A stretch of 64,000 nucleotides of DNA, taken from a virus. The DNA lies in the IMG/VR virus record IMGVR_UViG_3300021197_001654, positions 9,694 through 73,693 of that record; one strand, written 5' to 3'. The position numbers were made by a program, and so were the translations under genes. The notes under the pieces were generated by a model that worked only from the letters and a program-made list of their open reading frames with translations, was not told where the DNA came from and made no database searches. Below, piece after piece: positions 1-64,000 of this stretch. Each line of letters opens with the position of its first letter. Within the stretch, counting starts at the first letter, position 1.

Positions 1-879
1 CTGCGCGGCAGTTAGATCCTCTCGAGGGATACTCACCGTCTGACCTCTAGTGTTACCCTTGCTAAAGCCCTCCGCAGCCCCCAATCGATCGCTAAAGCCC
101 TCCGCAGCCTCCAATCGATTACGTATCTGCGGGATATCCATATCTGCTAGCTTTTGCTTGAAAGAATCAACTGCTGGTTGCATATCGCCAATTGCGTAAC
201 GTTCATCCTCAGGGTCATCGAGTTTGCGCTCAATGTTTCGGAGCCCCGCCTCGATACCTATCGCCTTACGAGTATCTACATCATGCGGAAGAAGCGAATC
301 CATCGGTGAGGTAGGAGCCTGCAGCGTCGAAGGCTTTACGCCCTCGATCTTCTCAGTGTAGTCAGGAGTCAAAGCCAAGTCCAACTCAAACGGATCGGAT
401 TTGCTGCGAGACGCGGCCTCGAATATTTTTCGCCTGTAGCCTCGATCAACGCTTTGCAGTTGAGGTGCGAAGCCTTCAGGGCCCCGGACCACTTTACCCG
501 TAGCGTCGAGAGGAACCGCACCGTGTCGCAGCAGGTCGGACCCCCGCGCTCGACGTTTATCGTCTTCGGCAGCTTTTTTCTCCGTACGAGCATATTCCTC
601 TTCTATCGAACGCCGCTCAGCTTCGGTCTTTGTCTGGGCAAGCTTGGCCTCATGTAATTCTCTGCGCTTACGTCTCCGAGCCTCCGCGCTGTTCGCTGCT
701 TCGTTGCTCGCAACCTCTTCGGGAGTCGGCTCTGCCGGCCCGAGAAAAGCGCCATCGCTCTCATCCGAGCCGCCGCCACTACTGCTACCGCCACCGCCAC
801 CGCCACCGGAATTACCGCCGCCAGACGTTACGGGTTTAGGTGGGCTGATACTGTGATTTCTTTTAGAGCTACGTCGCAC
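1..879 (-). CDS. Partial virion/ejection-type protein, runs off the window start; not in ORF track
   Basis: Manual translation is open from GTG 879 (GAGG 5 nt upstream) to base 1: VRRSSKRNHSISPPKPVTSGGGNSGGGGGGSS...ELHEAKLAQTKTEAERRSIEEEY... Confidence 0.75.
   Translation of the reverse strand, partial: MRRSSKRNHSISPPKPVTSGGGNSGGGGGGGSSSGGGSDESDGAFLGPAEPTPEEVASNEAANSAEARRRKRRELHEAKLAQTKTEAERRSIEEEYARTEKKAAEDDKRRARGSDLLRHGAVPLDATGKVVRGPEGFAPQLQSVDRGYRRKIFEAASRSKSDPFELDLALTPDYTEKIEGVKPSTLQAPTSPMDSLLPHDVDTRKAIGIEAGLRNIERKLDDPEDERYAIGDMQPAVDSFKQKLADMDIPQIRNRLEAAEGFSDRLGAAEGFSKGNTRGQTVSIPREDLTAAQ
61..120. repeat. 30-bp tandem repeat x2 inside CDS (RL[E/G]AAEGFS)
   Basis: gctaaagccctccgcagccYccaatcgatY occurs twice. 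Confidence 0.95.
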
Positions 880-1210
880 TAGAGCCTCGATTTTTTTGAG
901 CGAACAAAAAAGCTTCCCCAAGCTCAACCAGATTAGAACTTGGTGCGGGGCTGATTTGCGTAGACTCACTTAACGAATTTGCATAAGGGTTAGGCGTGCC
1001 CGTTATCGCGGCCATCGCCCCGCCCATTTGCTTTGTGTGCGCATCCCGGTCAAACCCCTCTCGCTGATAAAATCTGTTTCCCGCCGCGTCTTCCGGCTTA
1101 AATATCGAACTGCCGTCCTCCCTCTTAAAAAGAGACCTGCGTTTCTTCAAAGACTCGGCAGCCGCACCCTTATCAAGGCTTACAGCGAGTGGATTCTCTT
1201 CTACGTTCAT
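869..1210 (-). CDS. Hypothetical protein, possibly the N-terminal part of the downstream ORF
   Basis: 113 aa; ATGA-coupled to upstream gene. Confidence 0.65.
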   Translation of the reverse strand: MNVEENPLAVSLDKGAAAESLKKRRSLFKREDGSSIFKPEDAAGNRFYQREGFDRDAHTKQMGGAMAAITGTPNPYANSLSESTQISPAPSSNLVELGEAFLFAQKNRGSSAT

Positions 1211-4050
1211 GGAGTCCCCTTAAATAGATCACGCCTAGCTTTTAGCGCTTCGAGCCCCTGAAGGTCGAAATTAATCGGGTTACCCACTGGAGGGGTCGAA
1301 GGGGGTGCCGTCGGAGGCGCTCCCCCTGCTCCAGGAGCGATAACCCCCGATGGTTTTTTCGCCTCATCTGCGGGAATATCCAACTCATTTGAGGTATCGG
1401 AAACTGGTGTAGGCGGGCTAACGCCGCCGCCCAGAGGGGCCTCGACTCCCCGAAGCATAATCGCAAGGTTCTTACGTCTCTGCTCTTGATCGGCGCCACT
1501 CAACGATGTCGATAGCTTCCGCTGTGCCGCAGCCCGTTCTGCGTCCGTCATCGGAGTGACCGTTTTAGGCGTAACGCCGGCAGCCGCAGCCATCCTGTAG
1601 TACGCTGCCACGCGCTTCCCCGCGTCCTTGTTGTTTAGCGTCACTGCATTCTGTGCCGCCTTAAACGCTTGGTCTCCATCTTGCGCGAATACAGCCTTCG
1701 GGTCTTGGGGCACGGGGGTTACAGGAGGTTTATTTTCCTCCGCGTTAACGGCGGCCACTTCTTCAATACCCGCGATAACACTTTCCTCAGACGTCAGCTT
1801 GTCCGTCGAAGGTGCATCAGTTCTGGGGGGCGCAGTATTTTCCGCTGCGATTTCTTCCGTCGTCTTAGGTGGCGCGCTAATGCTCACAACCTTTAGGCCG
1901 CCAATATTATATTCTTCGCCCCGAGACCTGCCCGCAGACGCGTCAAACTTCACGTCCGCGACTTCAAGACCCAAGGATTCGGGAGTGATCGCCTCGAGCC
2001 TTGAGGCGCGAACACCGTCGAATGTAGCGAGATACTTGGGATCATAATCGGGCTCACCCTCAAAGCTCTCCACGCCAAAGTCAAAATTGTCCCCTTTAAG
2101 GTCCTCGGCAGTGATAAATCTTGCCTTCCCATCCGCGTTCTCCGGATCGTCAGGATCGGCATCGTAAATAACAGCGCGACGTGACTCAGCAGCCATAACC
2201 TTCGAGTACAGATCAAATCCTGGGAGGGAGCTTGAGTCAGGGTCGCTTTCAACCGGGGTCAGAACAGGTTTTCCCTCGTCCGTCAGGTCGCGCAAAAATA
2301 CCTGGCCGTCAGATGTGACCAGGTATTCCTCGCCGTCTACAACCCGTGCCGTGATCTCACCGCCAGAAATTGCTTCCTCCCGCCGCGCATTGTACTCATC
2401 CTCACTGAGGAACCTTCCGTTATCGAGAATAAAACTGCCTTCGACCATCGCCGCCTCTTCTTCTGAGAGGGGAGAGGAGCCGCTGACCCGCGAGACCGCC
2501 GCAGCTATGTCGGCCTCTGAGTTGCGGTGCAGCCTGTTCGCCCGACGCGTTAGCTTCGAAGCCCTATCGGGAATCTCACTAATCAACTCCACCTCACCGT
2601 TCTCGGCGATATCCTTTGTAATTAGTAGGGGCGGACCCTCAGCTTGAGTAATCTTCATCGTCCCCGGAGGATCAAACGCGTGATGCTTTAGACGCTCACC
2701 CTCGTACACCTTACCGTCGATCGTGACCCGAATAATCTCGCCGGTACCGATGCTCCGGAATCCGTAGTTACCCTCACCCCGCTTAAGCTCCCTCTCGAAA
2801 GCTCTCCGGGCAGGCATGTCATCGCGGCCTGGAATATAAGTGCTGAGGTCGACGTTACCATTAGCGTCCGTATCCACACGGCCGAGGCTTGTAAATCCAT
2901 GGTCGGCCGCCCACGCCCGGTACGCCGTACTGGTTGTCGCCTGAGCTAGCTCCATCTGTGCTTCGTCGTATTGCGCGGGGCGCATCTGACGTAGCATCTC
3001 CAGATCTCGAAGACCTCGATCACGCGAAGCCTCTACGCTTTTGACGGTCGCCAGATCATCCAAAATCTGCTCTGCATCGTCAACGTCTATTCCCCCGTCG
3101 TTCGCCAACTCTTCCATGGCAGTTGTCCGGTCACGAATAGCGCTCAGACTCTTCATATATTCGTCCGGCGTCAGGTCAGTCTTCATAAGATCGGCGGATC
3201 GAAGATTAATGTCATCCTGTGCATCTGATAGTTTAGCCATCGCCTCGTTGTGAGGCTGTCGGTACGTGTTGTATCGACTGAACAAGTCCATGCCCCTACC
3301 ATCCGCAGTCCTGTCCGCAAATAGCTGCGCAACCTCATTCTCGTCGCGCAAGCCCAACCTCACAAGCGGGGAATCGGAGAGCGAGCGCTGGTTACCATTC
3401 TCGTCCAGGCCCTCACCCTTAAGCGCGGCCATGTTGGTTATTACCCCATTCTCCATCTCAAAAATAGCTCCGCCGCCGGGCAGAGCTTTCGCATCCTCAT
3501 TCAGAGACTTCAGAACTTGTTCGAAACCGTATACGTTCCTTGCCTCACTCAATTTGATGGGTTTAGTCGCGTTAAAAACATCTGGGTTAGAAAGCAGGTC
3601 CAGTTGGGCCTGGAGCTTCGAGACTCCCGACGCCCGTGAAGCTCCCGACTGACTCAACAACGTAGCTAGCATGTCGTCGTTCGGCTGCTTCTGGGCGTCA
3701 ATAAGCTTCCCTAAGTCACGCGCAACTTTCTTCGCGTCCGCTGAAATACTCCTCGCCAAAGCCGTGTTTTTAGTATCCATCGCCTTTTTGATGGAGAGAG
3801 ATAGTTTAGTCTGGCCGTTTCGATAGTCGAGTGCCATCTCAAGATCAGACCGACTCATCTTGTACAACTGCTGGTTCGCCATTCGAATTTCGATGGCTAC
3901 GCCCTTCTCGAGCTTCATGATGTCGAGGAACCCTAGATCCGAAGCAGTTCGCTTAACCTGATTCGATGTCAGGTTGTTGACCGACTGCCCATGCTGATAG
4001 GCAGATGCCAGCTTTACCATATCGATTGTGGGTACGTTAGTAAAACTCAT
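1207..4050 (-). CDS. Putative internal virion (DNA ejection) protein, 947 aa
   Basis: Large helical/charged protein with Pro-rich tail, downstream of nozzle and fibre genes as in podoviruses. Confidence 0.55.
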   Translation of the reverse strand: MSFTNVPTIDMVKLASAYQHGQSVNNLTSNQVKRTASDLGFLDIMKLEKGVAIEIRMANQQLYKMSRSDLEMALDYRNGQTKLSLSIKKAMDTKNTALARSISADAKKVARDLGKLIDAQKQPNDDMLATLLSQSGASRASGVSKLQAQLDLLSNPDVFNATKPIKLSEARNVYGFEQVLKSLNEDAKALPGGGAIFEMENGVITNMAALKGEGLDENGNQRSLSDSPLVRLGLRDENEVAQLFADRTADGRGMDLFSRYNTYRQPHNEAMAKLSDAQDDINLRSADLMKTDLTPDEYMKSLSAIRDRTTAMEELANDGGIDVDDAEQILDDLATVKSVEASRDRGLRDLEMLRQMRPAQYDEAQMELAQATTSTAYRAWAADHGFTSLGRVDTDANGNVDLSTYIPGRDDMPARRAFERELKRGEGNYGFRSIGTGEIIRVTIDGKVYEGERLKHHAFDPPGTMKITQAEGPPLLITKDIAENGEVELISEIPDRASKLTRRANRLHRNSEADIAAAVSRVSGSSPLSEEEAAMVEGSFILDNGRFLSEDEYNARREEAISGGEITARVVDGEEYLVTSDGQVFLRDLTDEGKPVLTPVESDPDSSSLPGFDLYSKVMAAESRRAVIYDADPDDPENADGKARFITAEDLKGDNFDFGVESFEGEPDYDPKYLATFDGVRASRLEAITPESLGLEVADVKFDASAGRSRGEEYNIGGLKVVSISAPPKTTEEIAAENTAPPRTDAPSTDKLTSEESVIAGIEEVAAVNAEENKPPVTPVPQDPKAVFAQDGDQAFKAAQNAVTLNNKDAGKRVAAYYRMAAAAGVTPKTVTPMTDAERAAAQRKLSTSLSGADQEQRRKNLAIMLRGVEAPLGGGVSPPTPVSDTSNELDIPADEAKKPSGVIAPGAGGAPPTAPPSTPPVGNPINFDLQGLEALKARRDLFKGTP

Positions 4051-4063
4051 CTTAAATCACCCC

Positions 4064-4840
4064 TTAGTTTGGTGTAGGTGAAACCGTTTCATCTTTCGAC
4101 AACCACTTACTTAAAAAGCCCTTCTTGTTCGGATCTTCGGGCCCCGAAAAAGCCCCCATCATTGCGGCTGACGTAAGAGTATTTCCGGCGATACCGGCCA
4201 TTCGCTCACCCATGCTCGGGGTCTGCAGCATCATCGAAGGTACGCTAGACTGAAGCCCCCCCAACATGCCGGCGTAAGCTTGAGTCGTCCCTCGATCGGC
4301 CGCTTGCTGCTGGGCGCCAACTTGCTCACCCAAGCGCTCGGCATCAAGACGGCTCTTCCCCGTCTCGCCCATCAACTGCTGCGTCAACTCACGCTTTAAG
4401 CGCTCCCTGCGCCCAGAGTAACGAGGCATCTGAGCCGCTCGGTCAAGGTCGGCAAAGGCGCTCTTCATCGCTGCCTGCCGCTGCCGCATACCCTCTTCGC
4501 TAAACGCCCTTACTCGTGTATCACTAAAGCCGTAGTCCCCCTTCTCGAGTCGCTTCGTCGCTTTCCTCGCTTCGGGACCGAAATACCTTTCAATCGACGC
4601 TTTTCTCTCGGCCTCTTGCTTTTTCTGCAAGGCCATCGCCTCTTTCGCACGCTTATCAGCCTTATACGCCCCCCAGATGCCTACGGCAGCGCCCAGGCCC
4701 AGAGCTATACCACCGAGAAGCGGAAGAACGGCAAAGGACACTTCAGGGTTAGGCGGACCTCCACACACAGCACTGAAGACGTAAAACGACAGTAGCCCCA
4801 ACCAGCAGATGGGGTGTATGCGGGGGAAGAGAATGCTCAT
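4064..4840 (-). CDS. Putative small ejection/pilot protein with Gly-rich hydrophobic N-terminus and coiled coil
   Basis: LLGGIALGLGAAVGIWG then Q/E/K/R-rich helix; position in tail module. Confidence 0.55.
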   Translation of the reverse strand: MSILFPRIHPICWLGLLSFYVFSAVCGGPPNPEVSFAVLPLLGGIALGLGAAVGIWGAYKADKRAKEAMALQKKQEAERKASIERYFGPEARKATKRLEKGDYGFSDTRVRAFSEEGMRQRQAAMKSAFADLDRAAQMPRYSGRRERLKRELTQQLMGETGKSRLDAERLGEQVGAQQQAADRGTTQAYAGMLGGLQSSVPSMMLQTPSMGERMAGIAGNTLTSAAMMGAFSGPEDPNKKGFLSKWLSKDETVSPTPN

Positions 4841-4862
4841 AACGAAACCTCAAGCCGATAAA

Positions 4863-5780
4863 TTATAACAAGTTTAGTACGCGCGCGTTCCGGACACCAA
4901 GGCTTAGTTTACCCACAAGGTTAAAATAACCCCTGCCCGATACCGCCCCCTGAAGAAAAGACCCCTTATTTTTAAGGAACACTGCGGCCCCCTCAGGTAG
5001 GGCGATTGAGCACTCTAGATAGATCTCATGATAACCCTTAGACAAGCTTGTCATATGGTGCAAATCAAACTGCGTCGCCGTATGCGCTTCAGACTGAACA
5101 TATTGAGCCCGTGCAGGCACCGGGTCCTCATCCTCAAACACAAAGAATCCGTACTCTTCGGTATCTGTTCTTTCCTTCAAGGCCTCCTCGACTCCATGGC
5201 CCGGCCCGGTCTCACCTACAGGCTGCGGCGCCCCAGGGGACAGAGGATGAAACATGTTCTGACCTAAAATTCTATTGCTGCCCGAAACAACCGAGTCGTC
5301 TAACTTGCAGCGGAGACGTATCGGCGTGTTGATATTCGAATGACTCTCACCTTCAGCGTCCCGGTAGCTCCCCCGCCAAGCGTTGTAGCTTACAAAAAAC
5401 GACCACTGCATCAGAGATACTGAAGTGTCATACGGCTGATACCAACGAACCGTGCAGCCGGGGACCACAAAATAATTCGTCTCCGACACAGTCTCAGCAA
5501 CGCCCGTACCGTAAATAGTCGACGTATCCAAGACCGAGCCTATCCGGGCAAGCGATGCTTGTTCCGGCTGAATGTGCTCAGCTTTGAGTTGAAAGTTGGC
5601 GTCTAGATTCTCAACCGAGAGTCGGCCGTTCGCGCTCGACATTAGCCCGCTGTCTTTGTCCTCTGACTTTAACCGCGCATACGTTGACACCGGGTAAGCG
5701 TCATTAAAATTACTAAACGAACCCGTGTCTAAAAGATCTTCTCCTACAGTCGGTAGTGTCGGCAGGGTAATTTTAGGCAT
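4863..5780 (-). CDS. Putative tail appendage protein
   Basis: 305 aa, beta-rich; ANGRLSVENL resembles the fibre-anchoring segment of the neighbouring gene. Confidence 0.5.
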   Translation of the reverse strand: MPKITLPTLPTVGEDLLDTGSFSNFNDAYPVSTYARLKSEDKDSGLMSSANGRLSVENLDANFQLKAEHIQPEQASLARIGSVLDTSTIYGTGVAETVSETNYFVVPGCTVRWYQPYDTSVSLMQWSFFVSYNAWRGSYRDAEGESHSNINTPIRLRCKLDDSVVSGSNRILGQNMFHPLSPGAPQPVGETGPGHGVEEALKERTDTEEYGFFVFEDEDPVPARAQYVQSEAHTATQFDLHHMTSLSKGYHEIYLECSIALPEGAAVFLKNKGSFLQGAVSGRGYFNLVGKLSLGVRNARVLNLL

Positions 5781-5787
5781 TAGATCC

Positions 5788-8415
5788 TCACTTCGTTACT
5801 TTGATCGCGCTTAATTTAGCTCCGCCCCATCGAACTGTTACACCATCTAGAATGTCGCGGCCTCCGACGGGAGACGCCCACTGAAATGGTAGATCTTTGT
5901 CTCCCGTAACAATATCTAAGCCTCCAGGAACTATTGATGACGGGACGGTAACAACTTCACCGTACTTCCGAACTTTGAGCGGCCCGTAACCCCGCATCCA
6001 AATATCCGGAACATACGAACTAACAAACCCACCAATCTCGGTAATGTCTAAGTCGACGGTAGTTGTGTTCTCAATAACCAGCATGACCGGTATATTAACA
6101 CCCAAGTTACTCGGAAATAATCGGTCTCCCCGACCGTTAGACTTACCCTTAGGGCCGAGTGATTCGAAAAACCCAGGAAGGATACCCGCCGGCATCGCTG
6201 TAATTTCCCCGTTATGGTACAACTCGGTCAGATCACTGCGATCGTAACCGTCCCAGTCAGATGGTACCTCCCAGAAATTTTCTGTCGCGACACCGTGCGC
6301 CGTCATAGGAATCACGTCGCCGTTGTTATCGAACAACGGACTGCGGTTCGTCCAGTTGAACGAATTTGTCAGCGTAGGGACTGCCGCTTGACCGATCTTC
6401 CAAGAGCCGCCCTGCTTGTAACCAATCGCAAAAGACGCGAAAAGATCAAGATACCTCTCCGCCAATAAGTAGCTACCGTACTTACTGTAAAGCTCCCGCG
6501 TAAGAATTCCGCCGCCCGCGAGACCGCTGTTCATAAAGACACTCGTCCGGACATAATTCGCGCCCGTAGAGTATATCGGATGGATGCCTAGCAACTCTAC
6601 ATCCATCATGAGTATCAATTTTTCAGACGGCTTAACCGACAGACCAGACGCCGCGAAACCCAGTTTACTCGGACCATTATTTAACTGAAACCAACCTACG
6701 TTATTTTCGTCGAACTCCGCGTCCGACCCCGGATACCAGCCATCGCTAGAACTCGTCAGAATATTGTTAGTCAACGACAGATCATCGGGGTGGGGTAAAA
6801 TTGCTTTGGACGTGTTTGCGTGCTCACCATGGGCTTCGTAACGACCTGTAAATTCGTTGATCTCAATATCAGGAGAAAGACTATCTGTCTCCGAGTACAC
6901 GACCTTAGACGGTAGGTACTCACTCGAGAAAACGTTAGTCCCGATATTAGACCCCTGTACGCTATTAAGCGTGGAAGCTAAGATATCACGAGAGCCCGAA
7001 ATATTATCATTCGTCAACTTGTCTTCAGGCATAAATCCTGGAGTCTCGAAACGACTAAAATCAGTCAGTGGCGAGGCGTTGTCACCCGCAGAATCTTGCC
7101 TGATAGCATTTATAGGCAAATCAAACGCAAGCATCCTTCGGGAAAAGACGCCGACCACGTCACCCTTGACGAACATATCGCTCTTAGGCTCAAGTCTGCG
7201 GGCGACTAACTCAATCGTATGATCTCCCGGCTCAAGGCTGACCACCGCCCCGAGGCGAACAGGCATTACTTCCGGACCATAAGCGACCGCACGAGTTGAC
7301 TTTAGCTTCTGACCCGGAGCTTCCCCCGCTGTGTCGGGGTCATAGAAGCTCGTTCCCACGAAACTCTTCTGACCAAATATTGTCCCCAGCCAGGAGTCAG
7401 AAACACTCAATCCCAACCCGATGAGCACATCTCCCAAGTCACCATCTCCCTTTCTCGGAGTACTGTTCGTCACCTGGAGGCCGTGCGCAGACTCCTCAAA
7501 AGGTAGTCGCTTACCCGTAATGGTCTCCTCTAGAATCTTACCATCAACGCGAATCGCAAATTGAATTCGGCACGGCGTATGACCTTCGGATATATGGTGA
7601 TACCCCTGACGGTTAGGTTTCGCATATTCCTCATCAGGGTAGATATCTTCGTTTAAAGGCCACGAGTAAGACTCGTCTTGTAGGTTAAGATTGTCTAAGC
7701 GGTTCTCGGTAGCCTCATTAGGTAGCGACTCCCATTTGGCCGACGGGTAGAAATTGTTGAGCGCCGTAGCCTCGTCTAACGCCAAGTTAGCTTGAGAATT
7801 ACCGGCCCAAGTGCTCCTAAGTCCGTCACCCGGCTCAGGTGCGTCGAGGACCTCAACCCCAGTAAACTTCCGATCGCCGGGAACATAAGGCGACTTATAC
7901 TCGAAAAAACCCTGCCATATATACTGCGCGTAAGCACAAACCCAAACTTGAGTCTGACCCGACACGAAGTTGATTTGCTGGGAGCCGCTTAAGTCTGCAT
8001 TCTTAACAGCCGTCCAGGCCCCGGAGTTCGGTATGATGGAGGGGTAGCCATCGGAGTCGGTGCCCGCATAAGTTCGCCGAAACGTCGCCTCGTCTAACTT
8101 CACAAAGTTCGGTGGCGGACGGAATGTGTAGTCGTCGACTAAGAATCCCGATTGCCCGTAAACCGGGTACGTACTCTCAATTTGAGTCGTATGGACATTA
8201 AAGTAGGCCCCCTCAGCCACGCACGGACCTGTTGTCTCCGGCGTTACACTAGTCGGGCCGGGCCTCAAGTCGTTCTTAAGACTATTCGCATTAAAATTTG
8301 TGCGGTCAAGGTTTGCCGCTAACAAATCATGCACCGGCTGAATGTCTTCGTTAAAATCTGAGGGGTCTAAAATATCGCGAGTCCGGAGGAATCGACGGGG
8401 AAAAATATGAGGCAT
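5788..8415 (-). CDS. Putative tail fibre/spike protein, 875 aa
   Basis: N-terminal DILDPSDFNEDI...NLDRTN anchor-like helix, beta-rich body, follows nozzle gene. Confidence 0.55.
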   Translation of the reverse strand: MPHIFPRRFLRTRDILDPSDFNEDIQPVHDLLAANLDRTNFNANSLKNDLRPGPTSVTPETTGPCVAEGAYFNVHTTQIESTYPVYGQSGFLVDDYTFRPPPNFVKLDEATFRRTYAGTDSDGYPSIIPNSGAWTAVKNADLSGSQQINFVSGQTQVWVCAYAQYIWQGFFEYKSPYVPGDRKFTGVEVLDAPEPGDGLRSTWAGNSQANLALDEATALNNFYPSAKWESLPNEATENRLDNLNLQDESYSWPLNEDIYPDEEYAKPNRQGYHHISEGHTPCRIQFAIRVDGKILEETITGKRLPFEESAHGLQVTNSTPRKGDGDLGDVLIGLGLSVSDSWLGTIFGQKSFVGTSFYDPDTAGEAPGQKLKSTRAVAYGPEVMPVRLGAVVSLEPGDHTIELVARRLEPKSDMFVKGDVVGVFSRRMLAFDLPINAIRQDSAGDNASPLTDFSRFETPGFMPEDKLTNDNISGSRDILASTLNSVQGSNIGTNVFSSEYLPSKVVYSETDSLSPDIEINEFTGRYEAHGEHANTSKAILPHPDDLSLTNNILTSSSDGWYPGSDAEFDENNVGWFQLNNGPSKLGFAASGLSVKPSEKLILMMDVELLGIHPIYSTGANYVRTSVFMNSGLAGGGILTRELYSKYGSYLLAERYLDLFASFAIGYKQGGSWKIGQAAVPTLTNSFNWTNRSPLFDNNGDVIPMTAHGVATENFWEVPSDWDGYDRSDLTELYHNGEITAMPAGILPGFFESLGPKGKSNGRGDRLFPSNLGVNIPVMLVIENTTTVDLDITEIGGFVSSYVPDIWMRGYGPLKVRKYGEVVTVPSSIVPGGLDIVTGDKDLPFQWASPVGGRDILDGVTVRWGGAKLSAIKVTK

Positions 8416-10875
8416 TTATCTGTCCTGACGATACGGAACACGGCCGAGCGGTGTTCCCTGAGTAGCGATACTTACGTCGAACGCAAAGCCAAATAACTTC
8501 AGTCGACCTAGCTCCCACGTACCGGGAATCTTAACCGCCTTATTAAACTCTTCCGCGCCAACATCATTGTCCCGATATAGCGACTCCCACACATGTTTCG
8601 ACCGGTCAAAAAAGTTAATGTCGGGAGCTATTTTCGGTTCGTCCGGGTCAGGCGGCGTAGGCGAAACCCCACCTACAAACTCAATCTCAAAAGCCCACGA
8701 GTTTGCGTTCTCGATGCCTACCGGGATCTGACGCCAGAATACTCGCGACTCTCGAGTTCTTGCCTTGCCGACAACAGCTTCTCGCGCCTGGTCAGACACG
8801 ATGCCCGAACCGTCGTCAGGACCGCAAAGGAGTAGGTCATTCATTTCCGTAAAAGGCTCCCAAGAGCCGTTCCGATAAAGACGAACGGTCGCCGTACCCA
8901 CCCAGGAGTCCAGCATCCCGACATACAGATTGCGAACATTAGTTGGGACTAAACCAAAATCACCTGAACGAAGCCAGGATGACCGGTAGCGAACTCTACG
9001 CGACGGCCCAAAATAGTCTGTCGACTGGCGATCAAGTACAAATATTCGGGCCAGGTCGACCCGATTACGAAAGTTTACCGTGGTCCCCGATGAGTCGGTT
9101 CCTGGACCAGCGACGACAATGTTTTGCTCGCGCGGGTCCGAGCCAACGGCAACGATATGGCGAGTGAAATCTTTCACGACACAAAGATCCGCGACGTGAA
9201 TACCTAAAGTCTGCCGGCGCCAGAACTCACCATCAAAGCAAAGCATGATCCGATTCTCAACTGAACCCTTCAGCGCAAGACAACAACGATACTCCTTCGA
9301 CTTCGGATCGAGGACAGATACCGCATTCTTAAACTGGCTACGGTTAAGCTCCATCTTAAATGTCTTATCTATAGAAGTACTAATTTTCATCAGCGCGTTG
9401 TTCGCACCTAAAGCATAGAACCCATCACGGCTGAGCCAGATAAGGCTACCATCAGGAGTTGCTTGAATTGAGCGTGGGCCGATGCAGCCTACGCCCGTCG
9501 AAATAGGCTTAGGAGACATAAAGTCGTCGTCGATTACGTACGTCGAGTTTTTCGTGAACGCGATAAGGTTGCCGTTGTGAGACGCCAGCCCTGTGATTGC
9601 GTCACCATCGCCGTCAGGAAAGATAAAGTCTTCGAGGGGAAAGGTGCCCGGAAATCCAACCTCTGACCGACGAACGACACCTGAGGACCCCGGAATGTTG
9701 CCGATAATCAATCGGCCTTGGTGCGCGCAGGCTACGCGGAACAAGGGTACCGAAATAGTCTCCGTCCACTCGAAGCCAAGCTCTACGTCGGCAGCGTTGT
9801 CGTCATAAAAGAATTGCCTCGACCCAGGAACACGAACGAGAAACCGAGGAATCGCGTCAGAGTGAAGCGTGTCCGGCGTCCGAAAGATTCTTGTGGCGAC
9901 TGTGTGCTCAGGAAGATCACCTGGCGACCGGACCAGAAACCGCCGAGTAAGGTCATCAATTTCCGTCCCTTCGGGCAGCGTGTGCGGGCCGGTCGTTTTA
10001 CCGCCGGAAATCAACTTTTGTAACGGCCTCTCGTCGTCATCGTCGTAAGCCACAGGCTCGAGAGATATCCCCCGAAAAGGCTCTGCTTGATTCGTGTGAA
10101 CCGTCGCGGCCTCGCTAGGAACAGATATCTCGGACAAGTTCCCGTTGATGTCCTCATACTGGAAGTAATAAAACCACGAACCCTTAAGCAACGCAGCGGC
10201 CTGACCAGTAAGCTCATCGCCTGCGGTGCCGATTCTTCCCTGCCACGAATAACCCTTAGAATTAGGGTAATAATTCACCGCATCATCAGCGCTCGGCTGA
10301 CTCGGCGAAGATACTCCAGGAGCGGCAGCTTTGCGACTGTATCCCAACGGCGTGGCCGAGTTATCCGAAGTAATTACTTGCGGTCGATCGACACCGTTGA
10401 AGTAAACAATTTGATCGTTAATAACAACGAACTGATCCAACGTCTCCGGATTAACCTGGGTACTTAGATTGCTCAGCAAGACTTGATCGGGACTATCATG
10501 ACCTCCGCTGAAAGAGTACAGCCTCGATCCGATGCGGTAGAGGAGCATCCGGGCTCCACCGTTTAATAGCTCCGCAGAAAACACGGCTTTCGGTACACCG
10601 GTTTTAAACCCGTAGTCCGGAACTTTATCCATCCACGGAGTAGTTAAATCGTTAACGTCAATAGAGACGTCCTCGAAAGCTGAACCATCCGCAGTGACAT
10701 AAATTTCAGGCTTGATTCTTAAAATAGAGGGCCCCACGACACTACTGAGTATGCCGTCGGGCCCAAGCTCTAAATTCTCTATGACCCACGCAAGTGGTGC
10801 GGGGGCAAAAACTTGCTTTCCCTCCCCTGGCGGGATGAAAACAGTATTTGTTTTTTGCTCCGTTGCACCAGCCAC
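8416..10875 (-). CDS. Tail nozzle / DNA-stabilisation protein (P22 gp10 / T7 gp12-like beta-propeller)
   Basis: 819 aa; HQGRLII, ITGLASHNGNLIAFTKNSTY, GVGCIGPRSI, LIWLSRDGFY segments typical of this class. Confidence 0.7.
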   Translation of the reverse strand: MAGATEQKTNTVFIPPGEGKQVFAPAPLAWVIENLELGPDGILSSVVGPSILRIKPEIYVTADGSAFEDVSIDVNDLTTPWMDKVPDYGFKTGVPKAVFSAELLNGGARMLLYRIGSRLYSFSGGHDSPDQVLLSNLSTQVNPETLDQFVVINDQIVYFNGVDRPQVITSDNSATPLGYSRKAAAPGVSSPSQPSADDAVNYYPNSKGYSWQGRIGTAGDELTGQAAALLKGSWFYYFQYEDINGNLSEISVPSEAATVHTNQAEPFRGISLEPVAYDDDDERPLQKLISGGKTTGPHTLPEGTEIDDLTRRFLVRSPGDLPEHTVATRIFRTPDTLHSDAIPRFLVRVPGSRQFFYDDNAADVELGFEWTETISVPLFRVACAHQGRLIIGNIPGSSGVVRRSEVGFPGTFPLEDFIFPDGDGDAITGLASHNGNLIAFTKNSTYVIDDDFMSPKPISTGVGCIGPRSIQATPDGSLIWLSRDGFYALGANNALMKISTSIDKTFKMELNRSQFKNAVSVLDPKSKEYRCCLALKGSVENRIMLCFDGEFWRRQTLGIHVADLCVVKDFTRHIVAVGSDPREQNIVVAGPGTDSSGTTVNFRNRVDLARIFVLDRQSTDYFGPSRRVRYRSSWLRSGDFGLVPTNVRNLYVGMLDSWVGTATVRLYRNGSWEPFTEMNDLLLCGPDDGSGIVSDQAREAVVGKARTRESRVFWRQIPVGIENANSWAFEIEFVGGVSPTPPDPDEPKIAPDINFFDRSKHVWESLYRDNDVGAEEFNKAVKIPGTWELGRLKLFGFAFDVSIATQGTPLGRVPYRQDR

Positions 10876-10888
10876 AGAATCACCTCAT

Positions 10889-11389
10889 TTAGAGTGTAAT
10901 CTCATACTGCTTCTGCTTCCACGCAGAGGACAGTTTATCGTAAATGCCCTGAGTCCCCTTAAGGGTGGGCTGTGACTTCAGAACTCTCGACCGCCAAGAC
11001 ATGTACTTCTCGTCCGTCCACGGCGCGGGAATGTCGAAAATCTTAGCCTGGAAGTCGTTCTGAGCCTCTTCGGGGTCCTCGACGGCTGCCTCGACGCTGT
11101 CGTCACGCAAAGCGCTCACAGGCGGCACCCAGCCGACTCGAGCTTTATCGTAGACCCAACCCATCGGCATCCAATCATGGACCGACCGGTGCTCTACAGC
11201 ACCACTGACAAACTCAATCCCGTTCTTAGTCATCAACGTCGCCGTCCACTGCTCAGACGTGGGAGATGCGCCAAGAACACTTACCACCATGGCTTCTTCG
11301 TATTGATTGACCAGGGTAAGCCGGTGCATGACCTGACCGACGCTAACACGGGGAATGGAGCTTAGAGTTGAGTAAAAAGTTTGAGCCAT
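10889..11389 (-). CDS. Hypothetical protein
   Basis: 166 aa ORF with GAGG RBS. Confidence 0.75.
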   Translation of the reverse strand: MAQTFYSTLSSIPRVSVGQVMHRLTLVNQYEEAMVVSVLGASPTSEQWTATLMTKNGIEFVSGAVEHRSVHDWMPMGWVYDKARVGWVPPVSALRDDSVEAAVEDPEEAQNDFQAKIFDIPAPWTDEKYMSWRSRVLKSQPTLKGTQGIYDKLSSAWKQKQYEITL

Positions 11390-11407
11390 AAATACCTCTT
11401 TTAATTT

Positions 11408-13165
11408 CTATGAAGAACTGAACGTACCGTAACGGTGCCTACTGGAATAACCCAAAATAGGTACCGGTTCGACAACTCTACCAGAATTAGCGTATCTATC
11501 CCTAAACACGCGAAGTAAATCTTGGTACCGGGACAAATGAGCTTGAGCACTCACTTGGTCGTTACCGTCTGACAAACTGACATAGTACAGAGCCAACTCA
11601 AGTAGCGTCGGAATAGACTCCGGATGAATCGGTGCTGTGTCCGCGTCCGTGAGAAACGGCTTCGGCAATCGAGACACACGAAAGTCTACCTCATACCTCG
11701 AGTCTTGATGAGGGAAGACCTTCCATGCGTAGTAACCAGTACTGTGCTTCAATGTTCGATGATAGTCGTAAAGCTCTTTACCCGTCCAGACGATCCTCGC
11801 CGCCGTACTGTCTGACGTTCCAAGCTTACCGATCTCTTCCGGCAACTCGACCCCAGTAGACGTGATCGTCGTGACCATATCAAACGTCGGCTCGACCTCA
11901 CAAAGAAGGTGAAACCTAGAATTGGTCTCGACGTCGTTAAACTTACCGATACCTTTAGACTCGGCATCAAGGTGCGCCACGTAGTAGCGAATCCTGAGGC
12001 CCGTACGCCCGTACCGCTTGTACGCAGAGTCACCAAACCCCAGCATGGCATCAATATTCGCCGCCGAGATGACCATCGCTGCCGCGTCACCAGACTCATC
12101 AGACTGCTTAATTGTAGTTATCGGCGACGGAGCGCTCTCAAACTGCGGGTCGTGGATGCCTGAGTACTGGTTCTCACCAGAAAGGACTGTACCCTTCTTA
12201 TAGGCCCACGTTAGGCCGTACGAGCTATCTTGCTCAACGTCGCCACCAGGAGTAACCAACGGTGATTGCTGCCATTCCTCGTCGCGTCGACCTAAAACAT
12301 AGGTGTAGCAAACTGCCCAAGTCCCTCGGCGAAGACTTAAATCGTTCACCCACTTAAACGCGTCGGGAATCGGCGCGGGCGATTTCTTCAGGATTCCGCT
12401 ATCCCGAACGGCATCCGCTGACTGGTGCCGCGGCTGGTTAGCTTCCATAACCTTCGGCGCCTCTGTCGGTGCGGGAAGCTGGAAATGGCGGCCTCGCCAA
12501 CACCGGTAGGGCTTACCCGTTGAATTACCTTGATAGTCCAACATGTCTTGCCGGCTTGCGCCTGCCGTATCAAGCTTCCACATCTGCTGACGAGATCCGT
12601 CAAAGAGGGTCGCGGGCTCCATGACCTCAATTACATCGTCAGCGACGAAAAATTCAGGCTGGTGAATCCTAAACTTAAGTGCTCCCGCGCCTGAATTGTT
12701 CGCAATCAACTCATTATACGGACGATCCAAAGTAACACCATAAGTGACAGCCTCACCTGCCGTGTACTGGAACCACTCGAGACACTGCCTTCGGTGAATC
12801 CGGCCCGTGGCATCGGTGATCTCGATATGCATCAAGCCATCCCACTCACCCGTCACCGTCGGCTTCCAGGTCGTAAGCGTAGACGCATCAATTTTAGTGC
12901 CTGCAGTATCTACGAACTCAAGCAGGCGCTTGTCGCTATCGAGAGACACCACCCGAGACACAACAGTCGCGTCGGTACTGACCACATCAGGGTACAGAAC
13001 AATATGTTCCTCATCGGGAAGAAGCGCTTCCGGAACGTCATTCGACATTCGGTTGAGGGCGACATTTAAAGCTCGCCGAACACGTTTGTCTTGGGTCTCA
13101 CCACTCGAATCCCAAGATCGCATGGCATACAATTGCTCTTTCAATTGAGCTAACGAAACGTCCAT
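11408..13165 (-). CDS. Head-tail adaptor (tail tubular A-like) with large insertion
   Basis: N-terminal SLAQLKEQL...ALNVALNRM and C-terminal DTAPIHPESIPTLLELALYY adaptor-like helices; GGAGG RBS. Confidence 0.6.
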   Translation of the reverse strand: MDVSLAQLKEQLYAMRSWDSSGETQDKRVRRALNVALNRMSNDVPEALLPDEEHIVLYPDVVSTDATVVSRVVSLDSDKRLLEFVDTAGTKIDASTLTTWKPTVTGEWDGLMHIEITDATGRIHRRQCLEWFQYTAGEAVTYGVTLDRPYNELIANNSGAGALKFRIHQPEFFVADDVIEVMEPATLFDGSRQQMWKLDTAGASRQDMLDYQGNSTGKPYRCWRGRHFQLPAPTEAPKVMEANQPRHQSADAVRDSGILKKSPAPIPDAFKWVNDLSLRRGTWAVCYTYVLGRRDEEWQQSPLVTPGGDVEQDSSYGLTWAYKKGTVLSGENQYSGIHDPQFESAPSPITTIKQSDESGDAAAMVISAANIDAMLGFGDSAYKRYGRTGLRIRYYVAHLDAESKGIGKFNDVETNSRFHLLCEVEPTFDMVTTITSTGVELPEEIGKLGTSDSTAARIVWTGKELYDYHRTLKHSTGYYAWKVFPHQDSRYEVDFRVSRLPKPFLTDADTAPIHPESIPTLLELALYYVSLSDGNDQVSAQAHLSRYQDLLRVFRDRYANSGRVVEPVPILGYSSRHRYGTFSSS

Positions 13166-13173
13166 AGAGCCTC

Positions 13174-13213
13174 CAAAAGACGAAAGGGGCGCAGCCCGAA
13201 AGCCACGCCCCCT
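13174..13213 (-). terminator. Intrinsic terminator after capsid/decoration genes
   Basis: Minus strand GGGGCGTGGC-TTTCGG-GCTGCGCCCC followed by TTTCGTCTTTT. Confidence 0.7.
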
Positions 13214-13235
13214 AAGTGTATCACGTAGTCAGATG

Positions 13236-13853
13236 CTACGGGATGTTGATGTACGCCTGAACAAACGTGTCCAGCGTTATGCCCTCACCCTCAAGGGCGA
13301 CACCGATTGCAGTACCTGCAGCGCCGTCATCATCGACCATGCCGTCAGTACCTTGAGAAGCGAGAGGCTCCCCGGCGGCAGTAACGTCTGCGTTGCAGAG
13401 AACGACACAGGTGCCCTTCTTGATGATCCAACCATAAGACCCAGCAGCGATGTCGTTATCAGCAACACCAGCAAGAGTCTGAAGGATTTGATCCGCAGTA
13501 GTTGCCCGATCAATAGCGTAGGCGATCCCGTGGTCGAAATCCCACTCACATAGATCACCCGCTGTGATTGCAGTCTTTGCGTAGACAAAGACCCACTCAC
13601 GATCACCGCCGAGAAGGGCAAAGTTCTTAGTGCGATCAACACCAGAGTTGCCCATGCCAGCTTCATCACCAGTCAGGATGGTTGAAGTTGCTGCTGGTGT
13701 CGACTGCGACAAACCAGACTCAACTTCGTCCGCCAACTGCATCCGAGTCGCGCCCAAGGCATACTGCTCAGTAGTGTAGGTAGAAGAAAAACCTGATTGA
13801 GCGCCGACGCTGTTAGCGACGTCACCACCAGTACTAAAAGAATTTCCAGCCAT
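13236..13853 (-). CDS. Capsid decoration/cement protein
   Basis: Directly follows MCP; REWVFVYA...AGVADNDIAAGSYGWIIKKG...IGVALE pattern; GGAGG RBS before ATG 13853. Confidence 0.7.
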   Translation of the reverse strand: MAGNSFSTGGDVANSVGAQSGFSSTYTTEQYALGATRMQLADEVESGLSQSTPAATSTILTGDEAGMGNSGVDRTKNFALLGGDREWVFVYAKTAITAGDLCEWDFDHGIAYAIDRATTADQILQTLAGVADNDIAAGSYGWIIKKGTCVVLCNADVTAAGEPLASQGTDGMVDDDGAAGTAIGVALEGEGITLDTFVQAYINIP

Positions 13854-13864
13854 GATGTACCTCC

Positions 13865-14914
13865 TTAGACCGCGCCGCCAGACACACATCCCTGCGCCAC
13901 TAGCTTGGTGCAGATCAGGTTGCCTTGCATTGCAAAGATTGCTGTCACCACGTCTTGATCGCCAACCCGTTCCTTGAACTCCGAGACACTCGGGGCTTCA
14001 AGCATTGGGAACTCGATGTAATCCGTGTTGAGCATATAAGTAACGCCGTCAGCAGCGACACCAGTGAAGTCTGCACGATCAAGGTCGATCGAAGATGTAA
14101 CAGAAGCAATTCCGAGGCTGAGGCCCAGGGTGTTGCTCTTGTCGATCTTGTCATCAACGATGCTCACGCGAACGTTCTGGCTACGCTCCTCTTCGAAGTT
14201 GGTGTAGGTATCATCGTCCATGAAAATCATGTCCGGACCCTTACCAATTCCGCCCGCGTAGTGCGAGCACTGGCGGTAAGCCTTACGAAGCTTGTTCATA
14301 CCTTCACCTGACCAGGTGCCAATGTCTTGGAACTGGTTGTAGTGGAAGTAACTGCTGCTCTTCGCCACGTTCTGAACAGTGTCAGTCTGGGTAGCTGGAG
14401 TCGCAAAGTCAAGAAGGCCATTCGTAACGCCAGTTCCGATACCGGCACTAAAGTCACCGTTGAGAGTCAGCATTCCCTGAAGCTCAGACGTGTTGAAAGC
14501 AAGACCGCGACTCACACCAGTGAGAAGGAACTTGTTCAAGTCAGCCTTTGCAGCTTCCATGGAAGTCTGAGGATACTCTTCGATTAGACGAATGATTGCC
14601 AACTTACCTGAGTTCTGAGCAAGCTCACGCTTAGGAATGTTGATTGCCATAACCAGACGATGAGGCTCGACCTCAAACTTCCGGATTTGTTGACGGCGGG
14701 TCATGTTCAGTAGTTCGTCACCAACGTAGACACCAACACCGCGAGCAGGAGCGCCGCCGGAGAAGGAACGTTCAATCTTTGTTCCGCCTTCCATGGGCAT
14801 ACGTGCTTTTGAGTTAAGTGCTTCGAAAAGCTCATTACTACGAACAAACGAGTTTACTAGTGGTCCGCGAAGGTCCGCGAACGTAGTGTTCAGCAGTTCA
14901 GTACTGATAGACAT
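13865..14914 (-). CDS. Major capsid protein (HK97 fold), 349 aa
   Basis: MSISTELLNTT...EGGTKIERS...YMLNTDYIEF...MQGNLICT; size and position; start moved to ATG 14914. Confidence 0.82.
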   Translation of the reverse strand: MSISTELLNTTFADLRGPLVNSFVRSNELFEALNSKARMPMEGGTKIERSFSGGAPARGVGVYVGDELLNMTRRQQIRKFEVEPHRLVMAINIPKRELAQNSGKLAIIRLIEEYPQTSMEAAKADLNKFLLTGVSRGLAFNTSELQGMLTLNGDFSAGIGTGVTNGLLDFATPATQTDTVQNVAKSSSYFHYNQFQDIGTWSGEGMNKLRKAYRQCSHYAGGIGKGPDMIFMDDDTYTNFEEERSQNVRVSIVDDKIDKSNTLGLSLGIASVTSSIDLDRADFTGVAADGVTYMLNTDYIEFPMLEAPSVSEFKERVGDQDVVTAIFAMQGNLICTKLVAQGCVSGGAV

Positions 14915-15134
14915 TTTGTTCTCACATAAAGTAGTTAGAAAATTTAAACGATTTCCCGCCTGCCCTGTACGTTCGCCGGACTCAATTGAGCTACCCGACC
15001 GCAAATTGGGTGCGTATATTTTGTTTACATTACATAGACTAATAGTGCAAGTAACTAATTCAGTAAGATTTCTACGCGGTTACCCGATTGAGCCTATTCA
15101 ACCACCGAACCCCTTCGTCGAAAATAGATTTACG

Positions 15135-15157
15135 TGATAAACTTACCGTATGGCTAA
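15135..15157 (+). promoter_or_regulatory. Extended -10 promoter (TGaTAAACT) for a probably leaderless terL mRNA, overlapped by operator-like TTACC-N5-GCTAA
   Basis: -10 ends 6 nt before the ATG; no SD upstream. Confidence 0.5.
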
Positions 15158-16799
15158 CACAAAGAAAAAAGAAGCTAAGCAGCATAGCGGCGCAAAGTTT
15201 GCCGAAGCCCCAGGACTACATCAAGGAAAAATTAGGGCGCTATTCGCAACACCCGATGCGTTCGTCTCAATGTGTCAAATTGTCCGAGAAGACGAGTCTA
15301 CAGGCTACATGGAGCCTACGCATACGCAAAAGAAACTCTTAAAAGCATACGACGAGAACCGCTGGCTTATGGTGAACAAGTTTCGCCAAGCGAAGATTAC
15401 AACCGTATCCGTCATGTTGCTGCTTCGAGACTGCATGTACCTCAGCGGAGTCAAGGGGCTGCTTATCGCTGAGCGCCAAGATACCGCAGAGGATATTTTT
15501 GAGCGCATACTGTTCGCTTACAACAAGCTCCCAGATGATGTTCGAATGCCGCTGACACCGGGCAAGAAAGCTGGCGCCACACAGATGCAGTTTGTACACG
15601 GCGGCGGAATTAAAGTTCTGACTGCCGGTGGTAGGTCTCCCGCGATCGGACGCTCAATTGACCGCCTGGTCATCACTGAGTTCGGTGAAGCGCAATGGCA
15701 ACGCAAGGCAGCCATCAACATCTTCCCGACGGTCAACAAGAGGCCCAACGCAAAGGTCATCCTTGAGTCGACGCCAGGCAGAGCCGGATCACACCACGAA
15801 CAGATGTGGCGCTCGGCGCTCGAGGGATCCAGTCGATTCCACCCACTGTTCCTTGAGTGGTGGGAAGACGATAGCTGCCGAGAGATGGAAGAAGATTTTA
15901 CGCCTAGCGTAACTGAACTTGAATATATGAAACGCCACGCGGGGATGAGTAAATATAATCTCGCATTCCGAAGGCGAGGTCTCAATACAGAGTTTGTCGG
16001 GGATACCCGGCTGTTCTCATGTAAGTACCCGTCAGACCCCTACGACGGGTGGCTAGGAACAACAAATCCCGTCATGCCGGCAGAAGTACTTAAGCCTTGG
16101 TTGGCTAAGGCAAAAGCTGACCCGCCAATGTCCATGCACGGGTGCCACGAGTTCGACGCACCGATCCCCGGAAGAAAATATCTAATCACCGCTGATCCTG
16201 CAGGCTTCGGTAGCACAGGCGATAAATCTGCGCTGACTGTGTGGGACGCCCAAGACTGGCGGGAAGTTGCTTTCTGGGAGGATCGAGAAACTCCCGACCG
16301 ATTCGGGCAAAGGCTGGTACGAATACAAAAACGATACAACCAGGCATTGTTGGCCGTAGAGTCAAACGCAACTGCATGTATCGCTATCCTCAAGGACCAG
16401 GGCACTCGGAACCTTTTGTGGACGGACAGAAACCACCCAGGCTGGTACGCAACTCAAAAACGAGTGCAGGAATCTGAAGCCCGACTTGTGCAAATGCTCC
16501 GCGAAGGAGACATTTATATCCGCAGTCGCGGAACCTTACATCAACTACTAAACTATGACGGCTCAAAGAAGAAGCGCGTGCGTGGCGAAGACGGAATACT
16601 CCACCACTTCGACCGCGCGAGGACCGCTGTCATGGCCGCTGATATACTGTCGAAACGAAAGTTTAGCGCACCGCCGAAAGAAACCGGACCCACACACACC
16701 GCCGGACAAGTTACAATTAGGCAGCTTGACCAACACAAACACGCTAAGCAACAGCAAGCCACATCACCATTTAAACCCGCATCACTAAACTGGTCGTAG
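15150..16799 (+). CDS. terL: Terminase large subunit
   Basis: Walker A KFRQAKITT, Walker B variant LVITE, motif III ESTP, nuclease ADPAG...DKSA, LAVESN, HHFDR. Confidence 0.93.
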   Translation: MANTKKKEAKQHSGAKFAEAPGLHQGKIRALFATPDAFVSMCQIVREDESTGYMEPTHTQKKLLKAYDENRWLMVNKFRQAKITTVSVMLLLRDCMYLSGVKGLLIAERQDTAEDIFERILFAYNKLPDDVRMPLTPGKKAGATQMQFVHGGGIKVLTAGGRSPAIGRSIDRLVITEFGEAQWQRKAAINIFPTVNKRPNAKVILESTPGRAGSHHEQMWRSALEGSSRFHPLFLEWWEDDSCREMEEDFTPSVTELEYMKRHAGMSKYNLAFRRRGLNTEFVGDTRLFSCKYPSDPYDGWLGTTNPVMPAEVLKPWLAKAKADPPMSMHGCHEFDAPIPGRKYLITADPAGFGSTGDKSALTVWDAQDWREVAFWEDRETPDRFGQRLVRIQKRYNQALLAVESNATACIAILKDQGTRNLLWTDRNHPGWYATQKRVQESEARLVQMLREGDIYIRSRGTLHQLLNYDGSKKKRVRGEDGILHHFDRARTAVMAADILSKRKFSAPPKETGPTHTAGQVTIRQLDQHKHAKQQQATSPFKPASLNWS

Positions 16800-16807
16800 G
16801 AAATAAT

Positions 16808-17038
16808 ATGAAATTCGGTAACAAAATGTACGGTGCCAAAGAAGCACACGCCGCTAAAACCAGCGCGAAAACGCACGACAAGAAAATGCGCTCAGCCGCG
16901 CTGAATAAATCGGAAGACGAGCCTAAGGAGAAGAAGCCTAAGAAGAAGCCTATTGCAGGGCCCATCAAAACTCCGATCATCGCTACGGGTGATTCTCCGA
17001 GAGATCCGAAATCGCCTCCGGCGGCACCTAAGAAGTAA
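16808..17038 (+). CDS. Small Lys-rich protein
   Basis: 76 aa, AGGA RBS, fills gap between terL and portal. Confidence 0.7.
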   Translation: MKFGNKMYGAKEAHAAKTSAKTHDKKMRSAALNKSEDEPKEKKPKKKPIAGPIKTPIIATGDSPRDPKSPPAAPKK

Positions 17039-17040
17039 TC

Positions 17041-18828
17041 ATGGCGTCCAAACTATCAAAGCTGATTGATCGTCACCTAGACTTCTACAAGAGGTCCGAG
17101 AAGACTTCGTTCGATAAGGCCCGAAGGTTCTATCGGGGTGACTTTTTCGCCAACACAGATAGTGACATGGGCGGCACGCGCATGGACTCGTATCTATGCT
17201 CGAAGAACTTAATCTACGCTATCGCAGACACCGCCGTTAGCGCACTGCTCGGACCCAATCCGACAGTCGCGGCGGTAGCTAGGACACCAAAATCACAAGA
17301 TTCGGCAACGTCTGTGTCCGGTCTTCTTGAGTACATCTTCCGATCTAACAAATTCCGACGTAAGGCATCAACCGCTCTAATTGACGCTGTTTTATGTAAG
17401 CGCGGAATCTTTAAGACCGGCTGGGATGCTGATCGAGACATGCCGATTGTCCGAGCCGTAAACCCATCATCGATATTCTTCGACCTCACCGTGAGAGACC
17501 CTGATGACATCAGGTACTGGATCGAGGCGACCGTCATTTCGTTCGATGAATTTAAGGATCGAGTAAGATCAGGTCTATACAAAGCCGAGCTTGTTAAAGA
17601 CGTAACGCCTGATCGGTACCCAAAATGGTTGATGGATCGCAATCAACAGAGCGACACACAGTCTGTGCGTGACGCGTTCCAGTGGGTCACGATTTACGAG
17701 TACTACGACCGCGAAGGCGGCACAATCCAGCATTACGTTAAGCAAGCTGACGCCATCGTATTCGAAGACAAGATCGACTACATCCCGTACTCAATGTTTA
17801 GCTTGAACCAGTCAGGTATCGACTGCTTGGGCTTAAGTGAAGTTCAACTTGTCCTTAAGCAACAAGAGACAATCAACGATCTGCTCACCCACATGAAGCA
17901 AATCACATATCTTCAGATTCCGCGAATCCTGTACGATTCCGGTCGACTCTCAGAAGAAGATCTGAATAAGGCCGTCGAAGCTAGCGCGGGCTCATTTATC
18001 GGTATCAACCCGTCTAATAGCGAGGCTCTACGCACACTTGCTACGCTGTTCTACGAAATGCCACAGCCTCAAAACCCTCAGGGTGTACAGGAGTTTGTTG
18101 CCCGCCAGGAAGACGACGCTGCGTTTATCTCTGCGCTTGCCGAGGCTGCTCGCGGCCAGGTTGTCGGCGCCCGCACAGCAACCGAGATGGCGATTATCGA
18201 CGCTCAAATGCGAACACGACTTGCGACGAGAGAGGGGCATCTCAACGACGCAATCGAAGATGTTGCGCGGAAGGCGTTCTACCTCAGCAAAAAGTACATG
18301 CGGGAACCTCGCCTTATTCGTATCGCAGGTGACCGAGGCTGGGCTCAGCTAGCCCACAAAGACTTGATGGATGTACAGGTCGACTTCGAAATGGTCTCCT
18401 ACAACCCGATTCGTAAGAACCCAAGCGTCATGCTCGAGAGCTTGCTTCAACTGATCCCATTCCTGGTAGACAACGAAAATGTCGACATCAGAAAGCTTAC
18501 CGAAGAAGTTATCTCGGGTATGGGCTTGTCACGCAGAATCATTATCCCAGAGGCCGAGCTTCAAGAAATGCAGGCCGAGATGATGGAGCAACAAGGTGGG
18601 GCTGTAGAGGCTCAAGCCCAGGCGGCCCTTGGCGGTGCTGCGGGCGGCCAACCGTTCCTCGAAGCGCAACAGATGCAGCAGATCCAAGCGACTATGGCTC
18701 AGTTACCGCTCGAAGACCAGGTTAGGATGGCGAAGGAAATCGAGCAGAAAACGGGTATCTCGATACCGCTACCGCCTGGATTGGCTGAGCCCGGTCAGCC
18801 TGCGGTACCCGCCGAAGGAAGTAACTAG
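17041..18828 (+). CDS. Portal protein
   Basis: 595 aa after terL; KNLIYAIAD, GIFKTGWD, ARTATEMAI motif, Gln-rich C-terminal barrel. Confidence 0.9.
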   Translation: MASKLSKLIDRHLDFYKRSEKTSFDKARRFYRGDFFANTDSDMGGTRMDSYLCSKNLIYAIADTAVSALLGPNPTVAAVARTPKSQDSATSVSGLLEYIFRSNKFRRKASTALIDAVLCKRGIFKTGWDADRDMPIVRAVNPSSIFFDLTVRDPDDIRYWIEATVISFDEFKDRVRSGLYKAELVKDVTPDRYPKWLMDRNQQSDTQSVRDAFQWVTIYEYYDREGGTIQHYVKQADAIVFEDKIDYIPYSMFSLNQSGIDCLGLSEVQLVLKQQETINDLLTHMKQITYLQIPRILYDSGRLSEEDLNKAVEASAGSFIGINPSNSEALRTLATLFYEMPQPQNPQGVQEFVARQEDDAAFISALAEAARGQVVGARTATEMAIIDAQMRTRLATREGHLNDAIEDVARKAFYLSKKYMREPRLIRIAGDRGWAQLAHKDLMDVQVDFEMVSYNPIRKNPSVMLESLLQLIPFLVDNENVDIRKLTEEVISGMGLSRRIIIPEAELQEMQAEMMEQQGGAVEAQAQAALGGAAGGQPFLEAQQMQQIQATMAQLPLEDQVRMAKEIEQKTGISIPLPPGLAEPGQPAVPAEGSN

Positions 18829-19136
18829 TGGCACTGTCTAAACGCGATAAGATACGGAAGGCAAGCTTACTTAAGAAGCACCGACTAAAAGGTGTGAATA
18901 AGCCAAAGCGTACGCCAGATCACCCGACAAAGAGCCACATCGTACTGGCCCAAGAAGGGAGTCAGTTGAAGTTGATTCGCTTCGGGGAGCAGGGCGCGAG
19001 CACTGCGGGTAAGCCGAAGTCCGGTGAATCGGATCGCATGAAAAAGAAGCGCAAGAGCTTTAAGTCGCGTCATCAAAAGAACATCGCCAAGGGCAAGATG
19101 AGTGCTGCATACTGGGCTGACAAGGCGAAGTGGTAA
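18828..19136 (+). CDS. Small basic conserved phage protein (DUF5754-like)
   Basis: KLIRFGEQG...RKSFKSRH...SAAYWADKAKW. Confidence 0.7.
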   Translation: MALSKRDKIRKASLLKKHRLKGVNKPKRTPDHPTKSHIVLAQEGSQLKLIRFGEQGASTAGKPKSGESDRMKKKRKSFKSRHQKNIAKGKMSAAYWADKAKW

Positions 19137-19558
19137 TGGCTGAATACGATGACATGATGGATGAGATGCGGAGAGGGGCGCAGAAGGCCGACTCCTGCCC
19201 CGCAGCAACTCAAAACGTAGAGCTAAACTTAGACAACCGCCAGAAGGCGTTAGACACCAAAGAATACGGCCCGGCTAACCCCGGACTTGACGCTGAGGGC
19301 GGGAACCAAGAGTTTTGGCAGCGCTACGCTGACCGCTTTAACGACACCATCGAAAACGTAATGACCATGCGGTGCGCTAATTGTAGCTTCTTCGACACGT
19401 CTGAAGACATGCAAGAGTGTATCGCTACAGGCATCGGAAACGAAGGCGACCCCGAGTCCGCCGTAGACGCCGGAGAACTGGGGTACTGCTCAGCGCTTGA
19501 CTTCAAGTGCGCGTCACAACGGGTCTGCATTATCTGGGCCGGGGCCGCAGATGGCTGA
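19136..19558 (+). CDS. Cys-rich protein with HiPIP-like cysteine spacing
   Basis: RCANCSFF...GYC-x12-C-x2-W; TAATG coupling. Confidence 0.7.
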   Translation: MAEYDDMMDEMRRGAQKADSCPAATQNVELNLDNRQKALDTKEYGPANPGLDAEGGNQEFWQRYADRFNDTIENVMTMRCANCSFFDTSEDMQECIATGIGNEGDPESAVDAGELGYCSALDFKCASQRVCIIWAGAADG

Positions 19559-19736
19559 TAAACCAAAAAGCAAAGTAAACGAGGCTGGGAACTATACAAA
19601 GCCCGGAATGCGCAAGCGCATGTTCCAGAGCATTAAGTCTGGCAGTAAGGGCGGAGGGTCCGGTCAGTGGTCTGCGCGCAAAGCTCAAATGCTTGCCAAG
19701 AGGTACAAGGCTAAAGGCGGGGGTTACAAGAACTAA
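19551..19736 (+). CDS. DUF5872-like basic protein, N-terminal half
   Basis: NYTKPGMRKR...GQWSARKAQMLAKRYKAKGGGY. Confidence 0.75.
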   Translation: MADKPKSKVNEAGNYTKPGMRKRMFQSIKSGSKGGGSGQWSARKAQMLAKRYKAKGGGYKN

Positions 19737-19987
19737 TGGCCCTCAAAAAACCTCAGCAGTCTCTAAAGACGTGGACAAAGCAGAAGTGGCGGACACCATC
19801 GGGTAAGCCGAGTGTGCAGGGTCCTAAAGCTACTGGTGAGGTTTACGCTCCGTCGGCAACCATCAAGAGCACTAAGAGATCGAAGCTGGCAGCCGCCACA
19901 AGAGCGAAGAGGAAGGCTACGGCAGAAGGTAAGCAGTTCGCGTCTCACGGCCTTCACAAAGGCAAAAACAGGTCAGGTACAGCATGA
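19736..19987 (+). CDS. DUF5872-like basic protein, C-terminal half
   Basis: QQSLKTWTKQKWRT...TGEVYAP...KRKATAEGKQF; TAATG overlap. Confidence 0.75.
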   Translation: MALKKPQQSLKTWTKQKWRTPSGKPSVQGPKATGEVYAPSATIKSTKRSKLAAATRAKRKATAEGKQFASHGLHKGKNRSGTA

Positions 19988-20445
19988 GTCTAATAATGAA
20001 CAACGTCGAGTGTACTGGTTGCGACTTCTTCGAAGAAGAGGCGATCTACCGTAGAGCCGATGGACCAGACAATTGCCCCGAGTGCGGAAGCAAACGGAAG
20101 ATGTCGTTTAAGGGACTACGCTACGCTATTCATGGTCAAGGACCAGGATCATTCGCCGCAGTCGACTTCGGTGTTCTCGGTAAAGCCGAGACTCGAGAAG
20201 ACTACGATCGATGTATTGCAACTATCGAAGAAAGATTCCCCGGAAAACGAGTTCACATCCAAGGCGAGAGTGACGCGCAAAAACAAACGCGCCTCGACAC
20301 TAAGCGCCACGAAAGTTGGAAGCGTAAGAAAGCTAAGGGACTCAACAACAAGATCCTCAAAGAAGTATCGACACACACGAAAAGACTTCAGTCTGAGGGG
20401 CGTAAAGAAACTAAAACCGCCGCTCAACTTGTTGGAGGTAAGTGA
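19984..20445 (+). CDS. FmdB-like zinc-ribbon protein with basic tail
   Basis: CTGC...CPECGS. Confidence 0.65.
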   Translation: MSLIMNNVECTGCDFFEEEAIYRRADGPDNCPECGSKRKMSFKGLRYAIHGQGPGSFAAVDFGVLGKAETREDYDRCIATIEERFPGKRVHIQGESDAQKQTRLDTKRHESWKRKKAKGLNNKILKEVSTHTKRLQSEGRKETKTAAQLVGGK

Positions 20446-20699
20446 TGCCCGATCCAAGCACGCGGGGCCTACTGTCAGATATTGAACTCGTCGAATACGC
20501 TCAACAAGAAGCCAGCAGAAAAAATAGATCTCTCCGAAAAGTAAAAGACGATACACTCAGAGACGCAAAGGTAGTTCAAGACAGGGCTACCGGAGAACAA
20601 ATCACTGTACCCAATAAATTTATTCTGTCCATCGGAATAAATTCTGCTTTCGAACTAATGAGGCCGGATCTTTTTACCGAGTACCGGCAACAAACTTAA
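20442..20699 (+). CDS. Hypothetical protein
   Basis: 85 aa, GGAGG RBS. Confidence 0.7.
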   Translation: MMPDPSTRGLLSDIELVEYAQQEASRKNRSLRKVKDDTLRDAKVVQDRATGEQITVPNKFILSIGINSAFELMRPDLFTEYRQQT

Positions 20700-20731
20700 T
20701 AACCAAACTGGTAATATTACCACTACGCAAT
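20700..20731 (+). promoter_or_regulatory. Extended -10 promoter (TGgTAATAT) flanked by two operator-like sites
   Basis: TAACC-aaact-GGTAA (20700-20714) and TTACC-actac-GCAAT (20717-20731). Confidence 0.5.
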
Positions 20732-20742
20732 AGGACTTTACC

Positions 20743-21219
20743 ATGGCCCAAGAAACACCGATGTCTCCCGAAGAAGATGCCAAAGAAATGAGCGCCCTTA
20801 AGGCTCTATTCGATGCCGCAGATGCCGAGGCCGAAGCTGAAGGCGCACCAGATGCTCCCAGCATGGAAGAAGGTCCTGACATGGCTAGCGTGGCGCCCGC
20901 AGTCGAGCCTACCGGCGAAGAGGACATGCCTGCTGCCGGCGACGGCGACCTGGCCCCTCTTATGGAGACCCTTGGAGCCACCGAAGAGCGCGCAAAAATG
21001 CTCTACGACGCGGCGCAACAGATCGACAAGACCGCAGGCAAGACTCCTCAAGAGCTTGCCGATATGATCGCAGATGACTTTGATATCCTTATGCAGCTTG
21101 AGATGGTAGCGGCCCGTGGCGAAGGCGGAGCGATGGGAGCACCTGCTGCAGAAGGAATGATGCCTGCCGGACCCGAAGGGATGCCTGCGGGTGAAATGAT
21201 GCCGCCAGAAGGTATGTAA
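20743..21219 (+). CDS. Acidic Met/Pro-rich head-module protein
   Basis: 158 aa, very acidic, precedes scaffold. Confidence 0.75.
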   Translation: MAQETPMSPEEDAKEMSALKALFDAADAEAEAEGAPDAPSMEEGPDMASVAPAVEPTGEEDMPAAGDGDLAPLMETLGATEERAKMLYDAAQQIDKTAGKTPQELADMIADDFDILMQLEMVAARGEGGAMGAPAAEGMMPAGPEGMPAGEMMPPEGM

Positions 21220-21221
21220 AT

Positions 21222-22178
21222 ATGTGGGAAGAGGACAACGAAGCAGTCACTGATGAGCAAGAGGCGCCTGCGGCAGAAGTTGCTGCAGAGCCCGCAGCGG
21301 AAGCGCCTGCCGAGACTCCGGTCGAAGCGGCACCCGTGGAAAGCTCAGAAGGAGTATCAAGCGCCGCGCCAGAAGTATTCGACTGGAACGGCGAACTTGA
21401 GAGTCTTCGACAAGAGCAATGGTTCAACGAACTAGACGAAAATATGCGCTCGTCGATGACTAAGGGATTCGAGACTAAGTACCAGAACTGGGCTCGCGGA
21501 TACCAAAAGAAGTTCGACGAACTGTCAACTCAACGACGCGAAGCTGATCGTGTTCTCGAAGCCGCAAGAACGCAAGAGCGGAAGGTAATGCAGTGGCTCC
21601 ACGGTGACGTGGATCCGATGGTCGAAAAGCAGAAGGAAGTCGACAACCTCAAGGTCGCCCATCGCGCAGCACTGGAAACTCTCCGCGAACGCGCAGAGAT
21701 AGAGCACGAAAAAGTAAAGAAAGCTTTCGGTGCTGATCTGGAAACTGCTGCGGCGGCTCGCGATCAGGCAATACAACAGCACGTACAACTACAAAAAGAA
21801 CTCGATACGTACGAGGAAGCCGCGACAGAGCAACAAGTCGACTCGATCGAAAAGTACCTGATGGCTAACGGGTCAGATATCTATGAGAACGACGAAGCTT
21901 TCGAGGCCTTTCTAGGTGCCTGGAAGGGCGGCTTTGAGATCGACCAAGCAATTAAGATGGTCCGAGCGCTTATGCCCCCACCACCTGAGCCCGAGCCAGA
22001 GCCCGAGCCTGAACCAGTGCCAGAGCCCGACCCCATACCCGAAGGCATGAAGCTCATGAACATGAAGCCCGATGCGGCAGCAGCTACCGAGGGCGGGAGC
22101 CCCCAGTCGTTCGAAGAGATGATGATGTCGCTAAAGAAAGAAGGACAACGCGAAGCCGATATTGTTCGCAACGCGTAA
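21222..22178 (+). CDS. Capsid scaffolding protein
   Basis: Acidic disordered N-terminus, long coiled coil (GYQKKFDELSTQRRE), (EP)n linker, short C-terminal helix. Confidence 0.72.
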   Translation: MWEEDNEAVTDEQEAPAAEVAAEPAAEAPAETPVEAAPVESSEGVSSAAPEVFDWNGELESLRQEQWFNELDENMRSSMTKGFETKYQNWARGYQKKFDELSTQRREADRVLEAARTQERKVMQWLHGDVDPMVEKQKEVDNLKVAHRAALETLRERAEIEHEKVKKAFGADLETAAAARDQAIQQHVQLQKELDTYEEAATEQQVDSIEKYLMANGSDIYENDEAFEAFLGAWKGGFEIDQAIKMVRALMPPPPEPEPEPEPEPVPEPDPIPEGMKLMNMKPDAAAATEGGSPQSFEEMMMSLKKEGQREADIVRNA

Positions 22179-22180
22179 AT

Positions 22181-22220
22181 AAAAAACCCCCGGCTGCCTA
22201 AGCGACCGGGGGTTTTTCTT
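22181..22220. terminator. Bidirectional intrinsic terminator
   Basis: AAAAAA-CCCCCGG-loop-CCGGGGG-TTTTTCTT between convergent genes. Confidence 0.88.
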
Positions 22221-22232
22221 TGTCTACGTTGT

Positions 22233-22892
22233 TTAGGCGTAGATAACGTAAGTAGCGTCGTCGGTGGACGAAGCATGGTGGATCGTCAGTGTACCCGATG
22301 CAATGACCGCACCTGTTGTCGCGATGTTCGCGTCCATCGACACAACCACAGGAGCCCCGTCCAACTCAGCAGTAAACCCTGTGACGGTAGACGATGTACC
22401 GCTGCAGGTAACCTTACCAATCATCGGAGTGCTGTTAGCATCGCCCGGCGAAAGAACGTACGATCCCAGTGAGGCGTGAACCTTAGTGATTCGACCGACA
22501 CGAACGTTGAGCGAAAACGCAGCACCGTCAGCCGTAGCCGCAGGAACGGCACCCAAAACTACACCGCCCTCAGAACCAGCAACTGTGCTGAGATAAACTG
22601 CATCGCCAACCTGAGCCGCAGCAGAAGTATCAACACCCGTCACAACCTTGTAAGGAAGCGCGAGAGCCGTGTACTCACCAGCAGCAGCAGCGTAGTCAGC
22701 TACAAAGAATGGGCCGCGACACTTGGAAATGCTTCCTGGATCAGCAGGCTCAACTGACATGAAGTCACCCTGCATACCAGTAGCTACGATAATATCGTTC
22801 GCTGCGATAGCAGAGGCGCAGTACACCTTGAGAGCGTTTGTGCGTGTCTTAGTGACACCAGCGATAATCTGTTCTTGCTTAAACTTAGCCAT
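22233..22892 (-). CDS. Second capsid decoration/fibre-like protein
   Basis: Ala/Gly/Thr-rich; GVDTS...VGDAVYLST...G...VGRI cement-like pattern. Confidence 0.55.
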   Translation of the reverse strand: MAKFKQEQIIAGVTKTRTNALKVYCASAIAANDIIVATGMQGDFMSVEPADPGSISKCRGPFFVADYAAAAGEYTALALPYKVVTGVDTSAAAQVGDAVYLSTVAGSEGGVVLGAVPAATADGAAFSLNVRVGRITKVHASLGSYVLSPGDANSTPMIGKVTCSGTSSTVTGFTAELDGAPVVVSMDANIATTGAVIASGTLTIHHASSTDDATYVIYA

Positions 22893-22958
22893 GATTTCTC
22901 CAGCCCCTCAGAGGGGGTTTCAATACGCAGAAGTGCGTGAGGAGACTATATCACTTCC

Positions 22959-25900
22959 TCACGAACCCGTCTCGGACTTCTTAGCAGCCTTCTTCTCGGC
23001 TTTCTCAGCTTTTTTCGCCGCCTTGGCTTCGGCTTTTTCGGCCTTCTTCTGCTTTCTCTTAGCGAGACGCTCAGAAATGTTAGCCTTAAAGGCGTCAACC
23101 GTGTCGTCCTCAACAACTCGACCCCGAAGCGCATCAGAGTCAAGCCTGGCTACCGCCGCCGCTTGTTTCTGCTCGGCTGTCATCCGGGGACCGGCAACAC
23201 GAGAACTCTCGGGAATTAGGCCCGATGAGACCCCGAGATCCAGGCGCTGCTCCGTCAATGGGCTTATCGACGATTCAGCCGCCGCGGCCAACTCCTCATC
23301 GGTTGGTGGCTTAGGCTTAGGCTTAGGCTTACGACGCGCCTCCTCAAATGTTAGCGTACCCGTATCGTCGCGCGTAACCTTAGCGTCAGTAGTCGACCCT
23401 CCACGACGCACTGTAGCGCCAGCAGGTAACGGATAACGCTGCTCGTAAACCGACGTTTGAGTGGGGTCGGGACCAGTATCTACCGAACGAGGGCGTGGGT
23501 CCAGTGTAGGCGTCGCGGGACCAAATTCGTACTTACCGCCAGTGCTACCAGGAGGCAACTCGAACAGCGGGCCACGACTCTGGGCGGACATCAACGAAGC
23601 TGCGTCAGTTCCCGAGGGAGTCGACGCAAACTCGGCTAGCTTCATGGGATCCGTCGGAGCCGAAAGGATCATACCCTCTGCGTCTACCTCAGGCGCAGCC
23701 GCCCGCCGCGCGCGCAGACGCTCTTCGATCAACTGTTGTTTCAGCGAGTCCCAAGACTCTAAGCGATCGTCCTTAAACCGAAGCGGTCGCGTCGGAGGAG
23801 CAGCCGGCAAGCTCGACTCGATTTCAGCAATCTCTTCCAATACATCAGGATTGTCCTTGAATATGAGCTTCGCCTCTTCTACGTTATCCAGCAACTCAAG
23901 CTCAGACATGGTCGGGAAAGAGTCATCCCGAGCCTGATCGAGCAATTCTTTTTCGGCGAAGTCTTTATCTACTTTCGCCTGCTGCTTCACCCCGTAGACT
24001 TGATCGAGATAGTCGGACTCGTCGCCAACATAGCCACCTCGAGACGCGGCCTGCTCCGCCCTTACATCAGCCTCAAATGCCTCTTGCGCGTCCCGGTCGA
24101 AATTGGGAGATTCTTCTAAATCACTAACCCTCTGCGCCATAGGTCTTGCGTCTTTAACTCCTTTCGCTGGGGGCTTCGCCGCCTTCGGCTTGGCTGCCAT
24201 CGGCGTGAGAGGTAAGTGTTGAAGAGGTAGGTCAGACTCCTCGACGACATCTGGGGCCCCTCTCAAGGCTTTACGCCTAGCCAAAGATTTAGCCTCGACC
24301 TTTGCGGCAATGTCGTCCACTGTAGCCGGGGCGGGCTCCGAAACCGTCGGCAATTTAGGCGGCTTGGCGGCGTCGGTAGCCTCCACCTTACTGCCCTTCC
24401 CGCTACCCACGATACGCTCAATCAAGTCAGCCTTGCGCATCTTGTAGTAGCCCTTAACGCCAAGCTTCTTTGCCTCCGCCTTGAGTTCCCTGACCGTTTT
24501 CTTGGATAACTCACTTGCTTCGTCACGCTTAGGGCGACGCCGAAGAGTGTCGTCAGACACGCGCTCCGTAGTATGAGTCGTGCTCTCAGGCTTAGTAGGT
24601 AAGCTAGACTCAACGACTGGGGCCCCCTGCGGCGGAACCTCAGAAACCTGGGCAGGAACACCCGCCGCCTCTCTTGAGCGAGCCCGGCGACGTTCACCCT
24701 GTTCGATCTCTCGATTAACCCTCTTCGATGGAGTGCGTCCCGGCTGGCGGCGAAGAAAGTCGCGATTAACGCTCTCAAGATCTGCGGCACCAACAATCTC
24801 TTGACCCTCATCGAGGATATCGGTGCTACCGTCAATAGGGTTCTTAACGACGCGCTGGCCCTGCCTACGCAGGGTAAAAATTAGGTCTCGTGCCCGGTCA
24901 CCCTCGTCCTGCGCAGTAGCCTCAGCCACCATCTCAAGCTCAGCATCATTGAACCTAGGGTTGCGATCAAAAGCTTTCCGCGCCGCAACTTCTTGAGCCT
25001 GAGCCCTCAGCGCCTGCAGTGCATCATAGGCCTCATCATCAGCAACTCTTCGCGCCGAAGGAGTCTCCGGAAACGCCTTGCTCTGAAGCTTCTTACGGGC
25101 TTCTTTAAGCTCCTCTTCGGTCTTAATCTTTCGCTGATGGGCAAACAGAGCCTCGTCATCCGAAGGAACGTAGTCAGCATCCGTAAGCTTAGGCTCGGGA
25201 GTAGGCTTACCATCAGGACCCTTACGACCAGCCTCACGCCACTCACGGCGACGCTGCTCAAGAGCTAGACGAGCGCCACCATCTTGGCGCGGTTTACCTT
25301 CAGCATCTGTCGTACGCAGCTTACGCGCGGCTGTTTTCCCCGTTTCGGGGTCGATGTTAAAGTAAGTCTTCTCGTAATCTATTGGTTGGCGGCCCGGAGC
25401 AACGCGATCCTTAAACTCGTTCTCCTCCTGGGATGCGTTGCGCAGAGCACGATCCTCCGACTCACGTAGGTCCCTCTCTCTGTCGGGCGTTCTCTGGCCT
25501 GACTTCTTCCCCGCCGTGGCCGCCGCTGCGCTCGCACGCCGCCTCTCCATGACGTCGACGGCCTCCCCTCTGTTACCCGCAATATTAGGATCCTTGTACC
25601 ACTCGTCACCAGACCATATACCTTCGCCCGCCTCACGCTCGGCGTTACGTCCAAGAACAGGCATCTCGCGCTTAATTCGCTCAGCAGCTTGTGACCGAGT
25701 CAGATAGTCAGGATTCTTCGGACCAAGTGTCGTCTTCGCTATGATCTCACGCAGAACCGATCGGGCCGTCTTAGTCGAGGGCGAGTCCGGGTAGGCGAGA
25801 AGATTATCCAGCGCGTCACGAGGAATCTGATCCTCAAAGAAGCTAGTCTTCCGCCCACTACTCGCCAGATTAAAGTCATGATCCGCCTTGTCGAAAGCAT

Positions 25901-26585
25901 CACGTTTCTGCTGTTCCCGAAGTGCCCCCGCAAAGTACTCCTCCTCAGCCTTCTCTATCTGACCACCCTTCAATATCTCTAGCTGATTACGCTTGGCCGC
26001 GGCCTGAGCAGGCGTCAAATTACCTGCAACGAGGTCAGCATCAATCGCCTCCGTCCGACGAGCAACCTCACGGTTGATCCGAGCTGTTTGCGCCCTCAGT
26101 TGAATACCCGAAGGCCCCGGTAGCCGCGCCAACTGCTTCGCACTATAAAAAGGGAAATAGGCTGCTGCCATACCCAAGCCGACGTTCAACCCTATTTCTT
26201 CTTTCGACTCATCGTCCACGACGCCGCGAGCCACTCGACCGACCGTACCGACAATGTCAGAGGCCGGCGTAGGGTCTACAAGAGAGGCGCGGTCAGTCGC
26301 TATGATAAACGCATCGATAGGGCGCTGACCGTAAAGTTCAGCCTTTACTCGACGCTCTTCCCGAACCCGCTCTTGCTGCTCCGGAGTCAACGCGTTGAAG
26401 GCAGCCAATGCCTTGCGCTGAGCCTCGGTTAGCTGAGTACCCTGTAATATCGAACCGGTAGCAGGAGCTACAGTCTCAGTGTCGAACCCTATGCCCTTGA
26501 GAGGATCGACAGCATCCGGGTTCGGTTGAAGCTCTAGCGGAAGCGTAGAGCGAGCGCGAAATTCTTTCGGTAAACGATCGCTCAT
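22959..26585 (-). CDS. 1208-aa largely low-complexity protein with a Rho_N-like (HeH) nucleic-acid-binding module
   Basis: ELSKKTVRELKAEAKKLGVKGYYKMRKADLIERI; Lys/Ala-rich C-terminus. Confidence 0.7.
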   Translation of the reverse strand: MSDRLPKEFRARSTLPLELQPNPDAVDPLKGIGFDTETVAPATGSILQGTQLTEAQRKALAAFNALTPEQQERVREERRVKAELYGQRPIDAFIIATDRASLVDPTPASDIVGTVGRVARGVVDDESKEEIGLNVGLGMAAAYFPFYSAKQLARLPGPSGIQLRAQTARINREVARRTEAIDADLVAGNLTPAQAAAKRNQLEILKGGQIEKAEEEYFAGALREQQKRDAFDKADHDFNLASSGRKTSFFEDQIPRDALDNLLAYPDSPSTKTARSVLREIIAKTTLGPKNPDYLTRSQAAERIKREMPVLGRNAEREAGEGIWSGDEWYKDPNIAGNRGEAVDVMERRRASAAAATAGKKSGQRTPDRERDLRESEDRALRNASQEENEFKDRVAPGRQPIDYEKTYFNIDPETGKTAARKLRTTDAEGKPRQDGGARLALEQRRREWREAGRKGPDGKPTPEPKLTDADYVPSDDEALFAHQRKIKTEEELKEARKKLQSKAFPETPSARRVADDEAYDALQALRAQAQEVAARKAFDRNPRFNDAELEMVAEATAQDEGDRARDLIFTLRRQGQRVVKNPIDGSTDILDEGQEIVGAADLESVNRDFLRRQPGRTPSKRVNREIEQGERRRARSREAAGVPAQVSEVPPQGAPVVESSLPTKPESTTHTTERVSDDTLRRRPKRDEASELSKKTVRELKAEAKKLGVKGYYKMRKADLIERIVGSGKGSKVEATDAAKPPKLPTVSEPAPATVDDIAAKVEAKSLARRKALRGAPDVVEESDLPLQHLPLTPMAAKPKAAKPPAKGVKDARPMAQRVSDLEESPNFDRDAQEAFEADVRAEQAASRGGYVGDESDYLDQVYGVKQQAKVDKDFAEKELLDQARDDSFPTMSELELLDNVEEAKLIFKDNPDVLEEIAEIESSLPAAPPTRPLRFKDDRLESWDSLKQQLIEERLRARRAAAPEVDAEGMILSAPTDPMKLAEFASTPSGTDAASLMSAQSRGPLFELPPGSTGGKYEFGPATPTLDPRPRSVDTGPDPTQTSVYEQRYPLPAGATVRRGGSTTDAKVTRDDTGTLTFEEARRKPKPKPKPPTDEELAAAAESSISPLTEQRLDLGVSSGLIPESSRVAGPRMTAEQKQAAAVARLDSDALRGRVVEDDTVDAFKANISERLAKRKQKKAEKAEAKAAKKAEKAEKKAAKKSETGS

Positions 26586-26887
26586 TTGAACAACGACCTA
26601 CCCATCTGACCGACCAGCGTACTACCCGGACCATGAAGCACAGCCCCGCCAGCAAGCGAACCTATAGGGCCCGCGACTTTAGATGTGATCGTACGGCCCT
26701 CGTTCAGGCCCTCGGCAAGCTCGGCATCGGCACCAGATAGCCGGCTGTAACGACGCTTCTTGAGTTTGCCCGCAATATCAGACGGCGAGGACGTTCTAAG
26801 AAGCTGGCTGAGCCTCGGCTTGTCTGCCTGACCAGTTTTACGAGCCAATTCTTCGGCAAAAGGTATCCCAGCTATTGGCATGATCAT
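26582..26887 (-). CDS. Hypothetical protein with glycine-zipper-like C-terminus
   Basis: GPIGSLAGGAVLHG; GGAG RBS. Confidence 0.6.
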   Translation of the reverse strand: MIMPIAGIPFAEELARKTGQADKPRLSQLLRTSSPSDIAGKLKKRRYSRLSGADAELAEGLNEGRTITSKVAGPIGSLAGGAVLHGPGSTLVGQMGRSLFK

Positions 26888-26958
26888 AACTATATCTCCG
26901 TACGGTACCAGGATAACACGAAAAATACGGCCGTGTTACCGCACCCAAGCCGGATAAA

Positions 26959-27147
26959 TCAGTCGCTGCCTTTGAGCCCGTAGTTATCCTTGGCCCAGCC
27001 GCCACCTTTGAGCGTAAAACTTGTGCGTGCGGGCTTCTTACTCATCTGACGCGTACATTCGGTGCAATCAGGCCACGGATCGGCAAATTTCTGCAGAATT
27101 TCCGTGGATTTACCGCATATGTCGCAGGCAAATACGTATAAGGGCAC
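26959..27147 (-). CDS. FmdB family zinc-ribbon protein
   Basis: MPLYVFACDICG...CTEC...FTLKGGGWAKDNY. Confidence 0.88.
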   Translation of the reverse strand: MPLYVFACDICGKSTEILQKFADPWPDCTECTRQMSKKPARTSFTLKGGGWAKDNYGLKGSD

Positions 27148-27149
27148 GA

Positions 27150-27551
27150 TTACTCCTCTGATGGCGCGGGCTCGCGCACATATCGGTCGATAAACGCGTC
27201 AGTGGCGTCTTCTCGGCTCTGTATAGGGTTTAGTTCGCCGGGAGGTAGACTAACACCCACCGGATCAAGGTTAAATGACGCTATAAAGGGGGTATGGGGC
27301 CCCGCCCAGCACCCCTCTACGTTGTAACAGAAGTAATCAAGCGCTTCTTCGTACGATGCGCCCCGATCTACAAGTATCTGTAGGCACTTTTCGCGGTCAT
27401 ACAGGGCCAGAGCCTCCGTTGCGCACCGAGCAACGATGCCTACAAGGGCCTCGTCGAAGCCGTCGTACATGATCGCCTCCGGATTTAGCTCCTCTAAAGT
27501 CGAAACAATGTCCGCTGGCGTCGAAACTTCGATACTCATCATCCACCCCAC
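27150..27551 (-). CDS. Conserved phage protein
   Basis: DGFDEALVGI...YDREKC...EEALDYFCYNVEG.W.G..TP pattern. Confidence 0.75.
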   Translation of the reverse strand: MGWMMSIEVSTPADIVSTLEELNPEAIMYDGFDEALVGIVARCATEALALYDREKCLQILVDRGASYEEALDYFCYNVEGCWAGPHTPFIASFNLDPVGVSLPPGELNPIQSREDATDAFIDRYVREPAPSEE

Positions 27552-28126
27552 CCATGCGGCACAAGATGACCCGGTCCATACGGGGTATCCTGCACCTTAA
27601 CTACCTTACCCGCCGGGTCAGACCCGTCATAAGCCGCGATATCTTGGAGCGATGGGTCCGGAGACCAGTAAAACACCATGGTCTCCTCCCCTACTCGACC
27701 CCAGTAACGACGCCAACCCTGACGATCATAGTAAGAATGCACATCACCATGTGCCTCAGGCACCCGCTCGCTCGCACGCCACGCGTTCCAGCCGTCCGGT
27801 ATACGGATCATACCTGCATTATCGCGCGGAGCGTCAACGACAGACCTGGATTCGGCGACTACGTCGTCATCAACCGCAGCTTTTGGGGGTTCGGTACCAG
27901 CAGACATGGTGGTCGTGGGGCCCCCAGAGGGGGTGGCACTCGAGCCAGGCGGTGGCGGCGCAAGATTCGCGTCCTTTAAACCCCGAACAAGCGCCAGGCG
28001 GGCGACAGTCTCGCGTGTAACCACTATGCCAAGCTCCCGAACGGCCTCCGAGTCGCTCACAATAGGCACTAACTCGTCTAGCTGAGCCAATATCTTGTCG
28101 TCGATCGGTACTTCGATTGTCTTCAC
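27539..28126 (-). CDS. Hypothetical protein (N-terminal RHH-like segment)
   Basis: GTG start with GGAGG; KTIEVPIDDKILAQLDEL. Confidence 0.65.
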   Translation of the reverse strand: MKTIEVPIDDKILAQLDELVPIVSDSEAVRELGIVVTRETVARLALVRGLKDANLAPPPPGSSATPSGGPTTTMSAGTEPPKAAVDDDVVAESRSVVDAPRDNAGMIRIPDGWNAWRASERVPEAHGDVHSYYDRQGWRRYWGRVGEETMVFYWSPDPSLQDIAAYDGSDPAGKVVKVQDTPYGPGHLVPHGWGG

Positions 28127-28670
28127 AGAACCCTCCTGGCCGGAAACCTACCACGAGTAGCGCTTCGTAGCAAGGTGGTAATACCATTGTGGTAAGGTGT
28201 TTTGAGAAATATGTCCGGTCGGGGAAACGCTCCCCCAAAAAAGGTACCATGGAGGATCACAGGGGGGTGTACCCCCCTCTCGCACCACGGCGAAGAGAGA
28301 CACACTCCGGCGAGCACCTATTAACCTCATCCTTACTACTAACTGGGGGCGAAGACTAACTCCATCACGGCGGGCCCAAACTTTTTTCCACGGCGGGGGG
28401 GAAGGCAAGGTCAATGGCGGGCCGGGTGAGGAGACAAGAACTGTGGGGGGGATTGGCGTTGAGTAAAGTCTGGTGCCCTGTGCCCAGTCCGCCCGCGATC
28501 AAGCCCTTCAGTCATACCATGCGTTCAGAACCCTGGGTGAAACAAAGGTATATTTTTTAACCCCAGAAAATATCTTCCTTTCTTTCACCCACGAACCTGC
28601 CCACCTGGTCGGACTGGGTCGTGATCGGGACGGCCCGGTCACAGTTCCCCAGCCTTTACAGGAGATAGAA

Positions 28671-28847
28671 ATGAGTACTATGAAATCGTTGTTCGAACGT
28701 CAACTGGTTCCCATGGACGGTCAACTCGCTTACGGCGACAAGACCAGGCCATCGAGAGAGAAGCAGCCGGCGCAACAGACCTTGTTCCCCACCATCTACC
28801 ACAACCTCGCAGCGAAGACAGCGACACCGGAAGGAGGTGCCAAATGA
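28671..28847 (+). CDS. Early small protein (58 aa)
   Basis: AGGAG RBS before ATG 28671. Confidence 0.6.
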   Translation: MSTMKSLFERQLVPMDGQLAYGDKTRPSREKQPAQQTLFPTIYHNLAAKTATPEGGAK

Positions 28848-28975
28848 ACGGGTTCATACTTTGGCTCGAAGCGAACGAGATCCCATACGCCTTGTGGGAC
28901 GTTTGGCACGAACACGGTTGCCTCCACCCGAAGCACCAGCCGTACTGGCTTGGACCACAAGGAGGCGGCAAATGA
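28844..28975 (+). CDS. Early micro-protein MNGFILWLEANEIPY...QGGGK (43 aa), not in ORF track
   Basis: AGGAGG RBS, ATGA coupling on both sides. Confidence 0.6.
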   Translation: MNGFILWLEANEIPYALWDVWHEHGCLHPKHQPYWLGPQGGGK

Positions 28976-29033
28976 GCCTTGACGATCTCCTCCCTCTAGA
29001 AACCTCAATCATTCCAACCACTTAGGAGGCCAC

Positions 29034-29267
29034 ATGGCTCTTTCCAAAGACAACTTCGACTTCGGTCCCGCATTGATCGGTCCAAACACAACACGCACTT
29101 GTGTGTGCTGTGGAGAAACCATCTACGAAGGGCACTGCGCAATCTGGGTTACTACCACCAAAGGCACTAAGTTCTTCTGCGAACCGTGCGTGCCCGACTT
29201 GGCCGGTAATCAAGAAACGTACGAAGACGATCACCGGATCGACGATAACGCCGAGATCCCGTTCTAG
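29034..29267 (+). CDS. Early Zn-finger-like protein
   Basis: CVCC...CEPC; AGGAGG RBS; ends EIPF. Confidence 0.75.
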   Translation: MALSKDNFDFGPALIGPNTTRTCVCCGETIYEGHCAIWVTTTKGTKFFCEPCVPDLAGNQETYEDDHRIDDNAEIPF

Positions 29268-29349
29268 CATTTGATTCCTTTCCGCGCTCATCCGGCTTCG
29301 GTCGGATGGACGTTGTGAGTAATTAAACTCTAACCAACCTGGAGGCTAC

Positions 29350-29622
29350 ATGCTTCGCTTCTTTTTCATTCGTCTACTCCACCAACTCATCGACTCCGTC
29401 GATGACGTTACCTTTAGCACATACAGGGCAGAAGCCGAAGAAACCCTGCGGACTTTCCGAGACGTCACCGTCAAGCAACTCGCGGACTACGACAAAGGGA
29501 TGCCCGACGATTCGACTTTTCTCCGTCATCCAAAAGATCGCAGGGTACACAACGCCAAGCGCGGCGTGTACCTCGCGACCATCGAACTCATCGATGCCAA
29601 GATCGATTCTCTCACCGACTAA
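29350..29622 (+). CDS. Early hypothetical protein
   Basis: GGAGG RBS. Confidence 0.75.
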   Translation: MLRFFFIRLLHQLIDSVDDVTFSTYRAEAEETLRTFRDVTVKQLADYDKGMPDDSTFLRHPKDRRVHNAKRGVYLATIELIDAKIDSLTD

Positions 29623-29645
29623 ACCCTAAACGACCTGGAGGTCAC

Positions 29646-29948
29646 ATGACTTATTCCGAATACACACCCCGTCAATGCTTCACCACCCACGAAGCTATCA
29701 CCGAGCAGATTATCTTGCTTGCCACCAACTCGGCTAACTTCGAGAACTACGCAAAGCACGATGATCACAACGGCAACATCTGCTACGATATCCGCGAGCA
29801 TCACGGCGAAAGTCAAACCAAAGCGCTCATGGATCTCATCGAGGACTACACGACTTTCGTTGTGCGGAGTCCATTCAGCCCAGACGTCGAAGATATCAAA
29901 GTAGTCTACGACAAGTACCGCACTATCCGGTCAATGCTTCTTCGCTAA
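29646..29948 (+). CDS. Early hypothetical protein
   Basis: GGAGG RBS. Confidence 0.75.
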   Translation: MTYSEYTPRQCFTTHEAITEQIILLATNSANFENYAKHDDHNGNICYDIREHHGESQTKALMDLIEDYTTFVVRSPFSPDVEDIKVVYDKYRTIRSMLLR

Positions 29949-29957
29949 ACCCTAACC

Positions 29958-30293
29958 CGTTACACAGCGTAACACTCTGTAACACACTCAGTGTTACGGC
30001 AAACCATAGGTTCTATCTACCTTATTAGTAAGTGTAACACTGTAACACTAATTCCTTAGATAGTACTCCTCGTAGCGTGAGGCTCAGTGGGTTTAACGTA
30101 AGCCTATTACCCACTACCCACTGTCTCCTTACGTATACACACCCTAAAACACAAACCCGTGTTACAGTGTTACACCTCGGCATATGTCAGGTTCAACGCC
30201 GAGTCTCCCGTAACACGCACCATGTTACGCCGTGTAACGCACATCAGAGCATCCGGCCATAAGCCAGGTTCTAACGTGGGTCCGGCGTAACAC
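29958..30293. repeat. Iteron array, candidate replication origin
   Basis: About 12 GTAAC(A/G)C-type repeats in both orientations; perfect 17-bp inverted repeat 30032-30048 / 30159-30175. Confidence 0.75.
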
Positions 30294-30358
30294 TACCTCA
30301 ATCATCAGGCTTTTGCTGGTGATCATAGAAACTTCAACACGACCAGGAGGTCAACATC

Positions 30359-30688
30359 ATGGAAATCGAGATCATCAACTCACAGACCGGCGCGCTGCTG
30401 CTGTGCTCAACAAGAGAACAAGCAAACCTGCACCTCGCGGAACACGAAAACGCAATCGTCGAAGAGGTCGGCATCACCGAAGACGGCATGTACTACATGG
30501 TCGACTACGACGAAGAGCAAATGTTCACCTTGTGTGACGCGTGCAACAACCCCATCGATCCTTCCGGAGATCCAATCTTTCTCGGAGATCCACTGCACGA
30601 ACAAACTCTTCCAGCACCTGACAACGACTGCTCGTACAGCGGGACGTTCTGCTCAGACAACTGCTTCTCCTACCACTACCAACACTAA
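30359..30688 (+). CDS. Early protein with C-terminal Zn finger (CDAC...FCSDNC)
   Basis: AGGAGG RBS. Confidence 0.75.
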   Translation: MEIEIINSQTGALLLCSTREQANLHLAEHENAIVEEVGITEDGMYYMVDYDEEQMFTLCDACNNPIDPSGDPIFLGDPLHEQTLPAPDNDCSYSGTFCSDNCFSYHYQH

Positions 30689-30712
30689 ACACTCACCGAC
30701 CAGGAGGTCAAC

Positions 30713-30874
30713 ATGCCAGACGAAATCATGATCGTACTCAACACCACAGGCGAAATCATCTTCGAGCCATTCTCCATCGAACATGCTTTGGTATGGATCG
30801 ACGATCATTTTCTCAAGATCGTATCCATCGAAGACGACGCCACTGACCTGTCCTACATGGTCATCCCTGTCTAA
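30713..30874 (+). CDS. Early small protein MPDEIMIVLNTTGEII...YMVIPV (53 aa), not in ORF track
   Basis: AGGAGGTCAAC-ATG leader. Confidence 0.7.
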   Translation: MPDEIMIVLNTTGEIIFEPFSIEHALVWIDDHFLKIVSIEDDATDLSYMVIPV

Positions 30875-30899
30875 AACCAAACCGACCAAGGAGGTCAAC

Positions 30900-31175
30900 A
30901 TGACATACTTCATCGAAATCAATTCCTCAAACAACCGTCCCGGAACAACATTGGTAGGTCGCTCGGGTAACCGGGTCGCATCCCGCCTACTACACGAGGT
31001 CAAAGACAATCCAGACTTTGCGTTTCGCAACGAACATACTGCAAACCGGGCTCTCATCGAAGCGATCAACGACCTACGGCTCAAACGAGTCGAAGAAAAC
31101 CGTGGCTTCACAACCGAGTACAAACTCAACTTGCTCAAGCGCCTCAACAACGCTCAATTCATTTCATGTAAATGA
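30900..31175 (+). CDS. Early hypothetical protein
   Basis: AGGAGGTCAAC-ATG leader; start moved to 30900. Confidence 0.72.
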   Translation: MTYFIEINSSNNRPGTTLVGRSGNRVASRLLHEVKDNPDFAFRNEHTANRALIEAINDLRLKRVEENRGFTTEYKLNLLKRLNNAQFISCK

Positions 31176-31291
31176 TTCCACTGCAGGTAAAACATCTCAT
31201 CCAGTAGGTGCCAGATGTTTTCCCTTCTGTGTAATTACGCACACCGCAGTCGGTCGGTCACCGTCACCCTAAAACAAAATCAGGAGTCATC

Positions 31292-31921
31292 ATGACACCA
31301 AGTAAAGAAGCCGCCCTTCGTCGTCGCATCCTCAAGCCTTACTTCCTCACGGTTGACCAGGTTGCGCACTTCTACAAATCCGACTCTGTGACCTACGGGT
31401 TCCGTCGGGTCGAGAAGATTGTCGACGGCAAGAAGGTCATCACGGATTACCCCATTGAGGTTGCCCGTAAGTTGATTAACCCTCAGGACCCAAGCTGCCC
31501 TAACTGGCACTTCCTGACCAACAACCCCGAGACAGCCAGGGAACTCGCTCGTCTACTCCCACGTAGTCAGCGTCCCTGGATGAACGACCAACGTTCTACC
31601 TGGTCATACGGCCTGGAGAAAGATTGGTACGCTGAGCCTGCCTTCTCCATGTCCTACAAGGTACGCGTCAAGGAGTGGACAGGTCGCCCAGGCCCGAGAC
31701 ACGTAGGTCCCTTCTGGGTCCGAACTGCCAAGGCCAAGGCACCCACAACCTTCTGGCTCCAGGGTCGCAAGGTTGAGGCCGGAGACGTCAGCGACCTCCA
31801 GGTAGATACGACCCTCAACGGAGATGAACTCTCATACGTTGAGAAGGTTGCAATGCTCCGCGACAGAAAAGCTTGGTCCGCCGCGGTCCGAGCAGGCGAA
31901 CTTCCCAGCTTCACAGAGTAG
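31292..31921 (+). CDS. Early hypothetical protein (209 aa)
   Basis: AGGAG RBS. Confidence 0.8.
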   Translation: MTPSKEAALRRRILKPYFLTVDQVAHFYKSDSVTYGFRRVEKIVDGKKVITDYPIEVARKLINPQDPSCPNWHFLTNNPETARELARLLPRSQRPWMNDQRSTWSYGLEKDWYAEPAFSMSYKVRVKEWTGRPGPRHVGPFWVRTAKAKAPTTFWLQGRKVEAGDVSDLQVDTTLNGDELSYVEKVAMLRDRKAWSAAVRAGELPSFTE

Positions 31922-32005
31922 AAACCCATTGCATTCTCACCAGGCTCTCGGGTCTGGTGGGTTTGTTGTGCGCTTCAACTTCCCTAAACCAACCAGGAGG
32001 ACAAC

Positions 32006-32392
32006 ATGTCCCGTCGTCAATACAAAGTAATCGTAGCCGGTTCGCGAACAGCAACAGGCCCATCCATCTACTCCCTACTCGAACGCAAGCTCGACTCCAT
32101 ACTCAAAAACAAATCCGTGACTCACGACATCGTGATTGTTTCCGGGACTGCACGTGGCGCGGATCTACTCGGCGAACAATACGCAAAGTCCCGTTCCTTC
32201 CAGGTCGAACGATACCCAGCTGACTGGACCACCTTCGGTAAACGGGCTGGGTACCTTCGCAACGAAGAGATGGCTATGAACGCCGACGCACTCGTAGCTC
32301 TGTGGGATGGTGACTCGCGAGGCACCCAACACATGATCAATCTTGCAGGTAGACATCACTTGCCAACTCGAATCGTTTCCTTAGATCAATAA
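32006..32392 (+). CDS. SLOG superfamily protein (DUF2493/YspA-like)
   Basis: VIVAGSR, IVSGTARGAD, YPADW..GKRAGYLRNEEM, WDGDSRGTQHMI. Confidence 0.9.
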   Translation: MSRRQYKVIVAGSRTATGPSIYSLLERKLDSILKNKSVTHDIVIVSGTARGADLLGEQYAKSRSFQVERYPADWTTFGKRAGYLRNEEMAMNADALVALWDGDSRGTQHMINLAGRHHLPTRIVSLDQ

Positions 32393-32404
32393 CAGGAGTT
32401 CCGC

Positions 32405-32674
32405 ATGGATCCATTCATCTACCTACTTGTCTTCATCCTCACCACAACAACGGCAGTGCTTGCCAACCTGCACTTCGCCGACCAACGTGCCTTGCGCCGT
32501 AAAATAGCTGACCTCACCGAACGACTCGGGACACTACAGTATTACGCGACCGACGCCTGGTTCGACGACGACTACATCGCAGCAAACGACCGCGAGTCCG
32601 CCCGAGTACAACGCCAAATCGATACGCTCACGGAACAGCTTCGCCCCATCCCCACAAACCCTAAACCTTTCTAG
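32405..32674 (+). CDS. Early membrane-anchored coiled-coil protein
   Basis: N-terminal hydrophobic helix; AGGAG RBS. Confidence 0.65.
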   Translation: MDPFIYLLVFILTTTTAVLANLHFADQRALRRKIADLTERLGTLQYYATDAWFDDDYIAANDRESARVQRQIDTLTEQLRPIPTNPKPF

Positions 32675-32682
32675 GATCACAC

Positions 32683-32919
32683 ATGTCTATCTCCCTCACC
32701 AAACCGACCGACACCACCAATCGTTTGACCGCCGACGAACTCGAGAAGATGCAAGACGCCTTAGTCAAACTCAACCACATCACAAGTCGACTCGATGAGA
32801 TTGAACGTGACCTCGCACCGATGCTCAAGCTTCGCGACCACCTCCAAGAACAACGTCGCGTACACACTATCGCTTTCTACCGCGCAATCGGACAACCCGA
32901 CCCCAACCCAAACAGGTAA
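32683..32919 (+). CDS. Early coiled-coil protein
   Basis: AGGA RBS. Confidence 0.65.
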   Translation: MSISLTKPTDTTNRLTADELEKMQDALVKLNHITSRLDEIERDLAPMLKLRDHLQEQRRVHTIAFYRAIGQPDPNPNR

Positions 32920-33017
32920 TCACCTATGATACTACTCTTCCAAGCGTCACTCCTTCTCATCCTCAGCACACTGTTCAGCTTCGCTTACTTCACAGCACTG
33001 GACCCACGGAGAAACTA

Positions 33018-33248
33018 ATGCCCGACCTCAACCCACTCTTCTCGATATACTGGCACGACCCTACCGGACAACAAATCCGAGAGAAGTACCTCGAGCCGAT
33101 CGAGCAATGCAAAGAAGCATTCGACCGCCTAACGCAAGGACCAGCAGCACAGATGGGCCTAGTCAAGTCCATAATAATGACAGACTCATTAGACTGCTTA
33201 GTAGTAAAACTTACCCGCGAACGTGACTCTTGGGTTCGCACCGTCTAA
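33018..33248 (+). CDS. Early hypothetical protein
   Basis: GGAG RBS. Confidence 0.65.
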   Translation: MPDLNPLFSIYWHDPTGQQIREKYLEPIEQCKEAFDRLTQGPAAQMGLVKSIIMTDSLDCLVVKLTRERDSWVRTV

Positions 33249-33277
33249 CAACAACCCAGTATTGCAAAGGAGCAATC

Positions 33278-33679
33278 ATGAACATCGTAATCATCCACGG
33301 AAACCTTGGCGCCGACCCAAAGCCAGGACAAACCAAGTCAGGTCTCGCTGTGTGCAACATGAGCGTCGCCACTAACGAACGCAAGCAAACCGACGGCGAG
33401 TGGGTCGACCACACCGAGTGGCACCAAGTCACCGTCTTCGGCAAGCAAGGCGAAAACTGCAGCAAGCACCTGGCCAAGGGCTCGAAGGTTGTCATCAACG
33501 GCAAGCTCCGTACCCGCAAGTACACCGACAAGAACGGCGTAGAAAAGTACAGCACCGAGATCGTAGCCGACCGGGTTGAGTTCTCAGGCAAGAGCAACAA
33601 CGCTCCAGCCACAACGACAGGCAGCATCCCGTCGTTCAACGGAACCTCATCATACGGCAACGACGAAATACCTTTTTAG
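33278..33679 (+). CDS. ssb: Single-stranded DNA-binding protein (bacterial type)
   Basis: MNIVIIHGNLGADP, TEWHQVTVFGK, LAKGSKVVINGKLRTRKY, acidic tail DEIPF. Confidence 0.96.
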   Translation: MNIVIIHGNLGADPKPGQTKSGLAVCNMSVATNERKQTDGEWVDHTEWHQVTVFGKQGENCSKHLAKGSKVVINGKLRTRKYTDKNGVEKYSTEIVADRVEFSGKSNNAPATTTGSIPSFNGTSSYGNDEIPF

Positions 33680-33683
33680 GGAC

Positions 33684-33966
33684 AAGTAGTTTGCGGTCTG
33701 CTTTACTAAAACCGCACCCTTTATACGAGCCACGCCCAATCGCCATGGGATAGTCGGGGACCGTCCCCCGATGACATGAAGTGAGGTAGCCCCTCACAAC
33801 AAAAAGGTCGGACCCCGAGTGCGCGTTCATTGCGTGCAGGCATACCGCTGGGGTCGGTGCGAGCGGCACCGTAAGAAGTGCGTCTGAACAGGTGCTGGCA
33901 TTATCTGCCAGGAGTAGTCAGGCCGAGGATACTCGGAAGACTCGCCGTCGACGAGGCGACACTTCA
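33684..33966 (+). ncRNA. Candidate structured ncRNA (~290 nt)
   Basis: 5' pseudoknot plus about 8 consecutive or nested stems in an otherwise densely coding region. Confidence 0.6.
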
Positions 33967-33991
33967 CCGCTCACCTTACCCAGGAGCAATC

Positions 33992-34174
33992 ATGCTTGAA
34001 CCAAAAGGCCTCCCATTTAAACCAATCAGCGAATGGACAGACAAAGAACTCCAGCACGCGGTCGATACCGCTCCACACTTCCGCAAGGAAGACACCATCA
34101 ACATGGCGGTGTGGATTGGGTGTCATGCCAGAGACGAACTTGAGAAACGAGCCAATACCAAGGAGCAGTCATGA
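33992..34174 (+). CDS. Early hypothetical protein
   Basis: AGGAGcaatc-ATG, same leader as ssb. Confidence 0.65.
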   Translation: MLEPKGLPFKPISEWTDKELQHAVDTAPHFRKEDTINMAVWIGCHARDELEKRANTKEQS

Positions 34175-34392
34175 CTAACGACGACCGCATCGCCTTGATC
34201 AACGACACAACAACCATCGACTCTCTGAGCTTCGCGCTGGAACGATCGAACGAAACCACGCACGGCGATGGCAACTACGACAACTACTCGCTCGGTGACA
34301 CTCAGATCACCGCGAGCGATTGGCAGCAACATTGGACCAAATCAGACCGCATGTTCGACGAGATGTGGAACGGCACAACAACACAGGAGTGA
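34171..34392 (+). CDS. Early hypothetical protein
   Basis: AGGAG RBS, ATGA coupling. Confidence 0.65.
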   Translation: MTNDDRIALINDTTTIDSLSFALERSNETTHGDGNYDNYSLGDTQITASDWQQHWTKSDRMFDEMWNGTTTQE

Positions 34393-34394
34393 TC

Positions 34395-34685
34395 ATGAAA
34401 GTAGTTATCAATGACTGTTACGGCGGATTCAGCCTAAGCCCCGCAGCCGAGGCCGCATGGGAATCACGCACACAACGCGAGTTCGAATCATGGGATATCC
34501 CACGTCACGACCCAGACCTCGTTGCGATCGTAGAGCTATTCGGCAGAGACGCTGACGGCCCCTACGCTGAACTCACAGTCGAAACAATACCCGGCAACAA
34601 ATACCGGATCCACGAGTACGACGGCGCCGAAACACTTTACACGCCAGAGACCACCAAGTGGATCACCGTTGACAACCCCAAGTAA
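34395..34685 (+). CDS. Conserved phage protein
   Basis: MKVVINDCYGGFSLS...IPRHDPDLVAIVE...YRIHEYDGAE. Confidence 0.8.
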   Translation: MKVVINDCYGGFSLSPAAEAAWESRTQREFESWDIPRHDPDLVAIVELFGRDADGPYAELTVETIPGNKYRIHEYDGAETLYTPETTKWITVDNPK

Positions 34686-34747
34686 AACCATTTTCTGGTT
34701 TGCGTTTTATTTTAATCTATAGTATACCGTATTGGTAAGGAAAGAAC

Positions 34748-35002
34748 ATGAAAGACGACATAACAATCCACGGCGGACCTCACGCATTCGCACCGGGACT
34801 CATCGACTGGTGTATGGGCTGCACCCGTACGACCTTCGACGAGGAAACTCGGGACGTAGGGGCGCGCATGTTCGCCCTGGCCGGGTTCCTACCTGAACTA
34901 TCCGCGCAACACCTACGACAAATCGCACAAAAAACCGTCACCTACTCAATCAATGAAGAGGCAAACACCGTCACCCTACACACCACAGGAACCAACGCAT
35001 GA
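34748..35002 (+). CDS. Early hypothetical protein
   Basis: AAGGA RBS after AT-rich promoter-like gap. Confidence 0.65.
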   Translation: MKDDITIHGGPHAFAPGLIDWCMGCTRTTFDEETRDVGARMFALAGFLPELSAQHLRQIAQKTVTYSINEEANTVTLHTTGTNA

Positions 35003-35448
35003 GAATCACCGACATCGAACTCGAAGCCCTACGCAAATTCAACGGCGGCAAGAACGCCAAGATACTTGCCAACGACCTGGAGCCAGGAACCTACCCAGTC
35101 CAAGTGACATTTACTTTAGCAGGCACACTAACAAAGGACGAACCCGGCACAACGACACGACGCACAACAGCCGGCAGCAACCACATCACTCGGTTCCTCC
35201 TGGACCACGCCAGCCCTAAAATCGTGGACTACCTGATCGCGAACCTACCACGCATCCGCAAGGGCGAGTTCTCAGAATACGACCCACCACGCCTCGAACA
35301 ACTCATGAACATCGTCATGCCATACCAAGAGATTGCAAGACAGGGTTCAACTACGTTCGCCGGCACAGCCATCATCGAGGACAACTACCTCGAAACCGGC
35401 CTGCCCGAAACAGACCACCCTGGCCTACGCCTGATGGCCCGAAGATAA
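34999..35448 (+). CDS. Early hypothetical protein
   Basis: 149 aa, coupled. Confidence 0.7.
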   Translation: MRITDIELEALRKFNGGKNAKILANDLEPGTYPVQVTFTLAGTLTKDEPGTTTRRTTAGSNHITRFLLDHASPKIVDYLIANLPRIRKGEFSEYDPPRLEQLMNIVMPYQEIARQGSTTFAGTAIIEDNYLETGLPETDHPGLRLMARR

Positions 35449-35459
35449 GGAAACCTACT

Positions 35460-35756
35460 ATGAAACTCTACCAAGTATATCGATGGGAAAACGACGAAGG
35501 ACCAACGGTTAGCTTCTACGCCAACAAAGCAGAGGCTACACGAGCAGCCAAAACCTTCGTAAAAGAAACCGACAATGACGCGGCGATAGAAGTATCCGTA
35601 CTCAAACTGCCCACAAAGAAGTCAGAACTAATCGACACATTAAACTGTATAGCCGCAACACGTGCGCACTACAGCGCCACACTGGTTGCATCGTATGACC
35701 CAGAGGAAGTACCTGACTACAACTCCGACAGCTTCTATAACGATGGAAGTGAGTGA
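35460..35756 (+). CDS. Early hypothetical protein
   Basis: AAGGA RBS. Confidence 0.7.
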   Translation: MKLYQVYRWENDEGPTVSFYANKAEATRAAKTFVKETDNDAAIEVSVLKLPTKKSELIDTLNCIAATRAHYSATLVASYDPEEVPDYNSDSFYNDGSE

Positions 35757-36094
35757 TGCCACTTGCATACGTACCACCAGAAGAAGCCTTCGAGGTTTGC
35801 ATTCAGTGTACCGAGGAGCAAATCCAACGGCACTGGCATCAAGTCCCGGTGTACCACGTCTACAAGGGAACCAACTTCCCTGACCCACTTGTCTACTGGT
35901 ACACGTTCGACAAGTGCGAAAGTGAGGACAACGAGTTCGACATCCGAAGCCTGCCCACATGGAGCACCAGGGCTGAGGCGATGGGCTCCCTTAGTGAGCG
36001 CACAAGGTTTCACGAGAGCTTCCTGCAAGAGGCCCTGGACCGTGGACTGGTCCGCATCAACAACAACCAACTGACCACCGAAGGAGGTGAGTGA
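35753..36094 (+). CDS. Early hypothetical protein
   Basis: Coupled ORF. Confidence 0.65.
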   Translation: MMPLAYVPPEEAFEVCIQCTEEQIQRHWHQVPVYHVYKGTNFPDPLVYWYTFDKCESEDNEFDIRSLPTWSTRAEAMGSLSERTRFHESFLQEALDRGLVRINNNQLTTEGGE

Positions 36095-36318
36095 TGACAC
36101 ATGGCATAGCAGTGATGGCCAAGTATCCACCGACTCACCCACGCTACCACGTTTGCCCTGAGTGGCACGCATGGGGCGGCCAGGTCTTCCAAACTAACGA
36201 CCCAAACCTCGAACGCCTCATAGAACAAACCAGTGAGGTCGCTCGACGAACCGGATGCTCAATACGAGTGCAACGACAACCCCTACCCAAAACCACAGAG
36301 GAGACAACATGTCCTTAA
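36091..36318 (+). CDS. Early hypothetical protein
   Basis: GGAGG RBS. Confidence 0.55.
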   Translation: MMTHGIAVMAKYPPTHPRYHVCPEWHAWGGQVFQTNDPNLERLIEQTSEVARRTGCSIRVQRQPLPKTTEETTCP

Positions 36319-36536
36319 ATTTTGACTGGCACATGAATGTACACATCGACAGCGCTGTTGTAGACATCGAAGTCAACTACGCCTGCGTAGAAATAGAGGT
36401 AAACGACTTCAACGCAGACACAGTAGTCACGTTCGACAAAGACATGCTTGACGAATGTCTTGACATCGACAGCCTATTGATACTCCAGGAGCTATGCCGC
36501 GCAGAGTTAGCCCGCCGAAACAAGGACGAAGAATAA
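36309..36536 (+). CDS. Early acidic protein
   Basis: GAGGAG RBS before ATG 36309. Confidence 0.65.
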   Translation: MSLNFDWHMNVHIDSAVVDIEVNYACVEIEVNDFNADTVVTFDKDMLDECLDIDSLLILQELCRAELARRNKDEE

Positions 36537-36814
36537 TGTTTCACATGATCACGGACAACATCCAGGCTTACAGACGTGCAGTCGCAGCTACCGCAACAGC
36601 GAAGTCAATCACCCGACTCAATCCACACAGTACAAACATCGACGAACTCGTCAACTGCCAAGTAGACGAACAACTCAAGCTTGACGGACTGATGAGTATC
36701 ATCGGAGCAGTAATCAAAAAAGCGGCCGCTGAACCACCCCACAACCCGTTCAGTATCAACGGCGATGTCAATCAACCCGACACATCACCACCCCCACCCA
36801 CGAGAAACTCATGA
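36536..36814 (+). CDS. Early hypothetical protein
   Basis: TAATG coupling. Confidence 0.6.
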   Translation: MFHMITDNIQAYRRAVAATATAKSITRLNPHSTNIDELVNCQVDEQLKLDGLMSIIGAVIKKAAAEPPHNPFSINGDVNQPDTSPPPPTRNS

Positions 36815-37014
36815 ACCCACAACTGCACACGACCCAAACATTCGACTTTCGAATCAGCCAGTCAGATGCGGCCCTGCTATTCCAAGCCATCGGTTATGCG
36901 GACAGCGAAAACAACATCAAGAACTGTGTGTCAGACCAGGCTTACCAACGACTGCAGCGGATGTCCCGTCGCTTCGAAGACATTGCCTACACACTCGTCA
37001 CCTACACGGAATAA
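36811..37014 (+). CDS. Early hypothetical protein
   Basis: ATGA coupling. Confidence 0.6.
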   Translation: MNPQLHTTQTFDFRISQSDAALLFQAIGYADSENNIKNCVSDQAYQRLQRMSRRFEDIAYTLVTYTE

Positions 37015-37017
37015 CAA

Positions 37018-37425
37018 ATGACCGGCGAACATGACGACAGCCAACAGTATTACTGCCCACACTGCCTCAAAGACTTCGGTCGAGGCCATCACTGCTGCGA
37101 CTGTGACATAGAAGCAGACCGGCTACCAACTCTACCCAACCAGGTATTAGCTAGATGTACAAACCTCAAGTGTCGTACCCATACCTGGGACCATAATGAC
37201 ATCTCCGACTGGGTCGACCAACATGGACGCATGAGGTTCTACATACCTGAAGAAGATGCAAACACATACAGCGGTGTGATCGACGTCCATCCTTTGATCG
37301 ATCTCGGCACGTACGAATACGCCCACAAAGAAAAGATCTGCTGCTCTCTCTGTAACGAAGGCGCATCCTTTAATTCACTCACGGACCTCATAGTCACAAC
37401 CCAAACCCAACAACAGGCACAGTAA
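37018..37425 (+). CDS. Early Cys-rich (Zn-binding) protein
   Basis: CPHC, CCDC, CTNLKC, CCSLC. Confidence 0.65.
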   Translation: MTGEHDDSQQYYCPHCLKDFGRGHHCCDCDIEADRLPTLPNQVLARCTNLKCRTHTWDHNDISDWVDQHGRMRFYIPEEDANTYSGVIDVHPLIDLGTYEYAHKEKICCSLCNEGASFNSLTDLIVTTQTQQQAQ

Positions 37426-38354
37426 TGCAAATTCACAACACAACACCAGTAGCAGCCCCACGTCTCAACACATCAATCCCTCGAGCACGGGTCGCACCAC
37501 TACCGCAACTCAAGTCGCAACAAATCATGACCGTCGGCGCACCTGAAGCGTACCGCGCACCATACGAAGCAGTGTGTGCAGTACCCGTACCCGACAACAC
37601 GTACCATCCGACAACCGGTAACACCCAGTACCAAGCCGTTCCGTACGCATCGTTAATCAACGGCGCACGAGACGAGATGTCGAACATACTGAACGCTCCA
37701 CCACTGTTCGAGACATACGCTCTCAACAAGTCCGGCAATCAGATGTTCGGTATGATCGGCTTCGGGTCAGGACACACCGGCCAGGCCATCACGGTCGCCA
37801 TGCGTTCGAGCTACGACAAGACCATCGCCAACCAGGTAGCCATCGGCAGCGCACCATTCATCTGCGCAAACGGTTGTTTCTCCGGCGAGCATATGATCAG
37901 CGCCAAGCACACCACCAACGTCTTCGAGACACTGGGTAACATGCTGGGTGACATCACCGAGACTGCAATCACACCAGTACTCGAGCGTATCCAGATGATG
38001 GAAGACTGGAAGGATATACCTGTCCAGGACGACTTGTTCGGTGCATACATGGGTGTGTTGTTCTCTCGAGGACTCATCAAGCCCAACTCATTCACCGCAG
38101 CCTTCAGGTACTGGCGCGACTGCCACGACGGCAAGCTCCACAACGAGCACGGAACTAACGACCTGTTCTCCGCGTACCAAGCAGTCACGGCAGCAGGTCA
38201 GCGTAGCTCACCAGGTCAAGCCTTCCGTCACTTCGCAGGTATCGACCACGCGACCAAGGCAATCGCTCAAGCAGGTGGGTCAGTCACAGACGCGTACATC
38301 CCAGCGTTCGACTTGCAGATCCGTGAGTACGTCGACGTAGCAGAGGCCAAGTAA
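37425..38354 (+). CDS. DUF932/DUF945-like protein
   Basis: YQAVPY...GNQMFG...RSSYDKT...FICANG...KHT...LFSAYQAVT pattern. Confidence 0.75.
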   Translation: MQIHNTTPVAAPRLNTSIPRARVAPLPQLKSQQIMTVGAPEAYRAPYEAVCAVPVPDNTYHPTTGNTQYQAVPYASLINGARDEMSNILNAPPLFETYALNKSGNQMFGMIGFGSGHTGQAITVAMRSSYDKTIANQVAIGSAPFICANGCFSGEHMISAKHTTNVFETLGNMLGDITETAITPVLERIQMMEDWKDIPVQDDLFGAYMGVLFSRGLIKPNSFTAAFRYWRDCHDGKLHNEHGTNDLFSAYQAVTAAGQRSSPGQAFRHFAGIDHATKAIAQAGGSVTDAYIPAFDLQIREYVDVAEAK

Positions 38355-38422
38355 TCCTTGTGGTTCGCCGGGTCATCCAGAAGCTCCAAAACCCGGCACT
38401 CCTCCAACCTACAGGACCCAAC

Positions 38423-38740
38423 ATGCACTACACCACACACAACAACACCGACATCGACATCTTCGGCACCCACCTGCAGGGCTACATCGACTGCTCCTAT
38501 CAGCGACTGACAACCCTCTTCGGCAAACCAGACCCTACAACATCCTGGAAAGTAAACTGGGAATGGATCATAAAGTTCGACGACGGCACAGTAGCCACAG
38601 TGTACGACTGGAAGTCCGGTTCCCGACTACGCGACATCGACGGCGACCGAGACACAGCAATCGTCCAGTGGAACATCGGCGGACACAACCGCAAGGCTCT
38701 CGACTATCTGTACGACACCATCAACACAGACACCGCGTAA
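38423..38740 (+). CDS. Conserved phage protein
   Basis: GTHLQGYI...LFGKP...KVNWEW...ATVYDWK...WNIGG. Confidence 0.8.
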   Translation: MHYTTHNNTDIDIFGTHLQGYIDCSYQRLTTLFGKPDPTTSWKVNWEWIIKFDDGTVATVYDWKSGSRLRDIDGDRDTAIVQWNIGGHNRKALDYLYDTINTDTA

Positions 38741-38748
38741 CGCTTTCG

Positions 38749-38790
38749 CGCAGTTGGGGATCTGCGGTGAACGGAACCAAAATCCCCCCT
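38749..38790 (+). ncRNA. H-type pseudoknot motif, second copy
   Basis: CGCAG/CUGCG stem; loop GGGGAU pairs with downstream AUCCCC; same layout as 33684-33720. Confidence 0.55.
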
Positions 38791-38805
38791 ATCAACGGAG
38801 CAACC

Positions 38806-38982
38806 ATGTCCTACCCAGACGATTGGGGCAACGGCTACACACTGTGCCCTACATGTAAACACTACTTCCACAAAAGCGGCACCATGGAATGCATCTGCAT
38901 CCAGTGCGCATCACCAGACTGCGACGAACTCGTAGACCCACAGGAGAAAACATGCAACGACTGCACGACGGACTCAGAGTAG
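38806..38982 (+). CDS. Small Cys-rich protein
   Basis: GGAG RBS; CPTC, CICIQC, CNDC. Confidence 0.6.
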   Translation: MSYPDDWGNGYTLCPTCKHYFHKSGTMECICIQCASPDCDELVDPQEKTCNDCTTDSE

Positions 38983-39362
38983 AAGCCTACTGGAACCTGC
39001 GCCGAAAAACCTGGAGCATCCGGTACAAAGGCCGAGTCATCGCGCACAAAACAGCACTGACCTTACGTGATGTAACCTGGGTAGTGCAGCCAGCAGGACG
39101 TGACCGCGTACGCAGAGAGCGGCGAAAAAACGTCCACGCCATGGCACGCGGCACAGTGCATATGCCGAAACACCCAGACCCAGTACAGTGGAACCGCTAC
39201 TGCGCATCCATCACGTACAACCCATACAAGCACGACCAGTTCGTCTACTGCGAAGACGACCACCCGATCCGCAAAAGCCAGATGGGTTTCCTATCTACCA
39301 CCTTCATCGTAACCCGGGACACTCGAATCCCATCCGTACAAATCCTCGGCCACATCGCCTAA
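38952..39362 (+). CDS. Conserved phage protein
   Basis: VEAYWNL..KTWSI...GRDRVRRERRKNVHA...ITYNPYK. Confidence 0.78.
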   Translation: MQRLHDGLRVEAYWNLRRKTWSIRYKGRVIAHKTALTLRDVTWVVQPAGRDRVRRERRKNVHAMARGTVHMPKHPDPVQWNRYCASITYNPYKHDQFVYCEDDHPIRKSQMGFLSTTFIVTRDTRIPSVQILGHIA

Positions 39363-39386
39363 CCCCCCCGCAAAACAGGAACAACC

Positions 39387-39887
39387 ATGCCCACAAACAT
39401 CTACAAAGTCACCATCGAAGCAATCATGTTCGCCGACACAGACCCAACCAACGGCGACGCCGACGCACTGCTCACGGACCTGCTGACCAGCCCCAGCCGT
39501 ATCATGAACGTCTCAAGCAAACGATACGTCGAAGCGACCAGCACCAACGAAGACGACTGGACCAAACACTCAGTTGAACCAGCACCGACACCTATCGAAG
39601 GTCCCCCACCCGGAACACTCAAGACGACCGGATCGCCGAGACCACATAGCACCCGACCACACCAACTCGAAGCACGCAAAGCTGCAAACGGCAAATGGAG
39701 CAACGTACATACATACGCCTACTTCAGCAACGACTACATCGCAAAGGGCCTACTAATGGGACGCGAAGCAAGAGTCTGCCACGGACGACGCTGCGTATGG
39801 CTCACGATCGACGAGTCCAAAAAGGTCAGCGCCCAAATCAAAGCGTACACCCGTGAACGCGCAGTTGCGCGGAAGGCACAACTATGA
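39387..39887 (+). CDS. Early hypothetical protein
   Basis: AGGA RBS. Confidence 0.7.
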   Translation: MPTNIYKVTIEAIMFADTDPTNGDADALLTDLLTSPSRIMNVSSKRYVEATSTNEDDWTKHSVEPAPTPIEGPPPGTLKTTGSPRPHSTRPHQLEARKAANGKWSNVHTYAYFSNDYIAKGLLMGREARVCHGRRCVWLTIDESKKVSAQIKAYTRERAVARKAQL

Positions 39888-40564
39888 AACCAACTATCCT
39901 ATGGGTCGGACAATCTAAAAACAGCAAAACCGGCAACATCCCCCAAGGTTACGTCGGCGCGACACGAGAGGAAACACGCAAGTCATGCGAAGGCTGCCCA
40001 ATGTTAGGCAACGGCTGTTACCACTGGCAAGGGCTGCCCCGCGCAGCCCAGGCCGGAATGCAACGCGCATACAAAAACAAACCCGAACGTTACAGTCTTG
40101 CCCATGCACTCGACAACTCCAGCCGTATGGCACGCTACGGCCGCGGCGCAGTCGGCGGTGACCCATGGGTATTCGACCGTGACACAGTCATCGGATGGAC
40201 AGACCAAGCGAAGGCCAAGGGCCTCAAAGGCATACTACTCTACACCCACTTTGCCGCCGACAAAGGAGCACACCTCAAAGGATTAGCGCTGGCATCAGTC
40301 CACACACCCGCCGAAGCCGACGACCGCATTCGAGAGGGCTGGCGTGCAGCAATGGTCGCACCGTACAAAACAAAGGACAGCAAACGACAAAGACTAAAGG
40401 ACGTACCCGTATGGAACGGCGAAACAATAACCACACCTGACGGTCACAAAGGCATCGTGTGCCCCGCTCAGCATAAACAAGTAGACTGTAACTCATGCGG
40501 TCTATGCGACGCACAACGCACAGGCGGCAAAGACGCACCACTAATCATCTTCCTTCAGCACTAA
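39884..40564 (+). CDS. Cys-rich GP88/DUF7227-like protein, possible Fe-S enzyme
   Basis: SKNSKTG, CEGCP...CY, GGDP, YTH, CPAQ...CNSCGLC. Confidence 0.65.
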   Translation: MKPTILWVGQSKNSKTGNIPQGYVGATREETRKSCEGCPMLGNGCYHWQGLPRAAQAGMQRAYKNKPERYSLAHALDNSSRMARYGRGAVGGDPWVFDRDTVIGWTDQAKAKGLKGILLYTHFAADKGAHLKGLALASVHTPAEADDRIREGWRAAMVAPYKTKDSKRQRLKDVPVWNGETITTPDGHKGIVCPAQHKQVDCNSCGLCDAQRTGGKDAPLIIFLQH

Positions 40565-40570
40565 GGACCA

Positions 40571-40744
40571 ATGGACACACCGACCAACGACGCCGTCGTA
40601 CCGATCACACCCACCGACCTGGAGACAATTATCGCAATCATCCCACACCTACTCAAATCCGACGAAGCCGGCCCCGCATTCTTCATCGCCACAGAAGAAT
40701 GGCAGACCAAACACAACTACTCCGAGACCGTATCCGATGTATGA
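40571..40744 (+). CDS. Small hypothetical protein (57 aa), not in ORF track
   Basis: AAGGA RBS; MDTPTNDAVVPITPTDLETII... Confidence 0.55.
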   Translation: MDTPTNDAVVPITPTDLETIIAIIPHLLKSDEAGPAFFIATEEWQTKHNYSETVSDV

Positions 40745-40839
40745 CGTCTACGACATCATCTTCACCTTCTTCTGGCTCTTCGCATTCTGGCACGGCTTAG
40801 CCGCTTGTGCCCAGCTAGCCTCATAAACACAGGACAACC

Positions 40840-41067
40840 ATGGACACCGACCGCAAAACCCTTCTCGAAGCAGCACACGAAACGTATCACATCACAACGA
40901 AACTGCACCGCGTAGTCGCTGAAGACATCACAGAAAAAATAAACCGTGGACACGAAAATCCACAACTGCTCGCACAATTGATCGCGGCACACACCCACCA
41001 GACAACGGAACTAAACAAAATGTTGTACACAATCACAAACATCGAAGACAACTGGAGCAACGTATGA
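40840..41067 (+). CDS. Early hypothetical protein
   Basis: AGGA RBS. Confidence 0.65.
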   Translation: MDTDRKTLLEAAHETYHITTKLHRVVAEDITEKINRGHENPQLLAQLIAAHTHQTTELNKMLYTITNIEDNWSNV

Positions 41068-41261
41068 CAAACACCGGCCCTCCTGGCCATTGTTGAACCC
41101 CTAAGCGAACCATAATCAACATCGGGGCCACAAGTGTGTCGTAATTTACGGCATCGAAGGACGTACGCATCGGAGTCGCTCTAAATCCAGCGCGCGCCAC
41201 CAGTTTGACACACTACATGTAGTAGGGTTAACCTTGACGGGACCACCCAGGTCAGTCCGAA

Positions 41262-41304
41262 CAAAAGCTCGCGCCCGGTCAGGACCTCTCCTCTGATCGG
41301 GCGC
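41262..41304 (-). terminator. Strong hairpin / probable terminator after minus-strand operon
   Basis: GCGCCCGATCAG-loop-CTGACCGGGCGC then GAGCTTTTGTT. Confidence 0.5.
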
Positions 41305-41307
41305 ACT

Positions 41308-41622
41308 TTATTCGAGTTCGTGGGGGTCGCCGTAAGAACCGTCGTCGGACTCGTCCTCTGAATGGCCTTCGTCACCGTCCATCTCACCGTCACCGATGAG
41401 ACCCATGATGTGATCAGCCTGCGCCTTGTGCATCTTCGAAGCCTTCTGCAACTCCTCAGCGATCTTACGCAGCGCCTTGTCCGGATCTGACCCATACTCT
41501 GAGTCTTCGCGCACCATCTTCTTCTTAGCGTCCAAGAACGAATCACCGCCAAAGTCAGCGCAGTCAGGTCCCATCGCTTCTTTCTTGGCGACGATCAATA
41601 GTTTAGGTCCGCTTCCGTGCAT
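41308..41622 (-). CDS. Small protein with LQKASKMHKAQA helix and acidic tail
   Basis: 104 aa ORF downstream of TerS-like gene. Confidence 0.65.
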   Translation of the reverse strand: MHGSGPKLLIVAKKEAMGPDCADFGGDSFLDAKKKMVREDSEYGSDPDKALRKIAEELQKASKMHKAQADHIMGLIGDGEMDGDEGHSEDESDDGSYGDPHELE

Positions 41623-41639
41623 GATATTTTCCGTCCTTC

Positions 41640-42185
41640 TTAAGATCCGACAACCGCGCCGCCGGCAACGATACGAGCGAGACGCTCATCAAAGTCTACA
41701 TCAACCGTAACGCCTACTCGAGTGTCTGACGATTCGGACTGCGGTGTAATTCCGCATCTATCCAGTATCGCTTCCGATGCCTTGACACGATCTCTCGGCT
41801 GAGCGCCTACGTCTGTTGCAACCTCCAGGAGCGCACTGAGCGCTGCGGTAGCAGCCTCCTGCAAACCCTGACCTAATGCATCTTTCCGGCGTTCGGCCCC
41901 GCTCTCGATAGCCTCAACGAACTCGGGCTCTTTAGACCAGCCCCACACTGTGGTCGGCCGTATACCAAGTCGTCGGGCTGCCGTAGAAACTGTGTATCCG
42001 GCTACCAACAACTGCTTTGCCACATCCCGCATCTCATCGTTGTCACTAAACCGAGCTTGCTCGGCGAGCATAGCCACGATCTCTGCTTCTCCGACTGGAA
42101 CCACAGTGCGTGGTACGACTTGTAGCCCCTCGACCGAAGGCAGAGTTGGTTGCGGTGCGTCTACTTCATCTTCCATAGACAACAT
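41640..42185 (-). CDS. Putative terminase small subunit / HTH protein
   Basis: HTH (TVSTAARRLGIRPTTVWGW), oligomerisation helices, RVKASEAILDRCG motif. Confidence 0.68.
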   Translation of the reverse strand: MLSMEDEVDAPQPTLPSVEGLQVVPRTVVPVGEAEIVAMLAEQARFSDNDEMRDVAKQLLVAGYTVSTAARRLGIRPTTVWGWSKEPEFVEAIESGAERRKDALGQGLQEAATAALSALLEVATDVGAQPRDRVKASEAILDRCGITPQSESSDTRVGVTVDVDFDERLARIVAGGAVVGS

Positions 42186-42236
42186 CTTACCCCACCAAAT
42201 AAAACCTCACAACAAACGAGGCGCAGGACGAAGGCA

Positions 42237-44378
42237 TCACGCCTCCGATTCTATCGCCATATCTGCTGCGTGCCTGTCGATGCAGTAACATCGTGTCGGC
42301 TGACCATCGACGCGCACAACGCGGCTTCGAGCCTTCTGTATTCCACCGCTACGCTTCAGCCACTCCCGGTCTTTCCAGCGCGTGATAATCTCATCGGGCT
42401 CGTGTCCAAGCTCACGCATTAGATTATTAAAAGCAGTAGTCGTTACTGCAATCTGATCCCAATCGTTCTTCTGGTCCCATGAGCCGACCCATCCCTGCGA
42501 AGGCGATTTAGTATTGCCCTCGCGGTCACGCTCTGCACGACCCCAAAACCTTTTCTGGTTCGACGCACACCAAGTCAAGAAATCTTGCAGTGCTGACAAC
42601 GGTCGGTCAGCGTCTACGCCAGCCTGCTCCTGCGACTCAAGTAAGCAGGTGAATGGGTCAACCGTAGGGTGAGGCACACCCAAACTATGTACGATGCTAG
42701 CAGATACTTCGAGTACAGCCAGATGCCCCGCATGTCTCCGAGCCACCGCAGACTTGGCCAGGTCGGAGTATTTCTGACGCGCCACCTGAAAGACTCCTCG
42801 GATGTCGTCATGTCTTTCCCGGTTGGCCACCAGGTACTGAACTACGCGTCGGCCGAGATGTCCGTAAGTCTTCGCCAGCAGCGCCTGTGAGTCTTCGCTC
42901 GCCGCTGAACCCACTACAATGTCGTCTCCCAGCGGCTTACCCTTGAGCGACAGAACACGCGCACGAGTACCAGCATCCTGCGAGAATGATGTAGCCGCAC
43001 CTTCTCCACTACTTACAAGAATCGAACGCCAGGACTCAGTATGGCGCGTACCTTCGACGGAGCCGCGACCCCTACCTTGACCCTGACAGAAGTCATAGAT
43101 GACGTCACGGACGATCCTCGTGTGCCTAGCGCGCTTGGTTTCGTCTAGGATCAAAGGCAGGTTCTTAAGGAATCCACTTGTACGCTCAATCCAAACCTTA
43201 GTGGCGTCCCAAGAATACATGGCTGTCGGGTATGACTCTGCGGGACGACCCCAGACGGCAGCCGCAAAGCGAAGAGCCGTAGTCTTACCACCGCTAGTCT
43301 CCCCGCTGAAGTCTAAAACAAAGCCCGGAACACGGAGCACTTCGAGTAACGGAGCCGCAGCGCTCGCGTATGTCGCGACGAACATGTAAGGAAAGTCCTC
43401 GACTAAACGCATAGCGTCAAGCCATTCGTTCCAAGTTCCCTTAGCAACCCATCCACCCGACAAAGTCTCAAGACCTGACGGAGGCGTAAGCGCAAAGTCT
43501 GTGTCGGAATCATCCCCAGACGAATAGTACATGTCTGGTAGGAGAAACCCACCATCGGGCTGCCATCCCATCGAGGAAGCTGACTGCACTACAGGAAACC
43601 TGTGCGCATTCTCAGCGTCGAACTCAGATAAATACGACACCATGTGCAATGTATTGTTCGTACTGACCGGCGCGTCTAAGTTTGAAAGCGTAATGATCTT
43701 TGATGTGTCGACGATAGTTCGTCTGTTGACGACTCGTGACCGCCACCCACTGGCTCCACGCCAGACAAGCAGTCGCTTAGCGTCGCCACTGACCACATCT
43801 ATTGTTCGACCCGCGATAAAGATCGGCGCAAGAGCGATACGTGTCCGCGATATAGTTCCGTCGGGCTGAGCCGCAAGCCTGTATACGCCGTTAAAGTCAA
43901 TCTCAAACCCGCGAGGAGTCCTAAGACTTCCAAGCACTTGCCGGGTAACAATTGATGGCGGCGGCGAACCTTCACCCAACATAGTCTCGAGGCTAGGTAA
44001 TTCGCCAAGCTGCTCTTCAATCTCGGCCAAGATAGCGTCGGAACGACGACGTCGCATATCGTTTGCGAGGTTCTGTATCGTCCTACGCAACTGACGTGCG
44101 CGCTGAACCTGTCGCGGAATCATCTCGATAAGCGCAAGGTTTGTGTTTAGTCGGACCTCGTCTTGCAACCAAGCTTCCGCCAAGTCGCTAATGGTCTCGG
44201 GGTCATGCATGGAATCCCACGCAGCCCTATGTTCTGGGCGTCCCCCCTCTCGTAGCCGACCAACGAGTCGGTTAATTACTTCTACTGCGCGATCAACGAC
44301 AGAGACTTCATCCGCGTCTCTGCTTTGGCCACCGGGGCTCTCCATCCCCACCGTGCCATCTGCTTCCATCTGAACCAC
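42237..44378 (-). CDS. DUF927 / Cch-like replicative helicase with no attached primase domain
   Basis: GWQPDGGF, Walker A GETSGGKTT, SWDAT, LPLILDE, WRSILVSSGE, GTRAR, YGHLG, C-terminal winged helix. Confidence 0.88.
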   Translation of the reverse strand: MVQMEADGTVGMESPGGQSRDADEVSVVDRAVEVINRLVGRLREGGRPEHRAAWDSMHDPETISDLAEAWLQDEVRLNTNLALIEMIPRQVQRARQLRRTIQNLANDMRRRRSDAILAEIEEQLGELPSLETMLGEGSPPPSIVTRQVLGSLRTPRGFEIDFNGVYRLAAQPDGTISRTRIALAPIFIAGRTIDVVSGDAKRLLVWRGASGWRSRVVNRRTIVDTSKIITLSNLDAPVSTNNTLHMVSYLSEFDAENAHRFPVVQSASSMGWQPDGGFLLPDMYYSSGDDSDTDFALTPPSGLETLSGGWVAKGTWNEWLDAMRLVEDFPYMFVATYASAAAPLLEVLRVPGFVLDFSGETSGGKTTALRFAAAVWGRPAESYPTAMYSWDATKVWIERTSGFLKNLPLILDETKRARHTRIVRDVIYDFCQGQGRGRGSVEGTRHTESWRSILVSSGEGAATSFSQDAGTRARVLSLKGKPLGDDIVVGSAASEDSQALLAKTYGHLGRRVVQYLVANRERHDDIRGVFQVARQKYSDLAKSAVARRHAGHLAVLEVSASIVHSLGVPHPTVDPFTCLLESQEQAGVDADRPLSALQDFLTWCASNQKRFWGRAERDREGNTKSPSQGWVGSWDQKNDWDQIAVTTTAFNNLMRELGHEPDEIITRWKDREWLKRSGGIQKARSRVVRVDGQPTRCYCIDRHAADMAIESEA

Positions 44379-44401
44379 CTAGTTACTTACAATTTCAACC
44401 C

Positions 44402-44493
44402 AAACAAAAACCGACCACCCGAAGACGGGTAATCTCAGACGAGCGTACTCGACCGGTCCAACCAGACTATCGAGTTGACGCACCCCGTGTCAA
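44402..44493 (-). promoter_or_regulatory. Sigma70-like promoter followed by a leader terminator upstream of the helicase
   Basis: TTGACA-18-TAGTCT; hairpin GATTACCC-GTCTTC-GGGTGGTC then GGTTTTTGTTT. Confidence 0.5.
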
Positions 44494-44512
44494 ACCACGA
44501 TTCGCTACATCC

Positions 44513-44535
44513 TGTTATACTTACCTGAACGGCAA
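44513..44535 (+). promoter_or_regulatory. Extended -10 promoter (TGtTATACT) with operator-like TTACC-N5-GGCAA
   Basis: Same geometry as the sites at 15135 and 20709. Confidence 0.55.
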
Positions 44536-44546
44536 TAGGAGGACTC

Positions 44547-44900
44547 ATGCCAACACCGAAAAAGACTGCGTCATCTAAACCTGCCGCAAAAAAGAAAGCC
44601 CCTGCAAAGAAGAAGGCCCCCGCAAAGAAGGCAGCACCAAAGAAGGTCGCTGCTGCTAAGCCTACACCTAAGCCGGCACCGAAACCTGCACCCCCACCAC
44701 CAAAGCATCGCTCGGTATGGATACGGACAAACGCAGGCGAAAAGACGTTTAACTTCGTAGGCGATAATGATTTTAACGCTGCGATGAAGATCATCAATTT
44801 TGCTCCGAGTAAGTCGCAAGGGTTCCGCCGACCACCAATTTACAGTGTCGACGGATACCAGTTTCAGTTTGTGTATCAATGTGTTGTGACTGAGCACTAA
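44547..44900 (+). CDS. Histone H1-like (PAKK repeat) protein
   Basis: KPAAKKKAPAKKKAPAKKAAPKK; AGGAGG RBS. Confidence 0.8.
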   Translation: MPTPKKTASSKPAAKKKAPAKKKAPAKKAAPKKVAAAKPTPKPAPKPAPPPPKHRSVWIRTNAGEKTFNFVGDNDFNAAMKIINFAPSKSQGFRRPPIYSVDGYQFQFVYQCVVTEH

Positions 44901-44921
44901 GCGCACCCAGCCACATCACTG

Positions 44922-46928
44922 CTACGGAGCCGGCGGAAGATTAATCGGGACAACGTTGTCTGCCTTCACGACCTTAAAGCTACCATCAGGTAGTATCTCG
45001 GTGAGTGAGGGGTCAAGGTTGTTCTCGATTAGATGCGCCGCTGTCTCTTTAGTCATCGTAAGAATATCGACCATGAGAAACCCGCGCTCCTCCAACTTCT
45101 TAGCTGACCGGCTGATAACACTGAGCCCACCATCGTTACGTACCTTCTTGCGGGCAGGCTTCTTTTCCTGTGGCTCGGGTACTGCAACGTCCTCGACGAC
45201 CTTCTCGCCTTCGACCCAGGTCTTGCTGACCTCGTCCATGTCAATGATAGTCCACCCCTTTGGCGGACGACCCATCGGACGAACGGTGCTCGCGATAACA
45301 ACTTGACCCTCAAAGCTGAGAAACCCACGCATGACGGCAGACAGAGTGCGTGTGTCCCACGCCCGGTCATACGGAATCAGAATCGCAGGGTCAGACTTAC
45401 TCATCTTAGCGGTGACGGCCATACTTACAGCAACGATTACTGTGGCCCACTCGGCACCAGACAAGGCGCAGTGTAGCCTACCGTTACGCTCGAACCCCAT
45501 GCGGAATACCTCTCGGTCGCCATCCATGAGTTCAATCTTAAAGGTCCACTGCTCCGGCAAAAACTTCTGTACTTGCGAGGTAAACTTGAGAGCTTGGACT
45601 GAGAGTAGGTGACCCACAGCTTTCTCACACGCAATCCTCAAGTCCTTGTAAGTACTCTGGTCTTCCCGAAAGTTCTGGATTCTTGATTGGGCATTAGTCA
45701 AATCGGACCAGCGGTCACGAACGACTTCCATCTTACCTAAGGCGTCCATAGCAACACCCAGTCTCGCTTGTGCGTCGTCGACGGGAATCGCTCGACCATC
45801 TTTGGCCCTCACCTCGGTCGCCTCAACAGAAGCGATCTCTACCTCAACAGCACTCAAGTTCTTCTGAGCACTATCAATACGCCCCTGCATGTCGTTGATG
45901 CGGCCACGGAGTTCGAATGATTGCTGCTCCCACGTAGAGTTGATGTCCTCGTAGTAGGTCTGGCAACTCTTGAGGTGGTCAAGTCCCACAGCGCTGCTGC
46001 ATACAGGGCATTGCTCAAGGCTGTGCTCAACAGCAACGTTCACGATTGCGATTGCCTGGTCAACATTAGCGCCCTTCTGAGGCAGATTTAATTCAAGTTC
46101 GCGCTTAGCCGAAGTCGAAGTCACCTTCATGTCTTCCCACGCGTGTCGCTGCTCAGCTAATCGACGTAGCTTGTCTGACTTCTCGGCTTCCGTCATGCCT
46201 GAGTTCGCCGCTCGAATTGACGCGTCTAGTATCTCTCTCGCTTCGGCGACAGCAAATCGAACCTTCTCGATGTCTTCGTCCGACGGCTGGGCCTCAACGG
46301 AGTCACCGATTGTCCCGATAACAATTTCTGCGCCCTTGATCTCTTTTGCTATCTCCCGGCCACGAGTGTTCGCGTAGTTGAGAATCTCAATGAGAGTTTC
46401 AGTCTCGCTCAAGTTCCGGCCTCGATGCTGTGCAATGTCTTTATACTTGCTGTGCAACTGCGTAGGTAAGCAGGCTAAAACGTCCTCGCGATGGACGTCT
46501 TCACTTGACCACTGCAAGAATGCTTTTCTTGCTGTCGACGCCGACCCCGAAAGAGCAGCCGCGACTGAACGGTGGACCAAGCTAAGTGCGCCCGGCCCAT
46601 CATGCTGAGGCCTCTTGACCTTGCCGTCTTCTCGACGAGCGTTGTAGCTCGCTGTATTGCCATCGCTAAACCGTGCGGTAACTCCAAGCTCGTCTCCTGG
46701 TGCAAGGGTAAGAAGTAAAGCCGCGTCAGATACAATGCTTCGGCCGATAATATCATCGGCAGAGCCCGCAATCGCAAGCTCGATAGCTTGCACGACGGTG
46801 CTTTTGTGGCTTGTGTTTGACCCCACAAGCAAAGTTTTCGGTCCAATGTCGATGCTCCAGGCATCTCCATTAGGTCGAGGTGACTTCAAATTACTATAGA
46901 CATTCTCGACGTAAGGTCGCGTGGACAT
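44922..46928 (-). CDS. Rad50/SbcC-like SMC ATPase with variant motifs
   Basis: GSNTSHKS P-loop, coiled coils, zinc hook CPVC, signature LSGAE. Confidence 0.8.
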   Translation of the reverse strand: MSTRPYVENVYSNLKSPRPNGDAWSIDIGPKTLLVGSNTSHKSTVVQAIELAIAGSADDIIGRSIVSDAALLLTLAPGDELGVTARFSDGNTASYNARREDGKVKRPQHDGPGALSLVHRSVAAALSGSASTARKAFLQWSSEDVHREDVLACLPTQLHSKYKDIAQHRGRNLSETETLIEILNYANTRGREIAKEIKGAEIVIGTIGDSVEAQPSDEDIEKVRFAVAEAREILDASIRAANSGMTEAEKSDKLRRLAEQRHAWEDMKVTSTSAKRELELNLPQKGANVDQAIAIVNVAVEHSLEQCPVCSSAVGLDHLKSCQTYYEDINSTWEQQSFELRGRINDMQGRIDSAQKNLSAVEVEIASVEATEVRAKDGRAIPVDDAQARLGVAMDALGKMEVVRDRWSDLTNAQSRIQNFREDQSTYKDLRIACEKAVGHLLSVQALKFTSQVQKFLPEQWTFKIELMDGDREVFRMGFERNGRLHCALSGAEWATVIVAVSMAVTAKMSKSDPAILIPYDRAWDTRTLSAVMRGFLSFEGQVVIASTVRPMGRPPKGWTIIDMDEVSKTWVEGEKVVEDVAVPEPQEKKPARKKVRNDGGLSVISRSAKKLEERGFLMVDILTMTKETAAHLIENNLDPSLTEILPDGSFKVVKADNVVPINLPPAP

Positions 46929-46959
46929 AAGTCCTCCTGTTGTGATGTTACTCTTGGTC

Positions 46960-46988
46960 AGACTATAGCAGCCTTACCGGTGTGTCAA
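46960..46988 (-). promoter_or_regulatory. Sigma70-like promoter TTGACA-17-TAGTCT with GGTAAGG in spacer
   Basis: Direct match; same spacer motif as 54963-54991. Confidence 0.65.
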
Positions 46989-47416
46989 GCGCTAAACTCT
47001 AACCGTGCCCATGAAGCCCAGTTATCTTCAGGCAGCACATGTATCGCCTGTACTTGTTGGAATCTATCTTCGTCAGGGCACCACGAATAAACATGCTTAC
47101 CCTCAGACAAGAAGCCATCTACGATCTGCGCAGTAGCTTTCCCTACAATTATGTCCCCGCACTCTGAGTACGCAGGCACGATAACGCCATGGAACATAGG
47201 TGCTCCACGATAGTCTTTCCCATGCGGTACGTCTCGGCACCAAGCCTTCCATCCGCCGAGGGCTGCCGACCTGGTGTCGTAGTCATCTCTTCCCGAGACT
47301 ACTTTAGTTTCCCAGCCGTCTTGCACTAGAGATCTACCGATCTTGGCGCACCACTGCTCTATCTCCCCTGGATCATCCGCTTTCGAATGCGCCAGGAACC
47401 ACTTTGATTGATTCAT
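46985..47416 (-). CDS. Hypothetical protein, possible TIR/NDT-like flavodoxin fold
   Basis: WFLAHS...VVSG...GVIV...GKATAQIV...GKHVY strand/helix pattern; GGAGAGG RBS. Confidence 0.6.
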   Translation of the reverse strand: MNQSKWFLAHSKADDPGEIEQWCAKIGRSLVQDGWETKVVSGRDDYDTRSAALGGWKAWCRDVPHGKDYRGAPMFHGVIVPAYSECGDIIVGKATAQIVDGFLSEGKHVYSWCPDEDRFQQVQAIHVLPEDNWASWARLEFSA

Positions 47417-47424
47417 ATCCTCTC

Positions 47425-50199
47425 CTATATGTCCTTTAGGCTGCGTCCGACTTCAGCCTCTGCAGTCATCGTAACTTCCCACCCAGGAATCGTCACGGTC
47501 ATGCATTCTTCAACTCGTTTGCGTGCAGCTTCCAACTCCGGCGGCAAAGGCTCACCCTCCACCGGCTTCCAGTCTGGTGGTAGATGGTCGGGTAACGGAA
47601 CCTCTACGGCAATTGAGTCATGGCACTGATGAATCATGCCCGTCCCCTTACCCGCGAAGTCAAACGCAAACTCATCAATGATAGCCTGCTCTGCAAGCCT
47701 CATGATCGATGACTCGGCCGCGAGTATCGGAAAGTTTACGACCTCGTTCTTCTTTCCATCTGACAGCGGGCCTGAGCGACGTCCGAAGACCGGCTCCTCC
47801 ATAAAGCCTTGCTGGCTGTACTTACTGAGCATCTGCGCCCAGGCGTCCTGCCACTGAGGCTCGGCTTTCAACCACTTATTGTGGAAGTGCCTCACCTCAC
47901 GAGGCTCGAATTTAAGGTAAGGCATTCGCCCGTCGTCAGTCTCGGTGCTTGTCAGTACCTGCCAGACTGTCATCGGGTCGGCCCAGTAAATCGACGCATA
48001 CCGGAACGTCTTCATGACGTCGCGCATGGCCTTAGCTTCGCCGCCCGTTGGCTTTCGGTCAAGGCTGAACCCATCTGGGCCCCAGCCACTGGCGTTCTTA
48101 AAATCATTACCAAAAACATCATAGGCTAATAGATTGTGGGGATCCTTACCTGTGTCGAAGCACTCAAGTAGTCGCGGTATCTGCCAATAGCACGCCGTGA
48201 TTCTGAGGTGCGCCTGGTCGAGGTCCGCGCCCACAAGTATGCGGCCCGGAGGAGCCGTAAAGATTGACTTAAGTCGGCCCTGACCCTTTCTGTTCCCAAT
48301 GTTCTGGAGGTTTGGCCCTGAACTGGATAGCCTTCCTACGCTGGTAACGTGAGCGTTCCATGTAGACCTCACACGACCATCGTCATGCACTAGTCCCTTC
48401 TTCGGGTCTTGGCTCCTACGCCTAAGCGGAACGAGCACGGTCCCGAGAATCTTATTTTTCTCTCTACGATAAAGTCGAAGCTCCTTTAAAAATGACTCTT
48501 GATTACTGCTCAATTGACCCGATGCGAGGTGCCCACGGATTACTGCATCACCTGTACCTGGAGCGCCTGTCTCCGTATAAAACTCATTCGTGCTCATCGA
48601 AGCCGGAATCCCGAGATTCCAAGACTCGTAAAGAAGCTTCCGAATCTGATCGACACTCCCAGGATTAAAGTTGCTGTCGACATACTTCTGCAACTCCTTG
48701 TAGCGCTTCTTGACCGAGATCTCGTACTCACACTCAAGCGAGCTTCGAAGCTCCTGGTCAATCCACACGCCGGATTTGTGCATTCCCACGCACATGTCTT
48801 GCGTTGCGTGATCAATTTCGTTTAGGTCCCAAGCCCTGCCGCTCGCCCAGAAACCAGGTTTAATTCCGTCATTGATTGGACGGAAGGCACCCATCTCAGT
48901 TGCCGCGTCGATCAGGGGTACCGTGATCCGTGCGTTTACAACCGTGTCGATAATGTTGTACCGAAGAAGTTCGGTGTCATCTTGGCTGCCCGTAGATATC
49001 TTCGTACCTTTCTCGGTAGTCTCCCAGCGCTCGACGTCAGTCAGTACTGAGCCGATAGTCTTCAGCCCTTTCGGAAGGTCAGGAGCCCGGAACCGAGCAT
49101 GAAAGAGAGTGTCGACCAACGGCGCAGGCGTAACGCCAAGCTGCGTCTCAACGACCATGCGGTCATAGTACCCAGCGTTGTGCCCCACCCACACGCGACC
49201 ATCTGTGAACGCGGCGCAAATAATCTCGCGTATTCGGCGTTCTTGCTCTCGCGGGTAGATTCGAGTGACCCCATCCGTTGAGAGAATGCCGACGCCGACA
49301 GCCCGGCAAACTTGCGCTGGCGGTTCCCGAGCAGCCTTGCCTTCGTCGTCAAGGTCAGGAATAGCGATAGCAATAGTGCGTAGGTTGCACTCTAAGGGCT
49401 CGATGCCGTCAGTCTCAACGTCATACACCCAGAACGGTGCTGGTTGCGCTAGGAACTCTTCGAGTTGCTCAGGGGTGGGGTTGAGTAGGGAGTCAGGTTC
49501 AAGCCAGCGCAGCGTATCGTTGAACCAACGTGTCGCTTTAGAAATGTCGGCCTCAATAACGGGTCGCCAGTTCGGCGCTCGCGTAACGTAATGAGGCGAA
49601 AACGTGGCCAGCATCTTCTTATTAGTGGGCTCTAAACTCCAGAGCCAGTCGTCGTCAATGTACATCGGGCCACCACGTATGCCGTGAATGCTACCCGACT
49701 GACCGGAAAGTGTTCGCACCGCAGTCTTACCGAACGCGATGAACTTGTCGTACTTACTGAGCACGTTGAGCAATCGAGGCCTGCAGCAGTCGGCCGGGTG
49801 AGGTAGCGGGTCTTCGCCCTTACTGACACGCTTCTTGTTTAGGCGATCTAATGACTTCTCCATCCGACCCCACGCGCCACCTACCTTTCCTGGAGGCTTA
49901 CACGCGATGACGTTGTCGAGGTCTACGTGCGACCGGTTCATTCCGGCAGTCGCCAGGAACCGCGACCACTCACCAGCGGCGGTCCCCATAACGGGTCGAC
50001 CGTGATTGATATCCTCTGCTCTAGGAGCTTCCCCGAGCGCTAAAATCTTAGCTCCAGGATGAAACTCGCCCATGACAGGACGCCACTCATCTTTCTGTAG
50101 CGCCCCGTTCGGGCCAAGAGGGCACTCATCGCAACGAGCACCGCATTGTTTTGGATTAGTATTCATAAGAAATAAGGCATCTATCTCGACCACCCACAT
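47425..50199 (-). CDS. polA: Family A DNA polymerase with N-terminal family-4 UDG-like domain and 3'-5' exonuclease
   Basis: UDG-like CDECPL, LGEAP; Exo I YDVET, Exo II HNAGYYD, Exo III YNIID; GRLSS.PNLQN; motif A DLDQAHLR; B RDVMKTFRYASIYW; C HDS. Confidence 0.93.
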   Translation of the reverse strand: MWVVEIDALFLMNTNPKQCGARCDECPLGPNGALQKDEWRPVMGEFHPGAKILALGEAPRAEDINHGRPVMGTAAGEWSRFLATAGMNRSHVDLDNVIACKPPGKVGGAWGRMEKSLDRLNKKRVSKGEDPLPHPADCCRPRLLNVLSKYDKFIAFGKTAVRTLSGQSGSIHGIRGGPMYIDDDWLWSLEPTNKKMLATFSPHYVTRAPNWRPVIEADISKATRWFNDTLRWLEPDSLLNPTPEQLEEFLAQPAPFWVYDVETDGIEPLECNLRTIAIAIPDLDDEGKAAREPPAQVCRAVGVGILSTDGVTRIYPREQERRIREIICAAFTDGRVWVGHNAGYYDRMVVETQLGVTPAPLVDTLFHARFRAPDLPKGLKTIGSVLTDVERWETTEKGTKISTGSQDDTELLRYNIIDTVVNARITVPLIDAATEMGAFRPINDGIKPGFWASGRAWDLNEIDHATQDMCVGMHKSGVWIDQELRSSLECEYEISVKKRYKELQKYVDSNFNPGSVDQIRKLLYESWNLGIPASMSTNEFYTETGAPGTGDAVIRGHLASGQLSSNQESFLKELRLYRREKNKILGTVLVPLRRRSQDPKKGLVHDDGRVRSTWNAHVTSVGRLSSSGPNLQNIGNRKGQGRLKSIFTAPPGRILVGADLDQAHLRITACYWQIPRLLECFDTGKDPHNLLAYDVFGNDFKNASGWGPDGFSLDRKPTGGEAKAMRDVMKTFRYASIYWADPMTVWQVLTSTETDDGRMPYLKFEPREVRHFHNKWLKAEPQWQDAWAQMLSKYSQQGFMEEPVFGRRSGPLSDGKKNEVVNFPILAAESSIMRLAEQAIIDEFAFDFAGKGTGMIHQCHDSIAVEVPLPDHLPPDWKPVEGEPLPPELEAARKRVEECMTVTIPGWEVTMTAEAEVGRSLKDI

Positions 50200-50255
50200 G
50201 CCTACCTGCTGGGCCCTTGGGGGTACAGGTAACCCCCTGGTCTATCTACTCAGCT

Positions 50256-50852
50256 TCAGCTAACGATACCCTGCGCGGCACTTGCGGGAGGTGGTAGCGA
50301 GACTCCAGCGGAGGGCACAGGAGCGCCGTTAGACACAGCAGGCTTAGCCTCTGGTGATGGTGCAGGCTTCGCAGGTGTCGCAGGTGTCGCTACCTTCTGG
50401 AGAGCCTCGAACTGCTTCCGGTTCAGCCACTTACCGATCTCATTGTACGATCCCTGTACGCCCTTCTGGCCGGGGATGAACTCGATATGAGCTTTGCGTC
50501 CACCATTCTGGGCCGTCAGGAACCAGTTAGTGTTGATTTCCGCAGCGCCTTCGATGTCCGACGCTGAGTACCCGAGAGACTCAAGTATTGAGCGGAGTAC
50601 CGCGAGTCGACCACGCAACTGCTTATCTGTGAGGTCCGTGAACAGCGCGCCTGTGTCATCGAATGGAAGACTCAGAAACGAGAACATCTTAAACCCGTTC
50701 TCAAATTGAATGTGAACTCGACGAGTCGTTGCCTTGTCTGTTGAGGCCCTTTCGATATTTACGACGCTGACCTCGTAGTAGCCCGCCTCCGGCGCCGAAG
50801 CCCCGAGAGCACTGATTCCTTGAAATGCGTTTCCTGATACTTTGATAGCCAT
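50256..50852 (-). CDS. Phage-type ssDNA-binding protein (DUF669-like OB fold)
   Basis: PEAGYYEVSV...YNEIGKW, Pro/Ala tail; follows Sak4-like gene. Confidence 0.6.
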   Translation of the reverse strand: MAIKVSGNAFQGISALGASAPEAGYYEVSVVNIERASTDKATTRRVHIQFENGFKMFSFLSLPFDDTGALFTDLTDKQLRGRLAVLRSILESLGYSASDIEGAAEINTNWFLTAQNGGRKAHIEFIPGQKGVQGSYNEIGKWLNRKQFEALQKVATPATPAKPAPSPEAKPAVSNGAPVPSAGVSLPPPASAAQGIVS

Positions 50853-50869
50853 GATGGCTCCTTTTGTTG

Positions 50870-51850
50870 TTAGTTAATTGGTGGTGGAGGTGGAAGATTC
50901 GGAGACGAATTACTCTGAGCTTCCTCGTTAGAAAAATCAAACATTGATTGAGTTGCCTGCTGACCCAATACGCCACGCGCAATGCCATCCTGGCAAGCCC
51001 AGCGAAGATGCAACCGATTGTCAGTCCGACCCGACACGGCTGACTTAATCGCTTCGGATACATCAGCCCCGCTAATGATATCATCTGCGACCGACTGAGC
51101 AACGTCATCTTGCCATTCGAGGCCTTCGATGCGGCTCAACTGGTAGTTGCTCTTGCTCGCGCGTAAGATCTCGCGAAGATTACCCGGAGTCTTCGCCGAA
51201 CAAGTTCCCGTGCGGTCACCGGTTACCCACTCAGGATTCGTCGGGTCGCAATAGTAGATGCTTGGGAACCACGGGTCCGGGTACGTAGGGTCCACCATCG
51301 CGCGAACGTTGATGTCGCACCAAGATGGTAGCGTCTCAATTTGATTCCTCGAAGGCACATCGGGGCCGCCAGGGCAGAATCTCCCCTCCGCGTTTGTGCC
51401 GGGCATCCGCTCGTGGAAATTCATGAGTAAGTGAACCCCCAGGTACCGAGACGTATGGGCCACCTCCAGTAAGTGCTGGTTTAGCTGCTGGTAGGGGTAG
51501 AACCTATCTTTCTTTCCGCTGCGGCCGGCGGGCGCATTCTCCGTCCACTCGAACATTGAGCGCTGGCACAAGTGACTAATGTCATCCACGACGAGGGCGT
51601 CATGCGATGCTTTGTCGCTAATCTCTGCAAAGCTCTTCAGCATACTGACGAGGTCAGTAAGATTCTTCGGTGAATCGGGGTGTACTGACGGACTAAACCC
51701 CAACTCATTCTGAGCCACAAGCGTAATCGCTGACGGCACCCCAAGGAACAATGCCCTGGGAAACGCAGCTAGCGCGTCACTCGTTTTCTTTTGTTTGGGT
51801 TTACCGTAGACTGTAATCATTACAGTCGGCAGCGGATCTGACTTACTCAT
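50870..51850 (-). CDS. AAA_24 / Sak4-like recombination ATPase
   Basis: ITVYGKPKQKKTS, LVVDDIS, NFHE, SWCD, GDRTG. Confidence 0.75.
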   Translation of the reverse strand: MSKSDPLPTVMITVYGKPKQKKTSDALAAFPRALFLGVPSAITLVAQNELGFSPSVHPDSPKNLTDLVSMLKSFAEISDKASHDALVVDDISHLCQRSMFEWTENAPAGRSGKKDRFYPYQQLNQHLLEVAHTSRYLGVHLLMNFHERMPGTNAEGRFCPGGPDVPSRNQIETLPSWCDINVRAMVDPTYPDPWFPSIYYCDPTNPEWVTGDRTGTCSAKTPGNLREILRASKSNYQLSRIEGLEWQDDVAQSVADDIISGADVSEAIKSAVSGRTDNRLHLRWACQDGIARGVLGQQATQSMFDFSNEEAQSNSSPNLPPPPPIN

Positions 51851-51859
51851 TGCTCTCTC

Positions 51860-52849
51860 CTAAATAGTCTTTGCGGCTTCGCCGTAGAAACAAAACTTAA
51901 TACCGGGGCACGCGCCGTATCTTCCGATGCACGAGGTCTCATGCTGAACCTTAGGCCAGTCCCAGAAACTGGGTGAATCTACCTCAAGCCGAGCCAGCCT
52001 GTGCTCATCGCGCCAAATCATCTCGGCAAAATGATTATCTCGGTGAGGTGTCGCAGGAACCATCGGACGCGCGACGCGCCAGGGAGCCTGAGTCTGAATC
52101 AAGTTAAGCCCCAGGCCGCCGAAGTCGCTGCCGTACATCTGCTTGCCCATGATTCGGAACGCCGCGAACCCACCATCGATTGCGTAGCCGTCGACATTCT
52201 TGTTCGCCTGCACGCGAGCCTGGTGCTTGTGGTCCCAGATAAATGTGCGTCCTCCGCGCTCTTTAGTAACCATGTCGAGACGTCTGGTCAGCGTCAGGGC
52301 AGCCCCTGAATCTGGGTGGCCGGGGCAATTTAGCGGTGACGGAATAATCACGCCTCCGTCCCAAGCCTTAACCTTTGCGGCTCGACGATTGAAACCTGTA
52401 TCCTCAGCGTGTACAACCCATAGACCCCACTGGTTGTCTTTAGTTCCGAGAACTGCAGTCACGGGGTACTCGACTTTAATCACGTTACCCGGAGGTTCGG
52501 GGTGTTTCGACATGTACCGCCTAAAGGTCTCAAGCATACGTTCAAGATGCTCATGCCCACCATTGGTATCGCACCACATCTCTACGGCTTCTTCAGGGTC
52601 GAGAAACACGGCGGGATCATCGTGCCATGTCTCATCGACCCAGACACCTTCGTCGGAGGGAGCCCCCCAGATTGCGTGCTGATGCGCCTGGAGGATGTGG
52701 CCCATGCTTCCACGAGTCAAAGCGTGAGCCGGAATCATCGTAAGGTCAAGCCGTTGCCCATAGGCGAACAACTGCGGACATCGGGAGAAGGTTCCGATAC
52801 GTGACCACCCACGGTCAGACCTTCCTGCGTCGATAAGAATCTTTCTCAT
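51860..52849 (-). CDS. PD-(D/E)XK Cas4/RecB-like exonuclease
   Basis: SRI.TF..CP, GSMGH, VE, RLD, WDHK, C-terminal C...C...C. Confidence 0.8.
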   Translation of the reverse strand: MRKILIDAGRSDRGWSRIGTFSRCPQLFAYGQRLDLTMIPAHALTRGSMGHILQAHQHAIWGAPSDEGVWVDETWHDDPAVFLDPEEAVEMWCDTNGGHEHLERMLETFRRYMSKHPEPPGNVIKVEYPVTAVLGTKDNQWGLWVVHAEDTGFNRRAAKVKAWDGGVIIPSPLNCPGHPDSGAALTLTRRLDMVTKERGGRTFIWDHKHQARVQANKNVDGYAIDGGFAAFRIMGKQMYGSDFGGLGLNLIQTQAPWRVARPMVPATPHRDNHFAEMIWRDEHRLARLEVDSPSFWDWPKVQHETSCIGRYGACPGIKFCFYGEAAKTI

Positions 52850-53019
52850 CCCGCAGCCTTCCGGCGTTGGTTTTCCATGCGGCTTTTTGCGCTTAGTGCA
52901 AGCTTCCACAGGCGTCGCTTCTGGGCCGCAATCAACACCTCTTGAGGATCAACTCCCTCTTTCTCCAGGAGCCTCCAGGGCACTCGCCTACGGTGAAGTC
53001 GTTCATCATCTAAATCCAT
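52846..53019 (-). CDS. Small basic protein MDLDDERLHRRRVPW...RRKAAG (57 aa), not in ORF track
   Basis: GGAGG RBS; coupled to both neighbours. Confidence 0.65.
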   Translation of the reverse strand: MDLDDERLHRRRVPWRLLEKEGVDPQEVLIAAQKRRLWKLALSAKSRMENQRRKAAG

Positions 53020-54944
53020 CACGCTACCTCCAACTTGCTGATAATGCTGCTTACAAGAGCGTCCTCGTCTTCCATACCAAGAAGCTTGTCGCCCAAGCCA
53101 TCAAGCTCATCGGCCTTAAGGAAGGACTCGATAGGGCCAAACTTGTCTACGAGAATCTGAACGACACGCTCGTCGTACGTTCCTTGAGCAACAACAACTT
53201 TAAGAAGCGTCGGGCTGCCTCCTAGACGGTCAAACCTGCCCTTCCATTGAAGGAAATCACCAGGCTTCCAAGGAAGCATCGCAAAGATAGCGAGGTTCGC
53301 CGTCTGCATACCATCAACTCCGGTGCCCACACTCTGCCCCGTAGCCACCAGGCAGCACGCCTCATCGCTGTTCCTGAAGGCATCAATCATCTGGTCTCGC
53401 TCAGTCTCAGACACACCGCCATGGGCCATCCACACGGGCACACCCTTCTGGGCCTCGTCCCCCTTGCTTAATTGTTGACGCAATTGATGGGCCCACAACT
53501 CAGTCTCACGCCTGCGCGCAGTAAAGATTACGACTTTACCGCCACCCTTTAGGCCCTCAATAGCCTCTTCGATGACGTACCGACGTTTACGCCCGCAGGC
53601 CTCGGCAAGTCTCGCCTCGACGACACGCTCTCGGCCCTCTGGCCGGGTCGCCGCCTCACGAGTCATCTGACGTACCGCTTGATTAAACGTTTGCTCGTCG
53701 CTAAACCGATCGGCACGATTAAGTTCAGTGTTACCCAGGTAATCTACCTGAACTCGCGTACTCGGAAGGCTCGAGTGCGACTCACTGTACGGAACTTCGT
53801 GTACAAAGAACGAGCACCTTGCTTTCAGTTCTTTGATGTTGGAATACCCGCTATCGTTCATGCCCCCGTAGGCGCCAGGCCGAGCATCGCAGTAGCGACT
53901 AGCAAAATTAGAGTAGCTGTGGGAGAACCCGCCAGGAGCCAGCAAATCAAGCTGTGACCACAGCCTTCGAGGGCGTCCATCATCCAAGGGTGTAGCTGTC
54001 AGTCCGATACGGAGGTCGATGCTCGAAATCCTCGACACTTCCATCATCGCAACTGCGCGAGCGTGGCGATTTACCTGTGAGTTAGGGTTCTTGCTCGCCG
54101 ATGTCTTCCGCTTCTCGAAACGCACACTACCATCGACGTTATGAATCGCCGTCCAGCGTTTACTGTTTCCATGCGTGTGAATCTCGTCCAATATGAGTAT
54201 TTCAGGGGCGATACCCCGGATAATCCCTATGTTATCGGCGATTGACTCCGCGCCGACCACGACAAACTTGCGTTGACCGGTTTCTGCGCACTCATCTACG
54301 TACTGACTAAAAGTTTTGTCCTTCTTACGGGTTTCAGCCTGAGGCTTAACGCGGAAAGGCGTAATGTTAGTGTACTCTTGGACCTGACTCCACCAGACGT
54401 GCCGGGCTTTAGCTGGACAGACCACAACAACGTCACCAGGACGCCCAAGAGCCGCCATAATTGCCCCGAGAGTCTTGCCTGAGCCACACGACCAGACATT
54501 CATGACGTATGGGCGGGAGTTTGCCCAGGCAGCCCCCATAAATTGATAGGGTGTTGCGATATCCGCAACGTGCGGACGCATTTCTTTCGTCTCGATAGCA
54601 TGAGTTACGAGTTGAACTCCCTTTCGGCGGAGATCGTCACGACTCTCAGCGGTGTTCGCCCACGGAGTTACAATTTGACGGCTAGTTGAACGGCACCAGA
54701 AGTTAACGCCGGCATGTTTAATCATGCTCTCGAATAACCAGGCTGCGTGCAGCGGTGACTTAACTAACCACTCGTCACGCTCACTTAGGAACTCAGGATT
54801 CGCGTGCTTTAACCGTACGTTACGTGTGTTAAACGAGCGTACGTAAACCATGCACCCCGGAATCAAAGCTTCTACTTGACTCATGAGTTCGATGTCGGAT
54901 TTAAATGTTCTAAGTTCGTATTCGAGTGTTGGTTGGTCGACCAT
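53019..54944 (-). CDS. SNF2-like superfamily 2 helicase
   Basis: GSGKT, VVCP, DEIH, LTATP, GTGVDG, QWKGRFDR. Confidence 0.9.
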   Translation of the reverse strand: MVDQPTLEYELRTFKSDIELMSQVEALIPGCMVYVRSFNTRNVRLKHANPEFLSERDEWLVKSPLHAAWLFESMIKHAGVNFWCRSTSRQIVTPWANTAESRDDLRRKGVQLVTHAIETKEMRPHVADIATPYQFMGAAWANSRPYVMNVWSCGSGKTLGAIMAALGRPGDVVVVCPAKARHVWWSQVQEYTNITPFRVKPQAETRKKDKTFSQYVDECAETGQRKFVVVGAESIADNIGIIRGIAPEILILDEIHTHGNSKRWTAIHNVDGSVRFEKRKTSASKNPNSQVNRHARAVAMMEVSRISSIDLRIGLTATPLDDGRPRRLWSQLDLLAPGGFSHSYSNFASRYCDARPGAYGGMNDSGYSNIKELKARCSFFVHEVPYSESHSSLPSTRVQVDYLGNTELNRADRFSDEQTFNQAVRQMTREAATRPEGRERVVEARLAEACGRKRRYVIEEAIEGLKGGGKVVIFTARRRETELWAHQLRQQLSKGDEAQKGVPVWMAHGGVSETERDQMIDAFRNSDEACCLVATGQSVGTGVDGMQTANLAIFAMLPWKPGDFLQWKGRFDRLGGSPTLLKVVVAQGTYDERVVQILVDKFGPIESFLKADELDGLGDKLLGMEDEDALVSSIISKLEVA

Positions 54945-54962
54945 GTGGACCTCTTTGACACC

Positions 54963-55037
54963 AGCGTATCGAACCCTTACCGCTACGTCAAGCCACTTAC
55001 TTGATTTACTCTTAAAATCGTGCTACCGTAACGGTTA
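54963..55037. promoter_or_regulatory. Divergent promoter pair with operator-like sites
   Basis: Minus: TTGACG-17-TACGCT; plus: TTGATT-17-TACCGT with TG; TTACC-gctac-GTCAA and CTACC-gtaac-GGTTA. Confidence 0.65.
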
Positions 55038-55045
55038 CCGGAGTT

Positions 55046-55357
55046 ATGGTACCCATGGTCACGACGAATAAATTTTCTCAAGCAGTCACTAAATACCGCG
55101 ATACCCGTAACTGGAGTCAGGCAGATCTCTCTCGAGAATCCGGACTAACTCAAGCGGAGGTAAGCCGTGTAGAGTCTGGTCAGCGGCTACCTACGATGCG
55201 AATTGTTAAGGGTTTATCTGAGGCTTTCGCGTCATCTACGAAAGCAAAATTCAACGAGCCTGTACGTTACGAGGCGTGGGTTGCGTATCTAGTTGACCTG
55301 GGTGAACGCGTTCGAATCGACGCCCGTAGCGGTCCCGGAAGATGGGCTAAGCGATGA
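55046..55357 (+). CDS. XRE-family HTH transcriptional regulator
   Basis: WSQADLSRESGLTQAEVSRVESGQRLP. Confidence 0.9.
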   Translation: MVPMVTTNKFSQAVTKYRDTRNWSQADLSRESGLTQAEVSRVESGQRLPTMRIVKGLSEAFASSTKAKFNEPVRYEAWVAYLVDLGERVRIDARSGPGRWAKR

Positions 55358-55740
55358 GCCGTAAATGCTTTCCTGTGTTTAAGGAGAACAGTCGGGTACC
55401 CGTGTGGCTGTCTAAAGTTTCGCCCATCGAAATAGGTGCGATTAGCCTGGCTCTGTTTGTGTTTTCTCGCGGTGAGATGACAAAGACTACCAAGCGCCAC
55501 GAGACAATCCACTACCGGCAGTGGGTCGAGCTTGGGTTCCTGGGCTTCTTAGTTCTGTACCCACTACTCTGGCTTATCAACCTTCTAAAGTACCGAGACG
55601 GGGCTGTAGCGTATGCTGAAATCGCATTCGAGCGAGAGGCTTACGGACATGAGGAAGAAAGCGGATACCTTTCAACAAGAAAAGCGTACGCGTGGGTGAA
55701 ATACCTTAGCGCCTCACACCCCAGATTTTTGGAGGAGTAA
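55354..55740 (+). CDS. HExxH zincin-like membrane-associated protein
   Basis: RHETIHYRQ, hydrophobic helix, FEREAY. Confidence 0.75.
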   Translation: MSRKCFPVFKENSRVPVWLSKVSPIEIGAISLALFVFSRGEMTKTTKRHETIHYRQWVELGFLGFLVLYPLLWLINLLKYRDGAVAYAEIAFEREAYGHEEESGYLSTRKAYAWVKYLSASHPRFLEE

Positions 55741-56033
55741 TGATAAAACTTGCGATGATAGTAAGCTTTTGTGTATCCACAAGCGCTGCCGCAGCAGAGT
55801 TCAATCCTACGCACAGGCTCGATGCGCTCGAAGCATCTACGGGATTAACGCTCAAGCCTACGGCTGATCTCGATCAGGCTCGTAGTGGGGAGTTCCGTTG
55901 GGACTCAAGCGCTGGTTTCTGGGGGTCACTCGTGGGCTTAGCGATCACGACGACGATTATTGTATTGGCGGTAAACGCTGCCGATAAAGACAACAACAGC
56001 CCCTACGAGCCGATGGAGCACTCATCTCATTGA
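55740..56033 (+). CDS. Signal-peptide and TM protein
   Basis: N-terminal signal (STSAAAA) and C-terminal TM. Confidence 0.65.
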   Translation: MIKLAMIVSFCVSTSAAAAEFNPTHRLDALEASTGLTLKPTADLDQARSGEFRWDSSAGFWGSLVGLAITTTIIVLAVNAADKDNNSPYEPMEHSSH

Positions 56034-56327
56034 GTCGATCTTAAGCTTCAACAACTCGTTCTCGCGCTTCACGTAGTCTACTTCGACCTTGAGCCCCGCA
56101 ACTTCCGTCATCAAGTCGATAATCTGCTGCAGATGCTCGTCTCGCTCTTCTTCTAGCTTTTCGACTCTTTTAATAAGGTCATCTCGGTACAACGCTTGCT
56201 CAGCTTTCTCCTCTTTCCGCACCTCCCTTTTTTGCTTCAACATGAACTCATAAAACTTAAACGCGCCCGCACTAAACACGCCTGTAACGGCAGCCACGAT
56301 TGCAGCAGTAGTGGTCGGCTTATCCAC
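56022..56327 (-). CDS. Membrane-anchored coiled-coil protein (holin/antiholin-like)
   Basis: N-terminal TM, then heptad repeats. Confidence 0.65.
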   Translation of the reverse strand: MDKPTTTAAIVAAVTGVFSAGAFKFYEFMLKQKREVRKEEKAEQALYRDDLIKRVEKLEEERDEHLQQIIDLMTEVAGLKVEVDYVKRENELLKLKIDSMR

Positions 56328-56739
56328 GGAGATCCTTGTGCATTACTTCCATACGCATTTTAACGTATATCCAAACCCACAGGGTAAAGTAGACTGCGGT
56401 CACTACCAGGCTACGCCCGACGTCACCAAAGGCAAACTCGGGGTCCGCCATCACGCTCATGACGAACTTGGTAGTGGAGAAGACGTACAGCATCAAGTAC
56501 ACGCCAACGAACCGGGAGCAGGAGCGGATGTTCGGGAGGCTAAACAGCATTCCCAAAGCCACAACAAAGTACAGTGCATACTGAAAGTAGGCCCACTCGT
56601 TGCCCCCATCCAGGGCTTCACCATAGCTCATCCAAAGTACGCGGTTGTTGGCCAGGTCAGCGATGTTCCAGAACAAAAGCAGGGGTCCATAGTCGTGGTA
56701 GACCAGGATGTCCTTGTAGGCCTTGAAAAAGCTTCTCAT
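56320..56739 (-). CDS. Four-TM membrane protein
   Basis: Four hydrophobic segments; start moved to ATG 56739. Confidence 0.7.
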   Translation of the reverse strand: MRSFFKAYKDILVYHDYGPLLLFWNIADLANNRVLWMSYGEALDGGNEWAYFQYALYFVVALGMLFSLPNIRSCSRFVGVYLMLYVFSTTKFVMSVMADPEFAFGDVGRSLVVTAVYFTLWVWIYVKMRMEVMHKDLRG

Positions 56740-56775
56740 TGTGTCACCGTTACCCAACCATAACTTGGAGATACC

Positions 56776-57267
56776 ATGGCTGAACACTCATTAGATGACA
56801 TCGTCCATTCGATCCAGTCTGCGGTGCTCGCGGCAACGGACATTGCTGAGCGCCACGAACTCGACTCGATAATGAAGCAGGAGTTCTGGGAACTCAAAGT
56901 CGATGACAAGGGAGACCCAGTCAAGGATGACGCGGGTAGAGAGGTGTACACACCACGTATGGTGACGATGCGCGTACCAACCTGGCAGGAAGGCAAACTT
57001 GTCGATCAGGATATTCCTGTGCCGTTACAGTCTCTTACGACGGGTCAGAGCCTCAGCGTTGACCGTCTCGAAGTTGAGATGTCAGTTCAGATATCGGGTC
57101 TGGAGACGGACAAGTCTAAGGGTAAGTTGATGATACGGCCTGGAGCGAGTTCTTCTTGGTTCCATAAACAAAGCAACACTGCTAAACTGAAGCTGGTTTT
57201 TAAGGGTAGCGAGCCTCCAGAAGGTTATGCAAGAATTGACGACCAGTTAATTAAACTTCTCCCGTAG
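56776..57267 (+). CDS. DUF2589-like protein (short paralog)
   Basis: SLDDIVHSIQSAV, VPLQSL...LSVDRLEVEM, AKLKLVFKGSEPPEG; GGAG RBS. Confidence 0.75.
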   Translation: MAEHSLDDIVHSIQSAVLAATDIAERHELDSIMKQEFWELKVDDKGDPVKDDAGREVYTPRMVTMRVPTWQEGKLVDQDIPVPLQSLTTGQSLSVDRLEVEMSVQISGLETDKSKGKLMIRPGASSSWFHKQSNTAKLKLVFKGSEPPEGYARIDDQLIKLLP

Positions 57268-57274
57268 ACTGTAA

Positions 57275-57787
57275 ATGTCCGACAAAGAAAAATCGCGTCA
57301 TGATGAGTTAACCAAACTTGGTGTACCAACTCACGATAGCGGTGGTGCTTTCATTCCGATTGAGCAACGAGAGAAGCTGGCTAAGCACTATGAGCCGTCC
57401 ACGAGTGAGCGTGTGATCGATACCATGCGTCATGAAAGTAAAGTGCGGGGCTCACCAAATGCTAGAACATTGCAGAGAGCCGGCGATTATTTGGGTACTG
57501 TTCCGCCTGTGGGTGCTCCAGGAGTAGTCGTGCAGACTGCGGGCGATGCTTTATATACGGGCGCCTCGGGTTATTTGGCCTCTCAAGATGTTCCTGGTGC
57601 AACTGAAGAAACTATTGGTGGTTTAGCCGCACTTCTTTCACCTATTCCGCGCGCACTTATATCACCCGAAAAGCGTAAAATGATTCGTGCTGCGTTACAA
57701 GACCTGGGTATATCCCAAGTAGTGCAGGAAACAGGTAAGCATTTAGGTAACGCGGAACAAGAAAAAGCACTTGAATCGAAACCGTAA
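57275..57787 (+). CDS. Hypothetical protein with Gly-rich hydrophobic helices
   Basis: 170 aa between the DUF2589-like genes. Confidence 0.7.
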   Translation: MSDKEKSRHDELTKLGVPTHDSGGAFIPIEQREKLAKHYEPSTSERVIDTMRHESKVRGSPNARTLQRAGDYLGTVPPVGAPGVVVQTAGDALYTGASGYLASQDVPGATEETIGGLAALLSPIPRALISPEKRKMIRAALQDLGISQVVQETGKHLGNAEQEKALESKP

Positions 57788-57799
57788 TAGGAGTCCATC

Positions 57800-58405
57800 A
57801 TGCCAGACCAACTCGTAAACATGTCATCTCAGTTTGGTGGTCTTCCCATGGACCAGCTTATTGGTGGCCCTCTCAAGGCTGCCTGTAGCGCTCAGGTTCT
57901 GCTGGCTAAGGCTTCTGCTGACTTCATCAAGGACGTCGGCCTGGACGACGCTGGTGGCGGCAAGATGAATGCCCGCACAGTGGACTTCAGCTTTAACAAG
58001 CCAGTTCAAGCTCCTGACGGAACAACGACTCTTGAAAAGGTTGACCTGCAGGTTCCCCTGCTCGCAATCATCAACACGCCAAGCTTGTCTGTGAAGGAAG
58101 CCGAGGTCCGCTTCACCATGGAGGTGAAGTCCTCTACTTCGAGTAAGACTACTTCAGACACCAAGGCTGAGCTTACAGCGCACGCCAAGTACAATGCAGG
58201 ACTGTTTAGCTGCGACGTTACTGTTCACGGCTCTGTGGCTAACCACAGCGAAAACAGCCGCAAGAGCGACAACAGTGCTAAGTACGACGTGAAAGTCGTT
58301 GCCCGTGATGACGGTCCTCCAGAAGGGCTTATGAAGGTTCTGGACATGTTGAACGACGCGATTGCCCCGACACAAGGTGTTCCGGCACCAGCAAAAACTA
58401 AGTAG
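57800..58405 (+). CDS. DUF2589-family protein
   Basis: FGGLPMDQLIGGPLKAA..AQ, VPLLAII.TPSL, FTMEVKSS, RKSDNSAKY, PPEGLMKVLDML. Confidence 0.85.
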   Translation: MPDQLVNMSSQFGGLPMDQLIGGPLKAACSAQVLLAKASADFIKDVGLDDAGGGKMNARTVDFSFNKPVQAPDGTTTLEKVDLQVPLLAIINTPSLSVKEAEVRFTMEVKSSTSSKTTSDTKAELTAHAKYNAGLFSCDVTVHGSVANHSENSRKSDNSAKYDVKVVARDDGPPEGLMKVLDMLNDAIAPTQGVPAPAKTK

Positions 58406-58419
58406 TACAGGAGTACACC

Positions 58420-59130
58420 ATGGCTAGTTACGATTTCTCTAAAGATAAAGACAAACTTCAAGACCTCTCAGGCGGTGATCGCCCTCCGTACAAAAAAACT
58501 GACCTGGAGCGCGAAGGCTTTGTCGAGCAGTCTCCCGGAGCGTACGTTGATGGGGGCCGTAACGTAGCCGAAGATCCGAAAGATCCGGCGCAGATGCTGC
58601 ACGATATGAGGGTCGAAGAGCAAGAACGAGCCGAGATCCGCCGTATGCGCATGGACCAAGGCAAGGATCCCTTTGCGGAAGATAAGCCTGCTCTGACGGC
58701 AGGCACTTATGACGGTGCTGGCGGATATAAGTACGAAGTTATGGGTGACGGTCAGATTAAAATTGTCGGGGCCCCAGGCGGAAAGGGCGTCGGCGTGACT
58801 CTTAAGGCTGACCATCCAGCACACGAAGCAATCTCAGCCGAGTTGAGCCAGAGTGGTGCGTCTCCGTCAGGCGAAAGCCGCCAAGGCGAGGCTGACCTTC
58901 TAGCGTCGATGGAGGGCAGTAAGTCTCGTCGAGAAGAAAGCGCTCGATCCGCGACAGGCGTTACGCCTGGAGAAGGTCGCTCCGGAAAAGAAATGGCACG
59001 AGTTCGAGGTCTAAGCAACGAAGATCAAATTGCAGAGCTTGATCGCGGTCGAGGTAAGGGCAATAAAGTCAGCCTCAGCGATACGGCTCAAGCAGCGCTT
59101 GATCGCACAAGAGAAAAGAATCGTAGCTAA
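58420..59130 (+). CDS. Hypothetical charged protein
   Basis: 236 aa, AGGAG RBS. Confidence 0.75.
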   Translation: MASYDFSKDKDKLQDLSGGDRPPYKKTDLEREGFVEQSPGAYVDGGRNVAEDPKDPAQMLHDMRVEEQERAEIRRMRMDQGKDPFAEDKPALTAGTYDGAGGYKYEVMGDGQIKIVGAPGGKGVGVTLKADHPAHEAISAELSQSGASPSGESRQGEADLLASMEGSKSRREESARSATGVTPGEGRSGKEMARVRGLSNEDQIAELDRGRGKGNKVSLSDTAQAALDRTREKNRS

Positions 59131-59143
59131 TCGTCCCCCTGGG

Positions 59144-59210
59144 CCCCCCACCCACATCGCTTCTGCTCACGCGCGGGCTGATGCATGAGCGTTTCCCACC
59201 GGGTGGGGGG
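59144..59210. other. Long GC-rich hairpin between convergent operons
   Basis: CCCCCCACCC...GGGTGGGGGG outer stem, GCTCA..TGAGC inner stem. Confidence 0.6.
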
Positions 59211-59211
59211 T

Positions 59212-59517
59212 TTAGGCTTTCTCTAACAGACGCTCTAGCTTAGACACGATGTCGTTGTGTACTCTCGTTCGAGTAATGAGAAAGTCTTTGGACTGAGAGT
59301 CTTCTCTATCGCGGTACTCTTTAATGACTTTATCGTACCGCTCACGCATCTTCTCAGATCGCTCACCATACTCTTTACGGATCTCGTCAAGTTGATCCTG
59401 AAAGCCCTCTACAAGCTTGTCCAGTCGCTTCTGCATCGTAAAGAACTGATACACCAAGAACGCAGCGAAGACACCGAGGTGTCCATCAGCTAACAGGGAA
59501 TCGACTAAAGCCTCCAC
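59212..59517 (-). CDS. Holin-like protein (BhlA/UviB-like)
   Basis: GHLGVFAAFLVY TM then coiled coil; follows endolysin. Confidence 0.6.
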   Translation of the reverse strand: MEALVDSLLADGHLGVFAAFLVYQFFTMQKRLDKLVEGFQDQLDEIRKEYGERSEKMRERYDKVIKEYRDREDSQSKDFLITRTRVHNDIVSKLERLLEKA

Positions 59518-60089
59518 TAGACAGGCTCTTCAATGAGCGTGTACGTAAAGCTATTCCCCCACTTACTCTTAGCCGCGTAGCAGATGCTCATAAACTCATC
59601 AAAGTCAGCACTGTGACTAAAGACTTGGCACCCCGCAGACCACTTGTCTACTTGGGTCGAGGAAGCCCCTGCTTTATGGATGTTGATTCCGTAATAGCCT
59701 TCAGTAATAGACTGTACGTCAAGGTCAATAACATCGTCTTTATTGCTATCACGATAAGTCTTGACTGTACCGTTTCTCTGACAGAGCGCATCGTATCTCC
59801 CCTGGTGCTTGTCGATCTTCCATACAGACCGATACTGACCAGGCACAAGGATAGCAGTACCTTTTACGTTGCTGGGGTTTTCTAGCCAGTACCTGCCGGG
59901 CTCAGTAGTACACTCCCAGGTACGCGTAATCCAACCCTGCTCGTCCTTATAAACTACACAAATACGGTCATCAAAGCTGTTCGCCTTATGATCCTTGCTA
60001 CGAATACCAATGATGTTCAGGTTGTACTCGCCGGACTCAAACACCGCATGACCGAGAGAATCGACGTAGTCTAATAGTACAGGCCTCAT
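59517..60089 (-). CDS. Putative endolysin with L,D-transpeptidase-type His/Cys motif
   Basis: GINIH-x11-WSAGCQV; flanked by membrane/lysis genes. Confidence 0.72.
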   Translation of the reverse strand: MRPVLLDYVDSLGHAVFESGEYNLNIIGIRSKDHKANSFDDRICVVYKDEQGWITRTWECTTEPGRYWLENPSNVKGTAILVPGQYRSVWKIDKHQGRYDALCQRNGTVKTYRDSNKDDVIDLDVQSITEGYYGINIHKAGASSTQVDKWSAGCQVFSHSADFDEFMSICYAAKSKWGNSFTYTLIEEPV

Positions 60090-60376
60090 CGGCTGCAGTT
60101 CGCGTTTGTAGCTTGACAGATTGCAGCCTGGTTGATGGCCTGCTGCTGCTGCATCTCAAGCATCTTGGCCACGATGTCTTCCATCTTGTCGAGGCGTGTC
60201 TCTACGCCCTGGATCTTAAGGTCTACAACATCTTGCTTACCTGACTTGGCTTCAAGTACAGTGACCCGCTTGTCCAAGTCTTCACTCTCTTGAGCCGCCG
60301 ATTCGAGAGATGCGAAACAAATACCCGCAGCAAACACTACAGTCAGCCCAGGCACCGCGAAGTCTTTTAGTGTCAT
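60086..60376 (-). CDS. Membrane-anchored coiled-coil lysis-module protein
   Basis: TM then heptads; ATG 60376. Confidence 0.65.
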   Translation of the reverse strand: MTLKDFAVPGLTVVFAAGICFASLESAAQESEDLDKRVTVLEAKSGKQDVVDLKIQGVETRLDKMEDIVAKMLEMQQQQAINQAAICQATNANCSR

Positions 60377-60816
60377 TTTCCTGCCCCCGCGCTGTAATGG
60401 TATGTCGCGCCTATCCCAGCCGTGACTATACCTACGATTATAATTGTTTCCACTCGACCTAACCAACGTTGAGTTGTAGGTCTGTCTAACCATGGCGTAG
60501 GCTTGTTCGCCAACTCAAGTTTGTTTTTATACCAGTAGATCTCCATCTCTAACCGAGACGTCTCGATTCGGTATTGCGATTGAACCGCGACACCCCACTT
60601 CTCGGTCTGCAATAAATCCGCGAATTGCGACAACGGAACCGCTACGGCCGAGCACTTAGACACTCCATCGGAGCCTAAAATTGTGGGTGAGATCGACTGA
60701 CTTTTGTTAATCGCGATTACTTTTGCACACTCACCTTGAACGGGCTCGGGTGCAGCGGGCCGGTCGATTGAGTCAGACGCAAAGACCGTACCAAGGAAAA
60801 GGAGGATTCCAATCAT
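60373..60816 (-). CDS. Signal-peptide, coiled-coil, C-terminal TM protein (spanin-like)
   Basis: Topology and lysis-module position. Confidence 0.55.
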   Translation of the reverse strand: MIGILLFLGTVFASDSIDRPAAPEPVQGECAKVIAINKSQSISPTILGSDGVSKCSAVAVPLSQFADLLQTEKWGVAVQSQYRIETSRLEMEIYWYKNKLELANKPTPWLDRPTTQRWLGRVETIIIVGIVTAGIGATYHYSAGAGK

Positions 60817-61064
60817 CGTCGTTTCCGAGCGTTACCCAAATCAGCCAAGTCATCAGCAGGAGAATCGCCGGTAGTCGCTGATCTGATTCGATCTAGCTCT
60901 TCCTTTAAATTATCTTGTACGCTGCTCAACGCAGCCTGAGCCGCCGTATTCGCCGGAGCCGACGTAGTAGATTTCGATGAGTTTAAGCGCCCTTTAAACA
61001 GTCGGAATGCCGCGATAAGAACCGCCGCCAAGCCTGCAATTGCGATGTAGGGTCCTTCGATCAT
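60813..61064 (-). CDS. Membrane-anchored protein (i-spanin-like)
   Basis: N-terminal TM, helical tail; GGAGG RBS. Confidence 0.55.
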   Translation of the reverse strand: MIEGPYIAIAGLAAVLIAAFRLFKGRLNSSKSTTSAPANTAAQAALSSVQDNLKEELDRIRSATTGDSPADDLADLGNARKRR

Positions 61065-61072
61065 GAGGCCTC

Positions 61073-61453
61073 CTAAGATGCAACCAATTTAACAACAACA
61101 GCGGAGGTCGGGTTCGAGGCGTTTTGCTTTGCCGGGTCGGTAGTACACCACATGCTTAAGCCAGCGGCATAATCCTGCCCATCCGGAAATACGTACGAGG
61201 CTTTAGTTCCTGGCGCCGCCGCAAACATCCAAGTAGGTACGCCATTGCTGGCGTCTGTCGGTACAGCACTCGCAGCGTCCCGAATTCGGACATACGCAAA
61301 TGTTGAGGTGTTTGCCGTATTATCGATATCAATCAAATAAAACGTGCCCGAAGTGTTGCCCGTAACGTTGTTCGCAGGGGAGTTGTTGGCCAAAAAATCG
61401 ACCACAAGGTTACCGCCTAGAGCCGTGATCGTACTTGTTTTTGTGACCGACAT
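61073..61453 (-). CDS. Beta-sandwich virion-type protein, type B copy 2
   Basis: MSVTK...P.NNV...IDN...YV...YVFPDG. Confidence 0.75.
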   Translation of the reverse strand: MSVTKTSTITALGGNLVVDFLANNSPANNVTGNTSGTFYLIDIDNTANTSTFAYVRIRDAASAVPTDASNGVPTWMFAAAPGTKASYVFPDGQDYAAGLSMWCTTDPAKQNASNPTSAVVVKLVAS

Positions 61454-61459
61454 GCTACC

Positions 61460-61819
61460 TCAACTACAGATAAGGGTAACGTCGACACTACCCGCAAAGC
61501 TGGTTGTATCGTCCTCACCGCTGTTGGCGCTCACCCAAAACTTCAACTCCGTAAACGCATATCCTGTAGGTATGTGAATCGTCTTTATCGCTGAGGCCTT
61601 ACCCTTAAGTGCGATCTGAGTATTCGTTGTGTCTGCGGTATCTAAGATATGAAGGCTTACGGCTGCGGACGATTGAGCAGAATTGATGATAACGGTGTGG
61701 AGGGTTCCGGGTGCGTTAGTCGGATTAGTCTGCGCCGTAGTCGCATCAATGCCCGTACAAGAGATTACTTTGTAATCAACCGCATCCTGGAACCCAGTAC
61801 TTTTAAGCTCAATCGCCAC
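61460..61819 (-). CDS. Beta-sandwich virion-type protein, type A copy 2
   Basis: LKS...YKVI...T..PGTLHTV...IPTGYAFT.L..W. Confidence 0.72.
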   Translation of the reverse strand: MAIELKSTGFQDAVDYKVISCTGIDATTAQTNPTNAPGTLHTVIINSAQSSAAVSLHILDTADTTNTQIALKGKASAIKTIHIPTGYAFTELKFWVSANSGEDDTTSFAGSVDVTLICS

Positions 61820-61826
61820 AAGCTAC

Positions 61827-62018
61827 CTACTTCTTCGAAATCGCTGCCATAGCCTTCTCAGCGCTGTCACCCGCGATGTAGGCCAAAGCCACGTACAACC
61901 ATTGGTCCGAAGCAAGCAAGCCAACAGCAAGTAGGCCAGTGCCGAGAACCAAAACAGCAAGTCGACGCCAAGAGACGCGCTTCTGAGAGCAAAAGAGTGC
62001 GTTAATAAAATTCTTCAT
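61827..62018 (-). CDS. Two-TM holin-like protein
   Basis: SWRRLAVLVLGT...DQWLYVALAYIAG. Confidence 0.7.
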   Translation of the reverse strand: MKNFINALFCSQKRVSWRRLAVLVLGTGLLAVGLLASDQWLYVALAYIAGDSAEKAMAAISKK

Positions 62019-62020
62019 GA

Positions 62021-62413
62021 TTATGTACCTGCCAAAATAGTTACTTTGAGAATACCTGAGTTTGCCGGGTCGGCTTGTGTTCCTGTACCCGCAGATGTCG
62101 AAGTTCCGATAAAACTAAATCCCGTAGTCATACCACCTGCAGGCCAACCTTCGGGGAAGACATATTCGACAATCGAGTTTGCAGGCGCATACAGGCGGAG
62201 TATCGGCGCGCTACCTGTGGAGTAAGTCGTTCCGATCTGACCCTTAACGTAGGACACACCATTGACGTTTGAATTATCAATTCGAAACGTATAAATTTTA
62301 TCGGCTAACGTAACACCAGTAAACACGTTGTTTTCCGGTGTTGCGTCTGCTTGGAGATCGATGATTAGCGTTTCGGCTAGTCTTTGTGGGATTGTTGCTT
62401 TAGTTACCGCCAT
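62021..62413 (-). CDS. Beta-sandwich virion-type protein, type B copy 1
   Basis: MAVTK...PENNV...IDN...YV...YVFPEG. Confidence 0.75.
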   Translation of the reverse strand: MAVTKATIPQRLAETLIIDLQADATPENNVFTGVTLADKIYTFRIDNSNVNGVSYVKGQIGTTYSTGSAPILRLYAPANSIVEYVFPEGWPAGGMTTGFSFIGTSTSAGTGTQADPANSGILKVTILAGT

Positions 62414-62422
62414 GACGACCTC

Positions 62423-62815
62423 TTAAGTAGTTACGAATCTAACAATTGTATAACGGCCTGCAGCGGCTTCCGTATTTGTTGTCGCGTTATCCGCCTCACT
62501 GCTCGTCAACCAGGCAGTCAATCCCGTAAATGGAATCCCCCCGGGAAACTCCGAAATAAACCGCTTGTTGCCGATGCATCTAATCACTATATCAGGAACA
62601 GTTGTCCCCACGACAACTTCTGTCGAAGTCAACTTTAGCTTCAGATGTTGATTAGCGCCTTGGTTTGCGGCCGTCGCGTCGACCTCAATCGTCCGGAGAA
62701 TCCCCGTCCCTTGAGTCACGTCGACGATAGCCGTCTGGTCTAGACGAATATCCTCGACAATTTTGTAGGTTAAAATTGAACTGTCGAGGTTTGCAGTTTT
62801 TAGGTAAGTGCTCAT
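62423..62815 (-). CDS. Beta-sandwich virion-type protein, type A copy 1
   Basis: LKT...YKIV...TQGTGILRTI...FPGGIPFTGLTAW. Confidence 0.72.
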   Translation of the reverse strand: MSTYLKTANLDSSILTYKIVEDIRLDQTAIVDVTQGTGILRTIEVDATAANQGANQHLKLKLTSTEVVVGTTVPDIVIRCIGNKRFISEFPGGIPFTGLTAWLTSSEADNATTNTEAAAGRYTIVRFVTT

Positions 62816-62823
62816 AAGGTTTC

Positions 62824-63990
62824 CTAGAGAGGTAAGGTTACGTCGGCGGCCACGTGCATCATATCTTCTGCGGTTGCGCCATTGATGCTGCCGACATCAG
62901 TGGTGGAGTCCACCCAAGTGTCACCGCCGTCGGTTGAATAGAACATATCGCCTGTTAGACAGCAAGCCACCCAGGTGGAACCATCTGTTGCGACACCGTA
63001 GACGTTTCCGTGTGCATCGCCGTCTCCGCTGAAGTCGGCGCCGCTCTCGTCCATGGTGGTCGTCTTGCCGTTGATGTCGAACGTTGACTTAAACTGACCA
63101 CCGACGACAACGACCCGACCGGCTGCGGATGCGATGTGTCTCTGATCGTCGAAGCATAGCGCAGCGTGATTTGCGAGAGTCGTAGCACCAGACCAGTCGG
63201 TAAGGTCAGACGTGGAGGCCGTGTAGAACTTGCCATTGTTAACGATGCCCACCAGCAGCGTATTGTTTGTGTATGCCATACACCTTATATTACCGGGGTC
63301 GCTGCCCCCGTCGAGCAGGGTGTGCATCAAGCTCCATGAGCCAGACGCGCCGTCCTGAGTGCTCGTGTAGATACGATTCTCTTGAGCAAACCACCAAGTA
63401 CCCGCACCATTCGACCTAATGGTGTAGATGCTTTCACTCGAGGCGTCGATTCCGGTAATGCCGGAGATGTCGATCACCTCCCAGTCAGTGCCATTAGTGG
63501 ACCTCCAGATCTCCTTAATGCTACTGGTCATCTTGCCCACAGCGATCCAGACGTTGTTTCCCCACTCGACGGCAAAGCGTCTGATCGAGAGGTTGTTTCC
63601 GTCTTCATCTGTATTGATCCCGGTCCATGGTCCTGAGGTGCCATCGTCGTGGAGCGTTATTTCTGGGTTGTCAGTCTCATAGAGCGATACCCACAGACCA
63701 TTTCCTGATCCATCTTTCCCATAGGCCAAGTAGTAGTTATCAACTGAACCGCCTGGAAAGGGTGACGAGCCACCAGCAAATGCGTCGTAGTCATCCCAAT
63801 CATTACCAGCCAAGAGATCGCTGTTGCTAATGTACCCGACCATTCTGTCGTTACCGCCAACCACCCAGAGCGAAGCGCCAGAGGACGGCTTGTCTTGCCC
63901 GTTAACGTTCTGGATATCTCCTACAGCCACGCCATTGACGCCAGCAATACTGCCAGCAACAACGTCGTTTACTTTCTCATAGTTAGGCAC
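62824..63990 (-). CDS. BNR/Asp-box beta-propeller protein, probable receptor-binding appendage
   Basis: STNGTDW, STDGGDTW Asp-boxes; N-terminal VNDV/VNGV/VNG repeats. Confidence 0.75.
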   Translation of the reverse strand: MPNYEKVNDVVAGSIAGVNGVAVGDIQNVNGQDKPSSGASLWVVGGNDRMVGYISNSDLLAGNDWDDYDAFAGGSSPFPGGSVDNYYLAYGKDGSGNGLWVSLYETDNPEITLHDDGTSGPWTGINTDEDGNNLSIRRFAVEWGNNVWIAVGKMTSSIKEIWRSTNGTDWEVIDISGITGIDASSESIYTIRSNGAGTWWFAQENRIYTSTQDGASGSWSLMHTLLDGGSDPGNIRCMAYTNNTLLVGIVNNGKFYTASTSDLTDWSGATTLANHAALCFDDQRHIASAAGRVVVVGGQFKSTFDINGKTTTMDESGADFSGDGDAHGNVYGVATDGSTWVACCLTGDMFYSTDGGDTWVDSTTDVGSINGATAEDMMHVAADVTLPL

Positions 63991-64000
63991 TATGCAACCT

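Follow-up and report, generated by a model that had tools for sequence, protein, structure and literature searches.

The window, that is, the whole stretch of 64,000 nucleotides of viral DNA that was analysed, holds three compact H-type RNA pseudoknots of a common architecture, one each of sub-types C, B and A. The elements are 33-39 nt in size, lie in the sense of an early/middle operon and begin 4-8 nt past stop codons. A sequence-only reading of this DNA had described the same pseudoknot twice. Both of its H-type pseudoknots are present at the claimed sites, on the sense strand and 4 and 8 nt past stop codons, and they do share one architecture, but there are three copies and these belong to three sequence sub-types. 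The features concerned are the following:

33677-33679, + strand: TAG stop codon of ssb (gene 33278-33679, 133 aa; Pfam SSB 2.6e-33, PHROG 44)
33684-33716, + strand: sub-type C pseudoknot (copy 1), with orthologues after ssb in G006, G009 and L245
38352-38354, + strand: TAA stop codon of a DUF932-like gene (37425-38354, 309 aa)
38360-38397, + strand: sub-type B pseudoknot (third element), found with model R1 (65.4 bits, E 1e-15)
38423-38740, + strand: gene of 105 aa with corrected start; homologues (102-124 aa) begin at MHY/MKY residues
38749-38787, + strand: sub-type A pseudoknot (copy 2), with homologues in L066, L069, L073-75, L091, L098, L099, L111, L115 and L116
38797-38808, + strand: ribosome-binding site (GGAG) and start codon (ATG, 38806) of the gene that comes next, 18 nt 3′ of the A element

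In copy 1, stem S1 pairs 33684-89 with 33698-703 (6 bp, including one G.U), L1 is UU (33690-91), S2 pairs 33692-97 with 33711-16 (6 Watson-Crick bp), L2 is 0 nt and L3 (33704-10) has 7 nt with AAA at its end; the spacer from the TAG of ssb, whose homologues are likewise 133 aa long, is 4 nt. Copy 2 has an S1 of 5 bp (38749-53/38762-66), UU as L1 (38754-55), an S2 of 6 bp (38756-61/38782-87) and an L3 of 15 nt (38767-81), again with AAA at its end, and follows a TAA stop at 38738-40 with a spacer of 8 nt. As previously stated by the sequence-only reading, S2 differs in sequence between these copies and nevertheless pairs in both, and the UU loop and the AAA linker are common to them; the loop length said to be shared is indeed the same for L1 and L2, but not for L3 (7 nt vs 15 nt). 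The sub-type B element, directly 3′ of the 309-aa DUF932-like gene, consists of S1 (38361-63/38377-79, plus a G.G at 38360/38380), L1 = UUC (38364-66), S2 (38367-73/38391-97), L2 = CAU and L3 (38381-90). The start listed for the 105-aa gene, a GTG at 38360, gives an ORF translated through the B element; the element, overlooked before, lay inside this mis-started ORF. Recognising the knot corrects gene starts: public protein clusters hold a 126-aa product whose sequence includes the translated knot.

The same elements recur, single or in tandem and as sub-types A, B and C, in relatives from ocean viromes and metagenomes. Throughout, S1 has 3-6 bp, L1 is UU or UUC, S2 has 5-7 bp with a G-rich 5′ strand, L2 has 0-3 nt and L3 has 5-28 nt with YCAAA at its end, and the only conserved residues are those of L1 (UU/UUC) and of the 3′ end of L3 (YCAAA). 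In many uncultured phages, compensatory changes maintain the fold, and both stems covary among homologues. The sub-type B alignment (30 distinct sequences) has 93% of its cells paired and five pairs changed on both sides, a score reached by 0 of 500 shuffles. In the sub-type C alignment, 94.6% of cells are paired and both-sided changes occur in 10 of 12 pairs; the sets from the fixed-stem scans were pre-filtered for complementarity, and the weight lies in their excess over chance, not in these sub-type C pair counts. A scan with S1 held constant recovered five S2 words, all different and all fully complementary (12-14 matches vs ~1 by chance), and one with S2 held constant recovered at least eight different complementary S1 words (14/95 matches vs ~2 by chance). 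G.U pairs occur in the sense strand only.

In a loose scan for pseudoknots, each strand gave ~6 compatible loci in 64 kb, and bare pseudoknot-compatibility therefore carries little weight. A post hoc descriptor (S1 of at least 5 bp, L1 = UU, S2 of 6 Watson-Crick bp, L2 = 0, L3 of 5-16 nt ending in AAA) matched exactly copies 1 and 2 in the window, both on the + strand, with none on the − strand, against a mean expectation of 0.003 per shuffled window. Nested folding of the loci gave no signal (z -0.1 to -0.2), as expected for a fold that is a pseudoknot. In terms of comparative sequence analysis, it is the existence of homologues with covariation that gives the predicted pseudoknots their decisive support.

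The elements match no family in the RNA catalogue searched. Rfam 15 gave no match in the whole window at the gathering threshold, only chance matches at both loci with E up to 10 (e.g., SAM-SAH, 9.3 bits vs a cut-off of 40) and no match for the relatives' elements in L087, L099, L104, L116, L142, L148, L203 and L230. This supports the proposal of a new compact RNA motif, since neither locus has an Rfam match, homologues are many, and both stems covary. Model R1, built on sub-type B, detected neither the A nor the C copies, and the sub-types are therefore distinct in sequence. Searches of cultured phages (megablast, tblastn, blastn) returned nothing usable; a near-match in Pseudoalteromonas phage HM1 lies within coding sequence and has no S2 partner. 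No element follows ssb in the relatives that were identified via SSB (at most 57% identity), the word AGTT-N6-CTGC gave only chance matches inside genes in five relatives, and a sub-type B scan of 185,579 prokaryote genomes gave five chance matches, none with a complete S2. The UG27 ncRNA arrays, which are 150-nt units with a reverse transcriptase, are unrelated, and a promoter reading of the copies was ruled out by the wrong hexamer spacing.

Within the clade, the elements stand 4-9 nt past stops in at least seven gene contexts. In other phages, some lie 10-28 nt from stops, and at five independent loci the element is 3-11 nt upstream of tRNA genes; it also lies upstream of an intrinsic terminator (L282) and directly upstream of a promoter-like site (L272). 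Tandem pairs are 5-9 nt apart and have the order A then B. Among the functions that the sequence-only reading had offered, an exonuclease block would fit these contexts best, because the elements occur after stops, just before tRNAs and in tandem, with free stem sequences. A ribozyme or a ligand switch appears disfavoured, because the sub-types have no common conserved pocket or core and vary in L2 and L3.

Our preferred reading, which we hold tentatively, is that the knot may be a compact mechanical roadblock that ends the upstream message and shields it from 3′ exonucleases. As the stems are free and, it seems, only loop residues capable of tertiary contacts are conserved, the element would act via its shape and stability. 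The polycistronic RNA would be cut downstream, either at a tRNA that follows, by RNase P, or close to the next ribosome site, by an endonuclease, after which 3′-to-5′ exonucleases would trim back and halt at the knot; the upstream message would thereby be stabilised and delimited, and tandem copies would reinforce the block. S2, the first helix met from the 3′ side, is more stable than S1 in 21 of 25 distinct elements. Against a roadblock, an ordinary hairpin would suffice for protection from exonucleases, and S1 lies so close to the stop (4-9 nt) that it must be melted by a ribosome terminating there. One assembled RNA-library contig also runs through the A element; such contigs carry no information on ends or strand.

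3′ exonucleases are known to stall at REP/BIME elements, and the cistron upstream of these is stabilised. Like these and other bacterial gene-end stem-loops, the present elements are short structured RNAs just past stops, single or in tandem, gained and lost between relatives; however, REPs are plain imperfect hairpins that are chromosomal and moved by a RAYT transposase, whereas the present elements are pseudoknots, occur in viral contigs only and show no sign of a transposase. The xrRNAs of flaviviruses and plant viruses, including coremin/xrRNA-C (PMC10520033), are also small folded viral RNAs that serve as intergenic or UTR mechanical blocks and in which the fold matters more than the stem sequence, as we infer here, but the target of these RNA-virus xrRNAs is the eukaryotic 5′-to-3′ enzyme Xrn1. 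Coremin/xrRNA-C is defined by a first hairpin (hp1) of 4 bp whose loop is YGAD (or YGNNAD), by a conserved spacer of 8-10 nt and by a second hairpin (hp2) that is obligatory (PMC10520033). These features are absent from our elements, in which the hairpin loop has 8-13 nt and forms 5-7 bp with a downstream strand, and a Shine-Dalgarno sequence (SD), a tRNA or a second knot comes directly after the element, without hp2. It is possible, though doubtful, that the knots represent the first RNAs in DNA phages to resist exoribonucleases, i.e., a widespread, 33-nt, sequence-free fold that would stop bacterial RNA-degrading or -translocating enzymes and set the ends and lifetimes of messages in phage operons; if so, the fold might serve as a portable mRNA stabiliser.

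The knot could instead serve the downstream gene. Once the RNA is cut in the pyrimidine spacer that precedes the knot, the latter could act as a 5′ cap against 5′-end-dependent decay (RNase J, or entry or scanning by RNase E); alternatively, a translational repressor could use it as a nucleation site, as on the leader of T4 gene 32. We regard such a downstream role as unlikely, although several placements speak for it. At most simple (single-element) junctions, 18-36 nt separate the end of the knot from the next start codon, which fits a downstream role equally well as a roadblock; the A element keeps the same downstream gene (in L073-75 and L111, that of the window) while its upstream gene varies; copy 1 adjoins ssb; and in L142 a promoter-like site just upstream would place the element at the 5′ end of its transcript, contrary to a roadblock. 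However, the fold also precedes tRNAs, whose leader RNase P removes, as well as the terminator and the promoter mentioned above, with no downstream need for a cap, the next start is 60-190 nt away in many relatives, and the helix first met from the 5′ side, S1, is mostly the weaker of the two.

The T4/T2 gene 32 leader pseudoknot is linked to message stability. It resembles our elements in its compact H-type fold, in its short L1 and an L2 near 0, and in its intercistronic position in a phage operon beside ssb (gene 32). In contrast, the T4 knot stands 5′ of gene 32, where it nucleates the binding of gp32 to an unstructured leader, while copy 1 is 3′ of ssb, the remaining copies come after unrelated genes or before tRNAs, and L1 has 2-3 nt instead of 1 (the T4/T2 element is treated in a review, PMC3014915). 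An operator of the gene 32 type would have a knot at the 5′ end of the ssb leader and then an unstructured, A/U-rich run up to the start codon, but the gap upstream of ssb (33249-33277) contains no knot.

A cis-acting RNA for processive antitermination (put-/nut-like), which in untranslated stretches would carry polymerase past terminators, whether Rho-dependent or intrinsic, is improbable. The elements do lie just outside ORFs and precede termination-prone places, namely long C-rich, G-poor untranslated spacers, tRNA clusters and the intrinsic terminator. However, two different elements 390 nt apart in one operon, like the closely spaced tandems, would be redundant for a processive signal, free stems and a size of 33 nt give polymerase little recognition surface, and the L272 element precedes a promoter.

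Slightly less probable still is a modulator of translation termination, i.e., a stop-proximal structure that would stall the arriving ribosome and tune the output of the upstream gene without being a recoding signal. Liang, Rudd and Deutscher (2015) reportedly found that stop-proximal REP elements in E. coli, as a stable structure within ~15 nt of the stop, stall the ribosome. The spacer of 4-9 nt would put the knot at the mRNA entry of a ribosome with the stop codon in its A site, a geometry equal to that of frameshift and read-through knots; yet the tRNA-cluster elements in L203 and L296 have no ORF upstream, other phages carry the elements farther from stops, and second tandem copies are not adjacent to a stop. 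The H-type pseudoknots that stimulate frameshifting and read-through in luteoviruses and retroviruses have the same fold class, an A-rich L3 and the same distance of 4-9 nt from the A-site codon, but here there is no slippery heptamer (X XXY YYZ) and no extended frame, the in-frame extension ending after 9 codons at both copies 1 and 2, and the element also occurs in untranslated places, such as before tRNAs without an ORF. Read-through, frameshifting and bypassing were thus rejected, with no extension and no matching codons.

The least probable alternative, a processing signal or tRNA-like mimic for tRNA-maturation enzymes, or else a ribozyme or ligand switch of a new, very small kind, draws on an S1+S2 stack of 10-12 bp that resembles an acceptor/T minihelix, on adjacent tRNAs, on GGUUCG in sub-type B as in T arms, on the ACCA that follows some copies and on a topology equal to the P1-loop pseudoknot of pistol ribozymes, but it is disfavoured by 3′ tails after S2 that are not conserved (CCC, CUC, UCU, ACA, AUU and others), by a common loop core limited to UU and CAAA and by the lack of Rfam matches to pistol, preQ1 and HDV-like families. 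The self-cleaving pistol ribozyme shares a hairpin of 5 bp, the loop of which forms 6 bp with a strand farther downstream, across a linker that contains A, but its P2, P3 and conserved core are missing here, and RF02679 gave no match. The preQ1-I riboswitch has a conserved ligand-pairing C in L2, a P2 of 3-4 bp overlapping the ribosome site and an A-rich tail; our elements, with an L2 of 0-3 nt lacking that C, an S2 of 5-7 bp clear of the SD and no covariance-model match, have the A-rich L3 alone in common with it. In the tRNA-like acceptor mimic of the TYMV type, the 3′ strand of the knot is followed by a conserved N-CCA, whereas the tails here are variable.

If the knot is a nuclease roadblock, a minimal knotted RNA would serve DNA phages as punctuation within their operons, comparable to the xrRNAs of RNA viruses, and the element would offer a very small, sequence-flexible part for mRNA-end control in bacteria. 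Relatives at 92-94% identity exist in Logan and ENA. The knot also marks junctions where related ocean phages exchange gene cassettes.

Two H-type pseudoknots that had been reported from the sequence alone were both found when the sequence was read again. They were not all that the window holds, since the B element is a third:

33684-33716, + strand: copy 1 (sub-type C), beginning 4 nt past the TAG of ssb (Pfam SSB)
38360-38397, + strand: B element (sub-type B), 5 nt past the stop codon of the 309-aa DUF932-like gene (37425-38354)
38749-38787, + strand: copy 2 (sub-type A), beginning 8 nt past a TAA and ending 18 nt ahead of the ATG of the next gene

Copies 1 and 2 share a UU in L1, an L2 of zero length, the S1 core GCAG/CUGC (GUAG in copy 1) and an AAA ahead of the 3′ strand of S2, and their S2 helices differ at three of the six pairs, with the partner strand altered to match. 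The copies are unlike in L3, which has 7 nt in copy 1 and 15 nt in copy 2. The B element was masked in the ORF list by a GTG-started frame of 126 aa (gene window 38360-38740). The ATG at 38423 is the true start (105 aa), as judged from homologues of 102-124 aa; the same GTG start, with translation of the B pseudoknot, is used in the public protein cluster P0001 (126 aa, 94% identity).

The window belongs to an IMG/VR virus record of 73.7 kb, rated complete, from a tailed phage with genes for terminase, portal, primase-helicase and family A polymerase; no close cultured relative was found, and the public runs containing the window come from seawater and aquatic viromes. The early/middle genes at 28.4-41.1 kb are small and closely packed, and they form a block on the + strand. 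A gene-free gap of 410 nt (29949-30358) is full of GTAACAC/GTGTTAC repeats in both orientations, which look like iterons or an operator array.

Pseudoknot-compatible sequence is common in the window (about six loci per strand). A descriptor of the shared features matched only at copies 1 and 2, both on the + strand, against 0.003 matches per shuffled window; as it was post hoc, derived from these two copies, support was sought in relatives. Relatives found via SSB were too distant to inform on the knots. The 309-aa DUF932-like protein matched at 65-99% identity in 9 viral loci and 44 metagenome loci, most of them from Tara and other ocean samples, and just past its stop codon these carry one of three sub-types, two in tandem, or none. 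All three share one architecture and differ in sequence:

Sub-type A: like copy 2; S1 CGCAG/CUGCG; L3 usually with GUGAACGGAA
Sub-type B: S1 N-UGG/CCA-N′; L1 UUC; S2 of 7 bp; L3 ending in CCAAA
Sub-type C: like copy 1

Orthologues of copy 1 lie past the ssb stop codon in three other contigs (G006, G009 and L245). The knot and the start of the next gene are about 25 nt apart in G006 and G009, so the G-rich, hairpin-rich stretch of about 160 nt between copy 1 and the next gene in the window (33717-33877) is an insertion peculiar to this genome; the sequence-only reading had listed it separately as an ncRNA candidate.

The stems are supported by covariation. In the sub-type B alignment (43 matches, 30 distinct sequences), 93% of the cells pair, and S2 shows the exchanges A-U/C-G, G-C/A-U/C-G and C-G/U-A. 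S1, which was left out of the search model, alternates between U-A and C-G at one of its pairs; its outer pair is A-U or G-C, with C-G as well in rows gapped by the alignment and a G.G mismatch in one subgroup. No shuffle reached the observed score, and slid partners gave only 31-48% pairing. For sub-type C, two complementary scans were run over viral contigs. The first kept S1 and L1 constant and let S2 vary: of 123 pattern matches, 12-14 had a perfect 6-bp S2 with an L3 5-7 nt long (about 1 expected), and five unrelated S2 words occurred among the complementary matches. The second kept L1 and S2 constant and let S1 vary: of 95 matches, 14 had a complementary S1 of 5 bp or more in place (about 2 expected), with no fewer than eight different S1 words, from phages whose G+C content ranges over 31-51%. 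The joint alignment changes on both sides at 10 of 12 pairs, in rows selected for pairing, and hence it is the excess over chance, rather than these pair counts, that counts as evidence. Across 1.9 Mb of these loci, a strict descriptor matched 23 times, compared with 0.5 in shuffles. G.U pairs are present and the sense orientation is constant across elements, which point to an element acting as RNA rather than DNA. Outside the stems, the conserved residues are those of L1 (UU, UUC, UAC or UAA) and the YCAAA that ends L3 on its 3′ side. H-type knots can have these loop parts lying along the grooves of S2 and S1, and the residues conserved here may do the same.

Searches of Rfam 15 with all three sub-types and distant members returned nothing at gathering scores and chance matches only at E up to 10. 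These knots lack the defining features of preQ1-I, coremin, recoding knots, the T4 gene 32 operator, TYMV-type mimics and pistol. The B-type pattern was absent from 185,579 prokaryote species, scanned at one genome each. It is thus a real motif, carried widely among uncultured phages and, as judged against Rfam 15, uncatalogued.

The knots sit at cassette junctions. The same upstream gene is followed in relatives by A, B, A+B, C or no element. In an RNA-library contig of a relative, 37007 is fused to 38742, with eight other letters replacing 37008-38741; missing are the 135-aa gene (37018-37425), the 309-aa gene, the B element and the 105-aa gene. At the joint, the A unit again stands 8 nt past a stop codon, and this restoration argues for cassette exchange at the knot boundary. 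The RNA data were assembled contigs, which carry no information on RNA ends.

What most placements have in common is that an RNA segment upstream comes to its end there. In the window clade, the knot begins 4-9 nt past a stop codon in at least seven different gene contexts (16-17 nt in a few), and second copies in tandem lie 5-9 nt beyond the first. What follows is variable: a Shine-Dalgarno sequence and start codon at 18-36 nt, a C-rich spacer of 60-190 nt, or a tRNA. In other phages, C-type knots lie 3-10 nt ahead of the tRNA-Pro or tRNA-Leu heading tRNA clusters (L203, L296/L332, L341 and L350), a B-type knot is likewise just ahead of a tRNA (L094), and a C-type knot is 3 nt ahead of an intrinsic terminator (L282). 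The 3′-side helix is the stronger in 21 of 25 elements (mean -9.3 vs -6.0 kcal/mol). Given the free stem sequences, the tandem copies and this usually stronger 3′-side helix, the most economical reading, which we infer only tentatively, is that the knot would act as a 3′ roadblock at the upstream RNA end, much as REP elements or xrRNAs do. The alternatives to the roadblock, each accounting for a subset of the contexts, are a 5′ shield or operator for the downstream gene, an antitermination element, a ribosome-stalling element at termination, and a processing signal or catalytic role.

Six loci (L082, L085, L087, L088, L100 and L114) have untranslated, very C-rich and G-poor spacers of 100-190 nt past the B element; by composition these look rut-like and could load Rho. 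On the IMG/VR contig L203 (5811-6026, - strand), a 78-nt tmRNA-like match (57.6 bits) ending in CCA is followed 28 nt later by the C-type knot, with tRNA-Pro 3 nt after it. In three AT-rich phages (L148, L192 and L230), a C-type knot with S2 GGUAGU/ACUACC is embedded in a larger non-coding region that is conserved and has stops in every frame, rather than placed right past an ORF. Also outside the window clade, a C-type knot lies directly ahead of a TTGACT-17-TATACT site in L272 and, as a single case, just past a promoter-like site in L142. The 62-nt gap before 34748 in the window holds a promoter-like TTGCGT, 17-nt spacer and TATACC (34699-34728), and this TATACC/TATACT type of -10 also adjoins the knots of L142 and L272.

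Follow-up and report, generated by a model that had tools for sequence, protein, structure and literature searches.

Background

Type 10 secretion, which depends on a holin and a hydrolase, is a domesticated form of phage lysis cassettes. To our knowledge, every holin described so far is a small alpha-helical membrane protein. Bacterial gasdermins, by comparison, are cytoplasmic and perforate the membrane of the cell that makes them with beta-barrel pores. The Pepco proteins are small cytoplasmic proteins whose beta-barrel pores are likewise made from within (bioRxiv 10.1101/2025.11.14.688446).

DUF2589 (PF11655) is a large, bacteria-wide family of 1,665 clusters at 50% identity, and a copy of it is fixed in an abundant clade of marine phages, yet it has barely been treated in the searchable literature, where two papers name the family in passing. 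Pfam gives it no function, in agreement with an earlier note on this DNA that had described the family as lacking one. Here we describe two DUF2589 genes, A and B, in the window, by which we mean the whole 64,000-nucleotide stretch of viral DNA that was analysed. We propose, with a probability of roughly 0.4, that their products are a soluble pair that breaches membranes by means of a beta-hairpin, a reading in which the pore is the part that we infer.

Results

A pair of DUF2589 paralogs in the window

The pair lies in a cassette of four open reading frames:

56776–57267, + strand: DUF2589 'A' subunit, 163 aa, the hairpin-less paralog (PF11655, 59.3 bits, E 7e-16).
57275–57787, + strand: orf170, 170 aa, a variable gene in an insertion hot spot between A and B, of no family.
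57800–58405, + strand: DUF2589 'B' subunit, 201 aa, the hairpin-bearing paralog (PF11655, 151.8 bits, E 2e-44).
58420–59130, + strand: orf236, 236 aa, a charged, Gly-rich, variable protein downstream of B, of no family.

Both A and B score above the PF11655 gathering score of 23 bits with matches that run nearly their full length, and a search of the whole genome returned exactly these two DUF2589 copies. Direct comparison by BLASTP finds weak similarity between them (26% over 103 aa, E 0.002). Profiles of the two subfamilies align from end to end (hhalign probability 99%, E 2e-18, 166 columns), and VPL..L and PPEG/PEG motifs are common to both. A and B are thus divergent paralogs with shared motifs, as the earlier note had said. 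By the same profile comparison, orf170 and orf236 were rejected as degenerate DUF2589 copies (hhalign probability below 0.1%).

DUF2589 was the only family returned by a Pfam scan of the four cassette proteins at E<=0.1, and searches of PHROGs, PADLOC and NCBIfam with the same four gave nothing relevant. Sequence and profile searches of the PDB likewise gave nothing relevant. In the ESM Atlas, B matched DUF2589 clusters only, and orf170 had only weak, unnamed matches. Hydropathy gives neither A nor B a signal peptide or N-terminal hydrophobic segment, and no membrane helix was found in either protein (no 19-residue window at Kyte-Doolittle 1.5). A GGAG ribosome-binding site stands 8 nucleotides 5' of A and an AGGAG site precedes B; orf170 has no clear site. 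A scan of 54800–61200 for promoters and terminators found sites no more numerous than in shuffled sequence. Contigs from a marine metatranscriptome library fall on 57209–57440, 57854–58344 and 58391–58554, but we do not take these as a sign of expression, since DNA carry-over is possible and they carry neither strand nor level.

Conservation of the pair

We retrieved 80 related phage loci, which belong to an abundant, uncultured marine clade that is represented in the sequencing runs of 10 studies. B is kept in all 80, at 79–99% identity, and is the best-conserved gene of the neighbourhood, while A is present in 74–78 of them. Spacing was counted in 79 loci, in 66 of which A and B are separated by 12–28 bp. 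The window departs from this arrangement in that the pair is split by the 513-bp orf170, a homolog of which occurs in one of the 80 related loci. The nearest relatives (L001 and L002) have B genes that are 99% identical, and A and B are only 12 bp apart in them. Homologs of orf236 are found in only 4–6 of the 80 loci, at 36–44% identity, and the gap from B to the next conserved gene ranges from 36 to 1569 bp. Strong purifying selection acts on both genes (dN/dS = 0.048 for B and 0.047 for A, the latter from only 8 usable pairs). Among 50,697 GenBank phage records, megablast with the region found nothing and tblastn with B found one 4-kb faecal fragment only.

The pairing extends well beyond this clade. 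An A-type gene adjoins B in each of 26 further viral loci, 77 of 80 bacterial loci show the same adjacency, and B is 43–64% identical to the bacterial and other viral copies. We regard A and B, on the strength of these comparisons, as a conserved two-gene unit, which upholds the earlier description of a two-component system. The two orphan reading frames, which had been listed with the pair, behave as variable inserts and lie outside the unit.

The hairpin of B

A single element sets the longer paralog apart:

58130–58279, + strand: B residues 111–160, Ser/Thr-rich flanks and amphipathic beta-hairpin, recognised from family-wide alternation of columns and from the hairpin drawn by AF2.
58160–58237, + strand: the two hairpin strands, B residues about 121–131 and 136–146, placed by an alignment of 80 family sequences.

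Column-wise hydropathy in the 80-sequence family alignment gives an alternation of hydrophobic and polar positions over residues 121–131 and 136–146, with a G-W-G-P-F tip between the strands and Ser/Thr-rich stretches on either side. The A subfamily has a variable acidic or Pro-rich loop where B has the hairpin, so that the element is confined to the longer paralog, as had been noticed earlier from the two sequences. On the first strand the hydrophobic face is mostly Ala or Gly across the family, and a face of this kind might just as well be packed against protein.

Within the phage clade the hairpin hardly varies, although dS is about 1.6. This near-invariance, together with a dN/dS of about 0.05, indicates that the hairpin is a functional element, despite the low confidence that AF2 assigns to it in the monomer; low confidence would be expected of an element that folds on assembly. 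Residues of the polar face are likewise invariant in the clade, a feature that speaks for specific contacts with protein more than for a simple lumen filled with water.

Predicted structures

In the AF2 models both proteins have a five-stranded sheet against which two long helices pack. The model of B has a mean pLDDT of 73.6 and includes the hairpin, with pLDDT below 50 there; that of A has the same order of elements and a short loop at the hairpin position. Foldseek comparison of both models with the PDB returned no match at E<=0.001. A wide VIA search of the PDB gave best Z-scores of 4.7 for B and 3.1 for A with no pore-former listed, the hairpin region being of low confidence in the model. 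A fold search of BFVD found one homolog only (A0A516MP19, 45% identity), with the remainder at noise level. Prediction of an A+B complex from separate alignments, run without controls, yielded an ipSAE of 0.10 against a mark of 0.32, and neither supports nor opposes binding.

The earlier note had compared the hairpin to the membrane-inserting element of aerolysin-like pore-formers. As a pattern the comparison stands, with an amphipathic hairpin between Ser/Thr-rich flanks, and it does not extend to sequence. Membership of the aerolysin family itself is not supported: there was no HMM hit, Foldseek gave no fold match at E<=0.001, and the models are built of two long helices on a sheet.

Surroundings of the pair in phages

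An endolysin-like gene and several membrane protein genes flank the cassette:

55354–55740: HExxH protease-like membrane protein (phrog_15610), upstream of the cassette.
56022–56787, − strand: two membrane proteins divergent from the cassette, one of 155 aa with at least two hydrophobic segments, and one of 101 aa with a membrane helix and coiled coil.
59212–59517, − strand: 101-aa protein with an N-terminal membrane helix (one hydrophobic segment) and coiled coil; its gene separates the cassette from the endolysin.
59517–60089, − strand: endolysin-like gene, convergent with the cassette (phrog_33083 'endolysin', E 4.5e-16; phrog_3000, E 3.8e-38).

The position of the cassette beside a lysis gene on the opposite strand, reported previously, is correct. 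A convergent endolysin lies 0.27–1.9 kb downstream of B in 42 of the 56 related loci that have enough flank. The endolysin-like protein of the window has no signal or membrane segment by hydropathy. The membrane protein gene between it and the cassette is present in 51 of 80 loci. The two divergent membrane proteins recur in about 24 loci each, and 22 of the 64 loci whose upstream flank exceeds 1.5 kb have the 155-aa protein, so neither is a fixed partner of the pair. Nor can the HExxH protein, put forward earlier as a possible partner, be considered one, as it is kept in only 5 of the 80 loci. Head and packaging genes are found at 8–19 kb of the window.

Other phage lineages carry the pair in quite different surroundings, either between genes for ribonucleotide reductase and pyrophosphatase or between Mre11-like and PD-(D/E)XK nuclease genes. 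Wall hydrolases account for only 2 of 56 neighbouring reading frames there. This setting among nucleotide-metabolism and recombination genes weakens an accessory role in lysis as an explanation for phages. Some B proteins also take large inserts or a 190-aa coiled-coil tail.

Bacterial cassettes

The 80 bacterial loci that we compared come from many phyla. In 78 of them a third, soluble protein of about 89 aa is encoded. When the window and the 80 related phage loci were translated in six frames and searched with an HMM built from these 78 copies, nothing was found below E 0.3. At least 44 of the 80 bacterial loci contain a wall hydrolase: GH19 in 34, a PG_binding_1 protein in 4, and GH108 with PG_binding_3 in 6. 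Enzymes of three unrelated kinds are thus found in one operon with the pair and the 89-aa protein; in about 36 loci no hydrolase was detected. Neither of two GH19 proteins examined has an export signal. Among 17 Burkholderiales-type operons, 16 have no gene for a membrane protein in the stretch from the first DUF2589 gene to the GH19 gene. Some other component of the operon must carry the enzyme across. Cassettes of the Collimonas, Massilia or Paraburkholderia type are holin-free. Pseudomonas-type operons do include small membrane proteins. Regulators of AraC or LuxR type are located upstream of bacterial cassettes. A 179-aa protein of the bacterial operons was considered as a hidden DUF2589 paralog and rejected (hhalign probability below 0.1%).

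Discussion

Proposed mechanism

We suggest that A and B are made as soluble cytoplasmic proteins and that B would then oligomerise at the cytoplasmic membrane, where its hairpin (residues about 121–146, with an aromatic tip and Ser/Thr flanks) would insert and contribute to a beta-barrel lesion. A would contact B as a partner in assembly or gating. The lesion could give wall hydrolases that lack an export signal access to the wall, which in the phage cycle might serve the convergent endolysin at 59517–60089; alternatively, its output may be a breach of the envelope at a set time.

Several observations can be counted on the side of a membrane breach, namely the conserved pairing of two paralogs, a hairpin found in B only and nearly invariant in the phage clade, the solubility of A and B, the link to hydrolases in bacteria, the Burkholderiales-type operons without a membrane protein, and a signal-less endolysin in 42 of 56 phage loci; Pepco sets a precedent for such pores. 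Counting against it are models that match no pore-former, the Ala/Gly face of the hairpin and its invariant polar face. Among the products of the phage region are several small membrane proteins that might act as an ordinary holin and spanins, small membrane proteins also occur in Pseudomonas-type operons, and about 36 of the 80 bacterial loci are without a detected hydrolase. To these are added the non-lysis setting in other phage lineages and the absence of the 89-aa protein from the phage.

A broader and more doubtful proposal is that DUF2589 pairs may represent a new class of membrane-breaching machine. Two soluble paralogs would perforate the cytoplasmic membrane with a barrel of beta-hairpins, doing the job of a holin or releasing other cargo without a transmembrane helix, and the class would be common to bacteria, archaea, tailed phages and giant viruses, with this marine phage as its minimal two-gene form. 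If true, this would be a new solution for moving wall-cutting enzymes or other cargo across the inner membrane, resembling pores of the gasdermin or Pepco type. As the minimal form, the phage copy is of practical use: with two genes, no third partner and a strongly conserved hairpin, it offers a clean construct for expression tests.

Alternative explanations

A and B might instead form a soluble hetero-oligomer with no membrane role, such as a scaffold, a chaperone or a regulator of a partner enzyme, with the hairpin as a protein-protein interface, for instance an inter-subunit beta-barrel or collar. The invariance of the polar-face residues and the Ala/Gly-rich face of the first strand fit such an assembly, as do the location of the pair among nucleotide-metabolism and recombination genes in other phages and the tolerance of some B proteins for large inserts or a coiled-coil tail. 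However, it leaves unexplained both the recurrence of three unrelated wall-hydrolase families beside the cassette and the exit of signal-less GH19 enzymes from operons without a membrane protein, and we think it unlikely, if still a serious contender. The possibility that the products are ordinary virion parts has in its favour the very high conservation within the clade. Yet there is no PHROG match, the only match among the GenBank phages is the single 4-kb fragment, some 35 kb separate the genes from those for head and packaging, and in bacteria the same pair stands alone in operons that are controlled by cellular regulators and have no virion genes near them; we reject a virion identity as hardly credible.

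Two further readings would keep the pore and assign it to another use, and we consider each of them improbable. In one, A and B are a binary beta-pore-forming toxin directed against other cells, and are themselves cargo of lysis or of a holin/endolysin-dependent route resembling type 10 secretion rather than the device that releases cargo. The hairpin has the pattern seen in secreted beta-pore-formers, a missing signal peptide is shared with other cargo of lysis-type systems, AraC or LuxR-type regulators stand upstream in bacteria, and the small membrane proteins of Pseudomonas-type operons could be a holin and spanin. Burkholderiales-type operons, however, offer no holin candidate, the benefit to an abundant marine phage is hard to see, and a dN/dS of 0.05 in the phage clade reflects very high conservation, unlike most toxins with outside targets. 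The other sees in the pair a conflict module, acting in superinfection exclusion or abortive infection, that would kill or depolarise the cell on sensing a competing phage. Its orientation opposite to the neighbouring genes is moron-like, an insertion hot spot adjoins it, and pore-forming effectors are common in defence. However, PADLOC matched none of the four proteins, neither a sensor nor a protease is conserved as a partner (the HExxH protein at 55354 being present in 5 loci only), and the pair belongs to the fixed and highly conserved core of the clade, present in 80 of 80 related loci, rather than to its variable accessories.

Comparison with known systems

A membrane-breaching A/B pair would share features with several described systems. 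Like aerolysin-type toxins, B has an amphipathic hairpin whose two strands are about 11 residues each, with Ser/Thr-rich flanks and an aromatic tip loop. In contrast to aerolysin and ETX-MTX2 proteins, A and B have no sequence or fold match to the group and no secretion signal, and their models place two long helices on a five-stranded sheet where aerolysin-type proteins have an elongated all-beta body.

With holin-endolysin(-spanin) cassettes and type 10 secretion the pair has in common the nearby wall hydrolases without export signals, in bacteria and in the phage clade, and the proposed job would be the same, to let the hydrolase pass the inner membrane. However, unlike holins, A and B are soluble proteins of 163–201 aa with no hydrophobic helix, and in other phage lineages the pair is found away from lysis genes.

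The proposed principle, in which a soluble protein made inside the cell would perforate the inner membrane with beta-strands, is that of Pepco (Trypco1/2) and the bacterial gasdermins. DUF2589 differs in having no detectable homology to either, in being a pair of paralogs, and in lacking both a conserved partner protease (the one candidate, at 55354–55740, occurs in 5 of 80 loci) and any sign of a cleavable inhibitory tail.

Compared with the bacterial DUF2589 cassettes, the phage has the pair only, without the 89-aa protein, and its hydrolase is not in the same transcription unit, the endolysin being convergent. The proteins nonetheless belong to the same family, and the same pairing of a hairpin-less with a hairpin-bearing paralog is found in both.

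Genomic setting of the DUF2589 genes

The window covers almost the entire 73.7-kb virus record. Between an SNF2-like gene and an endolysin-like gene lies a region of short gene blocks that alternate in orientation, and this region carries two DUF2589 genes, here termed A and B, each followed by an open reading frame with no resemblance to DUF2589 (orf170 and orf236).

Main features of the window
13865-15004, major head protein, head and packaging module
15150-16799, terminase, head and packaging module
17041-18828, portal, head and packaging module
minus strand, replication module
53019-54944, SNF2-like gene, one border of the alternating region
56776-57267 (+), A, DUF2589, 163 aa
57275-57787 (+), orf170, 170 aa
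57800-58405 (+), B, DUF2589, 201 aa
58420-59130 (+), orf236, 236 aa
59517-60089, endolysin-like gene (phrog_33083), other border

The start of A overlaps the GTG start of a divergent 155-aa membrane ORF by 12 nt (56776-56787); use of an in-frame ATG at 56741 would instead put 34 bp between the two. Many relatives show the same -11 overlap, and promoters must therefore sit within coding sequence. Where orf236 and a 101-aa gene converge, a short GC-rich hairpin with a T-containing tail (59195-59220) may be a terminator common to both, and is absent from the list of the consensus terminator scan. The cassette is flanked on the opposite strand by two 101-aa proteins (56022-56327 and 59212-59517) with an N-terminal membrane helix and then a coiled coil. 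Their mutual similarity is short and limited to the surroundings of the helix (E 0.003), and they may be spanin- or holin-like. A 128-aa protein at 55354-55740 (+), with an HETIH (HExxH) motif as well as two hydrophobic segments, matches phrog_15610 'protease' (E 3e-26); only five related loci keep it, so A and B do not have it as a fixed partner. Two adjacent Thr/Asn/Ala-rich proteins of 126 and 119 aa at 61073-61453 (-) and 61460-61819 (-), both without a family, may be paralogs and evolve fast, with 31–38% identity in relatives versus 87% for the B gene.

Structure and conservation of the pair

Both A and B pass the DUF2589 (PF11655) threshold across nearly the whole model, and a whole-genome search found no other copy. 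Pairwise BLAST of A against B gives weak similarity, and profiles of the two subfamilies align end to end with 99% probability. In both AF2 models (mean pLDDT 74 for each) the elements run in the same order: the chain opens with a long helix, continues through five long strands, and has one short helix after the conserved VPLL motif and a C-terminal one after the PEG motif. The motifs named in an earlier note are present in both proteins. Some B-type proteins are longer (P0148 and P0162, 366–409 aa, with a Lys/Glu/Asn-rich coiled-coil tail of about 190 aa; P0135 and P0143, 330–408 aa, with an Ala/Thr/Gly-rich insert of about 120–200 aa between the second and third strands).

The models differ only at residues 113-156 of B, which form a hairpin replaced in A by a brief loop. 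In 80 diverse members of the family, hydrophobic and polar residues take turns along positions 121-131 and 136-146 of B, on the two sides of a G-W-G-P-F tip, and Ser/Thr-rich tracts border these strands on both sides. At the equivalent site, 35 diverse A proteins carry a variable acidic and proline-rich loop. Models and alignments thus bear out the observation of the earlier note that the shorter protein largely lacks the hairpin. Within the clade, residues 111-160 of B hardly vary on either the polar or the hydrophobic face, so the hairpin is a constrained functional element rather than a disordered linker. The low AF2 confidence at this site is consistent with an element that reaches its final structure through assembly.

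Searches with both models by Foldseek and VIA returned no match above noise, and BFVD a single homolog. No relevant match was found in PDB sequence and profile searches or in PHROGs, PADLOC and NCBIfam. GenBank phage records lack the gene apart from one 4-kb fragment, and in the searchable literature DUF2589 occurs only in two expression tables.

Among 80 related phage loci from IMG/VR, B is present in all, at 79–99% identity, and is the best-conserved gene of the neighbourhood; A is present in 74–78. Measured against the copy in the window, B gives a dN/dS of 0.048 from 77 pairs and A one of 0.047, the latter from no more than 8 usable pairs; dS runs from about 1.6 to 2.4, and both ratios are comparable to that of the endolysin (0.038). 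The DUF2589 feature is real and conserved. The four-gene system envisaged earlier is not supported by this comparison: orf170 recurs once and orf236 in four to six loci, and orf170 is missing entirely from the nearest relatives, where B is 99% identical. A and B are 12–28 bp apart in 66 of 79 loci and are split in the other 13 by inserts of 250–1130 bp carrying unrelated genes of 85–363 aa (within L003-L060, for example L058:5577-5960 and L060:4885-5973; the site in the window is 57268-57799). The space 3' of B ranges from 36 to 1569 bp. Given this sparse recurrence and variable spacing, orf170 and orf236 belong to the variable content of two insertion hot spots, which leaves A and B as the system. 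Several insert proteins, including orf170, have a Gly-rich stretch, 'G..G.VP.P...G..Y.TGA', in common, and one insert product resembles, by its motif alone, a pyruvoyl-type AdoMet decarboxylase.

Association with wall hydrolases

We identified 80 bacterial loci by scanning species-representative genomes, in Pseudomonas, Massilia, Collimonas, Paraburkholderia, Sphingomonas, Luteibacter, Myxococcales, relatives of Desulfovibrio, and others. Their core comprises three genes: B (80/80), A (77/80), and a soluble protein of about 89 aa (78/80) that has no homolog in the phage. At least 44 loci contain a wall hydrolase from one of three unrelated families, including GH19 in 34, a PG_binding_1 protein in four, and a GH108 + PG_binding_3 muramidase immediately upstream in six Luteibacter-type loci. 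The GH19 proteins whose sequences were read have no export signal. AraC-type or LuxR-type regulators lie upstream in several groups. In the Pseudomonas/Ferrovibrio type, the operon consists of A, B, the 89-aa protein, small proteins (two with hydrophobic segments), and GH19. The Burkholderiales type (L109-L158, e.g. L118:6327-9327) consists of A, the 89-aa protein, a soluble protein of about 180 aa, B, and GH19, with no membrane protein from the first gene to the hydrolase in 16 of 17 loci. This arrangement makes the best case for transfer of the hydrolase across the membrane by the DUF2589 proteins themselves.

In the phage clade, 42 of the 56 loci with enough flank have a convergent endolysin 0.27–1.9 kb downstream of B, and neither this endolysin nor A or B contains a hydrophobic segment. 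Several small membrane proteins encoded nearby (56022-56787, 59212-59517 and 60086-61064) might serve as a conventional holin and spanins, and the phage therefore has no obvious need for another device. A second viral scan yielded 26 further loci in several lineages, some on contigs of 100–200 kb and one apparently bacterial in type. A adjoins B in all 26. Their neighbours include ribonucleotide reductase, pyrophosphatase, ThyX, an Mre11-like phosphoesterase and a PD-(D/E)XK nuclease, and only 2 of 56 neighbouring ORFs encode wall hydrolases. The link to lysis is thus good in bacteria, moderate in the clade of the window, and absent in other phages.

Possible function

In the reading we favour, at a probability of roughly 40%, soluble A and B would come together at the inner membrane, where B would supply its amphipathic hairpin to a beta-barrel lesion, with A as a partner for assembly or gating. 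Leaderless hydrolases might then pass, or the envelope might be breached another way. We infer the pore from the conserved hairpin, and the idea is reasonable but unproven. Four observations count against a membrane lesion: the Ala/Gly-rich face of the first hairpin strand, the invariant polar face, the ordinary holin candidates, and the non-lysis contexts in other phages. A soluble assembly without any role at the membrane is an unlikely alternative. It is improbable that the pair is a binary toxin that is released, and therefore cargo rather than device, and we are similarly doubtful of an exclusion or abortive-infection module. A role as a virion part is scarcely credible.

A lesion of this kind would resemble holins in its mode of action, but A and B have neither a membrane helix nor homology to holins. 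The same holds for the pores of gasdermins and of Pepco, a cytoplasmic beta-barrel precedent (bioRxiv 10.1101/2025.11.14.688446), with which A and B share no homology or conserved protease. The pair belongs to none of these groups. Aerolysin-type toxins have the hairpin pattern in common with B; however, the kinship suspected in the earlier note is not supported: A and B do not match the aerolysin sequence family, have no signal peptide, and differ in the fold predicted for them. The pair falls within Pfam DUF2589, here reduced to two genes and without the bacterial 89-aa protein.
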